DNA from: a virus
Lineage: Duplodnaviria; Caudoviricetes
IMG/VR virus record: IMGVR_UViG_3300021255_005861
Span: 96,001 to 160,000 of that record
Strand: one strand, 5' to 3'
DNA length: 64,000 nucleotides
Shown: positions 1 through 64,000 of the stretch, one piece after another
Layout of the letters: the number at the start of each line of letters is the position of its first letter
Numbering within the stretch: the first letter of the stretch is position 1
The notes under the pieces: generated by a model
What the model saw: only the letters and a program-made list of their open reading frames with translations
Database searches by the model: none
What the model was told of the DNA's origin: nothing
Translations under genes and position numbers: made by a program

Positions 1-1803
1 CCCGAAAAGTACAAGGAGTCCGGGAGCGAGACGTACAAGACGATAAGCGTAGAGATAAACTCCAAGTACACCAAGCCGTCTGGTGGCATCCCGAAATCCG
101 ACCTTGCGAGTGCCGTGCAGGCAAGCCTCGTCAACAACGTCACGCTTGGTAACGGCGAGGCGCTGGCGATAACGTTCCCGTATTCGTTGAGAACCGGGCG
201 AAGCACGGCTCTCGTATTGGTGTCGGGCAATAACTCCAAGTACAGCCTTGTAGAGATAGGGTGGTTCAAGTCCGCTAACACAGCCATAGCGACAAACCGC
301 ATCTACACCCACGTACTCGCGAGCAGGGATTCCGAACGTGACAGCGTGCCCGCAATTTACGTGGACTACGGGACGTCCGAGTCCGGTTGCGCCATTTATC
401 TCGGCTTGAATAATAGCGAATGGACCACGCAGATGTCGGTGTTGCTGAACTGCGAGAACGCAGGTAGCGTTGCCATTGGTGCGGTAAGCCCTGCGACGGC
501 ATCCTCCGCAACTGACATAAGCGGTAATATGGTGTGGAACGTGGACAGCCGTCGGGTGCTGGGTACGTTGTCATCGTCGTCGTGGAGCGGTGACGACACC
601 AACATTCCTACGCGCGGGGCCGTGGAAGAGAAGATTTCGGATGCGATGAGCGGTGAACTCGGCGGGTGGCTTGGGGTGTTCACGGTTGCCGCGGCCAACT
701 ACAAATGCGCGGCAAAGAACTTCAAGAAGGGCGACTGGATGACGGTCAGCGAGGCTGGTACGCTCACGTATTGGCCTCAGAACGGGAGCACGTCCACAAC
801 GCTCGCCGTGGCCGCGAACAGCGACGTGTACTGGACCAGCGACGGATACCTACAAGTCAAGCCCTCTACGGCTGTTCAAGTATACCCCGTTACCAGCCTT
901 TCGGACTGGAATACGCTCACTAGCACCGGGCTGTATCAAGTTGCATCGCAGGCTAGCAACGTGCAGAACTCTCCTGCAGACGGAGTGACGGGCATCAGTT
1001 GCCTCGTAAGCGCATCCGGCGGAAAGGTGCTGCAGATGGCGCAGACCAACTCGACGATATTCTACAGGGCTTACGTCACGGGAAACTGGAGCGCATGGCG
1101 AGACGTGAAAAGTGCGGAGAGCGCAACGAATGCCGTCAACTATATGACGAATGGGCAGCCGTATGGTATTGATACGAGATTCCGCGAATTGCAGACTGCG
1201 ATAGGGAACACGATAAATACATGGATGCTCGTCAACAACTCTAATAATTGGGTCAAGTACAACGCGTATACTGGTACTAGCTACGACTCGGGGACACTCC
1301 AGTCGTCGGTGCTTATAAACGAGATTGTCTATGCCGCTGGAAATACAACTGAACTAGACCTACGTATAGGCATAGGAAGTATTACGGACGACGAGAAATT
1401 TGCGATGTTTCCTCCTTTTGGATATTGCGGTATTAACGGAAGTGGTGTAGAACTTCGTAGGGCTTGGAAGCGTTTTGTGCGCTACCGTATAACGATATAC
1501 AACACGAGCGATTCCACCGCCGCATTGTATGCGATATGCGGTGGCCGCGCGACTGATACTAGGGCAGGCTATTGGAGAAGAGGCGCGGTAGTTGTTGACT
1601 ATACGGAATATTTAACCCCAAATACAGACCCTAGAGGATGGTCTGTAGGCTGGTTGAACAAGGTCCAGTTCGCCACGCTATTGGCGCACAAGTGGGGAAC
1701 ATGGGAAGTCTGGTGGTATCGCGATGGGCCTGAAAATGACCCGAATTTTTCAAGCTACGACTACATGTTCATCACTACAATCAAGGCACCTAGTATAATT
1801 TAA
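1..1803 (+). CDS. Tail fibre / receptor-binding protein, 5'-truncated by the window edge
   Basis: Frame is open from base 1; KYTKPSGGIPKSDL motif and knob-like segment DWNTLTSTGLY...IFYR...NWSAW; Ser/Thr/Gly-rich. Confidence 0.7.
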   Translation, partial: PEKYKESGSETYKTISVEINSKYTKPSGGIPKSDLASAVQASLVNNVTLGNGEALAITFPYSLRTGRSTALVLVSGNNSKYSLVEIGWFKSANTAIATNRIYTHVLASRDSERDSVPAIYVDYGTSESGCAIYLGLNNSEWTTQMSVLLNCENAGSVAIGAVSPATASSATDISGNMVWNVDSRRVLGTLSSSSWSGDDTNIPTRGAVEEKISDAMSGELGGWLGVFTVAAANYKCAAKNFKKGDWMTVSEAGTLTYWPQNGSTSTTLAVAANSDVYWTSDGYLQVKPSTAVQVYPVTSLSDWNTLTSTGLYQVASQASNVQNSPADGVTGISCLVSASGGKVLQMAQTNSTIFYRAYVTGNWSAWRDVKSAESATNAVNYMTNGQPYGIDTRFRELQTAIGNTINTWMLVNNSNNWVKYNAYTGTSYDSGTLQSSVLINEIVYAAGNTTELDLRIGIGSITDDEKFAMFPPFGYCGINGSGVELRRAWKRFVRYRITIYNTSDSTAALYAICGGRATDTRAGYWRRGAVVVDYTEYLTPNTDPRGWSVGWLNKVQFATLLAHKWGTWEVWWYRDGPENDPNFSSYDYMFITTIKAPSII

Positions 1804-1851
1804 CGACTCGGGCAAGAAATCCCACTCATCTTTAGCGTGTGGGTAGTTCAT
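1804..1851 (+). mobile_element. Miniature IS200/IS605 end remnant (single hairpin)
   Basis: ggcaagaaatcccactcatctttagcgtgtgggtagttca resembles the CTTTAG-loop end hairpins of the TnpB elements at 18245-19625 and 32640-34006. Confidence 0.55.
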
Positions 1852-1863
1852 CGGAGATAACTT

Positions 1864-2061
1864 ATGGGCAGCAATATAGCAAAATGGATACGCATGATGC
1901 GCAAGACCAATCCAAAAGCCTCTATCGTCCCTTCCTTCAACGAGGCAGACTCCGGCAAGGTGCTCGCCGCAGGGAAGGACGGGGAGCCCACGTGGGCGGA
2001 CTGCGAAGGCGGGGTACCGCTGGAGGACGGCGAGTCCATCATCGTGTCCAAGGAAGAGTAG
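1864..2061 (+). CDS. Hypothetical protein
   Basis: ORF abuts the next gene. Confidence 0.55.
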   Translation: MGSNIAKWIRMMRKTNPKASIVPSFNEADSGKVLAAGKDGEPTWADCEGGVPLEDGESIIVSKEE

Positions 2062-3900
2062 ATGTCTACGAGAGAACGGGTACTGCAACGGGTGCGGGAA
2101 CTACGAGCCCAGCATTTCCACCCGTCGCGCCTTACTGACGGCGACCGATTCCTGTTGGAGCGCCTAACTACACTGCATGGCTACCGCACCTTCTACACGG
2201 GAACCCCGCAGGGCGAACTCTTCATACACTGGTTCTACCGCGACCGCTCCGAGGACCGCCTGTCCCGCTGCGAGATATTTCACTTGAACATGCTCCGCTA
2301 CTTCAACGTGATGGACAAGGTGGAAGCCATACATATCCGTTGTGCAACGACACAGGGAAAGACCCGCGCGATGGAGCAGGCGATATCTATTATCTCCGAG
2401 GGTCACGCGTCCGTGGACTTCCAGTTAGTGACGCCCAAGCGCTCGTGGGAACACGACACCTTCAAGGAGTGCGTCGAGTACGCCGTGTCCTCGGGCAAGT
2501 TCGTATACTACATCCACTTCAAAGGCGCCTCCCGCATTTCTGATCCAACCCTGGGCATACCCGGCAGGATACTGAACCACTGCTCCGAACTGGACCTGCT
2601 CTATTGGAACTACCTCATGTACCTTGCGATGTTCAACGCCCCCGACGGCGTGAAGGCCATAGGCCCGCTCCTGCACAAGGGAATGAACAAGACGTACAAG
2701 AACAGGGACAAGTCGTGGTCGCAACTGTGCACGGGGGCTCAGGTGTTCCACTACTCAGGCAGTTTCCAGGCCTTCTCCGGCAACTACATCCGCGAGTGCC
2801 TCTCCGCATGCGGTATGGCAGACCGTCCTGTAAGGGACGCCAGGCTGTGGGTCAACGACCCGTATACGGTAGAGATGTTTCTCAGCCTCGTAGCCTTGCG
2901 GAAGGACGTGTATTCGCTAGACGTCCCCTATACGGCCACCAACGGGATATACGCCTGTTACACGAAACACAAGATTCCGAAGTATGAGGCGGCGTTTAAA
3001 AAATTATTTGCAAGTATTTGTATTGCTAATTGGTCTTATAAGAATATTGGTGGAACTGAAACGTTTAACTATGCTTTGGCAACGGCCTTAAAACAATTAG
3101 GGTATTTCGTTTGTTATTATTCGCCTAATATGGGTGTTGACGGGCTTACAGAAAAGGAATTGGTTGCCGCGGGTATTACCCCTTATAGGGGCGAACCGCT
3201 TCTTTGTTGCTTTGCTAATCAAAATGTCGGTGTGCATTTTTTGGGGAAATGCCCTGTTATACAGACGTGTCATTCTGCAATAATAGGCCCCGAACGGCCT
3301 ATTCGTAATATGAATGCTTACGTATCTATTACGGAAGAAGTTTCGGACTACTTGGATAAACTTGGATATAAGTCTGTACAGATTAGAAACGGTGTTGATT
3401 TGGAGCGGTTTAATTCCCGGAAACCTTTGCGTGCTATACCCCGAGTTCTTTCTATTTGTCAAGGCGATGACGCTTTATTGCAGGAAGCCTGTTCTCGTTT
3501 GGGGTGGTCTTTCGTGAATGTTCCAAAATCTTCGGATGCTCGTATATGGCACATAGAGGATTTGATAAACGACGCTGATATCGTTGTAGGCATAGGACGC
3601 TCGCTCTACGATGCCATGGCGTGCGGACGTGTTTGTATTTCGTGGGATAACCGTCCGCTGAACCCGTATACGGGTTGCGGATACGTGACGGCTGAACGCT
3701 GGCATGACTACGCCCGCACGAACTTCACGGGGAGAGGATATCCGAGGATAGACACGGTAGATGGGCTTATACGAGAGTTATGTAAGTACCGCCCCGCGGA
3801 CGGGGTTACGATGCGGGTATTCGCCGAGCGGGAGCTGGACATGCGCAGGAACGTGCTGAAGTACTTGGCGTTGGCCGGGATAGAAATAAGCAAAAAGTAA
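2062..3900 (+). CDS. Two-domain protein with C-terminal GT-B (GT4-like) glycosyltransferase
   Basis: GGTETF, NGVDLERF and DIVVGIGRSLYDAMACG motifs; N-terminal YIHFKG...FHYSGSF domain. Confidence 0.7.
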   Translation: MSTRERVLQRVRELRAQHFHPSRLTDGDRFLLERLTTLHGYRTFYTGTPQGELFIHWFYRDRSEDRLSRCEIFHLNMLRYFNVMDKVEAIHIRCATTQGKTRAMEQAISIISEGHASVDFQLVTPKRSWEHDTFKECVEYAVSSGKFVYYIHFKGASRISDPTLGIPGRILNHCSELDLLYWNYLMYLAMFNAPDGVKAIGPLLHKGMNKTYKNRDKSWSQLCTGAQVFHYSGSFQAFSGNYIRECLSACGMADRPVRDARLWVNDPYTVEMFLSLVALRKDVYSLDVPYTATNGIYACYTKHKIPKYEAAFKKLFASICIANWSYKNIGGTETFNYALATALKQLGYFVCYYSPNMGVDGLTEKELVAAGITPYRGEPLLCCFANQNVGVHFLGKCPVIQTCHSAIIGPERPIRNMNAYVSITEEVSDYLDKLGYKSVQIRNGVDLERFNSRKPLRAIPRVLSICQGDDALLQEACSRLGWSFVNVPKSSDARIWHIEDLINDADIVVGIGRSLYDAMACGRVCISWDNRPLNPYTGCGYVTAERWHDYARTNFTGRGYPRIDTVDGLIRELCKYRPADGVTMRVFAERELDMRRNVLKYLALAGIEISKK

Positions 3901-3957
3901 GTTTACTCTTGTTCTTACAAAATGTATATTTAAGGTAAGAAAAATAGGAGTTAGATT

Positions 3958-4407
3958 ATGCCTTTGAAGATTAAGGTACATAGAACTAATGAGGATTTCG
4001 TCTGCGAGATGGCGAACAAATGGCAGGAGGAAACCGGCCTGCCCATGAACATCTGGATAGACGAGTCCCAGTGGTACCTGCAGGGAGGGCACTCCAAGCG
4101 CCTCAAGTTCCAGCTAGATACATCCGATCGCCTAAAGAAGGACGAACTTGGCGAGATGGACATGGACGGTAACATATGGCCTAAGAAACTCAAGACTCCG
4201 AACCTGCGGGAGAAGGATCTTTCGCAACTGCGGAACTTTGTACACAATAACCGCTACGCCCTCGAGTACGTGGCGGACATGGACGTACGACTTTACCAGA
4301 TTTGGAATGACCTCATCAAGGGTGGCAAGCGTGCAACGGACGAGCAGATAGCGGAACTGAACCGTAAGGTGGACGCCGTGCTAGCGAAGAACAGGAGGAA
4401 GAAATGA
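3958..4407 (+). CDS. DUF4160-like protein with KIKV leader, putative internal head protein
   Basis: EMAN..TGLPMNIWID..H..RLKF; paralog of the next gene. Confidence 0.5.
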   Translation: MPLKIKVHRTNEDFVCEMANKWQEETGLPMNIWIDESQWYLQGGHSKRLKFQLDTSDRLKKDELGEMDMDGNIWPKKLKTPNLREKDLSQLRNFVHNNRYALEYVADMDVRLYQIWNDLIKGGKRATDEQIAELNRKVDAVLAKNRRKK

Positions 4408-4856
4408 CTATTAAGATAAGAGTTAATGAAAGAATATCCGAGGACGCTCTCATGGAGATGGCTACCCTGCGCCCCAAGAAGTCCGGCCTGCCCGTTGTGC
4501 TCTACATCGACGACTCGGGCAGCTACATCCGTGGCAAGCACGCACCCCGTATCAAGTTCGAGCTCAGCCGAACATCCTCACCTAATACTCGTTCCCACGC
4601 AAGCATGGCGACGATGGATTTCGACGGCGAGGTTATTACGGGCAAGCATCCGCCGAAGGCTTCCGACCAGATCACGAACTCGGAAATCGGGGAAATCCGG
4701 AATTTTGTTAAGAACAACCGCGAGGCGCTACAGCTAGTGGCTGACGAGCGCATCGACTATGACGACTTCGTGCCCATAATGATCCGCGGGGGCAAGCCCG
4801 CCACGGAACAGGAACTGCAGGAACTCTCTGGGAAACTCAAGGAACTCACGGAATAG
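4404..4856 (+). CDS. DUF4160-like protein with KIRVNE leader, paralog of 3958-4407
   Basis: EMAT..SGLPVVLYID..HAPRIKF; ATGA overlap with the upstream gene. Confidence 0.5.
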   Translation: MTIKIRVNERISEDALMEMATLRPKKSGLPVVLYIDDSGSYIRGKHAPRIKFELSRTSSPNTRSHASMATMDFDGEVITGKHPPKASDQITNSEIGEIRNFVKNNREALQLVADERIDYDDFVPIMIRGGKPATEQELQELSGKLKELTE

Positions 4857-4938
4857 ATAAGGAGGTATAATAAAAATTTAAATTTTTATATGAAAATAGT
4901 TGCATCTTAATGAAATTTTATATATATTAAACATAGTT

Positions 4939-5517
4939 ATGAAGCAAGAGTTAAAAATAAGTGAATACGCTAAAAAGGTACGATGCTGTACCCGCACAGT
5001 ATGGAATAAGATATATGCCCATACGATAGATGCCCGTAAGACCGAAAACGGGTGGCGTATTTTTGTTGACGATGGTATCGCAGAGCCTAAATATGCCGTA
5101 TATGCTAGGGTTTCTTCCGCAGAGAACAAGGACAACCTGGAACGGCAGAAACAGCGTTTATTGGACTTTTGCGCAGCTAAGGGATGGCCCGTAGAGAAAT
5201 CCGTCGAAGAGGTTGGATCGGGCTTGAATGACGAACGAAAGAAACTTGCCAAGCTGCTTGCTGACGAGACAATAACGCATATTGTTGTCGAGCACAAGGA
5301 TAGGTTCTCCCGTTTCGGGTTTCGTTATGTAGAACAGCTCCTAAAACAACAAGGCCGCTGTATCGTGGTAATTAACGAGCAGGACAATGAACGGGATGAC
5401 TTGATGGAAGATTTTGTATCTATTATTACGTCGTTTACGGCACGTCTCTATGGCAGGAGACGCTCCCGTAGAAGGACTGAAAAACTTATAGAGGAACTGA
5501 AGAAGGATGATGCCTAG
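4939..5517 (+). CDS. tnpA: IS607 serine recombinase transposase
   Basis: N-terminal HTH, YARVSS catalytic motif, EHKDRFSRFGF. Confidence 0.92.
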   Translation: MKQELKISEYAKKVRCCTRTVWNKIYAHTIDARKTENGWRIFVDDGIAEPKYAVYARVSSAENKDNLERQKQRLLDFCAAKGWPVEKSVEEVGSGLNDERKKLAKLLADETITHIVVEHKDRFSRFGFRYVEQLLKQQGRCIVVINEQDNERDDLMEDFVSIITSFTARLYGRRRSRRRTEKLIEELKKDDA

Positions 5518-6814
5518 AACAGACAAGAATGTGTACGCCTGCAGCTACTCGTTGCCTTTCTATGGCAACGGTAAGTTGCTATGCGAGATGCACAAGGCGA
5601 AATCCCTCTACAATGCCACCTTATGGTACTATCGACAAGCACTTGATGAACACCACCTAGCGAAGGCGGAAGGGCGAAATCCGCTCGTAGAATATCCGAA
5701 TAATTTTGAACTAGAACATAAATTTAGGGAAGAATACCAGGTGAACTTTTTCAGCCTGCCCCAGAAGGTAAGCCAACAGGTTCTACGCGACGTGCAGTCC
5801 GATTGGGCATCTTACGTCGCCCACGTAGTCCGAAACAGGGCATATCCCGAAGATTCTCCCGAACGCAAGGAAAAGATAAACCCACCTAGATACAAGAAGA
5901 AGGACGGGTACGGACGTCTCCGGTATACGATTCAGGCGATATCCTTCAAGAAGTATCCTGGAAAGGCGTGCCCTAGCGGCTTAGATATTGGGTTAGACAT
6001 ACCTCCATTCATAGACCCAAAAAGAATCCAGCAACTCATAATAGAACCCGATGGTGCGGACTATATCCGAGTGACATTTATCTATAGGGTAGACCTTGCT
6101 GAAGAACGAGAGGACAATGGACGGGTAATGGGTATTGACTTGGGCGTAAACAATCTTGCCACATGCGGTACGAATGTAGGCCGGGGCTTGATTATTGACG
6201 GCAAGCCCTTGAAGTCAATGAACCAGTACTTTAACAAGAAACTTGCAAAGATGAAGTCCGATAACGATGCGTTACTGGACAAGGAACTGAAAAGGAAGGT
6301 AGAGACACAAAGACATCACTGTACAAGGAATATCGAACGGCTGTACAGGAAGCGCAGAAACAAAGTTAAGGATTATCTGCACAAGGCATCCTGCTGCATA
6401 TTCGACTATGTAGCATCCAATGACATCACCACGATAGTGGTCGGAAAGAATGTAGGTTGGAAGCAAGAGTGCGATATGGGTGCCCGCAATAACCAGACCT
6501 TTGTACAGATCCCGCATGCCAAGTTCATAGATATCCTTGCCTATAAGGCCCGTGCACATGGGATAATGCTCGTTACTACGGAGGAGTCATACACATCCAA
6601 GTGTTCCTTCATAGACAACGAGGAAATGTGCCATCACGAGCAGTATATGGGAAAGCGTATAAAGCGCGGGTTGTTCCGTACCAAGGAAGGCAGACTGATA
6701 AATGCCGACTTGAACGGGGCGCTCAATATCATAAGAAAAGTAGTCCCCAACGCATTTGCCGAGGGGATAGAGGCGGTTGTAGTTCCGCCAACACGTACCC
6801 TAGTGGCTGCGTGA
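5507..6814 (+). CDS. tnpB: IS607 TnpB RNA-guided nuclease (rearranged RuvC-II)
   Basis: GIDLGVNN, IVVGKN.GWKQ, EESYTSK, NADLNGALNI. Confidence 0.9.
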   Translation: MMPRTDKNVYACSYSLPFYGNGKLLCEMHKAKSLYNATLWYYRQALDEHHLAKAEGRNPLVEYPNNFELEHKFREEYQVNFFSLPQKVSQQVLRDVQSDWASYVAHVVRNRAYPEDSPERKEKINPPRYKKKDGYGRLRYTIQAISFKKYPGKACPSGLDIGLDIPPFIDPKRIQQLIIEPDGADYIRVTFIYRVDLAEEREDNGRVMGIDLGVNNLATCGTNVGRGLIIDGKPLKSMNQYFNKKLAKMKSDNDALLDKELKRKVETQRHHCTRNIERLYRKRRNKVKDYLHKASCCIFDYVASNDITTIVVGKNVGWKQECDMGARNNQTFVQIPHAKFIDILAYKARAHGIMLVTTEESYTSKCSFIDNEEMCHHEQYMGKRIKRGLFRTKEGRLINADLNGALNIIRKVVPNAFAEGIEAVVVPPTRTLVAA

Positions 6815-6852
6815 CTAACCTGTTTCATTGTTTTGCATTGAAATTGGAAACT

Positions 6853-7248
6853 ATGCACATCCTCATACAGGTGAATGCGGATGAGCACCATATCGGTAAC
6901 CCCTACTTCAAGGTCTATAACGATGCTTCCTACGGAACGGCTACGGCGATGAACCGAGTATCGTTCAACGCCCCCGAATATATAAGGCATACCACCTACG
7001 GCAAGAACAGGTGGTTCCTGAACTCCAAGGAGAAGCGGAATCCAATCGCCTTGCTGAACGCCCCGTCCGACCACATCGACCGGCGAGACACGTCATGGGA
7101 ATATACGAACTGGGAATGGGCCATTATTCAGTACAACAATGAAATCTGCGCCGTGGGCGAGAAGGACACTGTAGAGGGCAGGCTGAAGGGTAAGGCGCTC
7201 TCTATAGACCTATCGATGCCGGACTATCTAGGATTGCCCCGGAAATAA
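6853..7248 (+). CDS. Hypothetical phage protein, possibly missing its N-terminus because of the IS
   Basis: IQVN..HIGNPYFKVYN segment; start codon lies in the IS right end. Confidence 0.5.
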   Translation: MHILIQVNADEHHIGNPYFKVYNDASYGTATAMNRVSFNAPEYIRHTTYGKNRWFLNSKEKRNPIALLNAPSDHIDRRDTSWEYTNWEWAIIQYNNEICAVGEKDTVEGRLKGKALSIDLSMPDYLGLPRK

Positions 7249-7288
7249 GAATGTTGCACGGGGCACCTAAAAAACCTATATTTAGGAC

Positions 7289-7819
7289 ATGAACTTCGAC
7301 CTAGGCACATCGGCGCTCCGCCGCGCCCTCGCACCCCGCACCTACACCCTGCGCTGCAAGGTGTCCGAGGCAGGCTCTCCCCTCAAGGTGCACTGCGTAC
7401 TCAACGCAAAGAAGGAAATCGCCCTTGACTTCTGGGCCAAGCCCCTCCTCTCCCAGTCCTACTCCTACGAGGTGGACGACGAGGTCATCGTGGAAGTCCG
7501 CTCGCTCTGCGAGGCGTACGTCCTCGGGCTCGCGTCCGAACTTTCCGGCACGGACACCGACCAAGAGTTCTACGTCCGGCTGGGCAAGAACATCCTCAAG
7601 GGGCGCAAGGACGGGACGACATTCGAGTTCACGGGCGGCGACGGGAACTTCAAGTTGGAGCACACGGCGCTCGGAACCAGCGTCACCACGAAGGGCGTGC
7701 TCACGCTCACGGGAGACTTCGTGAATATAGGCGACGCGATGGGCTTCGGGCTGAACTGCAACACGGTATGCCCCCTCCAGGGCATGCACGTGCCCACGCA
7801 GATGAAGACGCAGCTCTAG
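7289..7819 (+). CDS. Putative baseplate spike/hub-like protein
   Basis: Beta-rich with C-terminal CNTVCPLQGMH metal-binding tip; inference only. Confidence 0.35.
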   Translation: MNFDLGTSALRRALAPRTYTLRCKVSEAGSPLKVHCVLNAKKEIALDFWAKPLLSQSYSYEVDDEVIVEVRSLCEAYVLGLASELSGTDTDQEFYVRLGKNILKGRKDGTTFEFTGGDGNFKLEHTALGTSVTTKGVLTLTGDFVNIGDAMGFGLNCNTVCPLQGMHVPTQMKTQL

Positions 7820-8097
7820 CGGAACTTCTGCAGGCGGGCTATGAATCGGCGTGTTCTCTCTGCCGCACGTGACGGGGGTGCGGAATCCCCCCTAGCCTTG
7901 ATTTCCTTACGCATCATTCTCGTTATTTTCTTCAGGTAGGCGTCCTCGTCCACGAGGCGGATCATGCCATTGTTGTCTACGCAGAACTCGTCTATCAAGG
8001 CATCCGGCACTATGACGTCGAACACGTCCGGTGCTGTGAGGTATGTTTCGTACGTGCCGTTCGCTACTGCGTCCTTCACGATTTCGTCTAACGTCAT
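7816..8097 (-). CDS. Hypothetical protein
   Basis: ORF with RBS, co-oriented with 8108-9817. Confidence 0.6.
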   Translation of the reverse strand: MTLDEIVKDAVANGTYETYLTAPDVFDVIVPDALIDEFCVDNNGMIRLVDEDAYLKKITRMMRKEIKARGDSAPPSRAAERTRRFIARLQKFR

Positions 8098-8107
8098 GTG
8101 CTTTCTC

Positions 8108-9817
8108 CTATAGTTGTCCGTAGTCTTCTTTGAATATCCGCAGCACCTCGGGGAACGCTGTCGCCGAACCTATGTCCATGGCTATTTTCAAACTGTCGTA
8201 GTCGTACTTGCCCTTGGTCTCTATGACGAGTTCGTCGAATACGTTCGCGCTACGTAACCCTAACTTTTTCAATATATAGGTTTGCGACATAACCATCAGC
8301 AGGCTCTCGTACTTAAATATTTCCGCATTGCGAAGCGGCGTCCCTATCATCTTCTCGTACTGGGCGCGTGTCTCGTTGTACATGTCTATCAGGAAACCCT
8401 TGTCCTCAGCATGGTAGTCCTCGGTAGAATGGATGACCTGCGACGCGAACAGGCGGTCGGACTTCGTAAAGTATATGCGGTTCAGCAACCGCTTGAACAG
8501 CTTGCGTTCCTCGGGTACGAGGGGTATCCCGAACACGGCCTTGAACAAGTCCCCGTAGATGTCGCGCTGCCCATTGCTCTCGTACTCGCCGTTGCGCAGG
8601 CACATCGTGAGGTGGTGGATGGAGGCACTCCGGTCTATGCGCTCGTAGCCACCTACCCCGAATATCTTGTCCAATACTCGTTTGCGCTCGGACGTTTCCC
8701 AACATCCGTGGTTTTTCTTGTCGTGACTTGATAGCAGGGCTACCTTCGAGTACGCCCTGCAGGATATTCCGTCCACGATGGAGTTGCAGGACGTGTTGAC
8801 CTTGAAGTTGCACCTTACCTTCAGCATATCTTTTACCCAGTTTTCGTCCGGTGCGGAACCCTCAATAATGGTCTTTTTACGCGAATTTTGGCAATTTTCG
8901 GTAATAACTACATCATCCATTGTAGTAATAATGGTGGTGGCGGGTGCCGAGTGGGGCCGGGCGCCCGTAGGGCGCTTTTTTATGGATAGGTTTGAACGTA
9001 GTAAATCATGGTGCATGTGCTCGTATGGTTTGTAGCTGTCATTGTCAGTACCGTACGAGGAAAGCGCGTTGCATGTAGCGATATGGTGCCGGAGGTTGTG
9101 GACGCACGTGGACGAGGTAAGGATGAGGTTGTTAATGTATGCCCTGGCTTCGAGGTTGGAGAGTTGGGAGGGTGGAACGATTGCTGTGACTTTGCGCTTG
9201 GACTTGATCTGTTCCTCGACGTCGCGCTTCCACTTTTCCACGGCTTTGCTGCGCTTGGAGAGGTGCTGAACCTTGCGCGTGGCACGTTCACGTACCTTGT
9301 CCGACCATGAGGTCTTGAGGTACTTGCATCCTTTGGGTAACTTTCCTTCTTCGCGCAGGGTGGCGAGCCATGCCTGGAGCTTATATCGGTTCACGTAGTA
9401 CAGCTTGCACCTGCCCCCGTAGTACGAGTAGTCCCCGTTGTCCGCGAGGACGAGGAACCCGGCCTGCAGGAACCAGTAGAGGGTACGCCGGGTCATTTCG
9501 TGTACGCTCTTCTTGGATATGTTCAAAAGTTCGTCCAGCCCTTCCTGGTCGGTGGCTAGCGGGGTTGGATGGATGACGCCGTCCACGGGGGCGTGCGAGT
9601 GCTCCAGCACCCAGTAGGCGTAGAGGACGCGGTTGTTGAGGGAGTCCCGTCGCATACGGAAGTCGGGCATGTGGAACTCGCGGTGTCGGTAGCGTTCCTT
9701 GAAGCCCAGTTCGGCCATGGTGCGCCCGTCGTTCCACGGGACGGTGTAGTCGTCGTATCGGGATGGTGGCCGCTGCGCCTCGTGTCGTTGCCGTAATTTT
9801 AGTTCTTTGATTACCAT
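8108..9817 (-). CDS. wHTH plus divergent family A polymerase-like palm protein
   Basis: Motif A-like ERIDRSAS, motif B-like RKLFKRLLNRIYF, YES, motif C-like NVFDELV. Confidence 0.5.
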   Translation of the reverse strand: MVIKELKLRQRHEAQRPPSRYDDYTVPWNDGRTMAELGFKERYRHREFHMPDFRMRRDSLNNRVLYAYWVLEHSHAPVDGVIHPTPLATDQEGLDELLNISKKSVHEMTRRTLYWFLQAGFLVLADNGDYSYYGGRCKLYYVNRYKLQAWLATLREEGKLPKGCKYLKTSWSDKVRERATRKVQHLSKRSKAVEKWKRDVEEQIKSKRKVTAIVPPSQLSNLEARAYINNLILTSSTCVHNLRHHIATCNALSSYGTDNDSYKPYEHMHHDLLRSNLSIKKRPTGARPHSAPATTIITTMDDVVITENCQNSRKKTIIEGSAPDENWVKDMLKVRCNFKVNTSCNSIVDGISCRAYSKVALLSSHDKKNHGCWETSERKRVLDKIFGVGGYERIDRSASIHHLTMCLRNGEYESNGQRDIYGDLFKAVFGIPLVPEERKLFKRLLNRIYFTKSDRLFASQVIHSTEDYHAEDKGFLIDMYNETRAQYEKMIGTPLRNAEIFKYESLLMVMSQTYILKKLGLRSANVFDELVIETKGKYDYDSLKIAMDIGSATAFPEVLRIFKEDYGQL

Positions 9818-9827
9818 TATGAACGCA

Positions 9828-9895
9828 AATTCCCCCGGCAGGGAACTAAAAAGCCGCCGGGGGAATTGCTTTTAGCAATATCGTTTTAGTTTCCT
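9828..9895 (-). promoter_or_regulatory. 5'-leader hairpin/pseudoknot of 8108-9817
   Basis: 12-bp perfect stem; loop ttttagttccct pairs 11/12 with upstream aggaaactaaaa. Confidence 0.55.
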
Positions 9896-10122
9896 ACCGA
9901 ATCCGTGGACCGTCCTCGCGTGTTTGCTAAAAGCAAGACAGTCCTATGTACTCTCTAAAGATACATTGTTTTTCGGCAGAAGTCAATAGGCCATTGAACT
10001 AAAGCACGTATTTTCCGTACATAAAAATATAGGTTTTTGGCAAAATCCCTCCCGTTTGCGCCCTGAATAATATATATTTGGAATAACAAGGGGGAAAAAT
10101 TTCCCCGTTCCGAGGAATTGAC

Positions 10123-10611
10123 ATGTACAGATATATCGTATCCGCCGACACCGGCGCATCCTACCAGCTCACGTCCGAGCACGCCGACGCCACCTTCACC
10201 GTGGGCGCCGCCGACAAGACCCTCACCCTCATCGACACTGGCAAGACCGGCGAGCAGGTGTGGATCAAGGGCGACCGCCTCTCCATCAAGCGGGCCTGCA
10301 TCTCCAACAACACGGCCAGCGTGAACGGCAACGGCACGCTCGCGGCCAAGCTGACCTGCAAGCTGGTGCGGAAGGATTCGGGTGAGGACACCGACTTCGA
10401 CCCGTTCGTGCTTCCGCTGTCCAAGTGGGGCGTGTGGGAGGACAAGACGATAGTGCTCGTGCGCAAGGACGGCCCGTCGGACGCGGAGTACACGATAGTC
10501 CTGGACAAGGACGGGCAGTTCAACCTGTGGGACTTCAACGTGCTGGACGGCCTCAAGGACATGTACGTCAACCCCGTGCTCGAGCTGGACATCTCCGAGG
10601 GCGGGGTCTAG
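10123..10611 (+). CDS. Hypothetical protein (possibly virion)
   Basis: Strong phage codon bias, RBS. Confidence 0.65.
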   Translation: MYRYIVSADTGASYQLTSEHADATFTVGAADKTLTLIDTGKTGEQVWIKGDRLSIKRACISNNTASVNGNGTLAAKLTCKLVRKDSGEDTDFDPFVLPLSKWGVWEDKTIVLVRKDGPSDAEYTIVLDKDGQFNLWDFNVLDGLKDMYVNPVLELDISEGGV

Positions 10612-10645
10612 AATCTGCCACTTAACAAATAAAGGAAAGAAACTC

Positions 10646-11071
10646 ATGAAGAAGTTCGAATGCTCAATGGCAAAGAAATTGGAGTCCCTCGCTAAGAACG
10701 AGGATTCCGTTGGACTTAAACCCCTGGATCGCTACAAGGTACCGACGTCCATGGCTGACGAGATGCGCCTTGACGCCAAGTCCGGTATTGGCGACCTCGA
10801 GGACTTCGCCCGCAAGTACCGCAAGGTGGAATTGAAGGACGTGTCCCATGGATACGTTGACGGCGGCGACGTCGTGTTCAGGAAGTACCGCCTTACGGTG
10901 CCCAACGACCCGGTGGCTATCAAGCAGGGGGCGGATAAGGTCAAGACGTTCTTCCTCAACGTCGGATGGAACAACAAAGACGGGGTTCCGTATGTATCCC
11001 TCAGCGGCTCTCGTTTCGGCAGCGTGCCGGAACTCGTGGACGCTATGTCGGACTACATGGACCACCTGTAA
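10646..11071 (+). CDS. Hypothetical protein
   Basis: RBS AAGGA, codon bias. Confidence 0.65.
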   Translation: MKKFECSMAKKLESLAKNEDSVGLKPLDRYKVPTSMADEMRLDAKSGIGDLEDFARKYRKVELKDVSHGYVDGGDVVFRKYRLTVPNDPVAIKQGADKVKTFFLNVGWNNKDGVPYVSLSGSRFGSVPELVDAMSDYMDHL

Positions 11072-11241
11072 TGGCGGAGAGAATGACGGAGATAGCGTGA
11101 AGTAACTGGCTCTGTTTCCGTTTTTTTCGTTATTTTAGGCATTCTAATGTCGGAGAGATTTGGTGTGGAGTTAGCTGCCACTCTGCGCTGGGGTTAAGGT
11201 AGAGTGGTGGCGGGCGGAGTCCTCCGGGGCTCCGTCTTTTA
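11071..11241 (+). ncRNA. Candidate structured RNA: three hairpins ending in an intrinsic terminator
   Basis: G-U-rich long stem, gctgccactctgc/gtagagtggtggc stem, ggcggagtcc-tccg-gggctccgtc followed by a T-run. Confidence 0.4.
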
Positions 11242-11290
11242 TTATTTGTTTCTTACGTTTGCACTATCTTGTGGAAAGTTTGTTATATTT
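11242..11290 (+). promoter_or_regulatory. Repeated promoter-like motif TTATTTRTTTCTTAC-N24/25-GTTATMTT (also at 11551 and 13075)
   Basis: Three near-identical copies, each just upstream of a small-gene run. Confidence 0.6.
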
Positions 11291-11296
11291 ATCGGT

Positions 11297-11542
11297 ATGT
11301 CCAGGAAATCCCGCATAGCCTCCCGCCTCGCCGTGTTCCACGTACGGCTAATTCGCACGAGGGGCGGGTACATGTTCTTCTCGGATCCGGTACCTGTTGG
11401 CGAACACGACTGCACCTACTCGCAGGTAACGGGGATACGCAGGCTCGCTGACCTCCCCGAGGACGAGTGGGTGAGACGGGGTGCTCGGTTTGCAAGGCTA
11501 GCCTGCCCCGAACTCTGCGGGCATATCTTGGATGGAGTTTGA
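11297..11542 (+). CDS. Hypothetical protein
   Basis: ATG directly after the promoter motif. Confidence 0.5.
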   Translation: MSRKSRIASRLAVFHVRLIRTRGGYMFFSDPVPVGEHDCTYSQVTGIRRLADLPEDEWVRRGARFARLACPELCGHILDGV

Positions 11543-11607
11543 GAAAATTATTATTTATTTCTTACGTTTTGTGTTTCTTATTTTAAATAAGTTATCTTTA
11601 GGCTAGG

Positions 11608-11961
11608 ATGAACCAAACTGATTACGTTGCAGAGATAGAGAGGCTCAAGCGCCGCATCGAGGACATACAGGCGTCCAACTACGCCGTATGCACCGACCTC
11701 GGCATGGACTGTCGTCGGTACCTACGGGAACTCTGGCGCTCCCGTGCCCGCAACGCACACACGCAGGTGCGGTTCTGGACGGTGCGCAACGCCTGCGCCT
11801 TTACTCCAGCCAACATTGAGGGGCGCATCCCCGGCATCCTCAAGGACGCACCCGCGGTCAAGGGGGTGCTGCGTACCCAGGGCGAGTGGATCCGTATCTG
11901 GGAGAGGGTGGAGAAGATATGCTCGGAATACGCTTTGAATTATACAAATACGCTAAGGTAG
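11608..11961 (+). CDS. Hypothetical protein
   Basis: ORF after the promoter motif. Confidence 0.6.
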   Translation: MNQTDYVAEIERLKRRIEDIQASNYAVCTDLGMDCRRYLRELWRSRARNAHTQVRFWTVRNACAFTPANIEGRIPGILKDAPAVKGVLRTQGEWIRIWERVEKICSEYALNYTNTLR

Positions 11962-11967
11962 AAAACA

Positions 11968-12318
11968 ATGGAAAAGATAACGGACCTAACTAAATCGGAC
12001 GTGCGCCACTACGTGCGCGACCACTTTTACAGTTCCGACACTTTTTTCGGGCAGCGGACTCCCGACGAGATACTCCACCTGCCGGCACGCTACGGCGACA
12101 CCTGCATCGTATGCGGAATCCCCGACGAGCAATTAAAGGTGGACGGGAAGCCCCAGTTCCACAAGGACGGCACCCCCGTAATGGTGCCGGGGATAGCCAC
12201 CATCGACGGCGTGTCCGTCCGCAACGGGGACTGGTTATTGCGCTGCAATGGATGGACTATAATTGATTCAATAATGGAGAAGGAAGATGACCTTGGACGG
12301 AAAGAAACTAATCGCTGA
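11968..12318 (+). CDS. Hypothetical protein
   Basis: Operonic ORF. Confidence 0.6.
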   Translation: MEKITDLTKSDVRHYVRDHFYSSDTFFGQRTPDEILHLPARYGDTCIVCGIPDEQLKVDGKPQFHKDGTPVMVPGIATIDGVSVRNGDWLLRCNGWTIIDSIMEKEDDLGRKETNR

Positions 12319-12910
12319 CTCCCTGCAGGTCGTGACCGCATTGCGGGGCATGGCTCCCACCGTGTCCCTCGAGCGGGGCAACGTGGCGGGTATGCCCGTA
12401 CTCGTGGCCCACGTGAACTGGGGCGAGCCCTCGTTCTGCGGGAATACGCCCGTGGACTGCGCACGTGTTACTATCACCCCGAGGAGCGCAACCGTGGACG
12501 GCGATTATGGCACCTACGTGTTCGCCAAGAACATCCGCGACCCCTTCACGTTCTTCGTAGGTCGCAACCCCGACTTCTTCTACTGGAGCGAGAAGATCGA
12601 GTCTGCCCCGCGATGGTACTATGACAAGGAGGTGGACGGGGACCTGCTCCGGCAGAACCTACAGGAGGCCCTGGATACCCGCTTCAGCCCCGGCGAGTTT
12701 GATGCGGAGTCCTTGCCCGATGCCGACCGCTATACTCCCGAGTCCTGGTATGACGTCATCTCTGCCGAGGCGGAGCGGAACGAGTGGGGTCTGGACTCCG
12801 AGGAGATAGGCGGCATCGTGTCATCGTCCACCAAGCCGGACAAGTGCTTCGTGTCCGTGTGCTACATCCTGCAATACGTAGAGAACCTCGCAAAGTACGG
12901 AGAGAACTAA
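12287..12910 (+). CDS. Hypothetical phage protein
   Basis: GDYGTYVF...YWSEKI segment; operonic. Confidence 0.65.
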   Translation: MTLDGKKLIADSLQVVTALRGMAPTVSLERGNVAGMPVLVAHVNWGEPSFCGNTPVDCARVTITPRSATVDGDYGTYVFAKNIRDPFTFFVGRNPDFFYWSEKIESAPRWYYDKEVDGDLLRQNLQEALDTRFSPGEFDAESLPDADRYTPESWYDVISAEAERNEWGLDSEEIGGIVSSSTKPDKCFVSVCYILQYVENLAKYGEN

Positions 12911-12911
12911 C

Positions 12912-13073
12912 ATGGAGAGTCCGCACATATTTATCGTGTCCCTAGATGGGAAACCTCACCGCTTCTTCGACTTCAAGGACGCTGTGGCGTATGCAACCCG
13001 TGAGATAATGTACAATGACCGCATAGTGGTGTCGCAGAACGGCAAGGAACGCCTCGTTATTCAATGGAAATAA
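12912..13073 (+). CDS. Small hypothetical protein (53 aa)
   Basis: MESPHIFIVSLDGK...; fills the gap exactly. Confidence 0.5.
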   Translation: MESPHIFIVSLDGKPHRFFDFKDAVAYATREIMYNDRIVVSQNGKERLVIQWK

Positions 13074-13243
13074 CTTATTTGTTTCTTACACCGTGTAACT
13101 TTATCGGAAAATTAGTTATATTGTAGGTACACGATAACCACAGAGTGAAGGAACTAATCGATAATGAAGGATAGACTCATCACATACTTCATCGGCCTGT
13201 TCTGCGGGATAGGATTCTCCGCGACCATCATCACGTTCATTAA

Positions 13244-13765
13244 GTGGATAATGGAATGACAAAAACACCGATACCCGGAAATATCCGAGATATGTTCAAC
13301 CGTTTTGGCAGGTGGAAGCCTACCTCGCTGGAGTCCCTCCGCGAGGCTTGCCACCGCATGCTCACGGCATGCAACGACACGCTGTCCATGCCGAAGGACA
13401 GCAGGTTCGTGTCCAAGCTGCCCGGACGCATATATGTTTCCAATAATGGCATTACCCTCGACTACTACCTCGCCCTCTCCGCCGAGGGGGACACGCTCAA
13501 GTGCCTGCGACTAGGCAAGAAGAACCGGATCGGGGAGCGGGAACTTACCCGAGTGTCCCTGCGCCCCACGGGGCTAGTCGAGAAGGGATTTACGGCGGAT
13601 GGCCTGCACGGCACCATTGTCAAGTTTTCCGCCATAACGTCCCGAGAGGCTGCCGACGGCATCCTGTCCGTGGCGAGGGAGTATGCGGGTGCGTTGCTCA
13701 AGGACGTGGATGCGTTCGGGTACAAGTCGGTTAGACCGAGGAAGAGAGCATGTGGAAGAAAGTAG
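13244..13765 (+). CDS. Hypothetical protein
   Basis: Operonic ORF. Confidence 0.55.
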   Translation: MDNGMTKTPIPGNIRDMFNRFGRWKPTSLESLREACHRMLTACNDTLSMPKDSRFVSKLPGRIYVSNNGITLDYYLALSAEGDTLKCLRLGKKNRIGERELTRVSLRPTGLVEKGFTADGLHGTIVKFSAITSREAADGILSVAREYAGALLKDVDAFGYKSVRPRKRACGRK

Positions 13766-13848
13766 ATGAGGAGAAGCCGCCCGTGGACGGGGATAAGTGG
13801 TGTCCGTGTCCCGACGGCTACGACGATTAACCACAAAGGAACAGGACT

Positions 13849-14061
13849 ATGGCAATATGCGAATTTTGCGGGAAAGAAGTTCCCGAAGAAGATACCTACC
13901 TTTACGAAATGACCTGCCCGAACGGTGCGGTGTATTCCCACGACATTTGTCCCGACTGTGCGTCTGCGATTGTCGGGACTGTAAACAAGGTCCGCAGCGA
14001 ACGCAGCCGTAAAGTGAGCCAGGAACACTTGTATGACGATGTTCCAGGCGAAGTTCTTTAA
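13849..14061 (+). CDS. Small zinc-finger protein
   Basis: CEFC...CPDC. Confidence 0.6.
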   Translation: MAICEFCGKEVPEEDTYLYEMTCPNGAVYSHDICPDCASAIVGTVNKVRSERSRKVSQEHLYDDVPGEVL

Positions 14062-14076
14062 GCACAGGAAAACCCT

Positions 14077-14355
14077 ATGAATACAGCAATCTGCATTACA
14101 GCAATTATCGTCGCAGGCATTGTGGCTATTGTCGCATTGTCGCAGTATCACCTTCGTAAGACCACCTGCAAGCACAAGTGGAAAATCATTGATTCGGACG
14201 TTAAGGAATTTTATAGGGAACGACCATCATTGAATTACAGCAGTCGCTACAACTTGAAAATCTATACGCTCCAATGTGACCACTGCGGGGAAGTCCGTAT
14301 GGTTACGGACGAGGAACTTACGGAGCGTTTCCGCAATAAACTGTCTAACGGTTAG
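14077..14355 (+). CDS. Small membrane-anchored protein with zinc-ribbon motif
   Basis: N-terminal TM segment, CKHKW...CDHCG. Confidence 0.6.
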   Translation: MNTAICITAIIVAGIVAIVALSQYHLRKTTCKHKWKIIDSDVKEFYRERPSLNYSSRYNLKIYTLQCDHCGEVRMVTDEELTERFRNKLSNG

Positions 14356-14358
14356 GAT

Positions 14359-14679
14359 ATGGATATGGCTACACAGATACCCGATATTGCTTTGGAAATT
14401 ACTTTGTCGTGGTTGGCACGGTTCAACCGCCACGAATTTTTTACGAAGGAACTTTACAAGAAACTGCCCGCTTACAAGAAAAGCGGTATTAGACGGGACA
14501 AGACCGAAATCCAGGTGGCGTTTATCTGCAAGGCGTTGCAGGACAGGGGCATTTATATGACACCCTGCGGTATCGCCTGGTGCCACGTATGGGACGACTC
14601 CGAAACCGTGACGGAATACCTGGAACGCTATCAGCCTATCTTTGACGGCTACGTGGCGTGGTGTGCGAAGCAGAGGTAG
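14359..14679 (+). CDS. Hypothetical protein
   Basis: Operonic ORF. Confidence 0.55.
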   Translation: MDMATQIPDIALEITLSWLARFNRHEFFTKELYKKLPAYKKSGIRRDKTEIQVAFICKALQDRGIYMTPCGIAWCHVWDDSETVTEYLERYQPIFDGYVAWCAKQR

Positions 14680-14682
14680 CGT

Positions 14683-15231
14683 ATGTCCGAAGACGACCTT
14701 TACAGACCGCTCAACAGCCAGGGAATGAATGTCTTTGACATTATGGAGTTCCACGGAATGACAGGTCCCGTGAAAATTGTCAAGGACGTGTTGGCTGCGA
14801 AGAATGCCGAAATCGCACGGTTGCAGGAACGCAACGGGCATATTGACGACGGCAGGGTGAAACTGTTGGAAGCCCACGCCAGGACCTTGCAGGACACTGT
14901 GAACAGCCTGCAAGCCGACCTGGAACAAGTCCGCATTTTTATCAAGGCTTTGGACGTTACGAAGTTGGTTGCGGAGCGTGACAGCCTATCCAGGCAGAAT
15001 GAAGAACTAATCGCAGAAGTTGAAGACTACAAAGAGAAGTATTGCAAGTGGCGTAATCTTACACGGGACATTTGCACAGTGTTCGGGGACTCAACCTACA
15101 CCTACGTGGCTATGGAGGGTTGGTTGAAGAAAATGTGCGATGCCGACGTTTTGGACCGATACCTGGCTTTGGCTGACGACGTATGCAAACGCTTGCTGAA
15201 AGTCAAGCCCCACGAATGGGATAGCAACTAA
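14683..15231 (+). CDS. Coiled-coil protein; last codons supplied by the IS left end
   Basis: Heptad pattern; element junction at 15220/15221. Confidence 0.6.
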   Translation: MSEDDLYRPLNSQGMNVFDIMEFHGMTGPVKIVKDVLAAKNAEIARLQERNGHIDDGRVKLLEAHARTLQDTVNSLQADLEQVRIFIKALDVTKLVAERDSLSRQNEELIAEVEDYKEKYCKWRNLTRDICTVFGDSTYTYVAMEGWLKKMCDADVLDRYLALADDVCKRLLKVKPHEWDSN

Positions 15232-15354
15232 TAATCGTATTTTACCAACAATTAGGGGTTTAGGCATTTTCTACATAAAATTTTCTTGAAAATTCCCTTG
15301 ATTTCCAATGAAAATAAATGTAGATTGTTATAAACTTTAAGTGTATGCAAGTTC

Positions 15355-15433
15355 GTGGTGGTTCTTGTATATAGGAATGGACTTTGAATGCCCGTTGGAT
15401 GCTAACCACCACTTTAAGCGTCTAACGGGCATT
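15355..15433 (+). promoter_or_regulatory. 5'-leader pseudoknot of tnpB copy A
   Basis: gtggtggtt/aaccaccac plus a 17-bp stem; covaries with copy B. Confidence 0.7.
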
Positions 15434-15442
15434 TGCTATTGT

Positions 15443-16834
15443 ATGGAACAGCAGTGCGGACGGAAAATATGCTTGAAACCGAGCAAGGCACAGGTACGGA
15501 CGATGTACCGTATGTGTGCCGTCTCCCGCCGTGCCTACAACTGGAAACTGGCCGAGCAGAACAAGGCTTACGAGGAAGCCAAGGCCAACACGCCGGAAGG
15601 CGAGAAGGTCAAATGCACCCTCGGAACGCCGAGGGACTGGCACAAGGAATGGTGCATCTACAAGAAGCTCCCTGATAACAAGTGGATGACGGAAGTTTCC
15701 AAGTTCTGTGGCCAGGAAGCACTAATCGACCTCGGTTCCGCATGGAAGCGTTTCTTCAAAGGATTAGCCAAGCATCCACGCTTCCACCGCTATAACCAGG
15801 ACAACTCGTTCCGCTGCTCAGGTGGTGTATTCATCGGTCATGATTTCGTCCAGCTCCCTACCCTCGGCAGAATCAAGCTCCGCGAGAAGGACTACATCAA
15901 GATACCGAAGGATGCCGAGAAGATACCGCTTGCCATGGCGACCGTATCGGTGGATGCCGCTGGTAAATGGTATGTCTCCTTTGCCTATGTAGCCGACATC
16001 GTTCCAGTCCACGAATCCATATCTTCGTTCGATGAGCAGGACATCGTAGGCGTCGATTTCGGTGTGAAGGACCTCGCAATCACGAGCGACGGCATCGTGT
16101 ATGCCAACCCGAAAGCCTATCGCCATGCAAAGGCTAGGCTCCGTCGTGCTCAACGGGCACTCTCCCGCAAGAAGAAACACTCCAAGAATAGGGAACGGTG
16201 CAAGAAACTACTTGGTAGAATCCACCGCAGAATAACCAACATCCGTGTCAATGCGGCTCATCAGTTTACCGCTGACATTACAAAACACACGAAGCCGAAG
16301 GCTATAGTCATCGAGGACTTGAAGCCAAAGAACATGTCCAAGAACCATAAATTGGCTTCGGCTATCCTCGATGCCAACTTTGGTAGGATGAGGCAGTTCC
16401 TTGAATACAAGTGTGCATGGTTAGGCATACTGCTGTTCTTCGCTCCGCAGTTCTATGCTTCGTCAAGATATTGCTCCCACTGCGGGCAATACTACAACAA
16501 GGATTTGACCCTGGACGACAGGGAGTGGGTATGCCCGGTATGCGGACATAAACACGACAGAGATTACAATGCAGCCAGGAACTTGCAGTTCTATGGCCTG
16601 TGGCTACTAAATCTAGTAGTCCCAACTAATGACAATGCGGTGAGATACACCGTAAGCGACAATTCCGTTGCGAATGCTTGCCCCCACGGCAACGCCCAGT
16701 GCGTTACCTATCGGGAAGGTATGGTTTACACCAGCCCCAGAGACATGAGGTTGCAGTTCTTTGAAACACAGGAACAGTGCATGGCGATGAAGCAAGAAAT
16801 CACCAATACATATTTAATTGGTAGAAATGTGTAG
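15443..16834 (+). CDS. tnpB: TnpB RNA-guided nuclease
   Basis: GVDFG, IVIEDL, CSHC..CPVC, HDRDYNAA; C-terminal tail overlaps the omega-RNA region. Confidence 0.92.
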   Translation: MEQQCGRKICLKPSKAQVRTMYRMCAVSRRAYNWKLAEQNKAYEEAKANTPEGEKVKCTLGTPRDWHKEWCIYKKLPDNKWMTEVSKFCGQEALIDLGSAWKRFFKGLAKHPRFHRYNQDNSFRCSGGVFIGHDFVQLPTLGRIKLREKDYIKIPKDAEKIPLAMATVSVDAAGKWYVSFAYVADIVPVHESISSFDEQDIVGVDFGVKDLAITSDGIVYANPKAYRHAKARLRRAQRALSRKKKHSKNRERCKKLLGRIHRRITNIRVNAAHQFTADITKHTKPKAIVIEDLKPKNMSKNHKLASAILDANFGRMRQFLEYKCAWLGILLFFAPQFYASSRYCSHCGQYYNKDLTLDDREWVCPVCGHKHDRDYNAARNLQFYGLWLLNLVVPTNDNAVRYTVSDNSVANACPHGNAQCVTYREGMVYTSPRDMRLQFFETQEQCMAMKQEITNTYLIGRNV

Positions 16835-16836
16835 AA

Positions 16837-17070
16837 ATGATTTATCGGAAGGAATTGTTTTCTTATGGGGCAGGTTTTCTCGGCTCGTGTACGCAGTATG
16901 TTGGTAAGGCGGGTAAGCATGAGATTGCCGGTATACTTGGTGTTTCCTCGGAATTATACATTTCCGAGGATGGTACTTTAAAGAGCAAGAGTACTATTCC
17001 GTTTGAATCCTTCCATGACAAGGACTTTGCTATCTTAGCCAAGTCCATCCGTGAACTGGAGGGCTTATGA
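16837..17070 (+). CDS. Hypothetical protein (start codon lies in the IS end)
   Basis: ORF track only. Confidence 0.35.
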   Translation: MIYRKELFSYGAGFLGSCTQYVGKAGKHEIAGILGVSSELYISEDGTLKSKSTIPFESFHDKDFAILAKSIRELEGL

Positions 17071-17169
17071 TTCGTACCGTGCTCGACCTCGCCATTGATA
17101 TCGCCTTCGTGGGGGCGCTCCTCTGCGGTACCGCCCTTATCTATGTATTTTCAAACTAGGAGAACCTTT

Positions 17170-17337
17170 ATGCAGTTCAAACTACGTAAGGCCTCGGACT
17201 ATTTTATGGATAATCAAGAGGATGTGGATGTCTCTACGTTAGAGGATTTGCAGGAACTCTGCTTGCGCTACGACAAGGAACTTATCGTGGATTTTCGGGA
17301 TAACACTATTGTGGTGTACGATTCTTATATTGAGTAG
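17170..17337 (+). CDS. Small hypothetical protein
   Basis: RBS AGGAG; MQFKLRKASD...IVVYDSYIE. Confidence 0.65.
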   Translation: MQFKLRKASDYFMDNQEDVDVSTLEDLQELCLRYDKELIVDFRDNTIVVYDSYIE

Positions 17338-17347
17338 GTAGGCGATT

Positions 17348-17764
17348 ATGAAAAATATGGAAAAGAAAATCAAGGAAAGTCCCTTGCTGAAAGATTTGAT
17401 GTTCAGCGGAGATGATTTAGATGCAATTCGCAATGTTGTTCTGGAGGCAATTTGCAAGTACCATAATTTAGTAGATACCGACCGCTTGATAAATAATCAA
17501 GCGGAAATGCGATATGTATATCATGCCTGGGAACGTACGGATGAACTAGAAACTAAATTATACTATTGTACTATGCAGGACGCATCTGAAGATTATATTG
17601 GTACAACTCATGGTGTAGAGGCAACATTACGGCGACCGCAGACAATAATCTACACGCATGCATATACCGTAATCACTCCGGTAGACGTCATTGAAAGATA
17701 TATACAAAAGGACTATCGTATAGATACATCTATGCACTTTAAACTTTATAAAAGGTTTGAATAA
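17348..17764 (+). CDS. Hypothetical protein (AT-rich)
   Basis: ORF track. Confidence 0.55.
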   Translation: MKNMEKKIKESPLLKDLMFSGDDLDAIRNVVLEAICKYHNLVDTDRLINNQAEMRYVYHAWERTDELETKLYYCTMQDASEDYIGTTHGVEATLRRPQTIIYTHAYTVITPVDVIERYIQKDYRIDTSMHFKLYKRFE

Positions 17765-17779
17765 TTTTCATTTTCTCTC

Positions 17780-17808
17780 TTGACGGAAACCTTTTTATAT
17801 TATATATT
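17780..17808 (+). promoter_or_regulatory. Sigma70-type promoter for the tRNA cluster
   Basis: TTGACG-N17-TATATT. Confidence 0.7.
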
Positions 17809-17833
17809 TGAATCTGAAAAGGAAAAACTCTCT

Positions 17834-17917
17834 ATGCTGAAGACAAACGCAAATAAAAATTTCTTCCGTGCCACGGCCAGTTTCGTGGGCGGTTCTGCGA
17901 ATATCCAGCGGTGGTAG
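17834..17917 (+). CDS. Leader peptide MLKTNANKNFFRATASFVGGSANIQRW
   Basis: AAGGA RBS; 27 codons; 3' end overlaps the antiterminator strand. Confidence 0.65.
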   Translation: MLKTNANKNFFRATASFVGGSANIQRW

Positions 17918-17974
17918 AGTTTTTCCAAGTGCTTAACGAGAATAGCCCCCCGCTGGAACAAGCGGGGCCTTTTT
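17904..17974 (+). terminator. Attenuator: antiterminator and intrinsic terminator
   Basis: tccagcgg (17904-11) pairs with ccgctgga (17950-57), exclusive with the ccccgct/agcgggg stem followed by T5. Confidence 0.7.
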
Positions 17975-17981
17975 CGTATAT

Positions 17982-18054
17982 GCCAAGGCATCCTATCGTG
18001 GGAAAGGACGGGACTGAAAATCTCAGAAACCCGGTTCAACTCCGGGACTTGGCA
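17982..18054 (+). tRNA. tRNA-Phe(GAA), several stem mismatches
   Basis: Cloverleaf, loop CTGAAAA, T-arm cccgg-TTCAACT-ccggg. Confidence 0.75.
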
Positions 18055-18063
18055 CGAACATAT

Positions 18064-18137
18064 CGGCGTGTGGCGCAACTGGATAGCGCAGCGGACCTTT
18101 AATCCGCGGGGTCTAGGTTCAAGTCCTGGTACGCCGA
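18064..18137 (+). tRNA. tRNA-Lys(TTT) with C33
   Basis: gcgga-CCTTTAA-tccgc anticodon arm; full cloverleaf. Confidence 0.8.
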
Positions 18138-18142
18138 CTCTT

Positions 18143-18215
18143 GGGACGGTAGCTCAGTTGGTAGAGCGCCTGCCTTGCAAGCAGGGGGTTGTCGGTTCGA
18201 TCCCGACCCGCTCCA
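18143..18215 (+). tRNA. tRNA-Ala(TGC)
   Basis: cctgc-CTTGCAA-gcagg; G3:U70 pair. Confidence 0.92.
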
Positions 18216-18244
18216 TACAATATTTTAGGAATGTTAGCATCGTG

Positions 18245-19625
18245 GTCAACTACTCACCGCCTAAAGGCGGTGAGCTTGTAATGCCCCAGATGTTTCCATA
18301 GGGGACTTACAGTACGATCGGGTGGTTGACTCACACCCTGCCCTCCAGGTTTGCAATGCTCCATCAAGGGGCATCTTGAACGAGAAGGGATGTTTGCTCT
18401 TCCGAGCGATGTTGATTGCCGCATTCCAATCCGAATCAAGGATGGTACCGTTCTTGCAATAGAACCTTCGGTTCTTGCGAGTACCTTCCTTTTTGCCAGT
18501 GGTGCAGTCAATCTGGCTTGTCATGAATGGGGAAACTGTTTCTACCCGCTTGCCCGCGAGTAGTGCCTTGTATGACAGGATTTGTTTTAACTTATAGAAC
18601 GGCACCTGGGAAATCCTACGGTTGTGGCCCTTCCTCTTCTTGCCGTCCTTGGTCTTTGAAGTTTTCTGCTTTATTTTTGACAGGTCTTCGAGCACGATGA
18701 TGCTTGCGTCGGTACTGTGTATGATGGCGTTCGCTACTCGGCAGCACATGTCATCGGACTGCCGTTGCTCCTTCTTGCATAGCTTGTGCCTATGCCTGTG
18801 TGCACTCTTCGTGCCCTTCTTCTGTAGACTACTCTTCAAGTAACGAATCTTTCTGCGTCTAGCGTTATATTCCTTGTCGTTGAGCATCAACCCGTCAGAA
18901 GTTATCACAAAACGGCGCTCGCCCAGGTCAACGCCTATGCAAGTTTCGTCCTTCAAAGGTACTTCCGGAACCTCAAACGACAGTGCGAGGAAGAACCTAT
19001 CATCATGCTTAAATATCAGCGGATCATGCACGGGATACTTTCCGAACATCTCTTCCAGCTTCGGGTACTTGACTATATCGGCATCTACCCGCTTTCCTGG
19101 ATTGGCCGAGCATAATGAAATCGAAGATAAACTTAACCTGGAATACAGACGCTTGTCAAGACGCATCGAAAGGTTCTTCTTCGTAGGCACCTTGTGCTCG
19201 ACATGACCGTTGCTGTTGATTGAACGGAACGCCGATATGCAATCCTTGTATATCTTGATTATTCCCTGCGACGGTATCGTCGGAAACTTCTTGCGTAATT
19301 CGTAGTACACTGCGTTGTGTACAGACTGCAAGTCCAGGTGTACCTTACGGGTGGTTATGATGTTAGCACATTCGTTGTACGCAAGTCGAGATACTTCAAG
19401 AAGACTCGTCCAGTATTCCTGGCCGGCAATATCCTTGAATTTTAGCTCGGCATTGTATGTTATTGTACTCATCTATACTTCACCCGTGTTCACCTATAAG
19501 TTTAGATAATTTCAGTTACAAAAACAAGCAATTTCCGCATTATAACAAAATAAAGCGTTCCCAAAATGTTCTCGCAAGCATTCCTATGCCGCCCTAAAGG
19601 GACGGCATCTTCCTGCCAACTTTTT
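18245..19625 (-). mobile_element. IS200/IS605-family (IS1341-like) tnpB-only element
   Basis: CTTTAG-loop hairpins at both ends; right end ...gtagttgac; TTCAC precedes the left end. Confidence 0.85.
18261..19472 (-). CDS. tnpB: TnpB RNA-guided nuclease
   Basis: GVDLGE, IVLEDL, DSDWNAAINI. Confidence 0.9.
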   Translation of the reverse strand: MSTITYNAELKFKDIAGQEYWTSLLEVSRLAYNECANIITTRKVHLDLQSVHNAVYYELRKKFPTIPSQGIIKIYKDCISAFRSINSNGHVEHKVPTKKNLSMRLDKRLYSRLSLSSISLCSANPGKRVDADIVKYPKLEEMFGKYPVHDPLIFKHDDRFFLALSFEVPEVPLKDETCIGVDLGERRFVITSDGLMLNDKEYNARRRKIRYLKSSLQKKGTKSAHRHRHKLCKKEQRQSDDMCCRVANAIIHSTDASIIVLEDLSKIKQKTSKTKDGKKRKGHNRRISQVPFYKLKQILSYKALLAGKRVETVSPFMTSQIDCTTGKKEGTRKNRRFYCKNGTILDSDWNAAINIARKSKHPFSFKMPLDGALQTWRAGCESTTRSYCKSPMETSGALQAHRL

Positions 19626-19691
19626 GTGAACTGCACATATCTCCATGGTATGTGTGAGGCGGGTCCGACTCCCGCACTTTCCCCGAAACAT

Positions 19692-19764
19692 TGGATAGTA
19701 GCTCAATGGTAGAGCGTCCCGCTGTTAACGGGAGGGTTGTAGGTTCGAGTCCCTTCTTCTCCGC
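19692..19764 (+). tRNA. tRNA-Asn(GTT), imperfect T and acceptor stems
   Basis: tcccg-CTGTTAA-cggga; canonical D-arm. Confidence 0.8.
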
Positions 19765-19769
19765 TAGAT

Positions 19770-19843
19770 GCGGCTATAGCACAGCCTGGTCAGTGTGCCG
19801 GTTTGCCATATCGGAGACTCGGGTTCAAGTCCGGTCGTCCGCT
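19770..19843 (+). tRNA. tRNA-Gly(GCC), imperfect stems
   Basis: ccggt-TTGCCAT-atcgg; U73. Confidence 0.75.
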
Positions 19844-20062
19844 CTATTTGAGTTGCTTTATGGAGAGGTCCTCACCCCAGATATCCGTGACGCTCGCCCC
19901 GTAGACGCGGACGAACTTCCTGCCGTCGTAGGCCTTCATCCATTGCCACGAGCGGGCGTCGGGAATCGTAAGTGTGTAGCAGTTGTCCCCGCGGCAGACC
20001 TCGAAGGACAGGGCAGATGCGGTGACGGCAAGCAGTAGGACGGACAGTGCGATGGCTTTCAT
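19844..20062 (-). CDS. Small secreted protein
   Basis: Signal peptide MKAIALSVLLLAVTASA; RBS AAGGAG. Confidence 0.65.
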   Translation of the reverse strand: MKAIALSVLLLAVTASALSFEVCRGDNCYTLTIPDARSWQWMKAYDGRKFVRVYGASVTDIWGEDLSIKQLK

Positions 20063-20115
20063 AGGGAAACTCCTTGTACTCTAAATATATATTTTTCTTA
20101 CATTTTAAAAATCTA

Positions 20116-20144
20116 TTGACTGCGTTTTGTGCATAATCTATATT
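20116..20144 (+). promoter_or_regulatory. Sigma70-type promoter upstream of rtcB
   Basis: TTGACT-N17-TATATT. Confidence 0.65.
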
Positions 20145-20165
20145 GGAAGAACTACAGAGGTTATT

Positions 20166-20267
20166 ATGCTGAAGATACACGTGAACGAGCAGAAGATTGA
20201 AGATGTGGCTGGACGACAAGTCAGCATCGGATCCCCGCAGTACCAACAGGGAGGCCTGCAATCTTGA
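20166..20267 (+). pseudogene. Short ORF or remnant carrying the KIHVNE leader
   Basis: RBS GAGG; MLKIHVNEQKIED...; probably an internally deleted gene. Confidence 0.4.
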
Positions 20268-20299
20268 GTGGCGCAGGCTCCACGGATAAGGATTTAGAA

Positions 20300-21502
20300 A
20301 TGATTGAAATTCAAGGAAAATACAATACCGCCAAGGTATATACCGACAATATCGAGGAGGCAGCCTATAAGCAAATCCTCAACTTGATGAACCAGAAGTT
20401 CGCCGAGGGTTCACATTTCGCCATTATGCCCGACTGCCATGCCGGGGTCGGCTGCGTCATCGGGCTTACCATGAAAATCGTAGACCGTGTCGTACCGAAC
20501 CTGGTCGGTGTGGATATCGGGTGTTCTATGCTCGTGCTCAAGGTAGACAAGTCCTTCCACTTCGACCTTCCGAAAGTGGACAAGGTGTGGCACCAGTGCA
20601 TCCCGTCGGGAATGAACCATAATGTAAAGAAGCACCGGTTTGCCGACCGCGTAAACCTCGAGGACATGATAGCCCCGGTGAACGTGGACAAGCTGAAATT
20701 GTCCATTGGGACTCTCGGTGGGGGTAACCACTTCGGCGAAATCAACGAGGACGACGAGGGCAACCACTATATCGTAATCCACTCCGGGTCGCGCCACCTC
20801 GGTATCGAGGTGTGCCGGTACTACCAGGACTTGGCAATCAAGTACCACCGCAATGACCGCACGGCAATGCAGGATGCCATCAAGCGCCTGAAGCAGGCTG
20901 GTCGCGAGTATGAGATCGAGGACACCCTGCAACGTATGAGCGCGGAGCGTACACCTGTACCGAACGAACTCGCTTACCTGGAAGGTGCACTTATGCAGGA
21001 CTACCTTCACGACATGCGGATAGCGCAGGATTTTGCTATGTGGAACCGCGAGGCGATGATGGACGTCCTTGTGTCCGAACTGGGAATCAAGAAGCGTCAT
21101 ATCCAGGACAAGTTCTGTACGATGCACAACTACATAGATTTGGATAACATGGTTCTCCGCAAGGGCGCCATATCCCTGCAAAAGGACGAGGTCGCCCTAA
21201 TCCCTATGAATATGCGGGACGGCTCTCTAATCGTCAAGGGAAAGGGTAACCCGGAGTGGAACTGCTCGGGTCCGCACGGGGCTGGGCGACTCATGTCCCG
21301 CTCGAAGGCGAAGGAATCGTTGAAAATGGAGGACTTCAAGGCTGCCATGTCCGGCATCTACACTACTTGCGTGAGCTCCTCCACTATAGACGAGTCCCCG
21401 ATGGCCTACAAGCCGATGGACGAGATAGTGGCGAACATCCAGGACACCGCCGAGGTTATCAAGGTCATCAAGCCTATCTACAACTTCAAGGCCTCCGAAT
21501 GA
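20300..21502 (+). CDS. rtcB: RtcB RNA ligase
   Basis: MPDCHAG, GVDIGC, GTLGGGNHF, HSGSR, HNY, RKGA, HGAGR, DESPMAYK. Confidence 0.95.
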   Translation: MIEIQGKYNTAKVYTDNIEEAAYKQILNLMNQKFAEGSHFAIMPDCHAGVGCVIGLTMKIVDRVVPNLVGVDIGCSMLVLKVDKSFHFDLPKVDKVWHQCIPSGMNHNVKKHRFADRVNLEDMIAPVNVDKLKLSIGTLGGGNHFGEINEDDEGNHYIVIHSGSRHLGIEVCRYYQDLAIKYHRNDRTAMQDAIKRLKQAGREYEIEDTLQRMSAERTPVPNELAYLEGALMQDYLHDMRIAQDFAMWNREAMMDVLVSELGIKKRHIQDKFCTMHNYIDLDNMVLRKGAISLQKDEVALIPMNMRDGSLIVKGKGNPEWNCSGPHGAGRLMSRSKAKESLKMEDFKAAMSGIYTTCVSSSTIDESPMAYKPMDEIVANIQDTAEVIKVIKPIYNFKASE

Positions 21503-21816
21503 GATACGCACAACAGTACAGGTTCAAGGACTGGACGAACGAGCAGGTACAGCTCGTGCTCCAGGACAAGATACCGGAAGGAAAGACATACAACCAGTGC
21601 TACTACTTCAGCAACCGCTACCTGCATCGCCCGTTCACGCCCGCCCGCAAGAAGCAGCACGCACGTATAATCGAGATGGGACGGCAACTGATAACCGTAT
21701 TTCTACCAACAATTACCATTTTTAGGCATTTTCTATATAAAATTTTCTTCAAAAATTTCTTGTTTTTGTATAAAAATAAATGTAGATTATTATAAACTTG
21801 ATAATGTATGCGAGTA

Positions 21817-21900
21817 TGTGAGAGTCCCCGCATAACACTAGAACGGACTTTTGAATGCCCGATGGATGCCGACTCTCACAATAGGTGATCATCGGGCATT
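21817..21900 (+). promoter_or_regulatory. 5'-leader pseudoknot of tnpB copy B
   Basis: tgtgagagtc/gactctcaca plus aatgcccg...cgggcatt stem. Confidence 0.7.
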
Positions 21901-21913
21901 TGCTATATGGACT

Positions 21914-23284
21914 ATGGAACAGCACTGCGGAAGGAAGATATGCTTGAAGCCGAGCAAGGCACAAATACCGATTCTATATCGGATGTGTGCCGTTTCCCGT
22001 CGTGCTTATAATTGGAAACTCGCAGAACAGAACAAGGTTTACGAGTTGGCTAAAGCCAATACGCCCGAAGGCGAGAAGGTTAAGTGCAAGTTCGGTTCTC
22101 CTATTGATTGGCACAGGGAATGGTGCATACACAAGAAACTCCCCGAAAACAAGTGGATGACCGAAGTCTCCAAGTTCTGCGGTCAGGAAGCCTTGATAGA
22201 CTTGGGTGCTGCGTGGAAGCGGTTCTTCAAGGGTCAAGCCAAGCATCCACGTTTCCACAAGTATAACCGGGATAACTCGTTTAGGTGCAGCGGTGGCGTG
22301 TTCATCGGTCGTGATTTCGTGCAACTTCCGACACTTGGAAAAGTTCGCCTGCAAGAGAAGGATTACATCAAGATACCGAAGGACAGCGAGAAGATACCGC
22401 TTGCGATGGCTACCGTATCGGTGGACGCAAGCGGGAAGTGGTTCGTGTCGTTCGCCTACGTGACGGATATTATACCTATACACGAAGTAGTGTCTAGCAT
22501 AGCCACTGACGATATTGTAGGCATAGACTTCGGTATTAAAGACTTGGCTATCACTAGCGAGGGTATCGTGTATGCGAATCCCAAGGGATATGCCCGTGCA
22601 AAGGCTAGACTTCGGAGATACCAAAGGGCTTTGAGTAGGAAGAAGAAATGCTCAAAGAACAAGAACAAGTGCCGTAAGCGTATAGCCCGTCTGTATAGGC
22701 GTATAACTAACGTCCGCATAGATACGGCACATCAGTTTACTAGCGATGTCGTTTACAAGTCCAAACCGAAAATGGTAGTCATTGAGGACTTGAAGCCACA
22801 GAATATGGCGAAGAACCACAAGTTAGCATCTGCCATCCTGGATGCCAATTTCGGGCGTATGCGGACATACCTTGAATACAAGTGCAGATGGAATAACATA
22901 AACTTGGCTGTTGCACCGAGATTTTACGCTAGTAGTCAGTATTGCTCGCACTGCGGACAATACAAGAACGAAGATTTGAAACTGAATGACAGAGAGTGGG
23001 TATGCCCCGTATGCGGGCATAAACACGACCGAGATTACAATGCAGCCAGGAACTTGCAGTTCTATGGCTTGTGGCTCACTGGACTCGTGAGAACACAAAA
23101 TAGTTGCGGTGAGAACACCGTCAAAGCCTGCCCCCACGGAAACACAGGATGTGTTTCTTATCGGGAAGGTATGACCTATGTCAGCCCTAGAGATATGAGG
23201 TTGCAGTTCTTGGAATCCCAAGAGCAGTGCATATCGCTGAAGCAGGAAATCACTAATACATATTTAATTGGTAGAAATGTGTAG
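21914..23284 (+). CDS. tnpB: TnpB RNA-guided nuclease, paralog of 15443-16834
   Basis: GIDFG, VVIEDL, HDRDYNAA. Confidence 0.92.
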   Translation: MEQHCGRKICLKPSKAQIPILYRMCAVSRRAYNWKLAEQNKVYELAKANTPEGEKVKCKFGSPIDWHREWCIHKKLPENKWMTEVSKFCGQEALIDLGAAWKRFFKGQAKHPRFHKYNRDNSFRCSGGVFIGRDFVQLPTLGKVRLQEKDYIKIPKDSEKIPLAMATVSVDASGKWFVSFAYVTDIIPIHEVVSSIATDDIVGIDFGIKDLAITSEGIVYANPKGYARAKARLRRYQRALSRKKKCSKNKNKCRKRIARLYRRITNVRIDTAHQFTSDVVYKSKPKMVVIEDLKPQNMAKNHKLASAILDANFGRMRTYLEYKCRWNNINLAVAPRFYASSQYCSHCGQYKNEDLKLNDREWVCPVCGHKHDRDYNAARNLQFYGLWLTGLVRTQNSCGENTVKACPHGNTGCVSYREGMTYVSPRDMRLQFLESQEQCISLKQEITNTYLIGRNV

Positions 23285-23415
23285 AAATGATTTATCGGGG
23301 AACAGATAGAGGATATGCTCAACCAGCTCCTCTCCTACGCGGAGATAGCCGAGCGGTTCAACCTATCCAAGCAGAGAATCTATAGCATTATGCAACGATA
23401 CAAGGAATTAAAGAG

Positions 23416-23895
23416 ATGATAAAAATCAAGGTACACGAGAAGCACATTACCCTGGAGGACGTGGACGATGCGTTCAAGTCCCAGGCGTACAACCTCATGG
23501 AGAACTGGTGCCTCGTACGGGTATCCGAGCTGGACGATGCCTTCTCCTACGAGCACAACCACTGGATCGACGAACTCTATGCTGCCCTGTTTAACTGCTT
23601 GAAGGTAATATTGAACATACCTCACTCCCAGAGGGCCTTGCTCAAGCGGATAGACAAGGGGCTGAATCTGCCCATCATCACCGACCCGGACAAGTCACGG
23701 AACCTTATTGAGACCAAGTTCCTCGTGAAGGAGCATATTCCCGAGGACGTGTTCAACCAGGTGCTCGCGGAGTGGTACACGGACGGCAAGGCCGAGCTCC
23801 GCAAGGTGCTGACCTCCGAGCAGAGCCTCGTGTCCTACATCCGGGCCAAGCAGGCTACGGCGCCCGCAAAGAAAACAAGAAAGAGACGCAAGTGA
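23416..23895 (+). CDS. Hypothetical protein with KIKVHE leader
   Basis: MIKIKVHEKHITLED. Confidence 0.6.
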   Translation: MIKIKVHEKHITLEDVDDAFKSQAYNLMENWCLVRVSELDDAFSYEHNHWIDELYAALFNCLKVILNIPHSQRALLKRIDKGLNLPIITDPDKSRNLIETKFLVKEHIPEDVFNQVLAEWYTDGKAELRKVLTSEQSLVSYIRAKQATAPAKKTRKRRK

Positions 23896-23902
23896 GGATT
23901 TT

Positions 23903-24532
23903 ATGCGACACTTCAAGGATCTGCCCCAGTCTACGGGGCATTCTATGACTTATGCCGGTATCGGCAACCGCGACCTCGACGGGGTGCGGGAAAGCAACAC
24001 CCACGAGCCCGTACAGAACGTGATGGCGTGGATAGCCGGAGAACTAGAGAAACTCGGCTACACGTTGAACAGCGGTGGTGCGAAGGGCGCGGACCTTTCC
24101 TTCGAGAGTGGCGTAAAGTCCCGCGGTCACAAGAACGTGTTCTATGCCGCCGATGCAACCGAGGAAACCCGCGCCATAGCGCAGGAACTGCACCCGAGGC
24201 ACGGGAACCTTTCCGGCATCGCCCTCGACCTGTTCGCCCGCAACACGAACCAGGTGTTCGGCCTGAACCTGGATACGACCGTGGACTTCGTGGTGTGCTA
24301 TACCCGCGACGGGTGCGAAACTGCGAGGGAACGTACACGTGATACGGGTGGCACGGGGCAGGCGATAGAGATGGCCGACCGCAAGGGGGCCCCCGTGTTC
24401 AACATGAAGAAGAAGGACTGGCTCGACAGGCTTAACGCCTTCCTCAAGTCGCACGGGGTAACGGACAAGGACATTGAGTTCCCGAAGGGGAAGCTCCCGT
24501 CGGTTCCCGCACGCTTCCTCTGGCACAGGTAA
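23903..24532 (+). CDS. DprA/Smf-like SLOG-family protein
   Basis: YAGIGNR, SGGAKGAD, ARN, GGTGQAI. Confidence 0.8.
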   Translation: MRHFKDLPQSTGHSMTYAGIGNRDLDGVRESNTHEPVQNVMAWIAGELEKLGYTLNSGGAKGADLSFESGVKSRGHKNVFYAADATEETRAIAQELHPRHGNLSGIALDLFARNTNQVFGLNLDTTVDFVVCYTRDGCETARERTRDTGGTGQAIEMADRKGAPVFNMKKKDWLDRLNAFLKSHGVTDKDIEFPKGKLPSVPARFLWHR

Positions 24533-24535
24533 CCC

Positions 24536-25468
24536 ATGACCGATTGGAAACGGCTATTCGAGGACCTCGGCGTTCCCTGCTTCGATAGCGGGAAGAACGT
24601 GTCCCCCGGTAACATCAACATCCAGTGCCCCTTCTGCTCCGATTCATCGGATCATCTGGGATTCTCCATAGAGAAGGGTAACTGCCACTGTTGGCGTTGC
24701 AAGGCGGGCGCTCCCGCCAAGGCTGTGTCCCTCGCGGCCCACATACCCCTGGAGAAGGCGAAGGACTTGATACGCAAGTATACCACGGGCGACATGTCCG
24801 TGCTGGGCATAACGCAACGAAAGCGGGCACGGGCCAGCGAGATAACCATGCCTGGGACGGCGCTGGGAGCACCCCACCGAAAGTACCTGGAGGGACGCAA
24901 CTTCGACCCGGACGAACTCGTGTTCTACCACGGGATAAAGGGGACGGACTTCTCGGGGATGTGGAACGGGATAGACTTCCGCTACCGCATAATGATACCC
25001 GTGTACGACGGCGACGGCAGGCTCTGCACCTTCCAGGGTCGCGACTATACCGGAAAGTCCGACCTCCGCTATAAGTGCTGCCCCGTGGAGAAGGCGATAG
25101 TCCACCACAAGCACCTGCTATATGGTGCGGAGATGGCGCAAGGCCTCAAGCGTATCGTGGTGGTGGAGGGCGTGTTCGACCAGTGGCGGATGGGGCAGGG
25201 GTGCGTGGCCACCTTCGGTACCTCGCTCACGAGGGAGCAGGTAAACCTGCTTACCAACTGGAAGGAGGTGATATTCCTGTTCGATCCCGAGCCCGAGGCC
25301 CAGCAACACGCAAGGGACTACGCGCAAGACATAGCGGCCTGCGGGTGCTCCGTGGAGATATGCGCCGCCGAGTTCGGCAACGACAAGGACGGCAATCCGA
25401 TAGACCCTGGCGACCTCTCCCCCGAGAGGGCACGGGACATAATGAGAGATTTTGGTTTCAAAAGATAG
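24536..25468 (+). CDS. DnaG-type primase
   Basis: CPFC...CWRC zinc finger, FQGR, TOPRIM VVEGVFD and FDPE. Confidence 0.88.
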   Translation: MTDWKRLFEDLGVPCFDSGKNVSPGNINIQCPFCSDSSDHLGFSIEKGNCHCWRCKAGAPAKAVSLAAHIPLEKAKDLIRKYTTGDMSVLGITQRKRARASEITMPGTALGAPHRKYLEGRNFDPDELVFYHGIKGTDFSGMWNGIDFRYRIMIPVYDGDGRLCTFQGRDYTGKSDLRYKCCPVEKAIVHHKHLLYGAEMAQGLKRIVVVEGVFDQWRMGQGCVATFGTSLTREQVNLLTNWKEVIFLFDPEPEAQQHARDYAQDIAACGCSVEICAAEFGNDKDGNPIDPGDLSPERARDIMRDFGFKR

Positions 25469-25476
25469 GAGTTACT

Positions 25477-26514
25477 ATGGGCTTTGATTTCAGCATGGGC
25501 GCCTCAGACCACGTGTCGGTCGGCAGGGACGCCCTCAAGAGATTTATCGGCGTGGCACGCAAGGTGGTGCCCCAGCGCAACATCATGGAGATACTCAAGA
25601 CGGTGCACGTGCAGTGCTTCGGCACTATCGGGTATCTCTCCGTTACGGACAGCTACAACTTCCTTACGCTCCCCGTAAAGGGTAGCGGCGGCTTCGACGT
25701 GTGCGTGGACTTCAAGGGGTTCTGCGACCTCGTGGCCGGATCCACATCGGACGAGGTGACCCTGGAGTACTCGGACGGGGAACTGCGTATGACCGTGTTT
25801 GGCACCACGCAGGGCAGCATATCCACCATACCCGGCGAGGACTTCCCCCCGAACCTCTGCAGGAAGGACTTGGGTAGCGGATATGCGATATCCAGGGAAC
25901 TCGGGAGCACGCTCTCCCGCCTTACCTCGCTCTGCGTGGACGACGGGAGATTCCCGGCCCTTTCCCATATCCTCGTGACGGCCAAGGACTCCGTGGGGTT
26001 CCGTTGTGGCGGTGCCTTCCTGATGGGCACGGCGTGGGAGGTATCCCGCGAGGACAACTTCGTTCTCCCGAACGTGGCGGCATCCATGCTCAAGGACGGG
26101 GGTACGCTCTATAGGAACGGGGGAGACTTCAGCATATCCGCCAACGGGATGACCATCGGCGGAAAGACGGTATCCTCCCCGTACCCGTTTCCGAACCTGC
26201 CGAACTACGTGAACGGCGTGGACGTGGACGTGCAGGGGCTGTCGTCTCTGCTCAAGGCGCTCCCCGTGGACTGCGACCGGGCGCTCCTACACCTTTCCCC
26301 GATGACGCTGGACGCCGAGGGCGAGATTACTCCCGAGGAGGCGGTTATGGACAACGGACCCGTATGGCTATCCCGCGACCTGCTCGGCAAGGTGCTGGAA
26401 CTCGTATCCGCCTACCCCTCGGTCAACGTATGCACCGCGGGCGCGACCAGGGCTACGATGTGGACGGCGGGGAACCTGTCGTTCGTCCTTATGCCAATGC
26501 ACCCGAAGAAGTAA
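25477..26514 (+). CDS. Divergent beta-clamp-like protein
   Basis: VPQRNIMEILKTV, TD, EDFP and C-terminal FVLMPM resemble DnaN. Confidence 0.65.
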   Translation: MGFDFSMGASDHVSVGRDALKRFIGVARKVVPQRNIMEILKTVHVQCFGTIGYLSVTDSYNFLTLPVKGSGGFDVCVDFKGFCDLVAGSTSDEVTLEYSDGELRMTVFGTTQGSISTIPGEDFPPNLCRKDLGSGYAISRELGSTLSRLTSLCVDDGRFPALSHILVTAKDSVGFRCGGAFLMGTAWEVSREDNFVLPNVAASMLKDGGTLYRNGGDFSISANGMTIGGKTVSSPYPFPNLPNYVNGVDVDVQGLSSLLKALPVDCDRALLHLSPMTLDAEGEITPEEAVMDNGPVWLSRDLLGKVLELVSAYPSVNVCTAGATRATMWTAGNLSFVLMPMHPKK

Positions 26515-26587
26515 GCCCACGTGCTATAAGTTAAGATAGGGCTACGGGAAATTCCTCCCGTAGCCATTTTTCCCGTAAGGAAACAAC

Positions 26588-26857
26588 ATGTTCAGTTACA
26601 AGTACAACGGGGATAGGGATCTCCTCAAGAACGCAAGGATAAACAAGAAGAGGGCGGTAGCGGTGCATTCGTGCTGCGACTGCGGTTCTACCGAGGACAC
26701 CCGCCCCATCGGGCCGAACACATACATGTGCAAGGCATGCCTGCTGAAGCCCGTGGACGGGATGGACAAAAATTCCTCCCCGTACGGCTACACTTTCGTC
26801 AATAATAATGTATTTTTAGAGCATGGACAAGCTGAAGAACATAAGGGTGACGCATAG
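26588..26857 (+). CDS. Small zinc-finger protein
   Basis: CCDC...CKAC. Confidence 0.5.
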   Translation: MFSYKYNGDRDLLKNARINKKRAVAVHSCCDCGSTEDTRPIGPNTYMCKACLLKPVDGMDKNSSPYGYTFVNNNVFLEHGQAEEHKGDA

Positions 26858-27641
26858 GCTGTGGGCTAACATCTCGCGGTGGGGACGGCTGTCCCCGAAG
26901 TACCTCGTCATCCACTTCACGTCGGGTATAGGCGACAGCGCCGACCTGGCACCGGCAATGTTCAAAATATACAAGACCTACGTGGATAGGGGAAGCAACG
27001 CCCACTACATGGTGGGCAGGTCCGAGATATGGGAGATGGTGGATCCCAAGACCTACTACACGAAGTACTCATGCGGGTCGCCCGTAGGGAAGAAGAACGC
27101 CTGCAGGATACCCGACTGGGGCGTCACGGCATATCAAGGCCCGCTGTCCATGAGCCACGCTGGCCTGGCCGGGCACACGAACACGATAAACGTGGAGGTG
27201 TGCTCGCTAAAGCTGGGGCCGAAGCGTTGCTCCCCGATGGACGACGGGTGGTACTTCCACCCGGACACGTACGGCAACGCGGTGCGGCTGTCCGCGTGGA
27301 TATGCGAGGAATTCGGCATCAAGGTGTCGAACATCATCATGCACAACCAGATCACGGGCAAGCTCTGCCCCGCGATGTGGTGCAACCGGGACGGGGCGGA
27401 GGCGCAGTTCGAGCAGTTCAAGATGGATGTGGGTGCACTCTTGAACGACGCCCCCGTACCCGAACCCCCGAAGGCGCCCGCGGGCGGCACGGTAAAGGTG
27501 TCCGCGGGCTCGCTGTTCTACGCCAAGCCCGATGCCGGCGGTATCGTGCTGGCGCAGGCCAAGGCCGACATGTCGCTGGAGTACACCATAAAGAACGGCC
27601 TGTTCGTATATACGGACATGGGATGGGTCATTTCCAACTAG
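26823..27641 (+). CDS. N-acetylmuramoyl-L-alanine amidase (Amidase_2)
   Basis: VIHFT, NAHY, INVEVC, HNQITGKLCP. Confidence 0.85.
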   Translation: MDKLKNIRVTHRLWANISRWGRLSPKYLVIHFTSGIGDSADLAPAMFKIYKTYVDRGSNAHYMVGRSEIWEMVDPKTYYTKYSCGSPVGKKNACRIPDWGVTAYQGPLSMSHAGLAGHTNTINVEVCSLKLGPKRCSPMDDGWYFHPDTYGNAVRLSAWICEEFGIKVSNIIMHNQITGKLCPAMWCNRDGAEAQFEQFKMDVGALLNDAPVPEPPKAPAGGTVKVSAGSLFYAKPDAGGIVLAQAKADMSLEYTIKNGLFVYTDMGWVISN

Positions 27642-27650
27642 GAGACTTTC

Positions 27651-28088
27651 ATGATTACGCTGAAGAAAATGGCAAGCCAGTTCTACGACCTCTTCAAGAA
27701 CGTGAAGCCCACGCCGAAGGTGCGCCACCTGCGTATCCTTACGTGGGGCGACGACGTAGTGTTCCAAGGTTCGTGCATGGGCACGCAAGGGCTGTACACG
27801 ATGGACATACGCCTGCGCAAGGACGAGGAGGGGAAGGTATCGTACCTCTCCCCCGTGTCCGACATCTTCTGCGGGTGTCCCGCCTTCAAGTACTACGTGC
27901 AGGACCCCTTGGCCAAGGCCGGGTCCGCCGAGCCCACGGGACACGTGAATATGCGTATCAACAACCCGAAGCAGATTCCCGCTCCCTGCAAGCATCTCTA
28001 CGCATACATTCAGTACATAATGACGAGGGGACTCATTACGCAGGCCAACATGCGAAGCGCCAAGTCTGCCTTGAAGGACGTTAAGTAG
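27651..28088 (+). CDS. SWIM zinc-finger protein
   Basis: CGCPAF...PCKHL. Confidence 0.75.
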   Translation: MITLKKMASQFYDLFKNVKPTPKVRHLRILTWGDDVVFQGSCMGTQGLYTMDIRLRKDEEGKVSYLSPVSDIFCGCPAFKYYVQDPLAKAGSAEPTGHVNMRINNPKQIPAPCKHLYAYIQYIMTRGLITQANMRSAKSALKDVK

Positions 28089-28092
28089 CCCG

Positions 28093-30834
28093 ATGTCGTT
28101 CCTGTCCTCCATAGTATCCAAGTTCGGCAAGCCCGACGAGGGCGGTATCGGCGACGACAATTCGTCCCAGGCCGCCAAGGACAACAACCCGTACATCGCG
28201 GGCCCGGCGCTCGGCGCTCGCAACGCCTATGATGCGATATACTCGGCTGTCCGGTGGATGGCCGAGGGCAAGCGCAAGTCGCTGGAAACGATAGACGCGT
28301 GGCTGCGCGAGTGGGAGAAGGAGATAGACCGGATCGCGGCGCAGTACGAGGAACTGCTCAAGAAGATAGGTGACGTCATGGGCAGCGCCGAGGCGACGTT
28401 CACGATGGACCTCGCCAAGGAGGCGTGGGAAATAATCCAGGGCTCGCCCGAGCTCCGCAGGTACATGGGCGAAGCCAACTATTGGTACCTGCACGACACG
28501 TTGGGACTGCTGGCTACGCAGACCGGGTCGATGACCGCGGAACTTATGGAGGGCGTCAAGGCGGCGCTGAAGGCCACCATACTGGCTGTCCTGTCCGCTA
28601 CCGACGGCCTGCTCCAGGTGGAGAGCTACTACGGGCGGATAGCGCAGTACTGGGGCGGCCTCTACCAGAAGATGCTCCCCCTCCCGCTTACGGACAGCAT
28701 CTGCCCGCAGGTCACCTGCGCTTACTACTACAAGCCCACGCACGTTACCGATAGGGACGGGTACGTCCTCGAGAACCCCGTACCCGGAAACGGCTTCTCG
28801 CCCATACCGCTACCGCTACCCGACGTGGAAACGGCGGGCAGGTACGGTCTGCCCAGCGCCTTCCCCGATTACCAGGACCCGGCGTCGTGGTACGTGGACG
28901 GGGTCGGACGCACCCCGTGGTACATGCAGACCTCGATGGATATGTTCTGGCGCTCCCTTAACTACTGGGGCAGTTCCTACAGGGACTCCGTACCCCCGCT
29001 CGTAGGCATCGTATACGGGCAACGTGACTATACCGCCCGAGAGGATGGGGAGCACCCGTTGATAGTGGGGAAGACCTTCGCCCAGCTCGACACGTCCCTT
29101 ACCGCCATATCCGGCGGGAACACCGCATCGTCCAAGATTTCCGATATCCTCGGAGCGGTATTCACCGAGGACGTGGTCCCGTACCTGAACGAGTGGCAGG
29201 AGGCCTACGAGGCCATGCGGGATATTGTATTTAACTGGGCGGCAACCAACGGAATTAACTCCGTTACCGACCTGTACTACGCCACGGTTGGCAATACTCG
29301 TGCACTGTTCGCGCTCAAGGCGTACCTGGATTCAAGCGCCGACTACAAGACGGCACGTGAAAGACTTATAGGGGCATGGAACGGGATGGTTAATGCCTCG
29401 GGTACCGGATCCTATGCCGACTTCTACAGGGAGTGTCTGCGGGTGCTCCAGGAGGTGGCGCATGCTACGGGAGACCTCAAGGGCGAGAACGTGTATGCCA
29501 TGCCCGTTCCGATGGCGCTGTCCACGGACCCCGTCGTGAGTGTTGTAGATGGCGTTACCCTAGCAGCCCCGCAGTCCCCTGACATGTACGGGCTCCGCGG
29601 CATGGTAACAATTACGGGATGGGCGGCATCTCCTACAACTGACTATAGCGACGTGTTTGGCGTGGGTCGTTTTATCCTGCCGTCCGTGCAGGGTTTCGTC
29701 ATGTTCCCCCAGGACTACACTCCCGCGATGTACTCGGACGCATTGTGGTACCCCGTGGCGTACATGAGGCAACTGTCCGTTCTTACCAACAATGTTGATA
29801 TCGGGGTGGGAGAGGCTACCGTCAAGGGCGACTCCGAGATACTGCGCTACTCCTACGGGACGGCGTGGAACGCATCGGACACGGTGGGTACGCCCCCGTC
29901 GGCATTGTCTGACCCGGACGCCTGCGGGGTGGCGGATCCCGCCATTGTCGGCGACCGCTACATGTTCTGCAACCTGTTGTTCCCAGACGGCGTGATAGTT
30001 TCCGACGGGAGCATGTCCGACGCCCCGGACACCTTCGTTACCATATACCGGAAGTACGCCACTGCGTACATGGCATCCGAGGAACTAGCTGACGAGGTTG
30101 GGTACTCCATACGGGAGGGCCGCCAGGTCCTGTTCCCGTGCTTCGGCGTGTACGGCGAGTGGCTCGGAATGTACTCTTGGGAGTTCCGCGAGATGCCCTC
30201 GTCCACGTTCGGCGCCACCTATGCCCGCTGCAGAAGCGGGAGCGACCTCTACTACGAGAAGACGAGGCCATCTCACGTCGTGTTCCGCCACTCCCGCTAT
30301 TACTCCGACACGCGGGCCATGTCCATGACCATATACCACGAGGCCATAGCTCACTCCGAGCGCTCCGCCGGTGAGGAGAGGTACGACTTCTACGTGTTCC
30401 CTATGGAGAGCGTGTCTATAGGTACGCACAGGGACGGGGACTACGACCTCGGCAGCCTGTGGCCCGTCAACGTGACCAAGGACGGGGTCGGATACCGCTA
30501 CATAACTATGCGCAACGCCATTCCGAAGTGTCCCAAGTACGTGGACCCCGAGCTGTGGTCGTTCATGGACCTCGTGCACGAACTCTACTTCCTCGCCGAG
30601 AGCCTGTCGGGGCTGTGCGCGGACAACGGGGAGCGGATGGACAATATCGAGAAGACGCTCTCGGACTTCGGGCTCGAGCCCCCGCAGTTCCTCGGGCAGC
30701 TTCCCGCCGACAACGGGAAGCACATCGACTACAAGTTTACTATATTCCAACAGTACGCGGACAGGCTGAAGAAGGCGCTGGACAACGTCTACTCCCTGCG
30801 CGACAAGATTTTCAAGGCTACCGAGAACTGGTAG
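28093..30834 (+). CDS. Large hypothetical protein, probably virion
   Basis: 913-aa ORF with helical termini. Confidence 0.6.
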   Translation: MSFLSSIVSKFGKPDEGGIGDDNSSQAAKDNNPYIAGPALGARNAYDAIYSAVRWMAEGKRKSLETIDAWLREWEKEIDRIAAQYEELLKKIGDVMGSAEATFTMDLAKEAWEIIQGSPELRRYMGEANYWYLHDTLGLLATQTGSMTAELMEGVKAALKATILAVLSATDGLLQVESYYGRIAQYWGGLYQKMLPLPLTDSICPQVTCAYYYKPTHVTDRDGYVLENPVPGNGFSPIPLPLPDVETAGRYGLPSAFPDYQDPASWYVDGVGRTPWYMQTSMDMFWRSLNYWGSSYRDSVPPLVGIVYGQRDYTAREDGEHPLIVGKTFAQLDTSLTAISGGNTASSKISDILGAVFTEDVVPYLNEWQEAYEAMRDIVFNWAATNGINSVTDLYYATVGNTRALFALKAYLDSSADYKTARERLIGAWNGMVNASGTGSYADFYRECLRVLQEVAHATGDLKGENVYAMPVPMALSTDPVVSVVDGVTLAAPQSPDMYGLRGMVTITGWAASPTTDYSDVFGVGRFILPSVQGFVMFPQDYTPAMYSDALWYPVAYMRQLSVLTNNVDIGVGEATVKGDSEILRYSYGTAWNASDTVGTPPSALSDPDACGVADPAIVGDRYMFCNLLFPDGVIVSDGSMSDAPDTFVTIYRKYATAYMASEELADEVGYSIREGRQVLFPCFGVYGEWLGMYSWEFREMPSSTFGATYARCRSGSDLYYEKTRPSHVVFRHSRYYSDTRAMSMTIYHEAIAHSERSAGEERYDFYVFPMESVSIGTHRDGDYDLGSLWPVNVTKDGVGYRYITMRNAIPKCPKYVDPELWSFMDLVHELYFLAESLSGLCADNGERMDNIEKTLSDFGLEPPQFLGQLPADNGKHIDYKFTIFQQYADRLKKALDNVYSLRDKIFKATENW

Positions 30835-30847
30835 CGACGGAGGATTC

Positions 30848-31996
30848 ATGCTTACCAATCCTAACTGGAACGTACATACGAACTATGCGGTAAACGACGT
30901 ATTTAAGCCGGTCGCCGCGAACCAGCTCGTATCGACCATCCCTTACGACTACGTCATCACGCAGGCCATGCTGGACTGGGGTGTCGCCAATGCCAGCGAC
31001 TCCAACGGAATCGACATCGCGAAGGTGCTCAAGAAGGGGGACACGGGCAGTACTGCCGGCATAACTTCCAAGAAGCGTATCTCCGTAATGCTGGACTGCG
31101 ATACCGACTCGACTATGACGCTGAACTTCCGTAACCTTGTTGGATCCCCGTGGTTCGCTGAGGGGCAGGGCACCAACACCCTGGACATCTATCCGAAGGC
31201 ACCGTTCATATTTACCGGGCGCTCGGGACCGACATATATCTATAACGGATACAAGAACTTTGTAATCATCCTGGACACCGTCCAGCAGGCAACCCTGTAT
31301 GTGGGTGTGTTCACGTGCACCTCGAATATCCCGTGGAGTACTGGTTCGTTTATCTACGAGGCCGTCCAGGGCAACAACGTACCTTCCGGCGCAAGTGTCG
31401 TCCATACCGCATGGATGACGAACAAGGTGCCCGTGAGCGTATCCGACATATCCGACTTGCCCTCGTTGACCGCGGACATGTTCATCCTGCACAGTGGGAA
31501 TATGATACAGGACCAAGTGGATAATACTACGTTCACAGTCATCCAGGAGAAACTGGGTAGTAATATTGTACCATACCTCGTTACGTCCTATTCGGAAGGC
31601 CTTAACAAATTCTGTCCCTTGATAAATATAGAGGCGGGCTGTATTCCAGTGTTCCGTGACGAGAGTGGTAAACGCAACCTTCGCTTGGAATACGATAGTA
31701 CTCAACAGGTGTACAAGTGGAATATCGTGAACGACTTTAAATTCCCTGGCCTCATCCAGTTCCCCGGAGCGGGGGTAACGCAGCTTGACGTCTATAATAT
31801 GCTTGTGGAAAATATTACGGCCAACGGACTGCCCAAGCTCGCATATACTCCGTCGGGGTCGCAGACGTTCCTTGTCCCTGGTACGTCATATTTAAAACTA
31901 AGCAATACCTCGTATAATTTCTATTGGACGTATTCCTCCGGGAGCACTACCAATACCTTGTGGATGAACGGACAGGGTACATGGAATATTGATTGA
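30848..31996 (+). CDS. Hypothetical beta-rich (tail-associated?) protein
   Basis: Thr/Ser/Asn-rich 382-aa ORF. Confidence 0.55.
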   Translation: MLTNPNWNVHTNYAVNDVFKPVAANQLVSTIPYDYVITQAMLDWGVANASDSNGIDIAKVLKKGDTGSTAGITSKKRISVMLDCDTDSTMTLNFRNLVGSPWFAEGQGTNTLDIYPKAPFIFTGRSGPTYIYNGYKNFVIILDTVQQATLYVGVFTCTSNIPWSTGSFIYEAVQGNNVPSGASVVHTAWMTNKVPVSVSDISDLPSLTADMFILHSGNMIQDQVDNTTFTVIQEKLGSNIVPYLVTSYSEGLNKFCPLINIEAGCIPVFRDESGKRNLRLEYDSTQQVYKWNIVNDFKFPGLIQFPGAGVTQLDVYNMLVENITANGLPKLAYTPSGSQTFLVPGTSYLKLSNTSYNFYWTYSSGSTTNTLWMNGQGTWNID

Positions 31997-32643
31997 TGAA
32001 CTTCCTCCAGATATCGCTCACTACCAAGTGCAACCTGGCCTGCCCAACGTGCCCGATGGCGGCGTACCGGAATACGGATAACGCCCCGTTCGTGCTTACT
32101 AATGGCAGGCTCCTCCCGTGGATCCGCAAGTACCTCTCCCCACACTCCTGGGTCATCGAACTCACGGGGGGAGAGCCTGCCCTTTATGACGGCATCTCCG
32201 ACCTGCTATATGCACTGGACTCGGAAGGTTACAGGGGGCTCGTCAAGACCAACGGCCTGCTCCCCATACCCAAGACCGACAACTTCATACGCGTTGCCGC
32301 CTTCCACAACCTTGACCGGTTCCCCGTCTACTACGACAAGATACTTATTGTGGACAAGCTGGAACGCGAGGCCAAGGAGGCGTACTGCAAGGAGCACGGC
32401 ATAGACTACCGCGTCATCGGGTTCAACAAGGAGAACCCGGACGGAGCGACGCACGGCTTCGACAAGGTGGCCTACATCGACCCGCACGGACACCAGGTCC
32501 CCTGCCCGTCCTGCCCCATCCAGTACGAAAAACAACCCGACCGCTACACGATCGAGTATCAACGGTTGAAGCCGGGTATGTGCTGCGGGCACTGCAAGGC
32601 GGCGATAGACGCATGGCGCTTCCTGCCCGACTCGTGGAATTGA
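31993..32643 (+). CDS. Radical SAM protein
   Basis: CNLACPTC, ELTGGEP, KTNG. Confidence 0.85.
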   Translation: MMNFLQISLTTKCNLACPTCPMAAYRNTDNAPFVLTNGRLLPWIRKYLSPHSWVIELTGGEPALYDGISDLLYALDSEGYRGLVKTNGLLPIPKTDNFIRVAAFHNLDRFPVYYDKILIVDKLEREAKEAYCKEHGIDYRVIGFNKENPDGATHGFDKVAYIDPHGHQVPCPSCPIQYEKQPDRYTIEYQRLKPGMCCGHCKAAIDAWRFLPDSWN

Positions 32644-34006
32644 ACTATCCCCCACGCTAAAGACATGCGGGATTCCCTAACTTACACAGAAACATTTCCT
32701 GCGATGGTTTCGGGCATTCTCGGTGTAATCCGAGCATTTTTAAGGACTTCGGTAGGTTCCCTTCCTAATGTCCGTTTGACTCCTAGATACAGAATATTAC
32801 GTGCAGCGTTCACATCCCTATCGTGCTGTACGTTGCATACGGGGCATACCCACTGATTCACACCTAACACGACAGCCGTATTTATATTCCCGCACACGTT
32901 ACAGGTCTTGCTTGTGTATTGTGCAGGCACCTTTACAAGGTTCGTCTTATAGGACAGGTATTGCCGAAGCAACCCAAATCCTTGGTCGCCAACAGTCTTA
33001 CCGTGTTCTAGCTCCGAAGCCATCTTGGATAGATCGATGTCCTCCATGAACACGTATTGGTATTTGTTGGCTAACTCCCGGCTAACCTTGTGAAGCCAAT
33101 CCTTACGTTGGTTGGCTACTTTTTCGTATAGCCTCGCCACTTTAAGTCTGGCTTTTTGATATCGGTGGGATTGTTCGTTCTTTCCATTGACGAACCGGTT
33201 GGACTGGATTTGCTGGTATTTCGCTAGCTGCTTTTCCTTACGCTTCAAGAAACGGGGGCACTTGATTTTCGTGCCGTCGCTCAAAGTGAGGAAAGAATCG
33301 GAGTTGCAGTTCCAATCTATGCCTACGGCTTTTCCATTTTGTATTTTCTTAATATCTTTAGTTTCTACACAAATCTTGACATACCATTTTCCACTTGCAG
33401 ACCGCTTAAAGGTAATGTTCTTCCATCTACCCTTGCAGAACTGCGAAGACGCATGGAGGGGTATATAGCCAAGCCTACGAGATATGAACAGCCCTTTTGA
33501 ATTGATGTGGGCTACATTTCTTTGCAATGCATACCTAAACGATGCCTTGGAGTTCTTTTTGCTCTTGAAGGTTGGTGGTTGCATAGGCTTTCCCTTGCGG
33601 GTACCCTTGAGAGATGCAAAGAAATTCGTATATGCTCCACGGACATCGCTCCATGTTTGTCCAAGTGGCACGGAATCCACTTCCTTAATCCACTCCAATG
33701 CTTCGGGCTTGAACTTCATGAACGTAGGCTTGTAGCCCTCAATAGGCATACTGTGGTCTTTGTTCTTGTTCTCCACCACCAGGTTGTAATACAGACGACA
33801 AAGACCAAGTGTCTTGTTGAAGATAGACACTTGTTCCTTGGTTGGATAGATTCTGTATTCGTAAGCTTTGTTCATAAGTTTATGTAAACTTTGACTATAC
33901 TTTAAATATGCATAAGGTTTTTAGAATTTGCAATAGGTTTATTCAAAAATCTGGGCGATTCATTTTACAGGCACTAAAAATTTGTGAGTATTCTCGTTAC
34001 ATTTCT
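32640..34006 (-). mobile_element. IS200/IS605-family tnpB-only element
   Basis: Right-end hairpin ending gatagttcaa; degenerate left hairpin; TTAT target motif. Confidence 0.8.
32682..33875 (-). CDS. tnpB: TnpB RNA-guided nuclease
   Basis: KAYEYRIYPT, GIDWN, FMEDI, CNVC..CPVC, HDRDVNAARN. Confidence 0.92.
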   Translation of the reverse strand: MNKAYEYRIYPTKEQVSIFNKTLGLCRLYYNLVVENKNKDHSMPIEGYKPTFMKFKPEALEWIKEVDSVPLGQTWSDVRGAYTNFFASLKGTRKGKPMQPPTFKSKKNSKASFRYALQRNVAHINSKGLFISRRLGYIPLHASSQFCKGRWKNITFKRSASGKWYVKICVETKDIKKIQNGKAVGIDWNCNSDSFLTLSDGTKIKCPRFLKRKEKQLAKYQQIQSNRFVNGKNEQSHRYQKARLKVARLYEKVANQRKDWLHKVSRELANKYQYVFMEDIDLSKMASELEHGKTVGDQGFGLLRQYLSYKTNLVKVPAQYTSKTCNVCGNINTAVVLGVNQWVCPVCNVQHDRDVNAARNILYLGVKRTLGREPTEVLKNARITPRMPETIAGNVSV

Positions 34007-34179
34007 ATAACTTCTTTATATTCAATAATAAAGTTCTGATGCCACCACGAGTTAATCGTGAGCGCGTTGTTGCACTTGCCGTTGAGCCACAGGAAGTACG
34101 GGCCCTTGTCGGCGTGTTCCAACCCGTGCGTTGCGGTGAAGCCTATTCTATGTACGTTGCTCAATCCTAGATTTTTCAT
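33997..34179 (-). CDS. Free-standing C5-MTase TRD-like microprotein
   Basis: NGKCNNALTINSWWHQNFIIEY; ATGA-coupled to the upstream gene. Confidence 0.55.
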   Translation of the reverse strand: MKNLGLSNVHRIGFTATHGLEHADKGPYFLWLNGKCNNALTINSWWHQNFIIEYKEVIEM

Positions 34180-34337
34180 CGCAAGTCCTTGTACAAAATG
34201 ACCTTGATCTTGTTTCCGCTGCCCTCGCTGGATTTCAGTGCGTAGCACTTGCCCGCCGGATCCACGACGTTCTGCTCAAAGTGCCAACCGTAGGGCGTCA
34301 TGTCCTTCAGCGGCGTAATGACGTTGCCGCCATTCAT
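34176..34337 (-). CDS. Free-standing C5-MTase TRD-like microprotein (53 aa)
   Basis: GWHFEQNVVDPAGKCYALKSSEGSGNKIKVILY; ATGA-coupled to the helicase stop. Confidence 0.6.
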   Translation of the reverse strand: MNGGNVITPLKDMTPYGWHFEQNVVDPAGKCYALKSSEGSGNKIKVILYKDLR

Positions 34338-35794
34338 CGCCTCCTCCTCGGGCTGCCCCTACGCGGTGCCCTCTCATCAGATTCCTCGTCGTGGTATTCC
34401 TCTTCCTGACCCATGTCCACTCTCGACAGCAACTTGAAGTCGAGGTACGGCCTCCCGATGGCGAGGCACGACGTGCATACCACCTGGTCTATGCAGGGAG
34501 CGCCGTCACGCGAGGTTTCGCAGGCCACTCGGCATATCCCCCTGGCCTTCTCCTCCATGGAGTGGTTCAGCGTTATCAGCTTGGTCACGTGAGCCACCTT
34601 TCGGATATCTTCGGCCACGTCCGCCGCTCCGACGTCCTTGTTGCCGCCCACGGTCTGCCTGCCGGTTTGCGATGCGGTCACCAGTACGCCCTTGCGCTCC
34701 GACGCCAGACCTCTCAAACCCTTCCACGTGGTGTTGATGCGGTCGCGTTCCGAGTCTCCTCGCCCGAGGTCCATGATATCCGCGTAGTCCACGACTATCA
34801 CCTCGGGTACGAAGTTCTCGTACACCTCCATGTCCTTGAGTTCCGCCTGCAACCCGCGCACCGTGAGCGAGTTCGTCGGGTAGTTCCTCAGTTCCAGCCT
34901 TCCCCCGCGGCTCATCTTCCGCAGGTCCCGCATGTCCTTCGCTATGCGCTCGTCGGACACGTCCACGCGACGGGTCGTGGCCACCCCGTCCACGATACGG
35001 AACACGCCCTCGTCGCACTCCTGGAACTCCGGCCACGGGGCCTCCTCCCCGTACCTGCTCCTGCCCTGCAGCATCTGCCAGAACCTGCGCACCATCTGCT
35101 TCTTGGACATCTCCAGGGAAACGAACAGCACCGCCTTGCCCTGCAAGGCCGCCTGCATCGCGATGACCATGAGCCACCACGTCTTGCTCGACTTGGGGGG
35201 ACCGATGACCGCGACGAAGTCCTCGCGGATGAACGGGCCGATGACCCTGCCGAGTTCCCCCGGCATCTCGAACACAACGTCCTCCTCGTCGTCGAAGGCG
35301 GAGGACACCGCCTCCACGTCGCCGAACATGTCCACGACCTCGGTCTTGCGGATCTCGGGCTTCACGAAGTCCGCTATAGCGTGGAAGCCCCCGCTCACGT
35401 CGTTGGCCTGCACCGCACGTGATAGCCGGTCGGAGAGAACGGCGAGCGACCGCCCCTGGAAGAACTTCAGCGCCATCTCCTCGGCCATGCCCTCGTTCGT
35501 GGGAAGCCACTCGTCGGAGCAGGACTGGAGGAAGGTGTAGACCATCTCCGCGTCCGCGTCCTTGAGCTCGGACGCCCGCTGGCGGTACAAGTCGCTTATC
35601 GCGCCCTTCGGGGCCTCTCCGCACTTGTCGTAGAAGTCCCATACCCACGTGGACACTATCTTTCCCAGCGTGGTCTCGAACAGGGTTGGGTCGCCCACCT
35701 TCCGGCACCTACCGAGGAGCGTGGTGGACATGATTAGGTTTGAAAGTACTCTGCGTTCAACGGATATGTCTATCTTCTCGCGGCGTAGGGGCAT
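34334..35794 (-). CDS. DnaB-like replicative helicase
   Basis: Walker A variant GPPKSSKT, SLEM, VVDYAD, TASQ. Confidence 0.88.
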   Translation of the reverse strand: MPLRREKIDISVERRVLSNLIMSTTLLGRCRKVGDPTLFETTLGKIVSTWVWDFYDKCGEAPKGAISDLYRQRASELKDADAEMVYTFLQSCSDEWLPTNEGMAEEMALKFFQGRSLAVLSDRLSRAVQANDVSGGFHAIADFVKPEIRKTEVVDMFGDVEAVSSAFDDEEDVVFEMPGELGRVIGPFIREDFVAVIGPPKSSKTWWLMVIAMQAALQGKAVLFVSLEMSKKQMVRRFWQMLQGRSRYGEEAPWPEFQECDEGVFRIVDGVATTRRVDVSDERIAKDMRDLRKMSRGGRLELRNYPTNSLTVRGLQAELKDMEVYENFVPEVIVVDYADIMDLGRGDSERDRINTTWKGLRGLASERKGVLVTASQTGRQTVGGNKDVGAADVAEDIRKVAHVTKLITLNHSMEEKARGICRVACETSRDGAPCIDQVVCTSCLAIGRPYLDFKLLSRVDMGQEEEYHDEESDERAPRRGSPRRRR

Positions 35795-35858
35795 GCGTAA
35801 AAACTCTGGGGTGGCGATGTAAAACTTGAAATGGGCACGCCCGAGAGCGTGCCCTTCC

Positions 35859-35878
35859 AATATAGCAAGGCGGCAAAA
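35859..35878 (-). promoter_or_regulatory. Phage promoter motif TTTTGCC-N4-YGCTATAWT
   Basis: Seven copies: here, 39227, 41403, 43281, 49969, 56383, 57168. Confidence 0.75.
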
Positions 35879-36038
35879 TCAGTTATTTCTTACTTGACGT
35901 AAGATTCTCTATTGGGGTAGTTTTCCCGAAGTGGTGCGTGTCGTAGTAGCGCAGTTCCTCCTTGGACAGCGTGTTGGGGACGATTTTGTGTCCTGCCGCG
36001 AGCAGGCTCTTTTCTAGTTCTTTCGCATTCAGCATAGT

Positions 36039-38198
36039 CTATCCTTTAGGGACGCGGATTCCCTTCCTCTCCATTATCTCGGTCAATAGGTCTATATCCG
36101 CGGCTTCCTTGCCGTCCACGAGCCCGTCTAGCATCTTGGCACGGTTGTCCAGGATTTCCATAGCCTCCATGTCGATAGTCCCGTTGGCAACGAGATAGTA
36201 TGCCGTTACGGGCTTCGTCTGCCCTGAACGAGATAGGCGATCCGTTGCCTGCCGGTGGAAGTTCGGCGTGTGGGCGAACTCGGCGAAGGCACAGTGGCTG
36301 CATACATGCTGAAGTCCGTCGATACCGACACCCCCGCTCTGGATGTTGGCCACGAGCAGGCGGCAGTCCTCGTCCTTGATGAACATGTCCTTGGCCGTCT
36401 CCCTCTCGCTGGCGGTCATTCCCCCGTATATCTTGGCGGGCTTCCACGGTTTCATCTGCGAGCAGAGCAGATCCACCACGTCACGATGCCACGCAAAGAG
36501 CAATAGCTTCTCCCCGGACTGGAGGAAGCAGTCCACCCAGTCCTCCAAAGCCTTCTCTTTGAGCGTGAAGGCGGTGTGCAGTAGCCCCGCGATGCGGTTC
36601 CTCATGCCCGAGAGTTCCGTGCCCCCGCCGAATACGGAGGCCTCCTCCTCGGCATACGCCTTCATGGCATCGGGATCGGTCTCTAGCGGCACCACCTCTA
36701 TCGTCTTGGGGGGCAGATCCTTCATCACGTCCTGCTTCGTGCGCCTCAGCATGCAGTTCACGATGGCGCGGTGGAGCTGGTCGGCGTTGGTCACCCCGTT
36801 GAAGGTCATGCCGTACCCGTTGTTCTTCGGGTCGCAGTAGGTGTATAGATACTTGTAGTAGTCGGGGAATACGTCCGGCATCATTATGTTGAGGCACGGC
36901 CAGAACTGGGCGGGGCGGGACATCGCGGGGGTGCCGCTCATCGCTATCACCTCACGTGTAATCTTCGCCAGGGCCATGAACGCCATCGAGCGTATGGACT
37001 TGGGGTTGCCTATCGCCTGCACCTCGTCCCCTACCAGCAACATTAAATTTAGCCTAGTCAGCTGGCCGTCTGCAATAAATCTCAACTTGCCGTCCTTGGT
37101 CTTCTCGGTATGTCCTACCCAGTCGGCAAGGATGTCCCAGTTGATTATGTACGTCTTGTCCGGGGACAGCTCGTGTGGGGTCTTGCCGTACAGCACCTCG
37201 GGCTTCGGGAACGTCCCCTCCACCTTCGAGAGCCACGCTTCGTATGCGTTCTTCCACTGCAGTTTCGTCGGGGCGTTGACCACGTAGAGGGCGGGGAAGG
37301 ACTGGGCGTAGACCATCCACGCGAGCGCCTCCACGGTCTTGCCGCAGTTGTGCACCACGATCCGGTTCGCCACGAAGTTGGCGTGCTCCAGCACCTTCAC
37401 GTCGTAGGTCATCCGCATCCCGCAGGGATACACGGAGTCAACCCTCGCGTAGTCCTCCTCCCCGTCTATGCGAACCCTGCACCCCAAGAGCTTCTCCGCC
37501 TCCACGTACCCGTAGTCAGTAAGAACTCGGTGGTCGTGCGTGGCTATCAGGAACTTGCCATTATCCAGGGTGACGTGTACGCACCCCTTGATGCCGCTCT
37601 CTATGACATCTACAATTTCTCCGTATCCGAGAGTGCCGTCGGCGAGGACGCACTTGATTTTCCACTGTTTGTCCTCGGTGTACTTGCGGTGCAGGGTTTC
37701 CAGGGACATCCCTACTACCTTCTCGCCCGTGTCGATATGCACGAGCATGTCGCCCGAGATGCATCCCATCTCGTCGCCGAGCAGCACCCTTCCGTGCCTT
37801 ACCTGGCAGAACTTGAGGAAATCCACTTGATACGGGCGCAGGCCGGGGAGCAGCGTAGCCCCCGGTATTAGCCCCATCCGGTCTATCTTCGCCCGTTGCT
37901 CTTCCAACGGGTCGGGAAGGTCGGCCTTCTCCACGGGGGGATCTGGCGCGGGCCATCCCGACATGAACAGCCACTCCCGCGTCTTGTCGTCCCACGGGAG
38001 TTCCCACAGCTTGGTCAGCGTGTTGTAGTTGCGGACGGGCAATGCCTTTATGGCGGCGAGAATGAGTTTCCACGTGTCCCTGTCGGGGCAATTCCACCCT
38101 ACCTCCACCTTCTCGTTTCCGGGGAGCATACGGGCGGTATACCTGCATCCGGGTACAGGCGATATCGGGGGCGGGAATCGGGTTTTCTTCGGGTACAT
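36039..38198 (-). CDS. SNF2/HARP-like helicase with mini-intein
   Basis: DEMG-[intein]-CGKT, DEVQ, SGTP, GVGIDGLQ, QATDRLSR. Confidence 0.9.
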   Translation of the reverse strand: MYPKKTRFPPPISPVPGCRYTARMLPGNEKVEVGWNCPDRDTWKLILAAIKALPVRNYNTLTKLWELPWDDKTREWLFMSGWPAPDPPVEKADLPDPLEEQRAKIDRMGLIPGATLLPGLRPYQVDFLKFCQVRHGRVLLGDEMGCISGDMLVHIDTGEKVVGMSLETLHRKYTEDKQWKIKCVLADGTLGYGEIVDVIESGIKGCVHVTLDNGKFLIATHDHRVLTDYGYVEAEKLLGCRVRIDGEEDYARVDSVYPCGMRMTYDVKVLEHANFVANRIVVHNCGKTVEALAWMVYAQSFPALYVVNAPTKLQWKNAYEAWLSKVEGTFPKPEVLYGKTPHELSPDKTYIINWDILADWVGHTEKTKDGKLRFIADGQLTRLNLMLLVGDEVQAIGNPKSIRSMAFMALAKITREVIAMSGTPAMSRPAQFWPCLNIMMPDVFPDYYKYLYTYCDPKNNGYGMTFNGVTNADQLHRAIVNCMLRRTKQDVMKDLPPKTIEVVPLETDPDAMKAYAEEEASVFGGGTELSGMRNRIAGLLHTAFTLKEKALEDWVDCFLQSGEKLLLFAWHRDVVDLLCSQMKPWKPAKIYGGMTASERETAKDMFIKDEDCRLLVANIQSGGVGIDGLQHVCSHCAFAEFAHTPNFHRQATDRLSRSGQTKPVTAYYLVANGTIDMEAMEILDNRAKMLDGLVDGKEAADIDLLTEIMERKGIRVPKG
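37347..37763 (-). other. Mini-intein (139 aa) in the helicase Walker A motif
   Basis: CISGD...THDHRV...VVHN/C. Confidence 0.9.
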
Positions 38199-38200
38199 AA

Positions 38201-39058
38201 TTAGACTATAGCAGGTTCTAGCATCTTATGCGGTTCTACTACGGGAAGTTCTAATATTTCTTCGCCGATTTTAACATAATTCACGTCTAGTTTACGGGTT
38301 TTCAGTATTTCTACAGCCTTTTCCAAAGATTCCTTCCACGCAGGGAAAAGTTCTCCAAGTCCGAATTCCATATAGAGTTCATCAAGGTCCATAACTACAC
38401 CGATAGCCCAGTTTACATCTGCTTCCGTGAAATCTTCGTGTAGTGCCTTATCCCGGAATTTGTCATATCGGGGATTCATTGAAACAATACGGTCATATTC
38501 TTCTTTGGATTTAAACCCGAAGATGCATTTTTCCACGAGGTCCTTGTTTTCCCCTAGTTCTCGCAAGTAATGAAAACCATCATCATTCAATCCTATAATT
38601 TTTGTACCTAATAGTTCTTTTGCGATGATATTAGGTATAGGATAACCGCCATATTTCTTAAAGTAATGCTCGATGATACCGCTAACTTCCGCCCAGTACC
38701 ACTTGTCGAAATTGGCAATATCGTGTTTTACGATTTCAATAACGCCCTCACGATACTGCGGATTACTACGGATTCCCGTAATACCGGTCATCTTCTTACC
38801 CGGCAACCGGCCTTCATAGATAGCAAGGGCCGCACGTTCTCCATCCGTCAAGGCGAACCTTACTTCGGATAAGTTCTTCAGAAGCGTAGAGTCTTTGGAG
38901 GGTCCTACCCAACCATCAAGACTAGATGCCTTGTATCCTTCATCTAAAGTCTTTCTAATATACCCGATTAACGGAGCAATCTCATCCTTTTCTGTAATGA
39001 ACTGCAACTGGATGTTATTCTCGTTAATATGCTCATTAACTTTTATTTTTAGCGACAT
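38201..39058 (-). CDS. Hypothetical AT-rich protein with KIKVNE leader
   Basis: MSLKIKVNEHINEN; WAEVSG and DGFHYLR segments. Confidence 0.65.
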   Translation of the reverse strand: MSLKIKVNEHINENNIQLQFITEKDEIAPLIGYIRKTLDEGYKASSLDGWVGPSKDSTLLKNLSEVRFALTDGERAALAIYEGRLPGKKMTGITGIRSNPQYREGVIEIVKHDIANFDKWYWAEVSGIIEHYFKKYGGYPIPNIIAKELLGTKIIGLNDDGFHYLRELGENKDLVEKCIFGFKSKEEYDRIVSMNPRYDKFRDKALHEDFTEADVNWAIGVVMDLDELYMEFGLGELFPAWKESLEKAVEILKTRKLDVNYVKIGEEILELPVVEPHKMLEPAIV

Positions 39059-39076
39059 AGTTATGTTTCCTTTGAA

Positions 39077-39151
39077 AAATGCCCCAAAAACACGTTAAGT
39101 AGGAGATCGTATTTTCGGGGCATTTAAATTCTTTAGCCATCCAACTCCTAC
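39077..39151 (-). promoter_or_regulatory. 5'-leader pseudoknot of 38201-39058
   Basis: 18-bp aaatgcccc...ggggcattt stem, 13-nt loop ctcctac pairing with upstream gtaggag. Confidence 0.6.
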
Positions 39152-39254
39152 ATAGGACAGCATATTTCCAAGTATAAATATAATATATATTCCGCAGAAA
39201 AACAACAATGTAAGAAGAAAATAAGATTTTGCCATCCTGCTATATCATTTCCCG

Positions 39255-40295
39255 ATGCCCCACAACCTAGAGAAATTGACATACGGCATATCCGAGCTGC
39301 TCGACACGCTCGGCCTCAAGGGCTCGGTAGTTACCGTGTCAAGGGACGTGCTCGAGGTGCGCCTGTCCAAGGACGACGCCTTCGGCAGCGCCTTCCCGCT
39401 CAAGGAGCGCCCGCAGGTGCGACTCCACGCCGAGCCCATACTGCCCGACCGCAAGCCGAAGAAGAAGGAAGAGAAGCCCCCCGAGCAGGGGTTCTTCAAG
39501 GTGGCCTCCACCGACCCGATGAACTCGTGCGGCCTCGACGAGGAACAGCGCGAGGCGCTCTACGCCCTAGTGAACGGCAAGTACCCGTTCCTCTCCAAGA
39601 CCAAGACGGACTCCCGGACGTGGGAGTGCACGTGCAGGGAGATAGTGTGGATAGCCGAGGGGCTGTTCTGGAAGTCGCACCGCTGGGATCCGGCGTGGCT
39701 CGGGCGCATGACCAAGAAGGGTGTTGGCCCGCAACTCATGTCCGGGCTGGCCACGGGGGCGCACGCCGTCATCCGCGCCCTCGCCGACAGCCTCGACGCC
39801 GTGGTGGAGCGGAACAAGGAGGGCTTCTGGTGGCCGTCCGTCGAGAAGGGCAGGCAGAAGAGGGAGCCCCTGCTCAGCTTCCTCGTGTCCCGCACCCGCA
39901 AGGGTACGGAGTGGAGCCCCTTCTGCGAGATATTCTGGGAGCGGAACAAGGCCGAGTCCATATCGTCCGGCCTGCCCGAGCGTGTGGTGGCCGTGGCGCA
40001 CCGCATCATGGACGAGTCCCCGTGGCTCTCCTCGCTCCCGAAGCACTCCCAGGATTCCTACTGGGACGGGGTGCGCAAGTACTACGAGTGGTACATGGCT
40101 GAGCGGGATACGCTTATGCGGAACACGAGGAACAGGGCCAAGTTGTCCGACTCGGGATCGGCCATAGATCTCGTGTACCAGTGGGACTCCGAGAATGGCC
40201 ACAGGAAGGTGTCGGCGCGGTTCGTTCACCCCGGAGTAGACCTATGGGGGCCGTTCAAGGCCTGGTGCAAGGACACGAGAGGCATAACTTTGTAA
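39255..40295 (+). CDS. Hypothetical protein
   Basis: 346-aa ORF directly after the promoter motif. Confidence 0.7.
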   Translation: MPHNLEKLTYGISELLDTLGLKGSVVTVSRDVLEVRLSKDDAFGSAFPLKERPQVRLHAEPILPDRKPKKKEEKPPEQGFFKVASTDPMNSCGLDEEQREALYALVNGKYPFLSKTKTDSRTWECTCREIVWIAEGLFWKSHRWDPAWLGRMTKKGVGPQLMSGLATGAHAVIRALADSLDAVVERNKEGFWWPSVEKGRQKREPLLSFLVSRTRKGTEWSPFCEIFWERNKAESISSGLPERVVAVAHRIMDESPWLSSLPKHSQDSYWDGVRKYYEWYMAERDTLMRNTRNRAKLSDSGSAIDLVYQWDSENGHRKVSARFVHPGVDLWGPFKAWCKDTRGITL

Positions 40296-40308
40296 ATTTG
40301 GTAGCCAC

Positions 40309-40683
40309 ATGGAAAAGAAAAGAAAGACTGCAGGCCCGAGGCATCCGGGCAAGGACAAGTACCCGGTGCATCACGAGGCCGAGACTATAACCATTCCACG
40401 CGCCGAATACGACGCGATGGTGGAGGAACTGCGGGACAGGCGCATGCGTGCCAACCGCAGGTGGATATCCACCGATACGAGGCTCCCGGATCCCGAGGAG
40501 TACGTAATCGTGTACGGGTCGGACTGGTGGAATGGTGGCAGTTACGCGATGCTGAAGGTAATGAAGGAACGTGGCCCGTTCGGTGAGATTCAGTGGTCGG
40601 ACGGGAACGGTCCCGTGTCCGTTGAGGACATCTCGTACTGGACGCATTTTCCCGCAGCCCCGCGAGGTAGAGATGGAAATTAA
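40309..40683 (+). CDS. DUF551-like protein
   Basis: WISTDTRLPD...SYWTHFPAAP. Confidence 0.7.
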   Translation: MEKKRKTAGPRHPGKDKYPVHHEAETITIPRAEYDAMVEELRDRRMRANRRWISTDTRLPDPEEYVIVYGSDWWNGGSYAMLKVMKERGPFGEIQWSDGNGPVSVEDISYWTHFPAAPRGRDGN

Positions 40684-41398
40684 GGGAAAGGTACACTGCT
40701 TATTCGAACAATCTGGGGTATTCAAGAACCAGTTCAAGGAACTCGGGTACGAGGCTTTCGACTACGACATCCAAAACCACTTCCACGAGACCGACCACGT
40801 GGTGGATCTGTTCAAGGCGATAGAGGACGCCTACGACGGGAAGCCGAGCCTCTTCGACGACATCACGCCCGACGACCTCATCATGGCGTTCTTCCCTTGC
40901 ATCTACTTCTCGTGCATGAGCCAGATGCTCATAAGTTACACGCACCGCAACTACACGAATTACTCGCCAAAGGAGCGCTTCGACGCCATCCTCCAGCGTT
41001 CGGCGAACCGCGAGCTGTTCTTCTCCCGCGCCGTTAAGATGCTGGCCGTGGCGAAGATCCGGGGCCTTAGGATAATCATGGAGAACCCGTGGAGCGAGCA
41101 GACGTTTCTCAAGCAGAACTTCCCGTTCAACCCCAGCGTCGTGGACATGAACCGGACGCTCCGCGGCGACTACTACGTGAAGCCTACCGCCTACTGGTTC
41201 ATCAACTGCGAGCCAACGAACGGGCAGACGCTACAGCCACGGAAGCCGGGGAAGAATATCTGCCAGGTAGCCCCCAACGGGATGCCCGGAATCTGTAACG
41301 AGGAACGCAGCCTCATACACCCGGACTACGCCCGCAACTTCATCTGCGACTTCGTGCTCGGGAAACGGCAGGAATTTGGGCAACTCTCGCTCTTCTAA
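40673..41398 (+). CDS. Divergent phage C5 DNA methyltransferase-like protein
   Basis: CLFEQSG, FFPC, MENP, KPT motifs; ends QLSLF. Confidence 0.7.
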   Translation: MEIKGKVHCLFEQSGVFKNQFKELGYEAFDYDIQNHFHETDHVVDLFKAIEDAYDGKPSLFDDITPDDLIMAFFPCIYFSCMSQMLISYTHRNYTNYSPKERFDAILQRSANRELFFSRAVKMLAVAKIRGLRIIMENPWSEQTFLKQNFPFNPSVVDMNRTLRGDYYVKPTAYWFINCEPTNGQTLQPRKPGKNICQVAPNGMPGICNEERSLIHPDYARNFICDFVLGKRQEFGQLSLF

Positions 41399-41452
41399 CG
41401 GGTTTTGCCCCTACGCTATATTGGTAAAAACTCTCGCTAAAAGGAATATTTT

Positions 41453-42562
41453 ATGGGAATACGAGTATTGAGCCTTTTCGACGGCATGGGTTGCGGCAGG
41501 ATAGCCCTGGAGGAACTCGGAGTCAAGGTGGACACGTACTACGCGTCGGAGGTAGACAAGAACGCCATCGCAATGGAAACTCTAAACTTCCCGGACACGG
41601 TCTGCCTCGGCGACGTGACTAAGGTGGACGCCCGCAAGCTCGGGCACATCGACCTGCTTATCGGCGGGTCGCCGTGCTTCACTAAGGGACACAAGGTACT
41701 TACCGAGAACGGGGAGAAGAACATCGAGGACATCGTGCTCGGCGACAGGGTGTTGACACACACGGGTTCGTATATGCCCGTAATCGATGTAGGAAGCAAG
41801 TTCTCGGACGACCTTTACGAGATGGTTCTCGCTGACGGGACTACGTATCACGTGACAGGAAACCATCCGTTCTATGCTACTACCGATGGGAAGGTTTTTT
41901 CCTGGGTGGCCTGTTCGGAACTTACCCCGGAACATGGGATACTGAAGGTAGACCGAGTCACGGTCACGCAGTTCAAGGGCAGGGATAGGATACCGGGCGA
42001 TACCGTGTACAACATGACTGTGGACGTGGACCACAGCTACTCGGTTAATAATTACTTTGTACATAATTGCACGAACTTCAGTTTCGCCGGTCGCCGCAAC
42101 GGCATGAATACTACCACGAACGAAGAAATATACTCGCTCGATCGCTATCTTGAACTCAAGCGCGATGGCTTCCAGTTTGACGGCGAGTCCTACCTGTTCT
42201 GGGAGTACATGCGCATCCTCGGGGAACTCCGCGAGACTAACCCGGACGTGTTCTTCTTTTTGGAGAACGTTGAGATGGGTGAGAAGTGGGAATCCGTGCT
42301 GACGAAGGCGATCGGTATTCCCGGCGTGCACGTCAATTCCGCCCTCGTGTCCGCGCAGAACCGCCGTCGCATCTATTGGACTAATATCCGTACGAAGAAT
42401 GGGGGACTGCTCGGGTTCGGGTGGCAGGTACCCGACATCCCGCAGCCCGAGGACAAGGGCATCATGCTCTCGGACGTGCTCGACGACGTAGTGGACAGGA
42501 AGTACTATCTCAAGGACGAGGTGGTGGACAAGCTGCTCGCCAACGGGGTGAAGGGTGCGTAA
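41453..42562 (+). CDS. C5 DNA methyltransferase, N-terminal catalytic part (motifs I-VIII) with intein
   Basis: LFDGMGCG, GGSP-[intein]-C, LENV, QNRRRIYW; stops before the TRD. Confidence 0.9.
   Translation: MGIRVLSLFDGMGCGRIALEELGVKVDTYYASEVDKNAIAMETLNFPDTVCLGDVTKVDARKLGHIDLLIGGSPCFTKGHKVLTENGEKNIEDIVLGDRVLTHTGSYMPVIDVGSKFSDDLYEMVLADGTTYHVTGNHPFYATTDGKVFSWVACSELTPEHGILKVDRVTVTQFKGRDRIPGDTVYNMTVDVDHSYSVNNYFVHNCTNFSFAGRRNGMNTTTNEEIYSLDRYLELKRDGFQFDGESYLFWEYMRILGELRETNPDVFFFLENVEMGEKWESVLTKAIGIPGVHVNSALVSAQNRRRIYWTNIRTKNGGLLGFGWQVPDIPQPEDKGIMLSDVLDDVVDRKYYLKDEVVDKLLANGVKGA
41675..42067 (+). other. Mini-intein (131 aa) at the catalytic PC motif
   Basis: CFTKG...TGNHPF...FVHN/C. Confidence 0.9.
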
Positions 42563-43836
42563 CAAGGCCTTATGTATGCCCTGCCTGCGCTACGGTGTGG
42601 TGGTACCCGAGTCGCAGAAAGTTCCTTGTCTTATATCTACGTACCAGCAGGACAGGTTCTACGACCCCGCGGGCGGGTTGCTCCCTGCGCTGGCTAAAAA
42701 CCTTGAAGGATTTTTGATTTTGGTCTATGAAGAAAGTGCTCGTTAATCCGCTCTTCAACCACCCGGTACACGGATGGCTCACGCTGTTGCAGGCCGAGGA
42801 TAAGTCGTTCTGCCTGTGCGCCAAGTACGCGCATCAGCCACGGTTCGACATCAAGACGTACATTATGGATTATGAGGATGTGGCATGATTAGGTGCACGT
42901 GGAAACAGCAACGCAGCGAGTTCGGGAAGCTCCACCGGCACGAATACGAAAACCTGCACTCGCGGGAATACGGCGGTAGGCAGGCCATGAAGGAAAAGGC
43001 GCTCGTGTTCGACAAGTGCGGACCGCTTACGCTCGCCCTCGGCGACAACGTCATCTTGGAACTGGACGAGGTGTAGCCATGTCCGTTAATGTTTTGCGCA
43101 TCCGAAGAAGCGACTACGGGAAAGAGCACCGCAAGGCGTACGAGTACGGGCATTCCCGCGAATACGGCGGGATGCAGTCCATGGTGGAACGCTATCCTAG
43201 TACCGACGGCAAGAGCGGCCCGCTAACGACCGTGCTCAAGGACAACTTAGTGATCCATTATGAGTAGTGCTCGTATATGATTTTGCCCACCCGCTATAAT
43301 GTACGATATGGATAAGATGCCGGTTCTAGTTGGATACAAGTGTGGAGTGACCCCCCCCCATGCAACGGGAAGGCGCCTACACTCACGACGGAACTGGCGC
43401 ACCGGACGAACTCGTACGGCCTGCCCCACGTTTTGATATTTGAGATATTTAATGGAAAAGAACCTTAGAAACCCCCCCCCTCCCCCGGAAAGGAAGGTAC
43501 ATGAAGACTAGCATGCATTTCAGCAAGAGTTACTTCGGCGTGGACACTTGCACGGATCCTGCGTCATCAAAAAGTTGCTGTCTTACGAGCGGGGACTACC
43601 CTACGGTACATGCGGGTGGAGTTGAAGGGTTCTGCAAAAGGACATACTTGTTGGACATTGAGGTACTTGAATGAGGGTCGCATGTAATCCTACATGGAAG
43701 AATGGAATACTCATACCCCCCCCAGAGGAGGAACAAGAGTACTTGCATACAGGCGTTCCTGTGCAAGTGGTTCGTGCCAAGTAAGACTCATGACCTGACG
43801 TTCGTGATGGACTATGAAATTTTAGAAAAGGAATAA
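42555..43836 (+). other. Array of seven TRD-like microgenes (42555-42746, 42727-42888, 42885-43076, 43079-43267, 43308-43468 frameshifted, 43501-43674, 43671-43836 frameshifted)
   Basis: Each has K-x-x-[CTP]-[LI] and a C-terminal hydrophobic strand; starts and stops are coupled. Confidence 0.65.
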
Positions 43837-43839
43837 CCG

Positions 43840-44649
43840 ATGGCATTTTTCGACATGGAAGAGATAAAGCCCAAGGAGGAACCGTCCTCCGACGGGAGAA
43901 TTATAACTCTCAACGGCAAGAAGGTGCACGTCCTCGGTATCCGCAGGCTCACTCCCGCCGAGTGCGCCCGCCTGCAGACCATACCCACGTGGTACGCATG
44001 GTACGGCAACTACGCGGATGAACTCGTGGACGGGGTGTCCACGAAGGGGTATAACGTGGCCCTCGGGCTGCTCTCGTCGGACGTCGTCACCAAGAACGTG
44101 TCCGAGGTGCTCTCCGTCATCCCCGTGGTGGAATCCTCGTGCACGCAGGTCAAGGCGGAGAAGCTCTCCGTGTCCTTCGATACGGACATCCCGGATTCTA
44201 GCGCCCGCTCGGTGTTGTTCGTCAAGGGCAAGGACGAGACGTCGCTCCCCGCCGGGTTTACCCGTGAGGTGGACATGGGAGGGTATCAAGTGTCGGTTAT
44301 GCCTTCCGGCGTGCTGTCGGGCAGGTTGCCGGAGTCTACCGACGAGGTGGGTTTCATCAAGGTGCTCAAGGGCTTGCACGACGAGAGCCCCGTTACGGCG
44401 GTGTCGTACTTGATAGCGTGGTCTCTGTGCCGCGGTATCCTCGCCACGATGCACGGGGTGTCCCTCCGCGTGGACGGGACATGCACGGTCGCGGCAGGCA
44501 GGCTGACGTGGGAACTAACGTCGCTCCGGATTGGGCAGGTCAAGCAGATAAGCGACTCCAGCATATACAAGGCTCTCGGCAACGGGTGGACGGTGGATGT
44601 CGTCAAGCACTTCTTCTCGTTCCTCCCGAAGGAATGGCGTGCGGCGTGA
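43840..44649 (+). CDS. C5 DNA methyltransferase, C-terminal part (motifs IX-X) with a large insertion
   Basis: RRLTPAECARLQT ... YKALGNGWT. Confidence 0.85.
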   Translation: MAFFDMEEIKPKEEPSSDGRIITLNGKKVHVLGIRRLTPAECARLQTIPTWYAWYGNYADELVDGVSTKGYNVALGLLSSDVVTKNVSEVLSVIPVVESSCTQVKAEKLSVSFDTDIPDSSARSVLFVKGKDETSLPAGFTREVDMGGYQVSVMPSGVLSGRLPESTDEVGFIKVLKGLHDESPVTAVSYLIAWSLCRGILATMHGVSLRVDGTCTVAAGRLTWELTSLRIGQVKQISDSSIYKALGNGWTVDVVKHFFSFLPKEWRAA

Positions 44650-45315
44650 AGGACTGGACGGGAAATCGCAACAGCACGGTAGCGCTACTAGGTAGCACCC
44701 GCGACACGGAAAACGTGCGTGAGGACAACGACTTCTACGCCACGCACCCGCTTGCTACGGAACTGTTGCTTGAACTGGAGGAGCTCTCGCACGATGTGTG
44801 GGAACCCTGCTGCGGGCAGGGTCATATCGGGAAGGTACTCGCGGCACGGGGCTTCAACGTGAAGGCTACAGATCTTGTCTACCGCGGATATGGTAGGGGG
44901 GGGGGAGGACTTCCTGCAGTGCACTACCCCGTTCGACGGGGATATCGTCACGAACCCCCCGTACATGTACGCCCCAGAGTGCGTCATCAAGGCATTGGAG
45001 CTCATCCCCGAAGGCCGCAAGGTCTGCATGTTCCTCAAGCTGCAGTTCCTGGAAGGACTTTCCCACTATGAACTTTTCAAGGCATACCCGCCACGGACTA
45101 TTTACGTGGCCGTACGCCGCATGCAGTGCAGCAAGGGCGGGAAGTTCCTCGACGCCTCCATGGTGTGCTATTGCTGGTTTGTATGGATTAAGGGGTTTAA
45201 AGGTACACCCGAATTGAAATGGTTCAACTACGAGGCCCGCGAGACCGCATATCCCGAACTGCTGCACATCGCCAACCCCGAAGATACTCCAGGCACATAC
45301 CCGAAGTTCTTCTAG
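44646..45315 (+). pseudogene. Amino (N6-adenine type) DNA methyltransferase frameshifted at a G10 tract
   Basis: DFYATHP and WEPCCGQG in one frame, DFL...TNPPY in the other; G9 restores the frame. Confidence 0.8.
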
Positions 45316-45362
45316 GGGGGTCTGCTATATTATATTCAACACCTGCATAAAGGAAAAAAACT

Positions 45363-46436
45363 ATGATTACTATCGAACACGAAAAACTCCTCTCCGCCCT
45401 CAAGAAGGTGCTCCCCGGCGTTGATGCCGGCACTACCGTCGTTACGGGCGCAACCCAGGTACTCTTTACCGGCAAGGCCGTCTGCTCCTACAACGGCACG
45501 ACCTCCGTCACTACCCCGCTGGATATGCAGGAACTCGCCTTCTCCGTCAAGGGGATGGACCTGTACAACCTGCTCTCCAAGTTCAACGAGCAGTCCGTGG
45601 AACTGGATGTCGCGGGAAATAAGCTGAAACTCAAGTCAGGCCGCACCCGCGCCTCCCTCACTACGCTGGACGGGACTACCCTGCAGGCCAACGTGGACGC
45701 CCTTGCCCTGGGCGACGTGGAGTTCAAGCCGCTCCCGGACACCTTCATTACGGGTCTTGCCATGTGCAAGTTCAACAACCCGAAGAAGGAACTGGATGGC
45801 ATGGCCGTGGGTCCGTACAAGGACGCCTCCGCCATCTTCGCCACCGACACGAACCGCATCTGCATCTACGAACTCCCGGAAAAGATGGACGACTTTTGGA
45901 TCGGCAGTTCCGCTATCGGGACTATTACCAAGCTCGGCACGCCGAAGGAATACTGCGTATCCGGTGCATGGCTCCACGTCAAGTACGACGATGGCACGGT
46001 TCTCTCCGTTACCCGCGTCAGCGGCACCAAGTTCCCGTACCCCGTTCCGCAGTGCACCGCCAACATGGACGCGGCGCTCAAGTCCGAGCCCATCCTCGAG
46101 GGCACGCTCCCCGAGAACATCAAGGACGTTGTCGCCCGCGTGTCCGTGCTCGCGTCCTGCGTGAACAACACGTCCAACATCATCAAGATGTCGTTCAGCG
46201 CCGAGGGTATCGAACTATACGCCGAGAACAACGACGGCTCCGCCACGGAATCCGTGTCCTGGGGTACCGCTCCCGAGGGAGAGTTCCAGCCGACGGACAT
46301 CTGGGTGGACAAGGCCTTCCTCCTCGAGGCCACGAACACGCTCATCCGCTTCAGCCTGTCCCGCGTGGGCAACATGACGGTAATGCTGTTCCGTACCGAG
46401 GGCTACAGCCAGCTCGTTGCCACGATGCAACGCTAA
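45363..46436 (+). CDS. Sliding clamp (beta-clamp-like)
   Basis: 357 aa, ATDTNRI motif, adjacent to the polymerase. Confidence 0.75.
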   Translation: MITIEHEKLLSALKKVLPGVDAGTTVVTGATQVLFTGKAVCSYNGTTSVTTPLDMQELAFSVKGMDLYNLLSKFNEQSVELDVAGNKLKLKSGRTRASLTTLDGTTLQANVDALALGDVEFKPLPDTFITGLAMCKFNNPKKELDGMAVGPYKDASAIFATDTNRICIYELPEKMDDFWIGSSAIGTITKLGTPKEYCVSGAWLHVKYDDGTVLSVTRVSGTKFPYPVPQCTANMDAALKSEPILEGTLPENIKDVVARVSVLASCVNNTSNIIKMSFSAEGIELYAENNDGSATESVSWGTAPEGEFQPTDIWVDKAFLLEATNTLIRFSLSRVGNMTVMLFRTEGYSQLVATMQR

Positions 46437-46509
46437 CTATTTGGTGCATAAAATACCTCACACGGGCGGAGGATATCCGCCCGTGCTTTTTCAACCTCAC
46501 AGGATTTTC

Positions 46510-49182
46510 ATGGGTTTCTTCAATATTCAGCCGGAAATGGTAGCGCCCCCGAAGAAGGGTGGATGCGACGCGTGCAATATGGACAGGAGCGGGGTAGACG
46601 CCCCGTTCGTGGGCGACGGCAGGGACGGGGTGCTTATTCTCTCCGACCTTCCCGCCAAGTACGAGGAAAACGGCGAGGACAAGCTGTTCACGGCGAGGCA
46701 CTACGACTACCTGTGGAAACTGCAGGGCAAGAGGGGGCTTCCCGAATATTTCCTTGAGAAGGCGTGGCTCGGGTACGTCATCCCGTGCCACAAGGGAAAC
46801 AAGGAGCCGGTGTACTCGTGCTGTTCGGCCCGTCTTGAAAGGCTCATCAGCGAACTGAAGCCGAAGGTCATCATCCCGATGGGTCCGATAGCGGTACAGG
46901 CGCTCATTTGGAACAGGATGGCGGGGCGAATCACGAACACGCTCCCGTCGCACCTCTACGGCAAGCAGATCCCCGACCGCTACTACAACTGCTGGATATG
47001 CCCCACGTACGGGACGGAGTTCCTCTCGTGGCAGCGGGACGACCGGTGCCCCTACGACTACTTCGCCCAGCATATCCGCGCCGCGTGGAAACTTATCAAC
47101 GTACCGCTTCCCAAAATTCCCACCGATATCCGAGTGACGGGCGATCCGAAGGAGGCCGCCAAGTGGATAGACGAGATAGTCGAGTGGGGGGAGGCAGATA
47201 TCCTGGACAAGTCCCCCGAGGGGTATCACGACGTGGCGATAGACTACGAGACCACGGGGCTCAAGCCCCACCGCGACGGGCACGCCATCAAGGCCGCCTC
47301 GGTCGGGTACCGCAAGGACGGGGAGTACCATGCGATAGGCTTCCGATGGTACGGCGACTGCAAGGAACTCGTGGACGCTTGGTACAAACTGACGCACCAC
47401 GACAAGATAGGCCTCGTGGCGCACAAGGCGGACTTCGAGGCGTGCTGGACCCGCTTCCGCGCCGGCCTTAACGACGGGCGCACGGACTGGCCCACGAACT
47501 GGTCATGGGACACCTGCCTCGGGGCGCACGTCATCGACAACAACCAAAAAACCGGGCTCAAGCTCCACACGTACTGCGAACTCGGAGTGCTCGGGTACGA
47601 TACCGAGGTGGACTCGTTCCTGTCCACGATGATGACGGGCGAGGACAAGTCAAGCTGCAACGCCTTCAACCTGCTCAAGGAGCCCGTTGGCGTCCCGTGG
47701 AACGAACTCGTCTACTACTGCGGGCAGGACTCGCTGTACACCATATTTATCCGCGACAGGCAGTCCGCCCAGATGGTCGGGCTCGAGAAGCCGTTCCGCT
47801 TCTTCATGGGCGGTATGGACGCCCTCGCGAAGGTGCAGTCCGAGGGGCTGCCGATAGACTTTACCAAGATAGGGGCGCTCCAGGCCGAACTCGACGAGAA
47901 GTTCAAGGAGGCCGAGAAGGAGGCGCTATGCACTGAGGAGGCGAAGAAGTGGATGGAGGCGCACCCCGGAGAACTCTTCAACCCGCTCTCCAACAAGCAG
48001 GTCGTGGAGGTTCTCTACGGGCTATGCAAGATGAAGCCCCCTTCCGGCAAGGAGGACGCCACGGGCGACACGCTGGAGAAACTCGGGACTCCTCTCTGCA
48101 AGGCCATTCTCGGCATGCGCAGGTGGTCCAAGATAAAGGACTTCCTCAAGGGATACGAGCGCGAGGCCGTGTACGACGAGGAGAAGAAGTCCTACCTCAT
48201 CCGACCTTTCTTCAACCTGTCCACGGGCGCGGGAGGGGAGAACAACGCGGGACCGCGTACCTATCGTTCGTCCGCCGACAGCCCGAACTTCCAGAACATC
48301 CCGAAGCGCGACAAGGAGATGAAGAAACTGCTCCGTTCCCTATTCGTAGCCCCCAAGGGATACCGCTTCATGGAGATGGACTACAAGAGCCTCGAGGTCA
48401 TGGTGTCCGCAAGTTACCACCACGACCCGCAGATGATTCACTACCTGCAGAACCCCGAGTCCGATATGCACCGCGACACCGCCTGCGACATGTACATCCG
48501 CAAGCAGGACGAGCTGACGAAGGAGGAGCGCTCCTCAATCAAGTCCGGTTACGTGTTCAGTTCCTTCTACGGGGCATCCTACAAGTCCTGCGCCCTCAAT
48601 ATGTGGAACAACATGCCAAAGTACACGAAGGAGCATCTCGCCAACGACTGCGGCATCAAGACCTACGACCAGTGGGAGGAGCACGTCAAGAAGGGCGACG
48701 ACATCTTCTGGAACCAGCGCTTCAAGGTGTACAACGGTTGGCGCGAGAAGGAATGGGAGCGCTACCAAAAATATGGCTATGTGCAGTCCTATACGGGATT
48801 CCGCTGCTGGGGTCCGATGGGGTATACGGAAGCCACTAACCGGTGTATCCAGGGGAGTGCGTTCCACATCCTGCTCAAGGCATTGCAATATGACCTACGG
48901 GACATCAAGGAGCAGGGGCTTCAGTCCGTCATTATAGGCCAGATCCACGACGCCATCATCGCTCTCGTCAAGGAGGGCGAGGAGGATGCGCTGGCCCGCA
49001 TCGTCTACCGCAACGGCGTGGAGCGCGTGAGCAAGGAGTTCCCGTGGATATGCGTCCCGCTCGTAATCGAGGCCGACGCCTCCGACGTGGACGGCTCGTG
49101 GGCGAAGATGACCGAGGTCGGGGCGCTGGGACCGGACGGCATCGCGGACCGGGACTGGATAAAGAGATACGAGGCGCACTGA
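46510..49182 (+). CDS. Family A DNA polymerase with N-terminal UDG-like domain and 3'-5' exonuclease
   Basis: KPKVIIPMG, DYETTG, PNFQNIP, DYKSLE, K..YVF..FYG, QIHD. Confidence 0.93.
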   Translation: MGFFNIQPEMVAPPKKGGCDACNMDRSGVDAPFVGDGRDGVLILSDLPAKYEENGEDKLFTARHYDYLWKLQGKRGLPEYFLEKAWLGYVIPCHKGNKEPVYSCCSARLERLISELKPKVIIPMGPIAVQALIWNRMAGRITNTLPSHLYGKQIPDRYYNCWICPTYGTEFLSWQRDDRCPYDYFAQHIRAAWKLINVPLPKIPTDIRVTGDPKEAAKWIDEIVEWGEADILDKSPEGYHDVAIDYETTGLKPHRDGHAIKAASVGYRKDGEYHAIGFRWYGDCKELVDAWYKLTHHDKIGLVAHKADFEACWTRFRAGLNDGRTDWPTNWSWDTCLGAHVIDNNQKTGLKLHTYCELGVLGYDTEVDSFLSTMMTGEDKSSCNAFNLLKEPVGVPWNELVYYCGQDSLYTIFIRDRQSAQMVGLEKPFRFFMGGMDALAKVQSEGLPIDFTKIGALQAELDEKFKEAEKEALCTEEAKKWMEAHPGELFNPLSNKQVVEVLYGLCKMKPPSGKEDATGDTLEKLGTPLCKAILGMRRWSKIKDFLKGYEREAVYDEEKKSYLIRPFFNLSTGAGGENNAGPRTYRSSADSPNFQNIPKRDKEMKKLLRSLFVAPKGYRFMEMDYKSLEVMVSASYHHDPQMIHYLQNPESDMHRDTACDMYIRKQDELTKEERSSIKSGYVFSSFYGASYKSCALNMWNNMPKYTKEHLANDCGIKTYDQWEEHVKKGDDIFWNQRFKVYNGWREKEWERYQKYGYVQSYTGFRCWGPMGYTEATNRCIQGSAFHILLKALQYDLRDIKEQGLQSVIIGQIHDAIIALVKEGEEDALARIVYRNGVERVSKEFPWICVPLVIEADASDVDGSWAKMTEVGALGPDGIADRDWIKRYEAH

Positions 49183-49964
49183 TGGAACTGAACCGCATAT
49201 ACAATATTGACTGCCTTGAGGGGATGCGAGATATTCCTGATAAGAGCATAGATTGTGTTATCTGTGATTTGCCGTACGAAGTCTTGAATAAGGGTAACAA
49301 GGATGCTCAGTGGGATCGAATGCTTCCGTTCAAGCCCCTATGGGAACAGTACCGCAGGATAACTAAGCCAAGTGCAGCTATCGTCTTGTTCGCCCAGGGG
49401 ATGTTCACTGCGCAACTAATGATGAGCGAACCTGACATTTGGCGGTATAACCTCATATGGAACAAGGACCGTGTAACGGGATTCCTCAATGCCAGGAGGA
49501 TGCCCTTGCGTAGCCATGAGGACATCTGCGTGTTCTATGACAAGCTTCCGACGTACAACCCGCAAATGACGAAGTGCCTGCCGCACCAGCGCAATCATTC
49601 TCGCGGCAAGCAGGAAGGGAAACAGACTAATCGCTGCTATGGTGCTTTCGGTAAGGCTCAAGACAATATCACCGACGAGAAGTACCCACGTTCCATTATT
49701 ACGTTGCAAAACAAGGTGCAATGCAATATACATCCAACTCAAAAGCCCGTGGAGCTAATTTGTTATTTGGTAAGGACATACACGAATCCCGGTGATATTA
49801 TTCTTGATAATTGCATGGGCTCTGGAACTACCGCCGTGGCCGCTGCCCTAGAAGGGCGTAAGTTCATTAGATTCGAGACGAATAAGGAATACTTTGATAA
49901 GGCTAATGCGAGACTTCGGGAACTCACGGGGCCGTTCAAGATATTCGGGGATATAGGCATTTAG
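49182..49964 (+). CDS. Beta-class N4/N6 DNA methyltransferase
   Basis: DLPY, HPTQKP, DNCMGSGTT. Confidence 0.9.
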   Translation: MELNRIYNIDCLEGMRDIPDKSIDCVICDLPYEVLNKGNKDAQWDRMLPFKPLWEQYRRITKPSAAIVLFAQGMFTAQLMMSEPDIWRYNLIWNKDRVTGFLNARRMPLRSHEDICVFYDKLPTYNPQMTKCLPHQRNHSRGKQEGKQTNRCYGAFGKAQDNITDEKYPRSIITLQNKVQCNIHPTQKPVELICYLVRTYTNPGDIILDNCMGSGTTAVAAALEGRKFIRFETNKEYFDKANARLRELTGPFKIFGDIGI

Positions 49965-50017
49965 CCGATTTTGCCCACCTGCTATATTGAAAATCACCCT
50001 AACTAGAGGAAAACGCG

Positions 50018-50329
50018 ATGACTAAAGTAGCACTCAAGATTATCTCCGACGTCCAAGAGGTAGTGGAATCCACTATGGACAATATGGACACGATGGAAAT
50101 GAAGCAGGAGGCGTCCGAACTCCTCGGCAACCTCCGAGGCGTACTGGAGGAGGCCACCGAGCAACTCGACGATATCGCGATGGACGGGGTCTCCCTCCGC
50201 GACTCCTGCCACCAGGTGCTCGTGAACGCTGAGATCGAGAACCCCTCCGTGGCAGACGTGGACCGCCTCTACGAGGCCGTTAAAACTATTCTCGTGAACG
50301 ACTTCGGCGTGTCCGAGGCCAATGTCTAG
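50018..50329 (+). CDS. Hypothetical protein
   Basis: Follows the promoter motif; RBS GAGGA. Confidence 0.65.
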   Translation: MTKVALKIISDVQEVVESTMDNMDTMEMKQEASELLGNLRGVLEEATEQLDDIAMDGVSLRDSCHQVLVNAEIENPSVADVDRLYEAVKTILVNDFGVSEANV

Positions 50330-50429
50330 AATCTAGAGGGCGCCGGAGGCAAAGCCTAAATCCAAGGTTAAAAAATCTTTCTATTCAACCGCCGAAGGTG
50401 CCCTTTTTCTCTTTTGATGGAACTATCCC

Positions 50430-50690
50430 ATCAACTACCCACGGGCTAAAGACCCGTGAGTTTGGGGCGACTCAGGCTCATAGTTGATTAGGCTCAGTGA
50501 TAGGAGGCAACTCTTTGAACTACGTTGGAAGAATCATGGCACCTCGGAATGTTTGTCCAAGTTCCCCGCTCTGCCGTATGTCATTAAAAGTCCTGATGGG
50601 TAGGGACGGTGTGGCATACCTAGTAAGTTCTTCCAACATTGCCGATGGACACCCACAGGGGAAACCCTGCATTACCTGTTAAATCAAGTT
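50430..50690 (+). ncRNA. IscB omega-RNA (HEARO-like) scaffold; guide is the upstream flank
   Basis: gttgattaggctcag, ctacgtt, caacattgccgatgg segments typical of omega-RNAs. Confidence 0.85.
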
Positions 50691-50705
50691 AAAAAGGAAC
50701 CGAGA

Positions 50706-51974
50706 ATGGTCTATGTGCTGAACAAAGATGGCAAACCGTTGATGCCGACCAAGAGGCTGGGCAGGGTTCGTCGTCTTTTGAAGGAGCGTAAGGCCGTTAT
50801 CGTAAATTACCACCCGTTCACAATCAAGCTGACCTACAAGTGCCCCGACCAGACGCAGGAGGTCAGACTAGGCGTAGATGCAGGCAGTAAGCACGTAGGC
50901 CTGTCTGCTACCACAAAGAAGAAAGTATTGTTCGAGGCTCAACTGGAATTACGGGATGACATCGTAAAGAAGCTGGCTACCCGACGTGAATTCCGCAGGT
51001 CAAGACGAAATCGCAAGACGCGCTACCGCAAGTCCCGGTTTCTTAACCGTACCAAGACGGAAGGATGGCTTGCACCATCCATTAAGCACAAGGTATGGAC
51101 TCACCTATGGAACATCGGTAGAATCAAACGAATACTGCCTATAAGCAAGATAACCATAGAGGTGGCACAGTTTGATACCCAGTTGTTGAAGGCGCAGGAA
51201 CTTGGAACGTCAGCCCCGCAAGGTACTGATTACCAGAAGGGAGAACAGCTTGGTTTCCGGAATGTAAGGGAGTACGTTCTGTTCCGTGATGGGCATAAAT
51301 GTCGCTGTTGCAAGGGAAAGTCGGGAGATTCCGTTCTCAACGTGCATCACATAGAGTCTCGGAAGACCGGAGGTAATGCACCCAATAACCTTGTGACGCT
51401 TTGTGAAACTTGCCACAAGAAATATCATAAGGGTGAAATCAAGCTCCCAGCATCTATCAAGCGGGGCTCCAGCTATAAGGATGCTACATTTATGGGTATT
51501 ATACGTAAGGAAGTATATAGAATGTCTAGGGTAGTGAACAACACGCTTACATGCCCGGTAGACATTACCTATGGCTACATTACCAAGAACACCCGAATCC
51601 GGTATGGATTGCCTAAAGAGCATACTATTGATGCTAGATGCATCAGCGGAAACCCGATGGCTGCCTGCACCGAAGGCGCACTGATTATCAAGCCCTTGAG
51701 ACACCATAACCGACAGCTACACAAGGCATCTATCTTGGCTGGAGGCATACGTAAGAACAACCAGGCTCCTAAAGAAGTGTTCGGATTCCGCCTTATGGAT
51801 ACCGTACTATATAATGGGCAAGTATGCTATGTCAATAGCCGTAGGACATCAGGCTATTTCTCCCTTGTAGATATCTACGGGAAAGTTTTAACCAACTCTG
51901 TCAGTTACAAGAAATTGACCAGAATCAATCACAATAACTACATCATAGGAGGCGCAATTCCTCTCACCCACTAA
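50706..51974 (+). CDS. iscB: IscB RNA-guided nuclease
   Basis: PLMP, GVDAG, Arg-rich bridge helix, IEVAQFD, HNH (HHI..NL..LC..CH), HTIDA. Confidence 0.95.
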   Translation: MVYVLNKDGKPLMPTKRLGRVRRLLKERKAVIVNYHPFTIKLTYKCPDQTQEVRLGVDAGSKHVGLSATTKKKVLFEAQLELRDDIVKKLATRREFRRSRRNRKTRYRKSRFLNRTKTEGWLAPSIKHKVWTHLWNIGRIKRILPISKITIEVAQFDTQLLKAQELGTSAPQGTDYQKGEQLGFRNVREYVLFRDGHKCRCCKGKSGDSVLNVHHIESRKTGGNAPNNLVTLCETCHKKYHKGEIKLPASIKRGSSYKDATFMGIIRKEVYRMSRVVNNTLTCPVDITYGYITKNTRIRYGLPKEHTIDARCISGNPMAACTEGALIIKPLRHHNRQLHKASILAGGIRKNNQAPKEVFGFRLMDTVLYNGQVCYVNSRRTSGYFSLVDIYGKVLTNSVSYKKLTRINHNNYIIGGAIPLTH

Positions 51975-52004
51975 AGATAGGTGAGTTTCCTTGCGTATTT
52001 TATT

Positions 52005-52172
52005 ATGAACTTTTATGAACTTAAAACTAGCCTTGGCCTTGAAGACCTCGTTGCCGCACTGCTCCGCAGTGTGGACTCGGACGAGCCCAGCCTGGGCTTG
52101 GTTCTCGCCGTCACGGACGACATCAAGAAACTACTCATAGAAAAGTACCACATTTCAGAGGTATCCCTATAA
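52005..52172 (+). CDS. Small hypothetical protein
   Basis: Starts at the ATGA target motif. Confidence 0.55.
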   Translation: MNFYELKTSLGLEDLVAALLRSVDSDEPSLGLVLAVTDDIKKLLIEKYHISEVSL

Positions 52173-52173
52173 T

Positions 52174-54255
52174 ATGTCACTCTATAACGAATATCGCCCC
52201 AAGACGCTCGACGAGATGGTCGGCAACGAGGCCACGATAAAGGCCATCCGCGAGCACTTTACCCAGTCCGACCCCAAGCGCATATCCCACTGCCACCTGC
52301 TCTCCGGCCCCGCCGGGTGCGGCAAGGCACAGCCCCTCTACTCGAAGGTTCTTACCCCGTCCGGGTGGAAAGCCATGGGCGACATCAAGGCTGGCGACAC
52401 CGTGCTCTCCGGCGAGGGTACCCCTACCGAGGTTCTCTCCGTGTTCCCGCAAGGCAAGCGCCCCGTCTACGCCATCGGGCTGGACGACGGCACCGAGTTC
52501 GAGGTGGCGGACAACCACTTGAACGTGGTCAAGTACCGAGCCCGCGGCAAGTACCACGGAGAGGTGTGCTACGCCGACTGCACCGACGTCGTGACTACGC
52601 TAGACCTCATCGACATGGTAAATGCCGCCAACCGCTCCCGCAACAAGTACAGGAACGGAATACGCATCCCGAACGTGTACGTGGAAGGCCCCGAGTCCTC
52701 GGACCTCCCGATAGACCCGTACCTTCTCGGCGTGCTCATCGGCGACGGCTGCCTCAATTCCGCCTTCAACGTGAGCCTCCCCGAGGCCGACGTACGTACC
52801 CGCGTGGAGTCCCTCCTCAAGGACGAGGGGTTCGTCTTGCACAAGAGCAACCCGAACGACCCCGAGGACTACGACTACCGCATCGTGCGCGACACGGAAC
52901 GCTACGAGCGCGTGCAGGACTTGAAGGACGACCCCGACAGCCTGCGCAACCGCATCCGAGATTTGGAACTGGACGTCAAGTCCGTGGACAAGCACATCCC
53001 CGAGGAGTACTTGCTCGCCTCCTACAAGGACAGGCTGGAACTGCTCCGGGGGCTCTTCGACACCGACGGCAGCGTAGCCGTGGGGATGTCCAAGGGCAGG
53101 TACGAAACTATATCCTACGAGTTCTCCACGAGCAGCAAGCGGCTCTCCCGCGACTTTGGCAGCCTCGTCCGCAGCCTCGGCATTACGGACACGGTCAAGT
53201 CCCGCGTCCCGTACTATAAGGACGCCACCGGCAACAGGGTGGAGTGCCACATCAACTACCGCCACCACTTGAAGGTGCCCAACGGACTGCTCATCGCACA
53301 CTCCGACAAGCACCTCGCCCGCATCAAGGACAGGGAGTGCGGGGAGAATCTCACCCGCCGTATCCGCTATGTCCGGTACGTGGGGGAGGTGGAGTGCCAG
53401 TGCATCTACGTGAAGGCGGAGTGCCACACGTACATCACGGACAACTACACGCTGACGCACAACACCACGGTAGCAAGGGCGATCGCTACCGAACTGTTGG
53501 GTTGTGACCCCCAGTTCAACATTACAGAGATTAACACCGCCGACAACCGCGGTATCGACACCGTGCGTGAACTTATGGAGCAGATGCGCATGATGCCGCT
53601 TAACGGGAAGCCCTGGGCGATTGTCGCAGATGAGGCCCATGGGATGACTGCAGACGCAAAAAGAGCCTTCCTCAAGCCCGCCGAGGAGTGTCCCGACCAC
53701 GTGTTCTTCTTCTTCTGCACCACGAACCTCCAGCAGTTCCTGAAGGGGGACGAGGGCAAGGCGCTCGGTACACGCTGTACCCAGTGGAAACTCGAACCGC
53801 TCGCCCCGAGACAGCTCGGCAGGCTCGTGGACGACGTGGCGGCCAAGGAGAAGTTCGACCTTGACGCGGACGTGCTCTCGGCCATCGTGGACGCAGCGGA
53901 CGGATCGCCCCGTGCCGCACTCGTGGCACTCGAGAAGGTCATGTCCGCGGACGGCAAGGAGAAGCAGCTCAAGCTGCTCGAGGGGTTCACCAATGACGAC
54001 CCCGACACGCTTGCGCTCTGCCGCGCCCTGTGCAACCTCCGCCCGTCGTGGGGGGAGGTGTCCAAGATACTGAAGGGCATGAAGGGCAAGGTGGACTCGG
54101 AAACGGTTCGCAGGGCCGTCCTCGGGTACTGCACGAGCACCCTCCTCAATAAGGGAGACAAGGACGTAGCCCGCGTGCTTGAGGAGTTCAGCGTGGACAC
54201 CTACGCCACCGGCTTCCCCGGCCTCGTGCTCGCCGCATACCGGGCACTGCAGTAG
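52174..54255 (+). CDS. DnaX/gamma-tau-like clamp loader with LAGLIDADG intein
   Basis: LYNEYRP, GPAGCGK-[intein]-TT, DEAH, FFCTT, TRC. Confidence 0.9.
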   Translation: MSLYNEYRPKTLDEMVGNEATIKAIREHFTQSDPKRISHCHLLSGPAGCGKAQPLYSKVLTPSGWKAMGDIKAGDTVLSGEGTPTEVLSVFPQGKRPVYAIGLDDGTEFEVADNHLNVVKYRARGKYHGEVCYADCTDVVTTLDLIDMVNAANRSRNKYRNGIRIPNVYVEGPESSDLPIDPYLLGVLIGDGCLNSAFNVSLPEADVRTRVESLLKDEGFVLHKSNPNDPEDYDYRIVRDTERYERVQDLKDDPDSLRNRIRDLELDVKSVDKHIPEEYLLASYKDRLELLRGLFDTDGSVAVGMSKGRYETISYEFSTSSKRLSRDFGSLVRSLGITDTVKSRVPYYKDATGNRVECHINYRHHLKVPNGLLIAHSDKHLARIKDRECGENLTRRIRYVRYVGEVECQCIYVKAECHTYITDNYTLTHNTTVARAIATELLGCDPQFNITEINTADNRGIDTVRELMEQMRMMPLNGKPWAIVADEAHGMTADAKRAFLKPAEECPDHVFFFFCTTNLQQFLKGDEGKALGTRCTQWKLEPLAPRQLGRLVDDVAAKEKFDLDADVLSAIVDAADGSPRAALVALEKVMSADGKEKQLKLLEGFTNDDPDTLALCRALCNLRPSWGEVSKILKGMKGKVDSETVRRAVLGYCTSTLLNKGDKDVARVLEEFSVDTYATGFPGLVLAAYRALQ
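52327..53463 (+). other. Ala-initiated intein (379 aa) with homing endonuclease
   Basis: AQPLYSKV, LLGVLIGDG, LRGLFDTDG, QCI, LTHN/T. Confidence 0.9.
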
Positions 54256-54311
54256 CCCCCGTGCTATATTGGTAGACGACAATGCCTACCTTTTTTCTAG
54301 GAGAATCTTTA

Positions 54312-54851
54312 ATGGTATTCACCGACAGCCCGCTCGTATCCATCAAGATAGAGAGCCCGAACAAGACCGAGAGGCGAAACCACGCCATCGACACGATAAC
54401 GATTCATTGCACCACGGGGCAGGTCACCGCCGAGGCGCTGGGCAACCTGTTCGCCAAGGCATCCAAGAAGGCCTCATCCAACTACGGTATCGGGAGCGAC
54501 GGGAAGATAGGCCTGTACGTCCACGAGAAGGACAGGAGCTGGTGCAGTAGCAATGCCGCCAACGACCACAGGGCCGTGACTATCGAGGTGTCCAGCGACG
54601 CCAAGTCCCCCTATGCGGTAAGCGACGCAGCCTACGCCTCACTCATCTACCTCGTGGCCGACATCTGCCGCAGGAACGGGATAGCGAGGCTTCGCTGGTT
54701 CCACGACAAGAGCCTTGTGGGCAAGACGAAGGACGGGGCGCTCGTCCAGAACATGACCCTGCACAAGTGGTTCGCCAACAAGGCCTGCCCCGGCACGTAC
54801 CTGGAAGAGAGAATGTTCGACATTGCCGCCAAGGTCAACTCCCTTCTTTAG
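54312..54851 (+). CDS. N-acetylmuramoyl-L-alanine amidase (endolysin-like)
   Basis: ITIHC, SSNY, TIEV, HKWFANKACPG. Confidence 0.88.
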   Translation: MVFTDSPLVSIKIESPNKTERRNHAIDTITIHCTTGQVTAEALGNLFAKASKKASSNYGIGSDGKIGLYVHEKDRSWCSSNAANDHRAVTIEVSSDAKSPYAVSDAAYASLIYLVADICRRNGIARLRWFHDKSLVGKTKDGALVQNMTLHKWFANKACPGTYLEERMFDIAAKVNSLL

Positions 54852-54854
54852 CCT

Positions 54855-55622
54855 ATGGAACTGAACCGCATATACAATATGGATTGTTTAGAGGGGATGA
54901 AAGAACTCCCCGACAAGAGCGTGGATATGGTGTTGTGCGATTTGCCGTATGGCACCACGTCTAACAAGTGGGATGTGATTATTCCGTTTGAGGATTTGTG
55001 GTCTGCGTATGACCGGGTATGCAAAGATAACGCAGCGATTGTTATGACGGCGAGTCAACCCTTTACGTCTATGCTCATTATGAGTAATCTCAAAATGTTC
55101 CGACACGAATGGATTTGGTTGAAAAATCAAGGTAGCAACTTTGCCAATACTATCCGGGAGCCGTTTAAGGAACACGAGGAAATTCTAGTTTTCAGTAAAG
55201 GCAAATGGACGTATAACCCGCAAATGCAGGAACGTGCTGAAAGTGGAAAAGGGCGTGTGCAGTATAACGTGAAGTTCACTAGCAAGTCGTCCAATTACAG
55301 AGATTTTAAGGATAGGGATATAAACAAGAAATCGGATTTGCGGGTTCCCTCGTCGTGGCAACGATTTAACCGGGAAACGGGGCTGCACCCTACGCAAAAG
55401 CCTGTTGACCTATTCCGCTATCTTATTCGCACCTACTCTAATCCAGGTGATACCATCTTGGATAATTGTATGGGATCCGGTACTACCGCTGTCGCAGCCG
55501 TTTTAGAGCAGCGGAAGTTTATTGGATTTGAAACAGATAAGACCTATTTTGATAAGGCTAATGCGAGACTTCGGGAACTCACGGGGCCGTTCAAGTTGTT
55601 CGGGGACATTGGAAATGCTTGA
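54855..55622 (+). CDS. Beta-class N4/N6 DNA methyltransferase
   Basis: DLPYG, HPTQKP, DNCMGSGTT. Confidence 0.9.
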   Translation: MELNRIYNMDCLEGMKELPDKSVDMVLCDLPYGTTSNKWDVIIPFEDLWSAYDRVCKDNAAIVMTASQPFTSMLIMSNLKMFRHEWIWLKNQGSNFANTIREPFKEHEEILVFSKGKWTYNPQMQERAESGKGRVQYNVKFTSKSSNYRDFKDRDINKKSDLRVPSSWQRFNRETGLHPTQKPVDLFRYLIRTYSNPGDTILDNCMGSGTTAVAAVLEQRKFIGFETDKTYFDKANARLRELTGPFKLFGDIGNA

Positions 55623-56379
55623 TTTTAACGTAATTTACAACGAGGACGGGCTTGCCGGGATGGGGCGCATTCCCACCGGCAGTATCGACTGCGTCATCTG
55701 CAACCTGCCTTACGGCGGCATAAACTCGGGCAATGCCCTCTCCTTCTGGAACCGCCAAATCCCCCTAGCACCACTCTGGACGCACTACGAGCGCGTCGTA
55801 AAGCCCAACGGGGCCATCATCCTCTTCGGGAGTGGGATGTTCACGTCCGACCTCATGCAGAGCAACCGCAAGATGTGGCGGTACAACCTCGTATGGAACA
55901 AGGGGCGCACCAGCGGCTTCCTCAACGCCAACCGTATGCCCCTCCGCCAGCACGAGGACATCTTGGTATTCTACAAGCACCTGCCGGTCTACCACCCGCA
56001 GTTCACGCAGGGGCAGCCCAACCACCCACAAGGGGACGGGCCGCACAAGGACACGAACCGCGTCTACGGGAAGCTCAAGGCGAGGCCGAAGAGGGAAAAG
56101 ACCTCCGACAAGTACCCGACATCCATCATATCCGTTCCTGCGGAGCGTGATTCCGACCTCTCAGCCATGCAGAAGCCGGTAGACCTGATACGCTATCTCG
56201 TGCGGACGTACACGGACGAGGGCGACGTGGTGCTGGACAACTGCATCGGATGCGGGGCTACCGCCATCGCGTGTCTGCTGGAGAACCGCAAGTTCATAGG
56301 CTTCGAGGCGAACCCGGAGAACTACAAAAAGGCGCAAAGGCGTGTGGACGAGTTCGTGGGGCCGTTCAGGATGTTCTAG
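55615..56379 (+). CDS. Beta-class DNA methyltransferase paralog (divergent motifs)
   Basis: NLPYG, AMQKP, DNCIGCGAT. Confidence 0.8.
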   Translation: MLDFNVIYNEDGLAGMGRIPTGSIDCVICNLPYGGINSGNALSFWNRQIPLAPLWTHYERVVKPNGAIILFGSGMFTSDLMQSNRKMWRYNLVWNKGRTSGFLNANRMPLRQHEDILVFYKHLPVYHPQFTQGQPNHPQGDGPHKDTNRVYGKLKARPKREKTSDKYPTSIISVPAERDSDLSAMQKPVDLIRYLVRTYTDEGDVVLDNCIGCGATAIACLLENRKFIGFEANPENYKKAQRRVDEFVGPFRMF

Positions 56380-56410
56380 GCATTTTGCCCCGTTGCTATA
56401 TTGACACAAC

Positions 56411-56483
56411 GGCCCCTTCGTATAGTTGGTCAGTACACCAGACCCTCAATTTGGAAAGAGCGGTTCAAGTCCGCTAGGGGCTA
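56411..56483 (+). tRNA. tRNA-Glu(CTC) with C33
   Basis: ccaga-CCCTCAA-tttgg; good acceptor and T stems. Confidence 0.82.
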
Positions 56484-56491
56484 TTACTAAT

Positions 56492-56573
56492 AGGAGCACT
56501 ACCTTGGGCGTGACTCATAACCACGGCTGTAAATCCAGGGCGGTACAGAGAGGTTCGACTCCTCGTGCTCCTA
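56492..56573 (+). tRNA. Atypical tRNA-like RNA (CAT loop, no normal D-arm, long extra arm)
   Basis: aggagcac/gtgctcct stem, gagg-TTCGACT-cctc, cgtga-CTCATAA-ccacg. Confidence 0.55.
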
Positions 56574-56601
56574 TTACCACTTTTTTTGAAGGACTCCTCC
56601 C

Positions 56602-57075
56602 ATGGAAAACAACTACCGCGATCCCGACCTCGAGATAGACTACCACGACCTGCAGACGGCGGTCGCCCGCCAGTCCTCCCTCTTCGGCTACTACAGCGAA
56701 TTGGCAGTGGAGGCACGCGCCGCCCGCGACGAGGCCGTGAACAACCTGGATGCGGAAACGGCACGGACGGAACTTGATATCCGCAGGAACGCCGCGGCCA
56801 ACGGGGAGAAACTTACCGAGGCCAAGGTGTCCGCCCTCATCGACGCCGACCCGCACCTGGCCGAACTGAAGGCCGAGGTCGTGGTCAAGAACAAGGAGAT
56901 GATGCTCCGCGAGGGAAAGGTGCGTGCACTGGAGCACAAGCGGTGCATGATAGACAACGCCGTGAGGATGATGCTGTCCCGCTCTAACGGGATGAGCCTC
57001 GACGGGGTTACCGAGACCTGGTCGGAGGAGGAAGGGCGCAACGAGATCCGGCGCGGGCTGATGCACCGGGGCTAG
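56602..57075 (+). CDS. UvsY-like recombination mediator
   Basis: Helical, KLTEAKV..I..DP motif; sits before SSB and RecA. Confidence 0.65.
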   Translation: MENNYRDPDLEIDYHDLQTAVARQSSLFGYYSELAVEARAARDEAVNNLDAETARTELDIRRNAAANGEKLTEAKVSALIDADPHLAELKAEVVVKNKEMMLREGKVRALEHKRCMIDNAVRMMLSRSNGMSLDGVTETWSEEEGRNEIRRGLMHRG

Positions 57076-57273
57076 GGAAAGTTCTCTGTGGGGTGGGGTT
57101 CGGCGGATGGAGTGTTTTCGCCGAACCCCGTTTCCGTCTAAAGTGCCAAAATCTGTCATTTTCAGCATTTTGCCCACTTGCTATATTGTATTTGGCTTCG
57201 GGGGCGATACCATCCCCAAGCGACGTGATAAACCGAAAAACCGATAAAACGAATAAAACAAGGAAAGAACACT

Positions 57274-58401
57274 ATGGCAGGATTTGACCGCAGCAAGTTC
57301 AACCTGGGCAGGCGCACCCAGCAGCAGACCGACACTATGGACGAGAAGGGGGGAGGTGGTTCCAACCGCCCGCGCTTCATGGACTACAGCACCACGAAGC
57401 TCAAGTTCTTCAAGCTGGGCAAGGTCGGCGACTACCACGACATCAACATTCTTCCGTGGACCATCGCCACGAAGAACCACCCGGACGTCATCCGCACTAA
57501 GGACCTCCCCGAGTTCCTCAAGGACGGCACGCGCAACCCGGACAAGGTGTGCGTGGGAGACCCGGACTACGTGCTCGACGTGAAGGTGCATACCCGCATC
57601 GGACCCGACGAGGGCGACTACCTGTGCCTCAAGGAGAATTTCGGCAAGCCCTGCCCCATCTGCGACCTCGTCAAGGAACTCTACGACAAGGGCGACAAGG
57701 ATTCCAAGGCGCAGGCCGGCGCCCTCCGCGCCAAGCGCAAGTGCGTCTATCTCGTCCAGGAACTGGACAGCAAGATGCGCCCCGTGAGCGAGGGGCCCGA
57801 GATCTTCGAGGTGTCGCACTTCAACTTCAGCAAGGAACTGCAGAGCCGTGCCACCACATGCATGCGTGGCGAGGGCGTGGTCAACTTCGCCAACCTCGAC
57901 GACGAGGGACGTATCGTGTCCTTCGTGGTGGGCGAGGGTACGCTGGAGGGGGGCAAGACCTACAAGAAGGCCTCCGACCTCTCCTTCAACGTCCGCAAGG
58001 AGGAAATCTCGGACGAGATCCTCGAGAAGTGCCCGAGCCTGGATGCCCTTATGGTCATCCCGACCGCGGACAAGCTCCGCGCCGCCCTTAACGGCGACCC
58101 GGACGACGACGTCATCGAGCAAGGTGCGAACGTGGTCGACGAGACCCCGCGCCAGTCCCCGTCGCGCCGTAACCCGGAAGAGTCCCGCCGCAGGGAGGAA
58201 CCCGAGGAAGAACCCGCCCAGCGCCGTGCCGAGCCCGAACCCGAGGCCGAAGCCCCGGTGACCCGCAGGCGTGCCCCCGAGCCCGAGTCCGAGGACCAGT
58301 GCCCGAACGGATACGTGTGGGGCGAGGACAACGACACGAAGCCCCTCTGCTTCCGCTGCCCCGACGCCATCTTCGGCAAGTGCCAGCGTGCCAAGCACTA
58401 G
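57274..58401 (+). CDS. gp32-like single-stranded DNA-binding protein
   Basis: H...YLC....GKPCPIC; acidic tail. Confidence 0.75.
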   Translation: MAGFDRSKFNLGRRTQQQTDTMDEKGGGGSNRPRFMDYSTTKLKFFKLGKVGDYHDINILPWTIATKNHPDVIRTKDLPEFLKDGTRNPDKVCVGDPDYVLDVKVHTRIGPDEGDYLCLKENFGKPCPICDLVKELYDKGDKDSKAQAGALRAKRKCVYLVQELDSKMRPVSEGPEIFEVSHFNFSKELQSRATTCMRGEGVVNFANLDDEGRIVSFVVGEGTLEGGKTYKKASDLSFNVRKEEISDEILEKCPSLDALMVIPTADKLRAALNGDPDDDVIEQGANVVDETPRQSPSRRNPEESRRREEPEEEPAQRRAEPEPEAEAPVTRRRAPEPESEDQCPNGYVWGEDNDTKPLCFRCPDAIFGKCQRAKH

Positions 58402-58459
58402 ACGAACCTAACCCCGTGGGGGCGGGAAGTTCCCGTCCCCTTTTTTTGGAGATTTTATT

Positions 58460-59704
58460 ATGGCTAAGAAGATTGAAGAAACGCCCCGCATGAAGATGGG
58501 GTGCGACCTGCTTGATATCCTCGTAGGCGGCGACAAAGGAGTCTACGGCCTCCCGTTCGGCAGCATCTTGAACCTATACGGAGACAGCGCTTCAGGGAAG
58601 AGCCTCCTAAAGAACGAGATAATCGCCGCTAACTACTGGGCGCTCGGCGGGGAGAAGGGCGATCTGGTTTGGGAGTCCGACGACTGCGAGTCCGGCGACA
58701 CGTTCGACACCACCCGCCTCTACGGATTCGACATCCACCCGGCGGAGCGCCGGATCGGAACGAAGCGCGTGGAGGACTCGGGTACCGTGGAGGAACTGGA
58801 CGCCAAGGTGTCCCTGATGATTGAGGCCATGCCCGAGGGGAAGTTCGGCATCTACGCCGTGGACTCTATCGACGGCCTCTCCGACGCCACCCGCGAGGCG
58901 ATGGAGACCGGGCGCATGAACCAGCTCAAGGCGGGCAAGGACGTGCAGGATCCGGGGGATTACGGAGCGCAGATTGCCAAGTTCCTCTCCCAGCAGTTCT
59001 TCCGCACGAAGCACAAGAAGCTGGAGGACGCCCAGATATCCCTCATCATCGTGTCCCAGGTACGCGAGAACATGGGTGCGGGAATGTATGCTCCCAAGAC
59101 CAAGACCGGCAACGGCAAGGCCCTGGAGTTCTACTGCCACACCCGCATCCAGCTCAAGACCGTGGCGAAGATAATGAAGAACGACCGCTGGGTGGGCTCG
59201 TACGTCAAGGCAACCACCATCAAGTCCAAGACCCCGAGGCCGTTCCGCGACGTGTTCTACACCGTCTACTTCGACTACGGCATCGACAACGTGGGCAGCA
59301 ACCTGGACTATTTGTTCGACCTGCGCAACTCCAAGGGCGAGCTCATCAAGTCCTCCTGCGAGCACATCGCGTGGAGCGCGGATGCCAAGTCCAAGGACCT
59401 GACCACGCTCAAGGAGTGGCTGGAGCAGAACGGGTGGACGGGCGACTGCAAGGCGGACAGGAAGGCCGAGGAGGGCTCCAACGCCCTCTCCGTGGACTGG
59501 ATCCTCCGCTGGGCATCCTCCGACCCGGACCGCAAGTCCTCCTTCGAGGGCTACTTCGGGCAGGAGTACACCCGCGAGGAACTCGTCCGCATGTGCGACT
59601 CGGACAAGGAGATGGCCGCGGAGCTTACCCGTCGCGTCCGCCAGAAGTGGGAGGCGGCGGAAGACGCCGTGGCAACGGGCAGGCCTTCCAAGTACGGGAA
59701 CTAG
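58460..59704 (+). CDS. RecA/UvsX-like recombinase
   Basis: GDSASGKS, VDS, SQVREN, GKALEFY. Confidence 0.88.
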   Translation: MAKKIEETPRMKMGCDLLDILVGGDKGVYGLPFGSILNLYGDSASGKSLLKNEIIAANYWALGGEKGDLVWESDDCESGDTFDTTRLYGFDIHPAERRIGTKRVEDSGTVEELDAKVSLMIEAMPEGKFGIYAVDSIDGLSDATREAMETGRMNQLKAGKDVQDPGDYGAQIAKFLSQQFFRTKHKKLEDAQISLIIVSQVRENMGAGMYAPKTKTGNGKALEFYCHTRIQLKTVAKIMKNDRWVGSYVKATTIKSKTPRPFRDVFYTVYFDYGIDNVGSNLDYLFDLRNSKGELIKSSCEHIAWSADAKSKDLTTLKEWLEQNGWTGDCKADRKAEEGSNALSVDWILRWASSDPDRKSSFEGYFGQEYTREELVRMCDSDKEMAAELTRRVRQKWEAAEDAVATGRPSKYGN

Positions 59705-59727
59705 GTACATCCGCTATAACGTAGAAC

Positions 59728-59907
59728 ATGGATATCCTGAATCTCTGGAAGAAACTCAACTACGTCGTCAAGTCGTCCGACCCGCAGGCAACCGCGTGCC
59801 GGATGCTGAACGACGGGAGGATAACGGACGAGGAGGCGGCGTGGTGTATATCCGCGCTCGCGTATCTCCCCGTTGCCATGTACGAGGTGCTGGAGAGGAA
59901 TAAATAG
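59728..59907 (+). CDS. Small hypothetical protein
   Basis: 59-aa ORF after gctataac. Confidence 0.45.
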   Translation: MDILNLWKKLNYVVKSSDPQATACRMLNDGRITDEEAAWCISALAYLPVAMYEVLERNK

Positions 59908-60076
59908 AATCCTAGAAACGTAACTCCGTGAGCCATAACGATTAACGGCCTTGTCCTCGTGACGGGGCCGTTTTTCTTACATGGGATAAACAAAAAATAA
60001 CTTTGTATCCCGCATCCATCCCTCGGAAAATTTATTATATTATTCCTACTACAAGACACTCTAGAAACGGATAACG

Positions 60077-60802
60077 ATGCAACCCACAGACGAACTCTAC
60101 TACAAGTACTCCCGCGTAATTTCCTCGGTAGTCTACCACTACGCATTCAACTTTCCCAACCTCACGGACGAACTCTACCTCCAGGCCAACTACGTGTTCT
60201 GCAAGGCCTGCCTCTCGTACAACCCGGACAACCCCGAGGGGGCGTCCTTTGAGACGTGGCTGCGCAGGCAACTCCAGTCCATCGTGGGCGTCTGCCGCAA
60301 GGCGATGTCCGGGCCCACCACCGACAGGGTCGGTACGGCCCCCGCCCTCCCCGAATCCCAGTTCATTCCCGACAAGGACGGGGACATCCCCGACATCTCC
60401 AGCGTGGCCACCCGCGACAGCGTGGCAGGGTACGGGGACAGCCTCGCGATGGATACCGAGATGGACACGGGCATGGACCCCTACATCTCCGCCCTCACCC
60501 CAGACGCCTACAGGGTGTTCGAGGATTTCCTGGACGGGACGCTCTCCCTCAAGGACACCGACTCAAAGGACGGGAAGGTCACGTATTCCCGCGCCATGCG
60601 CTTCAAGCGCGCCCTCCTCGACCCCAAGAAGATATACAAGCGCCACTACGAGGCGCAGGGATGGAGCCTCGACAGGGCCACCAGGGCGTTTAATGAACTC
60701 AAGGCGATGCTCCGTAACTACAGGAAGGGCAGGCTCCCGAACCGGGTCCTCCGCCCCACCCAGCAGAGCTTTTTCGAACTTTGTTCCGCCGAATCTACAT
60801 AA
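60077..60802 (+). CDS. Sigma70-like factor
   Basis: Region 2-like DELY..A..F.KA..YNP...ASFETW. Confidence 0.65.
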   Translation: MQPTDELYYKYSRVISSVVYHYAFNFPNLTDELYLQANYVFCKACLSYNPDNPEGASFETWLRRQLQSIVGVCRKAMSGPTTDRVGTAPALPESQFIPDKDGDIPDISSVATRDSVAGYGDSLAMDTEMDTGMDPYISALTPDAYRVFEDFLDGTLSLKDTDSKDGKVTYSRAMRFKRALLDPKKIYKRHYEAQGWSLDRATRAFNELKAMLRNYRKGRLPNRVLRPTQQSFFELCSAEST

Positions 60803-60838
60803 TTTATGTATATTTATTGCTAGAGGAGACCCATCTTT

Positions 60839-61120
60839 ATGGAATCTTTTGTAGCAGTAATTACGAATTTGTCTAGCGTCATCGGCGTCCCCGCGTCCCT
60901 ATGCCTTGCGTGGGCGGCCTTCATTATACGTGACCAAGGAAAACGGTTAGCAACTTTGGAGGCAGACATGAAGGGAATGGAAGATAAGTTTACCATCGCC
61001 TTGAAGGAAATGGATAGTCGCCGAAACGACGAATTATCGAAGTTGTACGACAAAATCAATGGCATCGCTCAAGACGTATCCTATATCAAGGGTAGGATAG
61101 ACAAGGAAGACGCGAAGTGA
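60839..61120 (+). CDS. Single-TM coiled-coil protein (holin-like)
   Basis: N-terminal TM segment; DVSYIKGR tail. Confidence 0.5.
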   Translation: MESFVAVITNLSSVIGVPASLCLAWAAFIIRDQGKRLATLEADMKGMEDKFTIALKEMDSRRNDELSKLYDKINGIAQDVSYIKGRIDKEDAK

Positions 61121-61127
61121 GAACGCC

Positions 61128-61589
61128 ATGATAGTCAAGAATATAACCATAAGTACCGACTGCCTGAAAGTGACCCCGATAGGGGACAGGCTGTACCGGC
61201 TGGCCGAGGACACTACCCTCTGCATATATACGGACGTCGGCCTGCTCCGCTTCGAGATGTTCAAGGGGCTCGTGTCCAACTTCCGTTCCGGTGGTGTCCT
61301 GGTGGACGGGTTCATCGACCAGGTCGGGGACGAGAAGAAGAGCCTCTGCTACCTTTTCCATGATCTCTGCTATACCCCTAGTGTCCAGTGCGGCCTGGAG
61401 CATCCCGTTACCCGCAAGTTCGCCGACCAGTTGCTCAGGGCTGGCCTCCTATGGGCTGGAATGGGTTCGTTCAAGGCGGCCCTGGTCTACAACTCTGTAC
61501 GGTTGTTCGGGCAAAGCGCGTACGAGGAGGATGACGCCCTCACGAGCACCAATTCCAGGCTGTTCACGTTCCACTGGCTCGTCGGATAG
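61128..61589 (+). CDS. DUF1353-like protein
   Basis: HDLCY, RKFAD, VYNSVRLFG. Confidence 0.65.
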   Translation: MIVKNITISTDCLKVTPIGDRLYRLAEDTTLCIYTDVGLLRFEMFKGLVSNFRSGGVLVDGFIDQVGDEKKSLCYLFHDLCYTPSVQCGLEHPVTRKFADQLLRAGLLWAGMGSFKAALVYNSVRLFGQSAYEEDDALTSTNSRLFTFHWLVG

Positions 61590-61678
61590 ATTTAGACAGA
61601 ATCATTATAGCACTACAACAATATAAAAATATCAAAAAATACTTGACTTTCAAATAGTTTTTGTATATATTTATCACT

Positions 61679-62284
61679 GTGAAAGCAAAAGAAGTATTAA
61701 AGATTTTACAAGTATCCCGTCAAACTTTAACGACTTATGTTAAAAACGGCTCTCTTATAGTCCAAAAGAAGTCTAACGGTTATTATGACTATGACGAGGA
61801 CAGCGTACTAAAGAAGGCGGGTATCACCCCGGAACGAAAGGTTGTAGTCTATGCACGGGTATCAACGCAAAAGCAGAAAGCGGATCTTCAAAACCAGATA
61901 GACACAATTACCAAGTATGCAAACAATAACGGGTATTCCGTTTCCAAGGTATATTCGGATATCGCTAGCGGCATTTCCTATGACCGCGGACAATTTATTG
62001 AATTACTGAATGATATAATTGCACGTAAGATAAAGACCGTATTCGTAGAGAACAAGGATAGGCTTACCCGTGTATCGTTCAATATGTGGAAGGACTTGTT
62101 CAAGCAGTTCGGATGCGACCTTGTAGCGATAAACGATGTCGTGAACCCTAAGACGGAAGAAGCCGAGATATTTTCGGACATTATCTCCCTCTTGCATTGC
62201 TTTGCCATGAAGATGTATTCCCAGCGTAGAAAGAACAAGCTGCGCATAGTCAAGGAAGACCTAGAAAATGAGATTAGTCTATAG
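61679..62284 (+). CDS. tnpA: IS607 serine recombinase transposase
   Basis: HTH, YARVST, ENKDRLTR. Confidence 0.92.
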   Translation: MKAKEVLKILQVSRQTLTTYVKNGSLIVQKKSNGYYDYDEDSVLKKAGITPERKVVVYARVSTQKQKADLQNQIDTITKYANNNGYSVSKVYSDIASGISYDRGQFIELLNDIIARKIKTVFVENKDRLTRVSFNMWKDLFKQFGCDLVAINDVVNPKTEEAEIFSDIISLLHCFAMKMYSQRRKNKLRIVKEDLENEISL

Positions 62285-63539
62285 TTTCAACTGCTCCGAA
62301 CACATGGAGGAACTGCTTAGGTTGTGCAGGGTGTCGAAAGACCTGTACAACCAGGCTCTCTATACGTGTATGCAGGCTATGAAACAGGACGAACCCCAGT
62401 TCCTTAACTACTATGACCTAAACAAGATCTTGCAGAACACGTATAATCTTGAAGGGGCTATCAACTATCGCCTGTTAAAAGCGCAGGTATCGCAGCAGAC
62501 GCTCAAGCTGGTAGCAAATGCTATGAAGTCCTATTTCAGGGCTATAATGGACTACAAGGAGCATCCGGACAAGTATACGGGGCAACCAAAGATGCCTAAC
62601 TATCTTCCCCGTAATGGATACTTCCTGCTCACGTATCCCAACCAGAGCTGCTCCATACGGAACGGATACATCGTGTTGTCCAAGAACCTTAAACTTCGTA
62701 TCCCGCAATTCCATAAGTATGAGGGAGCATTATCTTTGTTCCAGCAGGTTCGCATTATCCCGAAGAAAACCCACATGAAGGTGGAGATAGTCTATGAGCG
62801 TGAGGAAAGGGTTTCAACGTTGGATGCAAACAGATATGCTAGCATCGACCTCGGGCTGAATAACCTGGTTACCATGGTAACGGATTTTTCCGAGCCAGTT
62901 ATCTATAACGGAAAGCCTATAAAGGCACTAAACAGACAATTTAACAAGTCCTTGGCAAAATACAAGTCATTAGTGGAGAAGAACAATGGCAAGAAGAGTA
63001 GTAAGCGGATAGACCGCATCTATACTAAAAGAAATAACCATATGGACGACCTTATGCATAAGGTGTCGCGACATATCGTGGATACGCTAGAACGGAACAA
63101 TGTAGGAACTCTTGTCTGTGGACGCAACAAGGGATGGAAAGACTCCATTGACTTGGGCAGGAGGAACAACCAGCAGTTCGTTCAGATACCCCACGAGAGA
63201 CTCATATCCATGCTGCGGTACAAGTGCGAGATGTCCGGAATACGGCTGATAGAGAACGAGGAATCCTACACGAGCAAGTGCGATGCCCTTGCCCTGGAGC
63301 CCGTCTGCAAGCACGAAACCTATATGGGCAAACGTGTCCGCAGGGGGATGTTCCAGAGCAGTACCGGTAGGATATTGAATGCGGATGTGAACGGGGCGTT
63401 GAACATCTTGAGAAAAGTAGTCGGCGATTCCTGCGTGAGCGGGATAGCCGATAGTGGCCGCTTGTTCCGGCCTAGGAAGTTGGACAATCCATATTGTTTG
63501 AGTTCCGGAATAGTTTTTAACAATTTTAATGGAAACTAG
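62268..63539 (+). CDS. tnpB: IS607 TnpB (rearranged RuvC-II)
   Basis: SIDLGLNN, LVCGRN.GWK, EESYTSK, NADVNGALNI. Confidence 0.9.
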   Translation: MRLVYSFNCSEHMEELLRLCRVSKDLYNQALYTCMQAMKQDEPQFLNYYDLNKILQNTYNLEGAINYRLLKAQVSQQTLKLVANAMKSYFRAIMDYKEHPDKYTGQPKMPNYLPRNGYFLLTYPNQSCSIRNGYIVLSKNLKLRIPQFHKYEGALSLFQQVRIIPKKTHMKVEIVYEREERVSTLDANRYASIDLGLNNLVTMVTDFSEPVIYNGKPIKALNRQFNKSLAKYKSLVEKNNGKKSSKRIDRIYTKRNNHMDDLMHKVSRHIVDTLERNNVGTLVCGRNKGWKDSIDLGRRNNQQFVQIPHERLISMLRYKCEMSGIRLIENEESYTSKCDALALEPVCKHETYMGKRVRRGMFQSSTGRILNADVNGALNILRKVVGDSCVSGIADSGRLFRPRKLDNPYCLSSGIVFNNFNGN

Positions 63540-63682
63540 AACATTGATAATTCTGCTAGTTTTGTCTATATTGATAAATATATACCTCGCATTGCGGATA
63601 GCAGCACTGCGGGACATGTTGCACTTTATGGACGCAAAGATTCGAGAATTCGAACTGCGTCTCGCACCGAAAGGAGTACCCA

Positions 63683-63961
63683 ATGAACATTACAGAACTG
63701 CGCAACCTCGTAGCAGCCCGCAGGGCGGAACGCCTCGGCAAGCAGGCCCCGAAGGCCGAGCCGGTCAAGGAAGAGCCTAAGGCTGAAGTCCCCGTGGTGG
63801 AGGAAGCCCCGAAGGCGGAACCCGTGGCTGAAGAGCCCCGGGAAACCCCCACGGCGGAATCCGCTCCCGTAGAGGAGGTCCCGGCGGAAGAACCCGTCGC
63901 CGAGGAGAAGCTCTCCAAGAAGGCTTCCAAGAAGTCCGCCAAGAAGGGAAAGAAGGACTAG
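63683..63961 (+). CDS. Glu/Pro/Ala-rich low-complexity protein
   Basis: RBS AAGGAG; KAEPVxEE repeats. Confidence 0.65.
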   Translation: MNITELRNLVAARRAERLGKQAPKAEPVKEEPKAEVPVVEEAPKAEPVAEEPRETPTAESAPVEEVPAEEPVAEEKLSKKASKKSAKKGKKD

Positions 63962-64000
63962 CCCGATGGCCAAGAAGAATTCCGACGAAATCGTCATCCG

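Follow-up and report, generated by a model that had tools for sequence, protein, structure and literature searches.

The tRNA gene cluster of a rumen phage is preceded by a leader that we interpret, with moderate confidence, as a ribosome-mediated (leader-peptide) transcription attenuator, one that would gate the phage tRNA operon by the speed at which cognate codons are decoded. What is observed is the set of leader parts and how far relatives keep them, together with the competing pairings and a bias in codon choice; from these we infer the coupling, the codons at which ribosomes would stall as sensors and the physiological trigger.

The window analysed here is a stretch of 64,000 nt (bases 96001 to 160000) of a 185,666-bp IMG/VR virus record that is classed as a provirus. 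Bovine gut metagenomes make up most of the sequencing runs that contain window DNA. Upstream of the leader is a gene for a 138-aa protein without assigned function (17348-17764), and downstream of it is the tRNA cluster. The gene of an RtcB RNA ligase (20264-21502, plus strand; 412 aa; Pfam PF01139, E = 9e-60) adjoins the cluster and is given as context only; its counterpart in the related contig L016 (7830-10010) was called at 726 aa and may carry an intein or a fusion. Relatives of the TnpB protein encoded within the cluster (see below) were sought in bacterial genomes in order to infer the host, and none were found. When one metatranscriptome run was mapped to the region, coverage was confined to pieces from around tRNA-Ala, most of which continued into unrelated sequence.

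The promoter, SD sequence, 27-codon ORF and terminator that a first-pass annotation of the bare sequence had described were all located, by reading and with prediction tools, on the plus strand. A sigma-70-type promoter (17780-17808) consists of the −35 hexamer TTGACG (17780-17785), a 17-nt spacer and the −10 hexamer TATATT (17803-17808). It is followed by the SD-like purine tract AAGGAAAA (17819-17826, read directly), which has AAGGA at 17819-17823. Use of SD sequences is typical of this phage, SD-like motifs being present upstream of 95 of its 157 long ORFs as against 33 in a control window. The leader ORF (17834-17917 including the stop) comprises 27 sense codons, from the ATG at 17834 to the TAG at 17915-17917. 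The intrinsic terminator (17948-17974) has a 7-bp GC stem (17948-17954 with 17961-17967; 8 bp in most relatives), a 6-nt loop and a T5 run at 17970-17974, so that its U-tract is short (4-5 U). The gap between the T-run and the first tRNA gene, tRNA-Phe at 17982, is 7 nt. No other promoter can fit before the tRNAs, because these 7 nt are all that lies between the terminator and tRNA-Phe, and all transcription entering the cluster must, to judge from this layout, pass the leader. The complementarity that had been claimed between the tail of the ORF and the terminator arm also exists: TCCAGCGG (17904-17911) pairs with CCGCTGGA (17950-17957) over 8 bp.

Related loci were reached in several ways. 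The upstream 138-aa protein has six relatives of 87-94% identity in a large protein collection and none among the viral contigs. The leader is present in the contigs that encode these relatives (L016-L023), in the metagenome contig L024 and in a 62-kb contig of a public run; nine related loci keep it, eight of them at full length, the contig L020 ending within the ORF. L024 was the one further locus given by an exact-pattern scan of metagenomes, and the same kind of scan of viral contigs did not find the leader. When positions 17300-18260 were compared with the phage collection in a DNA search for distant similarity, the matches were all to tRNAs. RtcB led to 14 viral loci; none of these has a homologue of the leader, and in most of them the neighbourhood is free of tRNAs.

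Among these relatives, the ORF is open over its 27 codons in eight of the eight full-length copies, and the consensus fold of six keeps the long stem described below; loss of the ORF, which the first-pass annotation had named as evidence against its reading, was not seen. The promoter hexamers are invariant in the nine loci, the spacer and the first transcribed bases are variable, and the SD marks the exact point from which the sequence is conserved again. Codons 2-10 are for the most part unpaired in the consensus fold; variation there affects six of the nine third positions as against one of the 18 first and second positions (Fisher p = 0.0017). Among the variable third-position columns, five contain synonymous changes only, and the sixth changes Lys to Asn. 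Such a substitution pattern looks like that expected of a translated sensor, codon-level constraint being the sole indication of translation. In codons 11-27, none of the 17 third positions is variable, compared with 21% in the neighbouring gene, and this invariance fits an added constraint from RNA structure. The relatives are too close to one another to show much covariation; the one compensatory change is in the terminator stem of L021, which has U-A in place of a C-G pair. The promoter spacer, the 5' end and tRNA-Phe change and the leader stays, so the leader appears to be kept while the cargo changes.

Downstream of the terminator, the plus strand carries a weak copy of tRNA-Phe(GAA) (17982-18055; 27.5 bits in Rfam, where the threshold is 29, and an ARAGORN call at relaxed settings only), tRNA-Lys(UUU) with C33 in its anticodon loop (18064-18138), tRNA-Ala(UGC) (18142-18216), a split tRNA-Trp(CCA) (18228-19684), tRNA-Asn(GUU) (19692-19764; 45.9 bits) and tRNA-Gly(GCC) (19770-19844; 35.4 bits, compared with 65.4 in L016). 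The Lys, Ala, Asn and Gly genes were called by both ARAGORN and Rfam, the last two with mismatched stems. The tRNA-Trp was called by ARAGORN only after in-silico deletion of ~18246-19625, which is a tnpA-less TnpB element on the minus strand (tnpB at 18261-19472, with Pfam TnpB domains); the same insertion in tRNA-Trp is present in L024. The Asn and Gly mismatches sit in the acceptor and T stems (19692-19844 compared with L016 6874-7202). From 19742, the window aligns with L016 sequence that begins within tRNA-Ser (from 7100), and the tRNA-Asn of the window and this tRNA-Ser are similar at their 3' ends. In the relatives, the tRNA-Phe slot is filled by a higher-quality copy or by a Phe allele that is not homologous: two tRNA-Phe(GAA) alleles that are ~54% identical share the slot behind the leader (window 17982-18055; L016 6633-6706), and the L016-type allele has an unusual T-loop. 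The tRNA set of L016 is Phe, Lys, Ala, Asn, Thr(CGU), Ser(GCU) and Gly; that of L022 and L023, and of L021 as far as its contig reaches, is Phe, Ala, Arg(ACG), Asn, Thr, Ser and Gly.

The leader codons match these tRNAs. It had been claimed that 16 codons specify Phe, Lys, Ala, Trp, Asn or Gly, exactly the amino acids of six downstream tRNAs. The codon count stands (16 of 26, leaving out the start codon); the six tRNAs do not, as tRNA-Phe scores below threshold and tRNA-Trp is split. The 26 codons after the start were scored against a codon background taken from crude long ORFs of the phage itself. The five called tRNAs read 15 of these 26 codons, compared with 26.3% in the background, and the binomial test against the phage background that had been proposed with the claim gives p = 7e-4. 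Windows of 26 codons in phage genes equal the leader in 0.33% of cases, or in 0.14% if all five species are required. Matched to their own tRNA sets, the leaders of L016 and L022 reach 16/26 and 17/26, with empirical p values from 4e-4 to 5e-3 and backgrounds of 0.26-0.30 across the loci. Several of the matched codons (GCC) need relaxed wobble. Under strict Ala decoding, in which GCC is not read, two codons are lost and the window scores 13/26 (p between 3e-3 and 5e-3); across the loci, p then lies mostly between 5e-5 and 7e-3, L023 being the weakest at up to 0.04.

The amino acids that the L016-type leader uses at least twice are Ala, Phe, Ser, Asn, Lys, Gly, Thr and Arg, and these eight are exactly the tRNA specificities found across the clusters of the relatives. 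The first-pass annotation had also asked whether leader codons follow tRNA content from one relative to the next; they do so loosely. Some substitutions agree: codon 3 is Asn in two of the three clusters without tRNA-Lys, and the window, which is without tRNA-Ser, has Asn where other leaders have Ser. Other cases do not: AAA persists in the leaders of clusters without tRNA-Lys and CGT in those without tRNA-Arg, and L023 has a tRNA-Arg, yet its leader codon is TGT.

Folding of the leader (17816-17980) gave −60 kcal/mol, with z = −4.2 against shuffles. The fold contains a 20-bp stem that the first-pass annotation had missed, in which 17821-17839, comprising the SD, the AUG and codon 2, pairs with 17906-17926, comprising the last codons and the stop; it appears in the minimum free energy fold and in the consensus fold of the six relatives. 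With this stem present, the leader has the classical four-segment layout (1:2, 2:3 and 3:4). Segment 1 is the 5' arm of the long stem (17821-17839). Segment 2, the last codons and the stop (17904-17926), can pair either with segment 1 through 17906-17926 or with segment 3 through 17904-17914. Segment 3 is the 5' arm and loop of the terminator (17947-17957), which the predicted pair list gives as the antiterminator partner, and segment 4 is the terminator 3' arm. The 2:3 pairing has 8+2 bp (17904-17911 with 17950-17957, and 17913-17914 with 17948-17949), and in the predicted antiterminator fold, segment 4 is held by 17893-17898. In these models, the 1:2, 2:3 and 3:4 helices are genuine competing structures. 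A further 10-bp hairpin lies within the ORF (17866-17892; columns 51-77 of the consensus fold) and is a candidate pause hairpin. It is near-invariant in the relatives, the sole change being C to U at 17867 in L023, which keeps the pair as U-G.

The layout suggests the following mechanism. Transcription would start at ~17815 from a host-type promoter and yield a 165-nt leader that is parted from the first tRNA by the terminator alone. In untranslated RNA, 1:2 and 3:4 would form and transcription would terminate. A ribosome that reaches the stop codon would cover segment 2, 3:4 would form, and the outcome would again be termination. If ribosomes were slowed at codons 3-20, segment 1 would be occupied by a stalled or queued ribosome and segment 2 would be free; it could then pair with segment 3, the terminator would be blocked, and the tRNA genes would be transcribed. 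Phe, Lys, Ala, Asn and Gly tRNAs would thus be made on demand, as would Thr, Ser and Arg tRNAs in the relatives. The 1:2 stem would probably also silence translation of the released leader. The distribution of the codon match is informative here. Between 13 and 15 of the 18 codons from 3 to 20 are matched, compared with one or two of the seven codons from 21 to 27. Codons after 20 could not be sensors, because a 28-nt ribosome footprint first covers segment 2 at codon 21. The matched codons end where the footprint would start to cover segment 2, as the attenuator model predicts.

Constraint folding agreed with this mechanism in part. The transcript was folded to the end of the terminator stem as a nested structure at equilibrium, with the 28-nt footprint forced single-stranded. 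The terminator probability was 0.99 for RNA free of ribosomes, for RNA with a ribosome at the stop and for RNA carrying one ribosome whose A site is at any of codons 5-27. Placing the A site at codons 2-4 made the antiterminator prevail and lowered this probability to 0.01-0.03 (window) or 0.12-0.47 (L016). With a second ribosome on the start site, antitermination was obtained when the lead ribosome was at codon 11 or at codons 15-17 (window) or at codon 17 (L016). A single stall at codons 5-20 leaves the terminator in place because the 1:2 stem re-forms. Of the two-state switch proposed in the first-pass annotation, which overlooked the stem that sequesters the SD, the alternative pairings are supported, and antitermination by a stall anywhere in the ORF is not supported by nested folding. 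It follows from the nested folds that sensing at most of the matched codons would need kinetic trapping, with 2:3 made before segment 4, or ribosome queuing, or a pseudoknot in which the lower 1:2 stem coexists with 2:3, a structure outside the reach of nested folding.

The same arrangement recurs in an unrelated sequence context. G001, a complete 386-kb phage with 46 tRNAs, was reached through an RtcB that is 57% identical, and comparison with the window leader showed no sequence similarity. It has three tRNA blocks, each behind an SD-led ORF and a terminator located 11-14 nt before the first tRNA. All three leader ORFs lie on the minus strand and are rich in codons read by their own block: 21/32 in the first (L041:3301-3402; empirical p 4.5e-4; 24/32 at the amino-acid level), 26/44 in the second (L040:9091-9228; empirical p 1.2e-4; 39/44) and 22/34 in the third (L040:3961-4068; empirical p 8e-5; 22/34). 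In the predicted folds, 3/3 leaders have their SD region buried in a stem. When the terminator 3' arm is withheld, the stop-codon region, or in one leader the region just before the stop, pairs with the terminator 5' arm. The G001 leaders thus share with the window an SD-led ORF written in block codons, an antiterminator at the end of the ORF and a terminator near the first tRNA. They differ in that G001 is AT-rich and uses a different promoter motif, whereas the window leader is single, shorter and GC-richer. Since G001 presents the same wiring in a different sequence, it raised our confidence that the window leader is a working design and not a coincidence. A shared AT-rich motif, GTTAATAT ... 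TACTAATTA ... TATAAA, precedes each G001 leader (L041:3240-3540; L040:9025-9325 and 3883-4183; minus strand) and probably serves as a promoter specific to this phage. Gating does not extend to all phage tRNAs, as the tRNA-Glu at 56411 of the window and a tRNA-Met in L009 have a promoter and no leader. Just after this tRNA-Glu(CUC), positions 56490-56575 of the window are tRNA-like, with a 7-bp acceptor stem, a T arm and a long extra arm, and received no ARAGORN call.

Part of the evidence can be read differently. The leader might be the gene of a stand-alone sRNA or of a 27-residue micro-protein, the tRNAs being transcribed through leaky, unregulated read-through and the codon match being coincidental. 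Stable sRNAs typically show such a long 5'-3' stem with a terminator behind it, the invariant third positions of codons 11-27 point to constraint at the RNA level, the codon-match p for this single ORF is only ~1e-3, and overall the leader is no better conserved than the neighbouring gene (21 of 155 columns variable, as against 68 of 414). However, a separate tRNA promoter has no space in the 7 nt, the third-position pattern of codons 2-10 speaks for translation, and most amino-acid changes stay inside the tRNA-matched set. Segment 2 can pair with segment 1 as well as with the terminator arm, and the codon match and the wiring are repeated in the three unrelated G001 leaders; the leader also matches no Rfam family. 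We consider this explanation unlikely.

It is quite improbable that the leader is a switch or processing signal that works independently of translation, be it T-box-like, protein-binding or a Y-RNA-like partner of RtcB, and controls termination or the maturation of the tRNA precursor. Its strong conserved structure would suit such an element, the GGUGGU tract in segment 2 faintly recalls a T-box motif, and RtcB adjoins the tRNA cluster. Y-RNA-like RNAs accompany rtcB in some bacteria. Nevertheless, these readings leave the period-3 substitution pattern and the codon match unexplained. A search of the leader (17770-17990) against Rfam at E values up to 10 returned no T-box (RF00230), YrlA or other model, the weak YrlA matches falling on tRNA sequence, and no Rsr/TROVE gene was found in the 186-kb record. 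The former result speaks against a T-box riboswitch; the lack of a YrlA match on the leader and of a TROVE domain in the record speaks against a YrlA-type element.

A third explanation accepts the attenuator as ancestral and real in relatives such as L016 and regards the copy in the window genome as a decaying relic. The window has a U-U mismatch of its own in the 1:2 stem, an A-A mismatch in an inner helix and a terminator of 7 bp rather than 8; its tRNA-Trp is split by the TnpB element, and several of its tRNAs score poorly. Comparison with L024 points the same way, since over 2,887 aligned positions (16847-19733), all 19 differences fall in the leader and tRNA-Phe (17831-18038), and the flanking gene, tRNA-Lys, tRNA-Ala and the TnpB element show none. 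From the sequences, this cluster of differences would be a recombination patch or very local fast evolution; DGR-type mutagenesis was rejected, the changes not being adenine-specific. The window nonetheless keeps an intact ORF, promoter and both alternative pairings, and in constraint folding it switches more cleanly than L016; we consider a relic of this kind improbable. In milder form, the Asn/Gly end of the window suggests a rearranged, decaying cluster, and the attenuator device may be partly relict there. Because the operon of the window is damaged by the TnpB insertion and by weak tRNA copies, L016 is the better copy for experiments. A type I toxin mRNA with fold-back inhibition, which the 5'-3' stem had suggested, was dismissed on finding no long hydrophobic stretch in the peptide and no convincing antisense promoter.

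If the leader is an attenuator, the question arises of what it responds to. One tentative answer, which we regard as possible though on balance doubtful, is that it serves as a multi-codon 'checklist' sensor: host anticodon nucleases would deplete Lys, Asn, Phe and other tRNAs, ribosomes would stall in the leader, termination would be bypassed, and nuclease-resistant replacements, such as the tRNA-Lys with C33, would be produced, which together with RtcB would make an inducible replacement-and-repair module. Host tRNA cleavage by immunity as the trigger is conjecture on our part, the adjacent RtcB gene and the C33 of tRNA-Lys being circumstantial. U33 is near-universal in tRNA anticodon loops. 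The tRNA-Lys(UUU) of the window (18064-18138) and of L016 (6715-6789) has the loop CCUUUAA, with C33 in place of U33, and this replacement is in line with the proposed alteration of phage tRNA loops as an escape from anticodon nucleases. Homeostasis of tRNA supply and demand would account for the data equally well as the sensing of immunity.

Attenuators with leader peptides are well known from the amino-acid operons of enterobacteria, where trpL, hisL, pheL, thrL, leuL and ilvL are examples. Like the window leader, those of the trpL type have a short SD-led ORF after the promoter, enriched in regulatory codons, alternative 1:2, 2:3 and 3:4 helices, and an intrinsic terminator before the regulated genes, and sensing is multivalent in thrL and ilvL. 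In contrast, the window leader is viral, would regulate tRNAs rather than biosynthetic enzymes and would sense five to eight amino acids. Its segment 1 is the SD/AUG region itself and not a stretch of distal codons, so that the untranslated RNA would also shut off its own ribosome binding. In E. coli, the pheST attenuator with its pheM leader controls phenylalanyl-tRNA synthetase. It resembles the window leader in that attenuation acts on part of the machinery that decodes the sensed codon, and it differs in being chromosomal, in controlling a synthetase gene and in sensing a single amino acid. T-box elements likewise report tRNA status through terminator and antiterminator alternatives, but they bind the uncharged tRNA directly and have no ORF.

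Why phages carry tRNAs has been a question for more than 50 years (PMC10264068). Phage tRNAs can counter tRNA-cleaving defences, as the abstracts and searched passages of three papers describe (PMC10264068, PMC11464382, PMC11555353). Such systems have in common with the window a phage-borne tRNA set that contains a tRNA-Lys(UUU) with an altered anticodon loop and adjoins an RNA repair ligase; the papers treat what phage tRNAs do, and their abstracts and searched passages contain no conditional transcription switch (PMC10264068, PMC11464382, PMC11555353). A search of the full-text literature found no paper on attenuation or leader peptides before phage tRNA genes. Leader-peptide attenuation is a known kind of control, and its apparent use on phage tRNA genes is one for which no published account was found.

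The purpose of phage tRNAs has so far been argued from gene content and not from regulation. If the attenuator reading is true, phage tRNAs would be a conditional response to shortage, whether this arises from a mismatch in codon usage, from host shut-off or from a tRNA-cleaving defence, and the leader itself would spell out the shortages that the phage expects. Leader-peptide attenuation would extend from amino-acid supply to tRNA supply, and the leader would be a compact natural sensor of decoding speed at several codons at once.

Follow-up and report, generated by a model that had tools for sequence, protein, structure and literature searches.

Two very small open reading frames, here called ORF1 and ORF2, directly follow the gene of a DnaB-like replicative helicase in the phage genome analysed in this study. 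The questions raised by this locus are whether such short frames are genes at all and, if so, whether their products could serve a split cytosine C5 methyltransferase (C5-MTase) encoded elsewhere in the same genome. The analysis was centred on a window of 64,000 nucleotides, i.e. bases 96001-160000 of a 185,666-bp IMG/VR virus record whose completeness is estimated at 85%. The features under discussion are listed in Table 1, and coordinates given without a contig name refer to the window.

Table 1. Position and character of the analysed features within the window
Feature	Position	Strand	Remarks
IS200/IS605-family element, tnpB only	32640-33996	minus	tnpB 32682-33875
ORF2	33997-34179	minus	60 aa; free-standing TRD-type microgene, RIGFTATHG...CNNALTINSWWHQNF type
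ORF1	34176-34337	minus	53 aa; free-standing TRD microgene, GWHFEQN...GSGN type
DnaB-like replicative helicase gene	34334-35860, from TTG (longest ORF)	minus	Pfam DnaB_C, E 1e-11
MTase N half	41453-42562	plus	motifs I-VIII and proximal variable region; mini-intein in motif IV
Seven TRD-type microgenes between the MTase halves	42555-43836	plus	orthologies to L007 array members
MTase C half	43840-44649	plus	motifs IX and X; approximately 180 aa inserted between them

The preliminary description of this DNA had placed two ATGA-coupled ORFs immediately behind the stop codon of the helicase gene. Reading of the minus strand bore this out, and the translations matched those quoted. The TGA of the helicase gene (34334-34336) shares bases with the ATG of ORF1, which is preceded by a ribosome-binding site (GGAGGAGG), and the TGA of ORF1 overlaps the ATG of ORF2 in the same manner (ATGA in both cases). 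The helicase frame is given in Table 1 from its most distant start codon; the ATG used in the related contig L001 would give 34334-35794 and was judged the likelier start. Recoding or read-through was excluded, since the overlaps shift the frame and, under genetic code 11, no disruption affects the long ORFs in the rest of the window. A scan for promoters and terminators gave no signal over the shuffled background, and blastn with the locus returned no match among cultured phages. On the other side of the helicase gene, the gap separating it from an SNF2 helicase gene is a variable slot (window 35883-36035, L001 4996-5978, L006 4959-5147), which is occupied by a 50-aa ORF in the window, by low-GC genes spanning about 1 kb in L001 and, in the phage G001, by an ORF1-type recognition microgene. 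The SNF2 helicase gene of the window (36039-38198, minus strand) carries an intein.

The first question could be approached by comparison with L001, a close relative (88-95% nucleotide identity across the region) with the same arrangement behind its helicase gene. ORF1 differs between the two by 10 synonymous and 3 non-synonymous substitutions (omega 0.065) and the core of ORF2 gave an omega of 0.11-0.13, whereas values of 0.85-3.4 were obtained for the other two frames of the same DNA. The helicase itself is 99% identical at the amino acid level (omega 0.01). In comparisons with L006 and L007, dN reached only 0.1-0.2 and synonymous sites were saturated. Judged by these substitution patterns, ORF1 and ORF2 are genuine genes under purifying selection and, because both the window and L001 carry them behind the helicase gene, this selection operated at a site unlinked to the methyltransferase. 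The earlier view that the two frames are not debris of one broken gene is thus upheld. It was also observed that dS relative to L001 amounts to 0.34-0.55 in the two microgenes (33997-34337), two to three times the value of the adjoining helicase gene (0.18; 34334-35794), a hint that the cassettes turn over or recombine faster.

Regarding the identity of the encoded proteins, the evidence is much more direct for ORF1. A protein search revealed nine clusters of stand-alone homologues (P0003-P0011; 51-90 aa, 74-96% identity), in which the core is invariant, the N-terminal leaders differ and the stop codon is located a few residues past a hydrophobic-acidic strand. All tblastn matches of ORF1 among cultured phages lay inside annotated C5 cytosine methyltransferases, of a Staphylococcus phage at E 2e-7 and of Lactococcus phages at E 1e-5, in each case within the variable region that follows motif VIII; among annotated phage MTases, it is the variable region of P0001 and P0002 that ORF1 matches. 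Similarly, in most of 80 metagenome loci an ORF1-like segment was found downstream of motifs IV, VI and VIII. Motif IX was likewise identified downstream, in the same frame, in about 25 of these loci, and in many loci the ORF1-like segment stops 3-5 residues short of motif IX.

The position of ORF1 relative to the two halves of the phage enzyme was then established by alignment with the approximately 300-aa single-chain enzyme of contig L047, which shares its core subfamily with the split enzyme. Residues 1-75 and 243-357 of the N half align with residues 6-80 and 94-189 of this reference (the gap in the N half being the intein), residues 1-53 of ORF1 with 198-250 (45% identity, pairwise E 6e-14), and residues 34-53 and 237-260 of the C half with 249-268 and 271-294. 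The alignments are ordered and do not overlap; therefore, three separately encoded proteins tile one enzyme. ORF1 represents the segment between motif VIII and motif IX of single-chain enzymes, which is the feature that defines membership of the TRDs, and the similarity to MTase TRDs that had been proposed for it is supported by the tblastn matches, the 80 metagenome loci and the collinearity with L047. Recognition modules of C5-MTases share a conserved T-L-type dipeptide, a weak feature; the A-L-K of ORF1 aligns with T-V-K and T-L-K of P0001 and P0002, although this motif is too short to have statistical weight. Modelling of ORF1 alone with AlphaFold2 yielded an unusable model (pLDDT 58).

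The history of ORF2 is more complex. Compared with L001 and G001, 146 nt are missing from the window (window 34150-34155; L001 7707-7855). This deletion took out a module designated 2a (GWRVF...ALRTTGIQWI type), and ORF2 is a deletion hybrid in which approximately the first 9 codons are derived from 2a and the conserved core from the neighbouring module 2b (ORF2b), now in frame behind the coupled start codon of 2a. The same hybrid structure is present in L016, a metagenome contig identical to the window. The C-terminal tail of ORF2 (E-Y-x-E-V-I-E) is common to L006/G001 and other homologues, and thus ORF2 is intact; on the same grounds, the possibility that the adjacent insertion element had replaced its last codons was rejected.

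Among 1.84 billion representative proteins, a profile built from four ORF2 orthologues found nine relatives: eight short proteins (57-94 aa) and the 127-aa protein P0015, in which an ORF2-type module continues in frame as a motif IX-X half of the same enzyme family. Three long repeat proteins also scored, each of them repeatedly matching one stretch of about 22 residues, and were taken for unrelated repeat matches. No single-chain MTase with an ORF2 module was detected among the 1.84 billion representatives, and tblastn of cultured phages with ORF2b produced chance-level rows only. The assignment of ORF2 as a putative recognition module consequently has only contextual support: the TRD similarity claimed for it is backed by the P0015 fusion and by orthologues in module arrays (see below), but not by any single-chain counterpart. 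An A-L-T motif is invariant in the ORF2 family, but it too is of insufficient length to count statistically. A likeness, noticed by eye, between ORF2 and the final module of P0002, the MTase of a Lactococcus phage, was dropped, as blastp did not support it. The AlphaFold2 model of P0015 reached a pLDDT of 68; Foldseek lists only C5-MTases for it, all with E values of at least 0.03, and its match to residues 216-324 of M.HhaI is weak (VIA, Z 3.3). Searches of PDB sequences with the ORF1 and ORF2 family profiles gave chance-level rows only, and none of the nine microproteins of the phage matched anything in Pfam, even at E 10.

The preliminary description had also stated that ORF1 and ORF2 have the same core and terminal strand as the modules at 42.5-43.8 kb. 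As to the core, this could not be sustained: phmmer comparison of ORF1, ORF2 and the seven array modules gave no cross-family match at E<0.01, and hhalign detected no similarity between the ORF1 and ORF2 families (probability 0.4%). The modules have in common only the brief stretch GK-x-x-(A/T)-L and, at the C-terminus, a hydrophobic-acidic strand, the latter present in 26 of the 28 modules and in 8.5% of control small ORFs, with the reservation that the pattern was defined post hoc.

ORF2 is adjoined by a mobile element whose tnpB product contains the Pfam domains OrfB_IS605, Cas12f1-like_TNB and HTH_OrfB_IS605. Its right end was mapped to 32640; the left end, located at or within a few bases of the ORF2 stop codon, could not be exactly resolved. 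L001 has an empty site. The element meets the requirements for membership of the IS200/IS605 family, i.e. a TnpB with OrfB_IS605 and zinc-ribbon domains, together with presence/absence polymorphism. G001 contains copies of the element (82-85% amino acid identity) and the same junction of ORF2b and element, although its 2b is situated in the array (L006 10035-10144, L008 1453-2691). A TnpB element (85% amino acid identity) thus abuts the stop codon of an ORF2b-type module in two phages, at different genomic sites. In addition, two variants of ORF2b (P0017 and P0018) are interrupted right after 'NNALT', and the continuation of P0017 resembles the right end of the element in reverse. The element may target the ORF2b-type module or travel with it.

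A scan of the whole 185.7-kb record with PF00145 gave a sole match (41459-44010), which indicates a single C5 core and agrees with the earlier remark that there is no MTase catalytic motif near ORF1 and ORF2. With the record approximately 85% complete, a second C5-MTase cannot be strictly excluded. The N half of the enzyme matches the Pfam profiles DNA_methylase (E 2e-22) and Hint_2 and is collinear with residues 6-189 of the L047 enzyme, and the C half corresponds to positions 268-298 of the DNA_methylase profile and to L047 residues 249-294. A recognition module is absent from both: the proximal variable segment is the last part of the N half, and the C half starts just before motif IX. The phage enzyme therefore shows the core split of the M.AquI type (separate motif I-VIII and motif IX-X polypeptides). 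It does not show the tandem modules in one polypeptide that are typical of M.SPRI, as each microgene has its own start and stop. ORF1 and ORF2 are located 7-10 kb from the MTase halves, on the opposite strand. A six-frame translation of the whole record, scanned with 28 module queries, revealed no module beyond the seven of the array, ORF1 and ORF2, so that the total of nine given previously is confirmed.

Some further features of the MTase locus were noted. The MTase intein is small in the window, far larger in G001 (L006 6922-8658) and absent from L007 (2306-3085). Relative to its L007 counterpart (98 aa; 5820-6116), the C half of the window phage has about 180 extra residues between motifs IX and X. 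Just upstream of the N half lies an ORF of 275 aa (40571-41398), whose F-P-C and E-N-P recall motifs IV and VI; it had no Pfam match at E 0.01.

Analysis of related phages and metagenome loci revealed that the modules are not confined to one genomic position. The 33-kb contig L007 carries 17 microgenes between an MTase N half and its short C half, among them orthologues of ORF1 (4995-5168), ORF2b (5309-5503) and 2a. In G001 (215 kb), the main array includes 2a and 2b as direct neighbours (ORF2b orthologue at L006 9919-10095), and the ORF1 orthologue is placed outside the array, between the SNF2 and DnaB genes. Thus, the same cassettes occupy different sites in related phages. Overall, free modules were found inside arrays in L007, L052, L070 and L073, and outside arrays in the window, L001 and G001.

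The enzymes of this group are organized in several ways: (i) L047, L068 and L075 encode single-chain C5-MTases of about 300 aa with the same core subfamily, (ii) L050 and L054 encode two-piece enzymes in which an ORF1-type module starts the small subunit, (iii) L051 has an array whose final module is fused to the C half, and (iv) L070 (1585-2583) and L073 (501-1775) encode a circularly permuted C5-MTase (order module-IX-X-I-IV-VI-VIII) with free recognition microgenes on both sides. Independent lineages with free modules are represented by L051 and L052, whose arrays end in a C half, and by L070 and L073. In L050, L054, L051 and P0015 one subunit contains the recognition region, but not in the window phage. 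This set forms a natural continuum, with single-chain enzymes at one end, free modules at the other and two-piece enzymes in between. The permuted enzyme of L073 additionally has about 110 extra residues just ahead of motif IX.

Because orthologues of the two microgenes occur in MTase arrays, ORF1 is homologous to and collinear with a segment of single-chain enzymes, both genes are under selection and the genome has a single C5 core, we favour the reading that the microproteins act in trans with the split C5-MTase. We put its probability at roughly 0.65; it is an inference, and there are no interaction or activity data. According to this model, translation of ORF1 and ORF2 would be coupled to that of the helicase gene, and each microprotein would bind non-covalently between the N and C halves, completing a small DNA-binding domain, with the shared hydrophobic-acidic C-terminal strand as the likely docking element. 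Each module would confer its own sequence specificity on the common core, so that one catalytic core could acquire nine alternative specificities, and such multiple specificities might shield the DNA of the phage against several restriction systems of its hosts. The assembly of three pieces, the methylation activity, the specificities of the modules and docking by the tail are inferred only, and we know of no experimental precedent for a three-piece assembly of a C5-MTase. The broader proposal, to which we give slightly better than even chances, is that of a three-part C5-MTase whose specificity resides in interchangeable subunits of 50-60 residues encoded anywhere in the genome, the microgenes being movable cassettes that are relocated, deleted or fused, possibly with the aid of TnpB.

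Purifying selection shows merely that the proteins have some function and does not identify it. The microproteins might act independently of the phage methylase, as DNA binders or regulators, or as competitors that tune or block phage or host C5-MTases; the placement of ORF1 and ORF2 in the helicase operon, away from the MTase genes, and the lack of a predicted fold of its own in an isolated module would fit such a role. We regard it as unlikely, since the L007 and G001 orthologues lie between MTase halves, the same module types are found in motif IX-X fusions and in single-chain enzymes, and every longer contig inspected that has free modules also has an adjacent split or permuted C5-MTase.

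More doubtful still is the idea that the modules are merely stored as DNA-level cassettes, moved by recombination or deletion to the C half, where the fused copy alone would be active. Mobility of this kind is suggested by the variable module positions among relatives, the 146-nt deletion that joined two modules in the window genome, the module-C-half fusions of P0015, P0023 and L051, and the TnpB element abutting an ORF2b-type module in two genomes. Against this idea stand the features of each cassette, namely its own start, ribosome-binding site and stop, translational coupling, and selection on the whole ORF at an unlinked site; moreover, in the window genome and L007 there is no in-frame module at the halves that could serve as an expression site, and neither inverted repeats nor sites of recombination came to notice. 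Finally, the reading of ORF1 and ORF2 as decaying fragments of a former multispecific methylase gene beside the helicase, to which the shortness of the ORFs, their recognition-module similarity without a catalytic motif nearby, the deletion in ORF2 and the adjoining insertion element could be counted, is largely refuted by omega values of 0.07-0.13 in frame as against about 1-3 out of frame, by the conservation of the ORF1 start and of a stop just past the tail in homologues from several phages (74-96% identity), and by a 146-nt deletion that left a full conserved core and a coupled start codon.

To our knowledge, recognition modules of C5-MTases have been known only inside the enzyme polypeptide, and our literature search, which did not cover many subscription journals, found no description of free-standing ones; already known are phage enzymes made multispecific by tandem modules, as well as two-subunit enzymes. 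If the free, distant modules are functional, C5-MTases have exchangeable specificity subunits, as Type I systems do. The locus behind the helicase gene provides the cleanest natural argument for such subunits, because its genes are selected while being physically and transcriptionally apart from the catalytic halves, a separation which rules out read-through or fusion with them. Action in trans, if true, would account for the ability of large phages to methylate many motifs by means of a single core and would offer a compact scaffold for programmable m5C writers; under the three-part reading, a phage could renew its anti-restriction repertoire gene by gene. The locus is also a warning for annotation, as ORFs of <60 aa beside replication genes can be real.

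Among known systems, the multispecific C5-MTases of Bacillus temperate phages (M.SPRI, M.Phi3TI, M.Rho11sI and M.H2I), described by Trautner, Noyer-Weidner and colleagues, offer a close parallel in function. They carry tandem modules in one polypeptide, between motifs VIII and IX. The phage system resembles them in having one core with several short, independent and interchangeable modules, in being phage-encoded and, presumably, in protecting against several host restriction enzymes. It differs in that the modules are separate genes, two of which are found 7-10 kb away, on the other strand, in the helicase operon. The S subunits of Type I systems are proteins of about 400 aa with two recognition domains, which direct N6-adenine methylation and owe their diversity mostly to recombination within hsdS. 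The likeness to them, including multi-hsdS loci, concerns the principle of a separate specificity subunit with a shared methylase and not homology, as the fold and enzyme class are unrelated.

In C5-MTases, target recognition and catalysis are for the most part assigned to two separate domains (PMC2790894). M.AquI and M.EcoHK31I function as two polypeptides, and fragment complementation has been described for M.BspRI, M.BsuRI, M.HhaI and M.SssI (PMC3404938). The phage enzyme shares with M.AquI and M.EcoHK31I a core split into motif I-VIII and motif IX-X pieces that would assemble non-covalently (in the phage this assembly is inferred), and the enzymes of L050 and L054 are of the M.AquI type. 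M.AquI and M.EcoHK31I, however, consist of two pieces with a single specificity and a recognition region in one subunit, whereas for the phage a third, exchangeable piece is inferred. Close counterparts in sequence are the single-chain enzymes of L047, L068 and L075, along which the N half, ORF1 and the C half tile at 37-59%, 45% and 50-70% identity, respectively. What these enzymes accomplish with one chain and one module is distributed in the window phage over three genes, with an intein and eight further modules.

Follow-up and report, generated by a model that had tools for sequence, protein, structure and literature searches.

A phage C5-methyltransferase locus with an array of putative target-recognition microgenes between two methylase parts

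How could a C5-cytosine methyltransferase obtain its sequence specificity when its conserved motifs are divided between two genes and the interval between them, where the variable region belongs, holds a row of very small reading frames? This question is raised by a locus in a 64,000-nucleotide stretch of phage DNA (the window), in which nine ORFs lie between 41453 and 44649 in the 5' to 3' order N-part, M1 to M7 and C-part (Table 1). The answer that we favour, as probable though well short of certain, is a multispecific phage C5-cytosine methyltransferase assembled from separate polypeptides.

Table 1. Features of the methylase locus and its neighbour, in window coordinates.
Feature	Position	Strand	Description
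Phage upstream (promoter-like) motif	41404..41420	+	TTTGCCCCTACGCTATA; 32 nt 5' of N-part ATG 41453; one of nine genome copies of TTTGCCCNNNNGCTATA
N-part, C5-methyltransferase motifs I–VIII, DNMT3-like	41453..42562	+	precursor 369 aa; PF00145, phrog_116 and DNMT3A matches
Class-1 mini-intein at catalytic Cys of motif IV	41675..42067	+	aa 75–205; Hint_2 and Hom_end_hint matches; DnaE/gp41-1 intein matches
M1	42555..42746	+	63 codons from GTG; core KVPCLIS / YQQDRFYDPAGG..PAL; tail LILVYE
M2	42727..42888	+	53 aa; core KSFCLCA; tail YIMDYE; ATG kept in L011 and L014
M3	42885..43076	+	63 aa; paralogue of M4; ATGA overlap with M2
M4	43079..43267	+	62 aa; core KSGPLTT; tail LVIHYE; ATG 43079, listed GTG 43016 further 5'
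Internal copy of phage upstream motif	43282..43298	+	exact TTTGCCCACCCGCTATA; kept in L011 and L014; 10 nt 5' of ATG 43308
M5	43308..43468	+	leader MDKMPVLVGYKCGVT, C9 tract, core KAPTLTT, tail VLIFE; core in frame other than leader
C9-T-C5 tract between M5 and M6 ribosome-binding site	43472..43486	+	C14 in L011/L012; C6 in L014
M6	43501..43674	+	57 aa; core KSCCLTS; tail YLLDIE; Shine-Dalgarno AAGGAAGG
M7	43671..43836	+	alternative starts 43671 (GAGG Shine-Dalgarno) and 43702; core KSTCIQA; tail FVMDYE
C-part	43840..44649	+	269 aa; linker GRIITLNGKKVHVLG, motif IX IRRLTPAECARLQ, insert, motif X GNGWTV
Insert of ~183 aa between motifs IX and X	44002..44550	+	carried by clusters P0075–P0093; absent from P0096–P0105
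Neighbouring N6-adenine methyltransferase	44646..45315	+	out of frame at G10 (44896–44905); EPCCGQG and NPPY in two frames

Two methylase parts and the reading frames between them

A preliminary description of this DNA had assigned motifs I–VIII and motifs IX–X to separate genes, and each part is borne out by Pfam and PHROGs matches. The N-part matched PF00145 (E = 2.4e-22) and the C-part scored 21 bits against a cut-off of 22 for the same family; phrog_116, 'DNA methyltransferase', matched both (C-part E = 6.5e-11), and the closest solved relatives of the methylase are DNMT3A/3B (E = 4e-16). By its PF00145 match the locus is a C5-cytosine methyltransferase, with predicted 5mC activity. Motifs I (LFDGMGCG), IV (GGSP/C, interrupted by an intein), VI (LENV) and VIII (QNRRR) are invariant columns in the N-part alignment, as are IRRLTPAECARLQ and LGNGWTV in that of the C-part.

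The N-part terminates upstream of any module, at ...LLANGVKGA and a stop, and the C-part begins downstream of the module cores, an arrangement suggesting that these two products may not reconstitute an enzyme by themselves. Among the 120 best N-part clusters, 70 hold the N-part only (at most 262 aa), one of them with 692 member sequences, and most of the 70 terminate at ...NG[VI]KGA, as do three of five intein-bearing N-part clusters. Judged by these termini, the split point after motif VIII is widespread, being conserved in at least 70 clusters. Stand-alone C-part homologues of 265–271 aa (71–93% identity) form nine clusters (P0075–P0083). An IMG/VR scan with the C-part gave distant partial matches only, and the split C-part P0098 had nothing above 41% identity among the matches listed from a cultured phage collection, in which the nearest records belonged to Bacteroides phages whose methylases are continuous (SJC10, 479 aa; BT498P1, 370 aa).

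Three elements had been missed in the preliminary description: a 131-aa mini-intein in the N-part, an insert of ~183 aa in the C-part, and the homopolymer switches discussed below. The putative intein starts at a Cys (CFTKGH...), contains block B (LTHTG), ends in VHN followed by Cys (...YFVHN/C) and has no endonuclease domain, all as in class-1 mini-inteins. Flanking residues P74 and C206 are invariant, and relatives without the intein read GGSPCTNFSFAG, leaving a precise gap; the element is predicted to splice. Foldseek, using a C-part model of low confidence (mean pLDDT 56), found no PDB match at E ≤ 0.001 that would assign a fold to the insert.

The ORF listing agrees with the earlier count of seven small frames in the interval, each of 42–63 codons, and their frames change from one to the next (start position modulo 3, N-part through C-part: 2,0,1,0,2,2,1,1,1). 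Coupled ATGA junctions, which had been attributed to the array as a whole, occur at M2/M3 and between the M6 stop and the upstream M7 start at 43671. Start signals (GAGG, GAGGA or AAGGA) lie ~8 nt upstream of the ATGs of M3, M4, M6, M7 (43671) and the C-part; M1 has GTG as its sole start, with no clear ribosome-binding site, and its start codon is uncertain.

Each micro-ORF combines a K-x-x-[CPT]-[LI] core with a hydrophobic strand and Glu/Asp directly before the stop, which sustains the common core and terminal strand first proposed for them. This pattern is post hoc, derived from the seven modules themselves; it matched exactly those seven among 3,349 open segments when all six frames of the 186-kb genome were scanned, and nothing in 20 shuffles. 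Out of sample, it matched other loci only within their methylase intervals, some of the matches being modules that are not orthologous (L021, L009, L018). The internal phage promoter copy reported at 43281 corresponds to an exact motif starting at 43282, one of five window copies at up to three mismatches (0.1 expected); there are nine in the genome, most of them 10–45 nt upstream of a start codon. A sigma-70 consensus scan found nothing above chance, and the repeated phage motif is not of sigma-70 type.

Module homology and a three-chain model

Scanned against Pfam and PHROGs, the seven micro-ORFs fell into no family. M1 has in-chain homologues at the recognition-domain position of 367–451-aa methylases. 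An exhaustive HMMER search of 1.84 billion proteins (1.84e9) with M4 gave 74 matches, the best of which are free-standing 64–73-aa proteins present in other phage lineages, with many others in tandem within long methylases, including the continuous enzymes P0009, P0012 and P0013; a scan of IMG/VR with M4 gave no match. M3 shares 72% DNA identity with M4 across 81 nt. Of the seven, M1, M3, M4 and M5 are homologous to in-chain recognition domains. For M2, M6 and M7 no in-chain homologue was found (for M6 the comparison with longer proteins is weak evidence, and an Atlas look-up of M2 gave no usable match), so that the suggested likeness to C5-methylase variable regions stands by homology for four modules and by motif alone for three.

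A multi-chain prediction of the N-part, the C-part and M4, the one module modelled, gave an ipSAE of 0.72 (runs 0.71–0.74) against 0.00 for the best of three controls; in calibration, 58 of 80 solved complexes attained the ipSAE mark, as did 2 of 110 mismatched pairs, figures that apply only roughly when alignments are user-supplied and three chains are modelled. Contact agreement between runs was at least 64%, with partner pLDDT of at least 61. M4 residues 57–62 contact C-part residues 29–37, M4 44–51 contact N-part 297–305 (motif VIII), and the N-part C-terminus (365–368) also contacts M4. M4 is thus predicted to dock as a recognition domain would, with motif VIII of the N-part on one side and the C-part strand that precedes motif IX on the other, although this result may stem from likeness to solved single-chain C5-methylases.

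Such a model shows binding geometry and not catalysis, and the microproteins could instead be inhibitors or timers that bind host methylases, restriction enzymes or the methylase scaffold itself, with the specificity of the window clade coming from the conserved C-part insert. We consider this unlikely. The docked site is the canonical recognition-domain position, and M1, M3, M4 and M5 are homologous to domains that work in-chain for recognition. Moreover, the insert co-occurs with in-chain modules in P0088–P0093 and is absent from the micro-ORF-bearing L021 lineage, so that insert and micro-ORFs occur independently.

Conservation, selection and reading frames in relatives

Related genomes L011–L017, whose flanking genes are 88–92% identical, keep the three-part layout with differing module sets and recombinant modules. 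Relatives retain the stops of the N-part and of the modules, the start of the C-part and most of the module ATGs, and none presents a single continuous ORF with random breakpoints. A 55-kb phage (L021–25) has a 240-aa N-part ending in LLANGVKGAE and a stop; its four micro-ORFs carry G8/C8 tracts, and its 171-aa C-part already contains two in-chain modules, with which extra modules would have to compete. At least seven modules are present in L009/L010, and L018 and L019 hold further arrays. The conserved layout is common to several uncultured phage lineages.

Pooled module pN/pS in the annotated frames was 0.11 against L014 and 0.17 against L011, compared with 1.4–3.2 in the other two frames; the flanking parts gave 0.15–0.19 (N-part) and 0.20–0.24 (C-part). 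Single modules gave 0.23 (M1, against L014), 0.14 (M2, versus 1.5–5 in other frames), 0.06–0.27 (M3), 0.04–0.16 (M5 core) and 0.11–0.12 (M6). These substitution patterns indicate that the modules are under purifying selection in their own frames only, and that they are translated in those frames.

Selection on the modules as strong as on the flanking parts also bears on whether a multispecific methylase is decaying here, or whether homopolymer assembly errors fake the frameshifts of the locus. Three C-tracts and one G-tract do lie at frame changes, and the N6-methylase of the window is out of frame at G10, but homopolymers are absent from five of the eight junctions, and the layout is found again in independent short-read assemblies and at least three lineages. 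Together with the 70 N-part-only clusters, including that of 692 members, these observations make decay and artefact highly improbable, and we rejected both.

The frames themselves speak to a second possibility, namely that frameshifting, stop readthrough or transcriptional slippage at junctions or C-tracts yields one or more long chains of the SPR/phi3T type and no free microproteins. Polymerases can slip on long C and G runs. M6, M7 and the C-part lie in a common frame, interrupted only by TGA and TAA, and in L011 the N-part and M0 are likewise in frame with each other across a TAA. However, the +1 or −1 changes follow no rule, and orthologous neighbours do not keep a constant relative frame from one relative to another (M5 to M6 steps from 2 to 1 in the window and is same-frame in L011 and L014; the step from M6 to the C-part likewise differs), which fits independent translation of the ORFs. 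Between L012 and L011, a G10/G11 difference changes the frame of all downstream sequence with respect to the N-part, every module keeps its own ATG, most with a Shine-Dalgarno sequence, all three stop codons are in use, and the N-part stop is kept across lineages of 70–94% identity. No slippery heptamers were noticed by eye at the junctions. Recoding into long chains therefore seems to us quite improbable.

Recombination in the array raises a third possibility: the modules might be mainly a reservoir recombined into an in-chain expression site, as for pilin or hsdS, with only fused variants active. Hybrid modules exist in relatives (P0002, M3 head and M4 tail; P0063, Mx head and M3 body), strains differ by deletion or replacement joints (43431>43840, 43524>43783, 42878>43112), and C-parts of other lineages carry in-chain modules (P0088–P0098). 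Against such a store, the locus has no flanking or inverted repeats and no adjacent recombinase, a repeat search there having found the M3/M4 paralogy only and no flanking repeats able to drive programmed rearrangement; the C-part of the window has no in-chain core to replace, and all assembled relatives are unfused. Conserved starts, ribosome-binding sites and stops right after the tail would also be superfluous for silent cassettes, and we judge this explanation to have little probability.

Homopolymer tracts and the neighbouring N6-methylase

Four of the nine G or C runs of at least seven nucleotides in the whole genome fall within 1.6 kb here. In M5, the C9 tract (43351–43359) separates leader from core: C7 or C10 fuses the two (52–53 aa), whereas C8 and C9 do not, and at C9 the core has an in-frame GTG at 43340 (core ORF 43340–43468). 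The tract is C9 in the window and L011–13, C8 in L014 and run X4, and C10 in runs X2 and X3; on our reading M5 would be 'off' in the window and all four assembled relatives, with C10 in two Logan contigs only. C8 or C11 before M6 would lengthen M6 from an ATG at 43452. In M7, C8 (43716–43723) places ATG 43702 in frame (44 aa), C7 or C10 places ATG 43671 in frame (54–55 aa), and C9, found in run X2, places neither. The fixed module sizes of the preliminary description accordingly fail for M5 and M7, which vary with C-tract length.

For the neighbouring N6-methylase, G9 or G12 restores 222–223 aa; G9 occurs in contigs of runs X2–X4, and in L011/L012 the gene is intact without the tract. Across 12,457 nt, L011 and L012 differ solely by G11 versus G10. 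Contigs of one study (runs X1–X4) have C8, C9 or C10 in M5, C8 or C9 in M7 and G9 or G10 in the N6-methylase. As in contingency genes, tract length sets the frame at M5 C9, M7 C8 and N6-methylase G10 and differs among otherwise near-identical genomes, which points to phase-variable modules that may switch within one population; the differences are between assemblies and contigs, and short-read assemblers may miscount long homopolymers.

A proposed multispecific enzyme and its closest known systems

In the assembly from separate polypeptides that we favour, the N-part would become active once the mini-intein splices out at the catalytic cysteine, and the C-part would supply motif IX, the insert and motif X. 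Each of the seven micro-ORFs would be one target-recognition module of ~45–63 aa that slots between the two parts, its K-x-x-x-L-T-T core packing on N-part motif VIII and its terminal hydrophobic strand pairing with the C-part strand VHVLGIRRL directly before motif IX. Different modules would confer different sequence specificities, so that phage DNA would be methylated at several motifs and could evade several host restriction systems. Poly-C slippage in or before M5, M6 and M7 would turn single modules, or their N-terminal form, on or off, the G10 tract would likewise switch the adenine methylase, and progeny phages would consequently vary in methylation repertoire.

The idea put forward earlier, of recognition microproteins acting in trans on a two-part scaffold, gains support from conservation, selection, free-standing homologues and M4 docking. 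Its 'combinatorial' aspect was overstated, since, with a single module in each enzyme molecule, the repertoire would be multispecific rather than combinatorial. For a broader reading our confidence is evenly poised: in a widespread group of uncultured phages from gut and rumen, C5-methylases may rely on exchangeable 45–65-aa specificity microproteins that plug into a two-piece catalytic scaffold, HsdS-like in function, homopolymer-switched and reshuffled by recombination. A phage population would in that case have a hypervariable methylome that hedges its bets against host restriction, methylation-sensitive as well as methylation-dependent. If the modules do act in trans, a microprotein of ~50 residues can give a C5-methyltransferase its sequence recognition, and the system would offer a natural scaffold into which specificities could be plugged for engineering. 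Annotation would change for such loci, presently labelled as fragments or hypothetical proteins, and arrays, homopolymer switches and module recombination would add a mechanism of phage diversity to the restriction arms race.

For an array of free-standing recognition microgenes between methylase halves, as first supposed, our literature search returned two-subunit and multispecific precedents and no prior description of this form. In Type I systems, specificity resides in HsdS, a subunit that is separate and can be exchanged, and the methylome changes through homopolymer or recombination switches. The likeness is functional only: the proteins and the enzyme class (N6-adenine, multi-subunit) are unrelated, and HsdS is not homologous to the present modules. 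In phasevarions, with their phase-variable Type III mod genes, simple-sequence repeats turn a methylase on or off, but these switch a whole enzyme on a bacterial chromosome, whereas the tracts here lie in single phage recognition microgenes and one neighbouring N6-methylase.

The Bacillus phage methylases SPR, phi3T, rho11s and H2 carry tandem modules between motifs VIII and IX, each with one specificity. The locus likewise has seven modules in tandem between its motif VIII part and its motif IX part. In those enzymes, however, the modules belong to one polypeptide, whereas here there are nine ORFs with changing frames, each module having its own start and stop and the stops being kept in relatives; the catalytic core here is DNMT3-like and theirs classical Dcm-like.

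The division of motifs I–VIII and IX–X between two gene products is shared with M.AquI, whose large and small subunits carry these sets and whose break lies in the variable region (PMC3404938). M.AquI consists of two pieces that share the recognition region, whereas the present locus has up to nine ORFs, with separate 45–63-aa module products encoded in an array. In M.EcoHK31I, a small beta polypeptide supplies a missing small-domain element (motif IX) in trans while the recognition domain resides in the large subunit (PMC3404938); there the small piece is a conserved motif, whereas here the separate piece is the variable recognition element, present in several alternatives.

Architecture of the split methyltransferase locus

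A split C5-methyltransferase sits within a methyltransferase gene cluster on one 185,666-bp contig that seems to be the genome of a large phage; the window covers its bases 96001–160000. The preliminary description had noted a split methylase with intervening micro-ORFs, and every ORF that it named is present, together with the shared core and tail. The gene for motifs I–VIII (N-part) is followed by seven ORFs (modules M1–M7; frames 0, 1, 0, 2, 2, 1 and 1) and then by the gene for motifs IX–X (C-part), which scores 21 bits against Pfam (cut-off 22) and matches phrog_116 with an E value of 6.5e-11. All seven modules carry the core K-x-x-[CPT]-[LI]-x-[STAL] and stop 0–7 residues past a hydrophobic strand plus Glu/Asp. 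This core-plus-tail pattern is post hoc, being derived from the modules themselves, and it matched only those seven among 3,349 open segments of the whole genome and nothing in 20 shuffles; run on other loci, it matched exclusively within methylase intervals, including modules non-orthologous to those of the window.

Features of the split methyltransferase locus (window coordinates)
Feature	Position	Strand	Details
TTTGCCCNNNNGCTATA copies	39228, 41404, 43282, 49970, 57169	+	
Unsplit C5-methyltransferase-like gene	40571-41398		directly upstream of split enzyme; phrog_757, no Pfam match
Split C5-methyltransferase	41453-44649		
N-part	41453-42562		369 aa; PF00145 E 2.4e-22; phrog_116 match
Class-1 mini-intein	41675-42067		N-part residues 75-205, 131 aa; first residue Cys, ends VHN then Cys
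C9 tract	43351-43359		
C9-T-C5 tract	43472-43486		
C8 tract	43716-43723		
C-part	43840-44649		269 aa; motif IX IRRLTPAECARLQ; motif X LGNGWTV
~183-aa insert	44002-44550		C-part, between motifs IX and X
N6-adenine methyltransferase	44646-45315		EPCCGQG ... NPPY
G10 tract	44896-44905		

The internal promoter copy reported in the preliminary description is an exact copy of TTTGCCCNNNNGCTATA, which occurs nine times in the 186-kb genome, mostly 10–45 nt upstream of a start codon and once 32 nt upstream of the N-part. This motif does not fit sigma-70 spacing and is probably a phage-specific promoter.

Both catalytic parts carry insertions that the preliminary description does not mention. The mini-intein lies exactly at the catalytic cysteine of N-part motif IV, which forms its +1 extein residue, and intein-less relatives read GGSPCTNFSFAG at this site; among the 120 best N-part-related clusters, 5 bear an intein there and most do not. 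A close relative, L011, has a faint intein-splicing match in a neighbouring SNF2-type helicase and a LAGLIDADG domain in a downstream 1010-aa protein (L011 1069-3159 and 15530-16195); inteins and homing elements seem to be abundant in phages of this group. The C-part insert is kept at 31–40% identity in other lineages and is missing from shorter C-part homologues; its predicted model, itself of low confidence, gave no fold match.

Conservation of the module array and selection on it

An exhaustive HMMER search of 1.84 billion proteins with M4 returned 74 matches, the best being free-standing proteins of 64–73 aa that align end to end, and many of the remainder being long methylases with M4-type modules in tandem (P0009, P0012 and P0013). 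Two of the small matches led to close relatives of the window phage (loci L011–L013, one on a 182-kb contig, and L014–L017), whose flanking genes are 88–92% identical to those of the window and which retain the intein-bearing N-part, the micro-ORF run and the 269-aa C-part. Their module sets are unlike that of the window: L011 carries M0, M1a, M1b, M2, Mx, an M3/M4 hybrid, M5 and M6, and L014 carries M0, M1, M2, an Mx/M3 hybrid, M4, an extra ORF, M5, M6 and M7. Pooled Nei–Gojobori counts over orthologous modules gave pN/pS of 0.11 (against L014) and 0.17 (against L011) in the annotated frames and 1.4–3.2 in the other two, with 0.15–0.19 for the N-part and 0.20–0.24 for the C-part. The modules are thus each translated in the annotated frame, and selection acts on them as strongly as on the catalytic parts. 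Pseudogene decay is thereby excluded; decay or artefact is a very remote explanation of the locus. Gene-boundary conservation and selection, both proposed as checks in the preliminary description, are borne out by a retained layout and purifying pN/pS.

Recoding could instead join the pieces into fused chains, which we consider improbable: a frameshift or readthrough design needs fixed relative frames, whereas those of neighbouring ORFs vary among relatives, and most modules retain a conserved ATG of their own with GAGG or AAGGA ~8 nt upstream.

The same design recurs in further lineages (L009/L010, L018, L019 and L021–L025). In L021–L025 (55-kb contigs), an intein-less 240-aa N-part ending ...LLANGVKGAE* is followed by four micro-ORFs containing G8 and C8 tracts and by a 171-aa C-part carrying two in-chain modules of its own; L009/L010 have seven or more modules, whose frames change along the array, and L018 and L019 hold additional arrays, that of L019 adjoining a classical Dcm-type C-part. 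At L018 (3-1022), the micro-ORFs are preceded by a TnpB-like ORF (IS200/IS605 family) and not by an N-part, on a 1.5-kb contig with incomplete context. Among the 120 best N-part clusters at 90% identity, 70 are at most 262 aa long, most of these ending ...NG[VI]KGA, a point at which three of the five intein-bearing clusters also stop; about 36 are longer, and in most of these motif IX lies in-chain. One split cluster has 692 member sequences, and cultured Bacteroides phages encode continuous methylase forms.

Probable recognition-domain identity and modelled assembly

M1, M3, M4 and M5 have homologues that either stand where the recognition domain of a continuous methylase belongs or lie within C-parts; M2, M6 and M7 have only the motif pattern in common with recognition domains. 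That the microproteins are regulators or decoys we regard as unlikely. The module core and tail presumably correspond to K-V-R-T-I-T-T ... F-P-V-F-M-N-E of DNMT3A, just before motif IX; the link obtained by computation is that, among solved structures, DNMT3A/3B lie nearest to the N-part (E 4e-16).

Multimer modelling, also suggested in the preliminary description, was run on N-part, C-part and M4 with a separate alignment per chain. The model reached an ipSAE of 0.72 (runs 0.71–0.74; best of three controls 0.00), passing a mark that 58 out of 80 solved complexes and 2 out of 110 mismatched pairs also attained, a result that may reflect likeness to solved single-chain methylases and that shows compatibility of the parts, not binding. 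At least 64% of contacts agreed between runs, with partner pLDDT of at least 61. In the model, the M4 tail (57–62) pairs with C-part 29–37 (VHVLGIRRL), its core (44–51) rests on N-part 297–305 (motif VIII) and the N-part C-terminus (365–368) touches M4, contacts as predicted for one chain cut at two points.

Homopolymer tracts, array variation and comparison with known systems

Only nine G/C runs of at least 7 nt occur in the genome; three of them fall within the module array and one within the gene that follows, features likewise not mentioned in the preliminary description. M5 has a conserved leader, MDKMPVLVGYKCGVT, with its ATG at 43308, 10 nt past the promoter motif; read at other lengths, its tract links leader to core as C7 or C10 and does not as C8 or C9. 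The M7 tract opens from ATG 43702 as C8, from ATG 43671 as C7 or C10, and from neither as C9. The N6-adenine methyltransferase is out of frame at the window's G10 run, which gives a stop at residue 141, whereas G9 or G12 would give 222–223 aa; the gene is intact and tract-free in L011/L012 and absent from L014. L011 and L012 differ at one site in 12,457 nt, G11 versus G10. Logan contigs from four runs of one study showed C8, C9 and C10 for M5, C8 and C9 for M7 and, in three runs, G9 for the N6-methylase (restoring 222 aa) versus G10 in the window, alongside module deletions and replacements. Such length differences, seen between assemblies and not within one population, bear the sequence signature of contingency loci. 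Elsewhere, a G8 run lies 4 nt before an ATG (genome 88150, window -7850) and a C9 run in an apparently intergenic AT-rich stretch (genome 176571, window 80571); these may be further switches.

The module replacements could also mean that the array is a cassette store for recombination, a reading to which we give little weight. The interpretation offered in the preliminary description, recognition microproteins with a two-part scaffold, is supported, fitting all available tests. We lean towards a multispecific C5-methylase in which a catalytic and a closing subunit assemble with alternative recognition microproteins, some of which appear phase-variable, with recombination reshuffling the array.

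Our literature search did not find arrays of free-standing recognition microgenes described; two-subunit, multispecific and phase-variable systems are known. M.AquI and M.EcoHK31I are two-piece methylase precedents, and methylase fragments divided within the variable region complement each other (PMC3404938).
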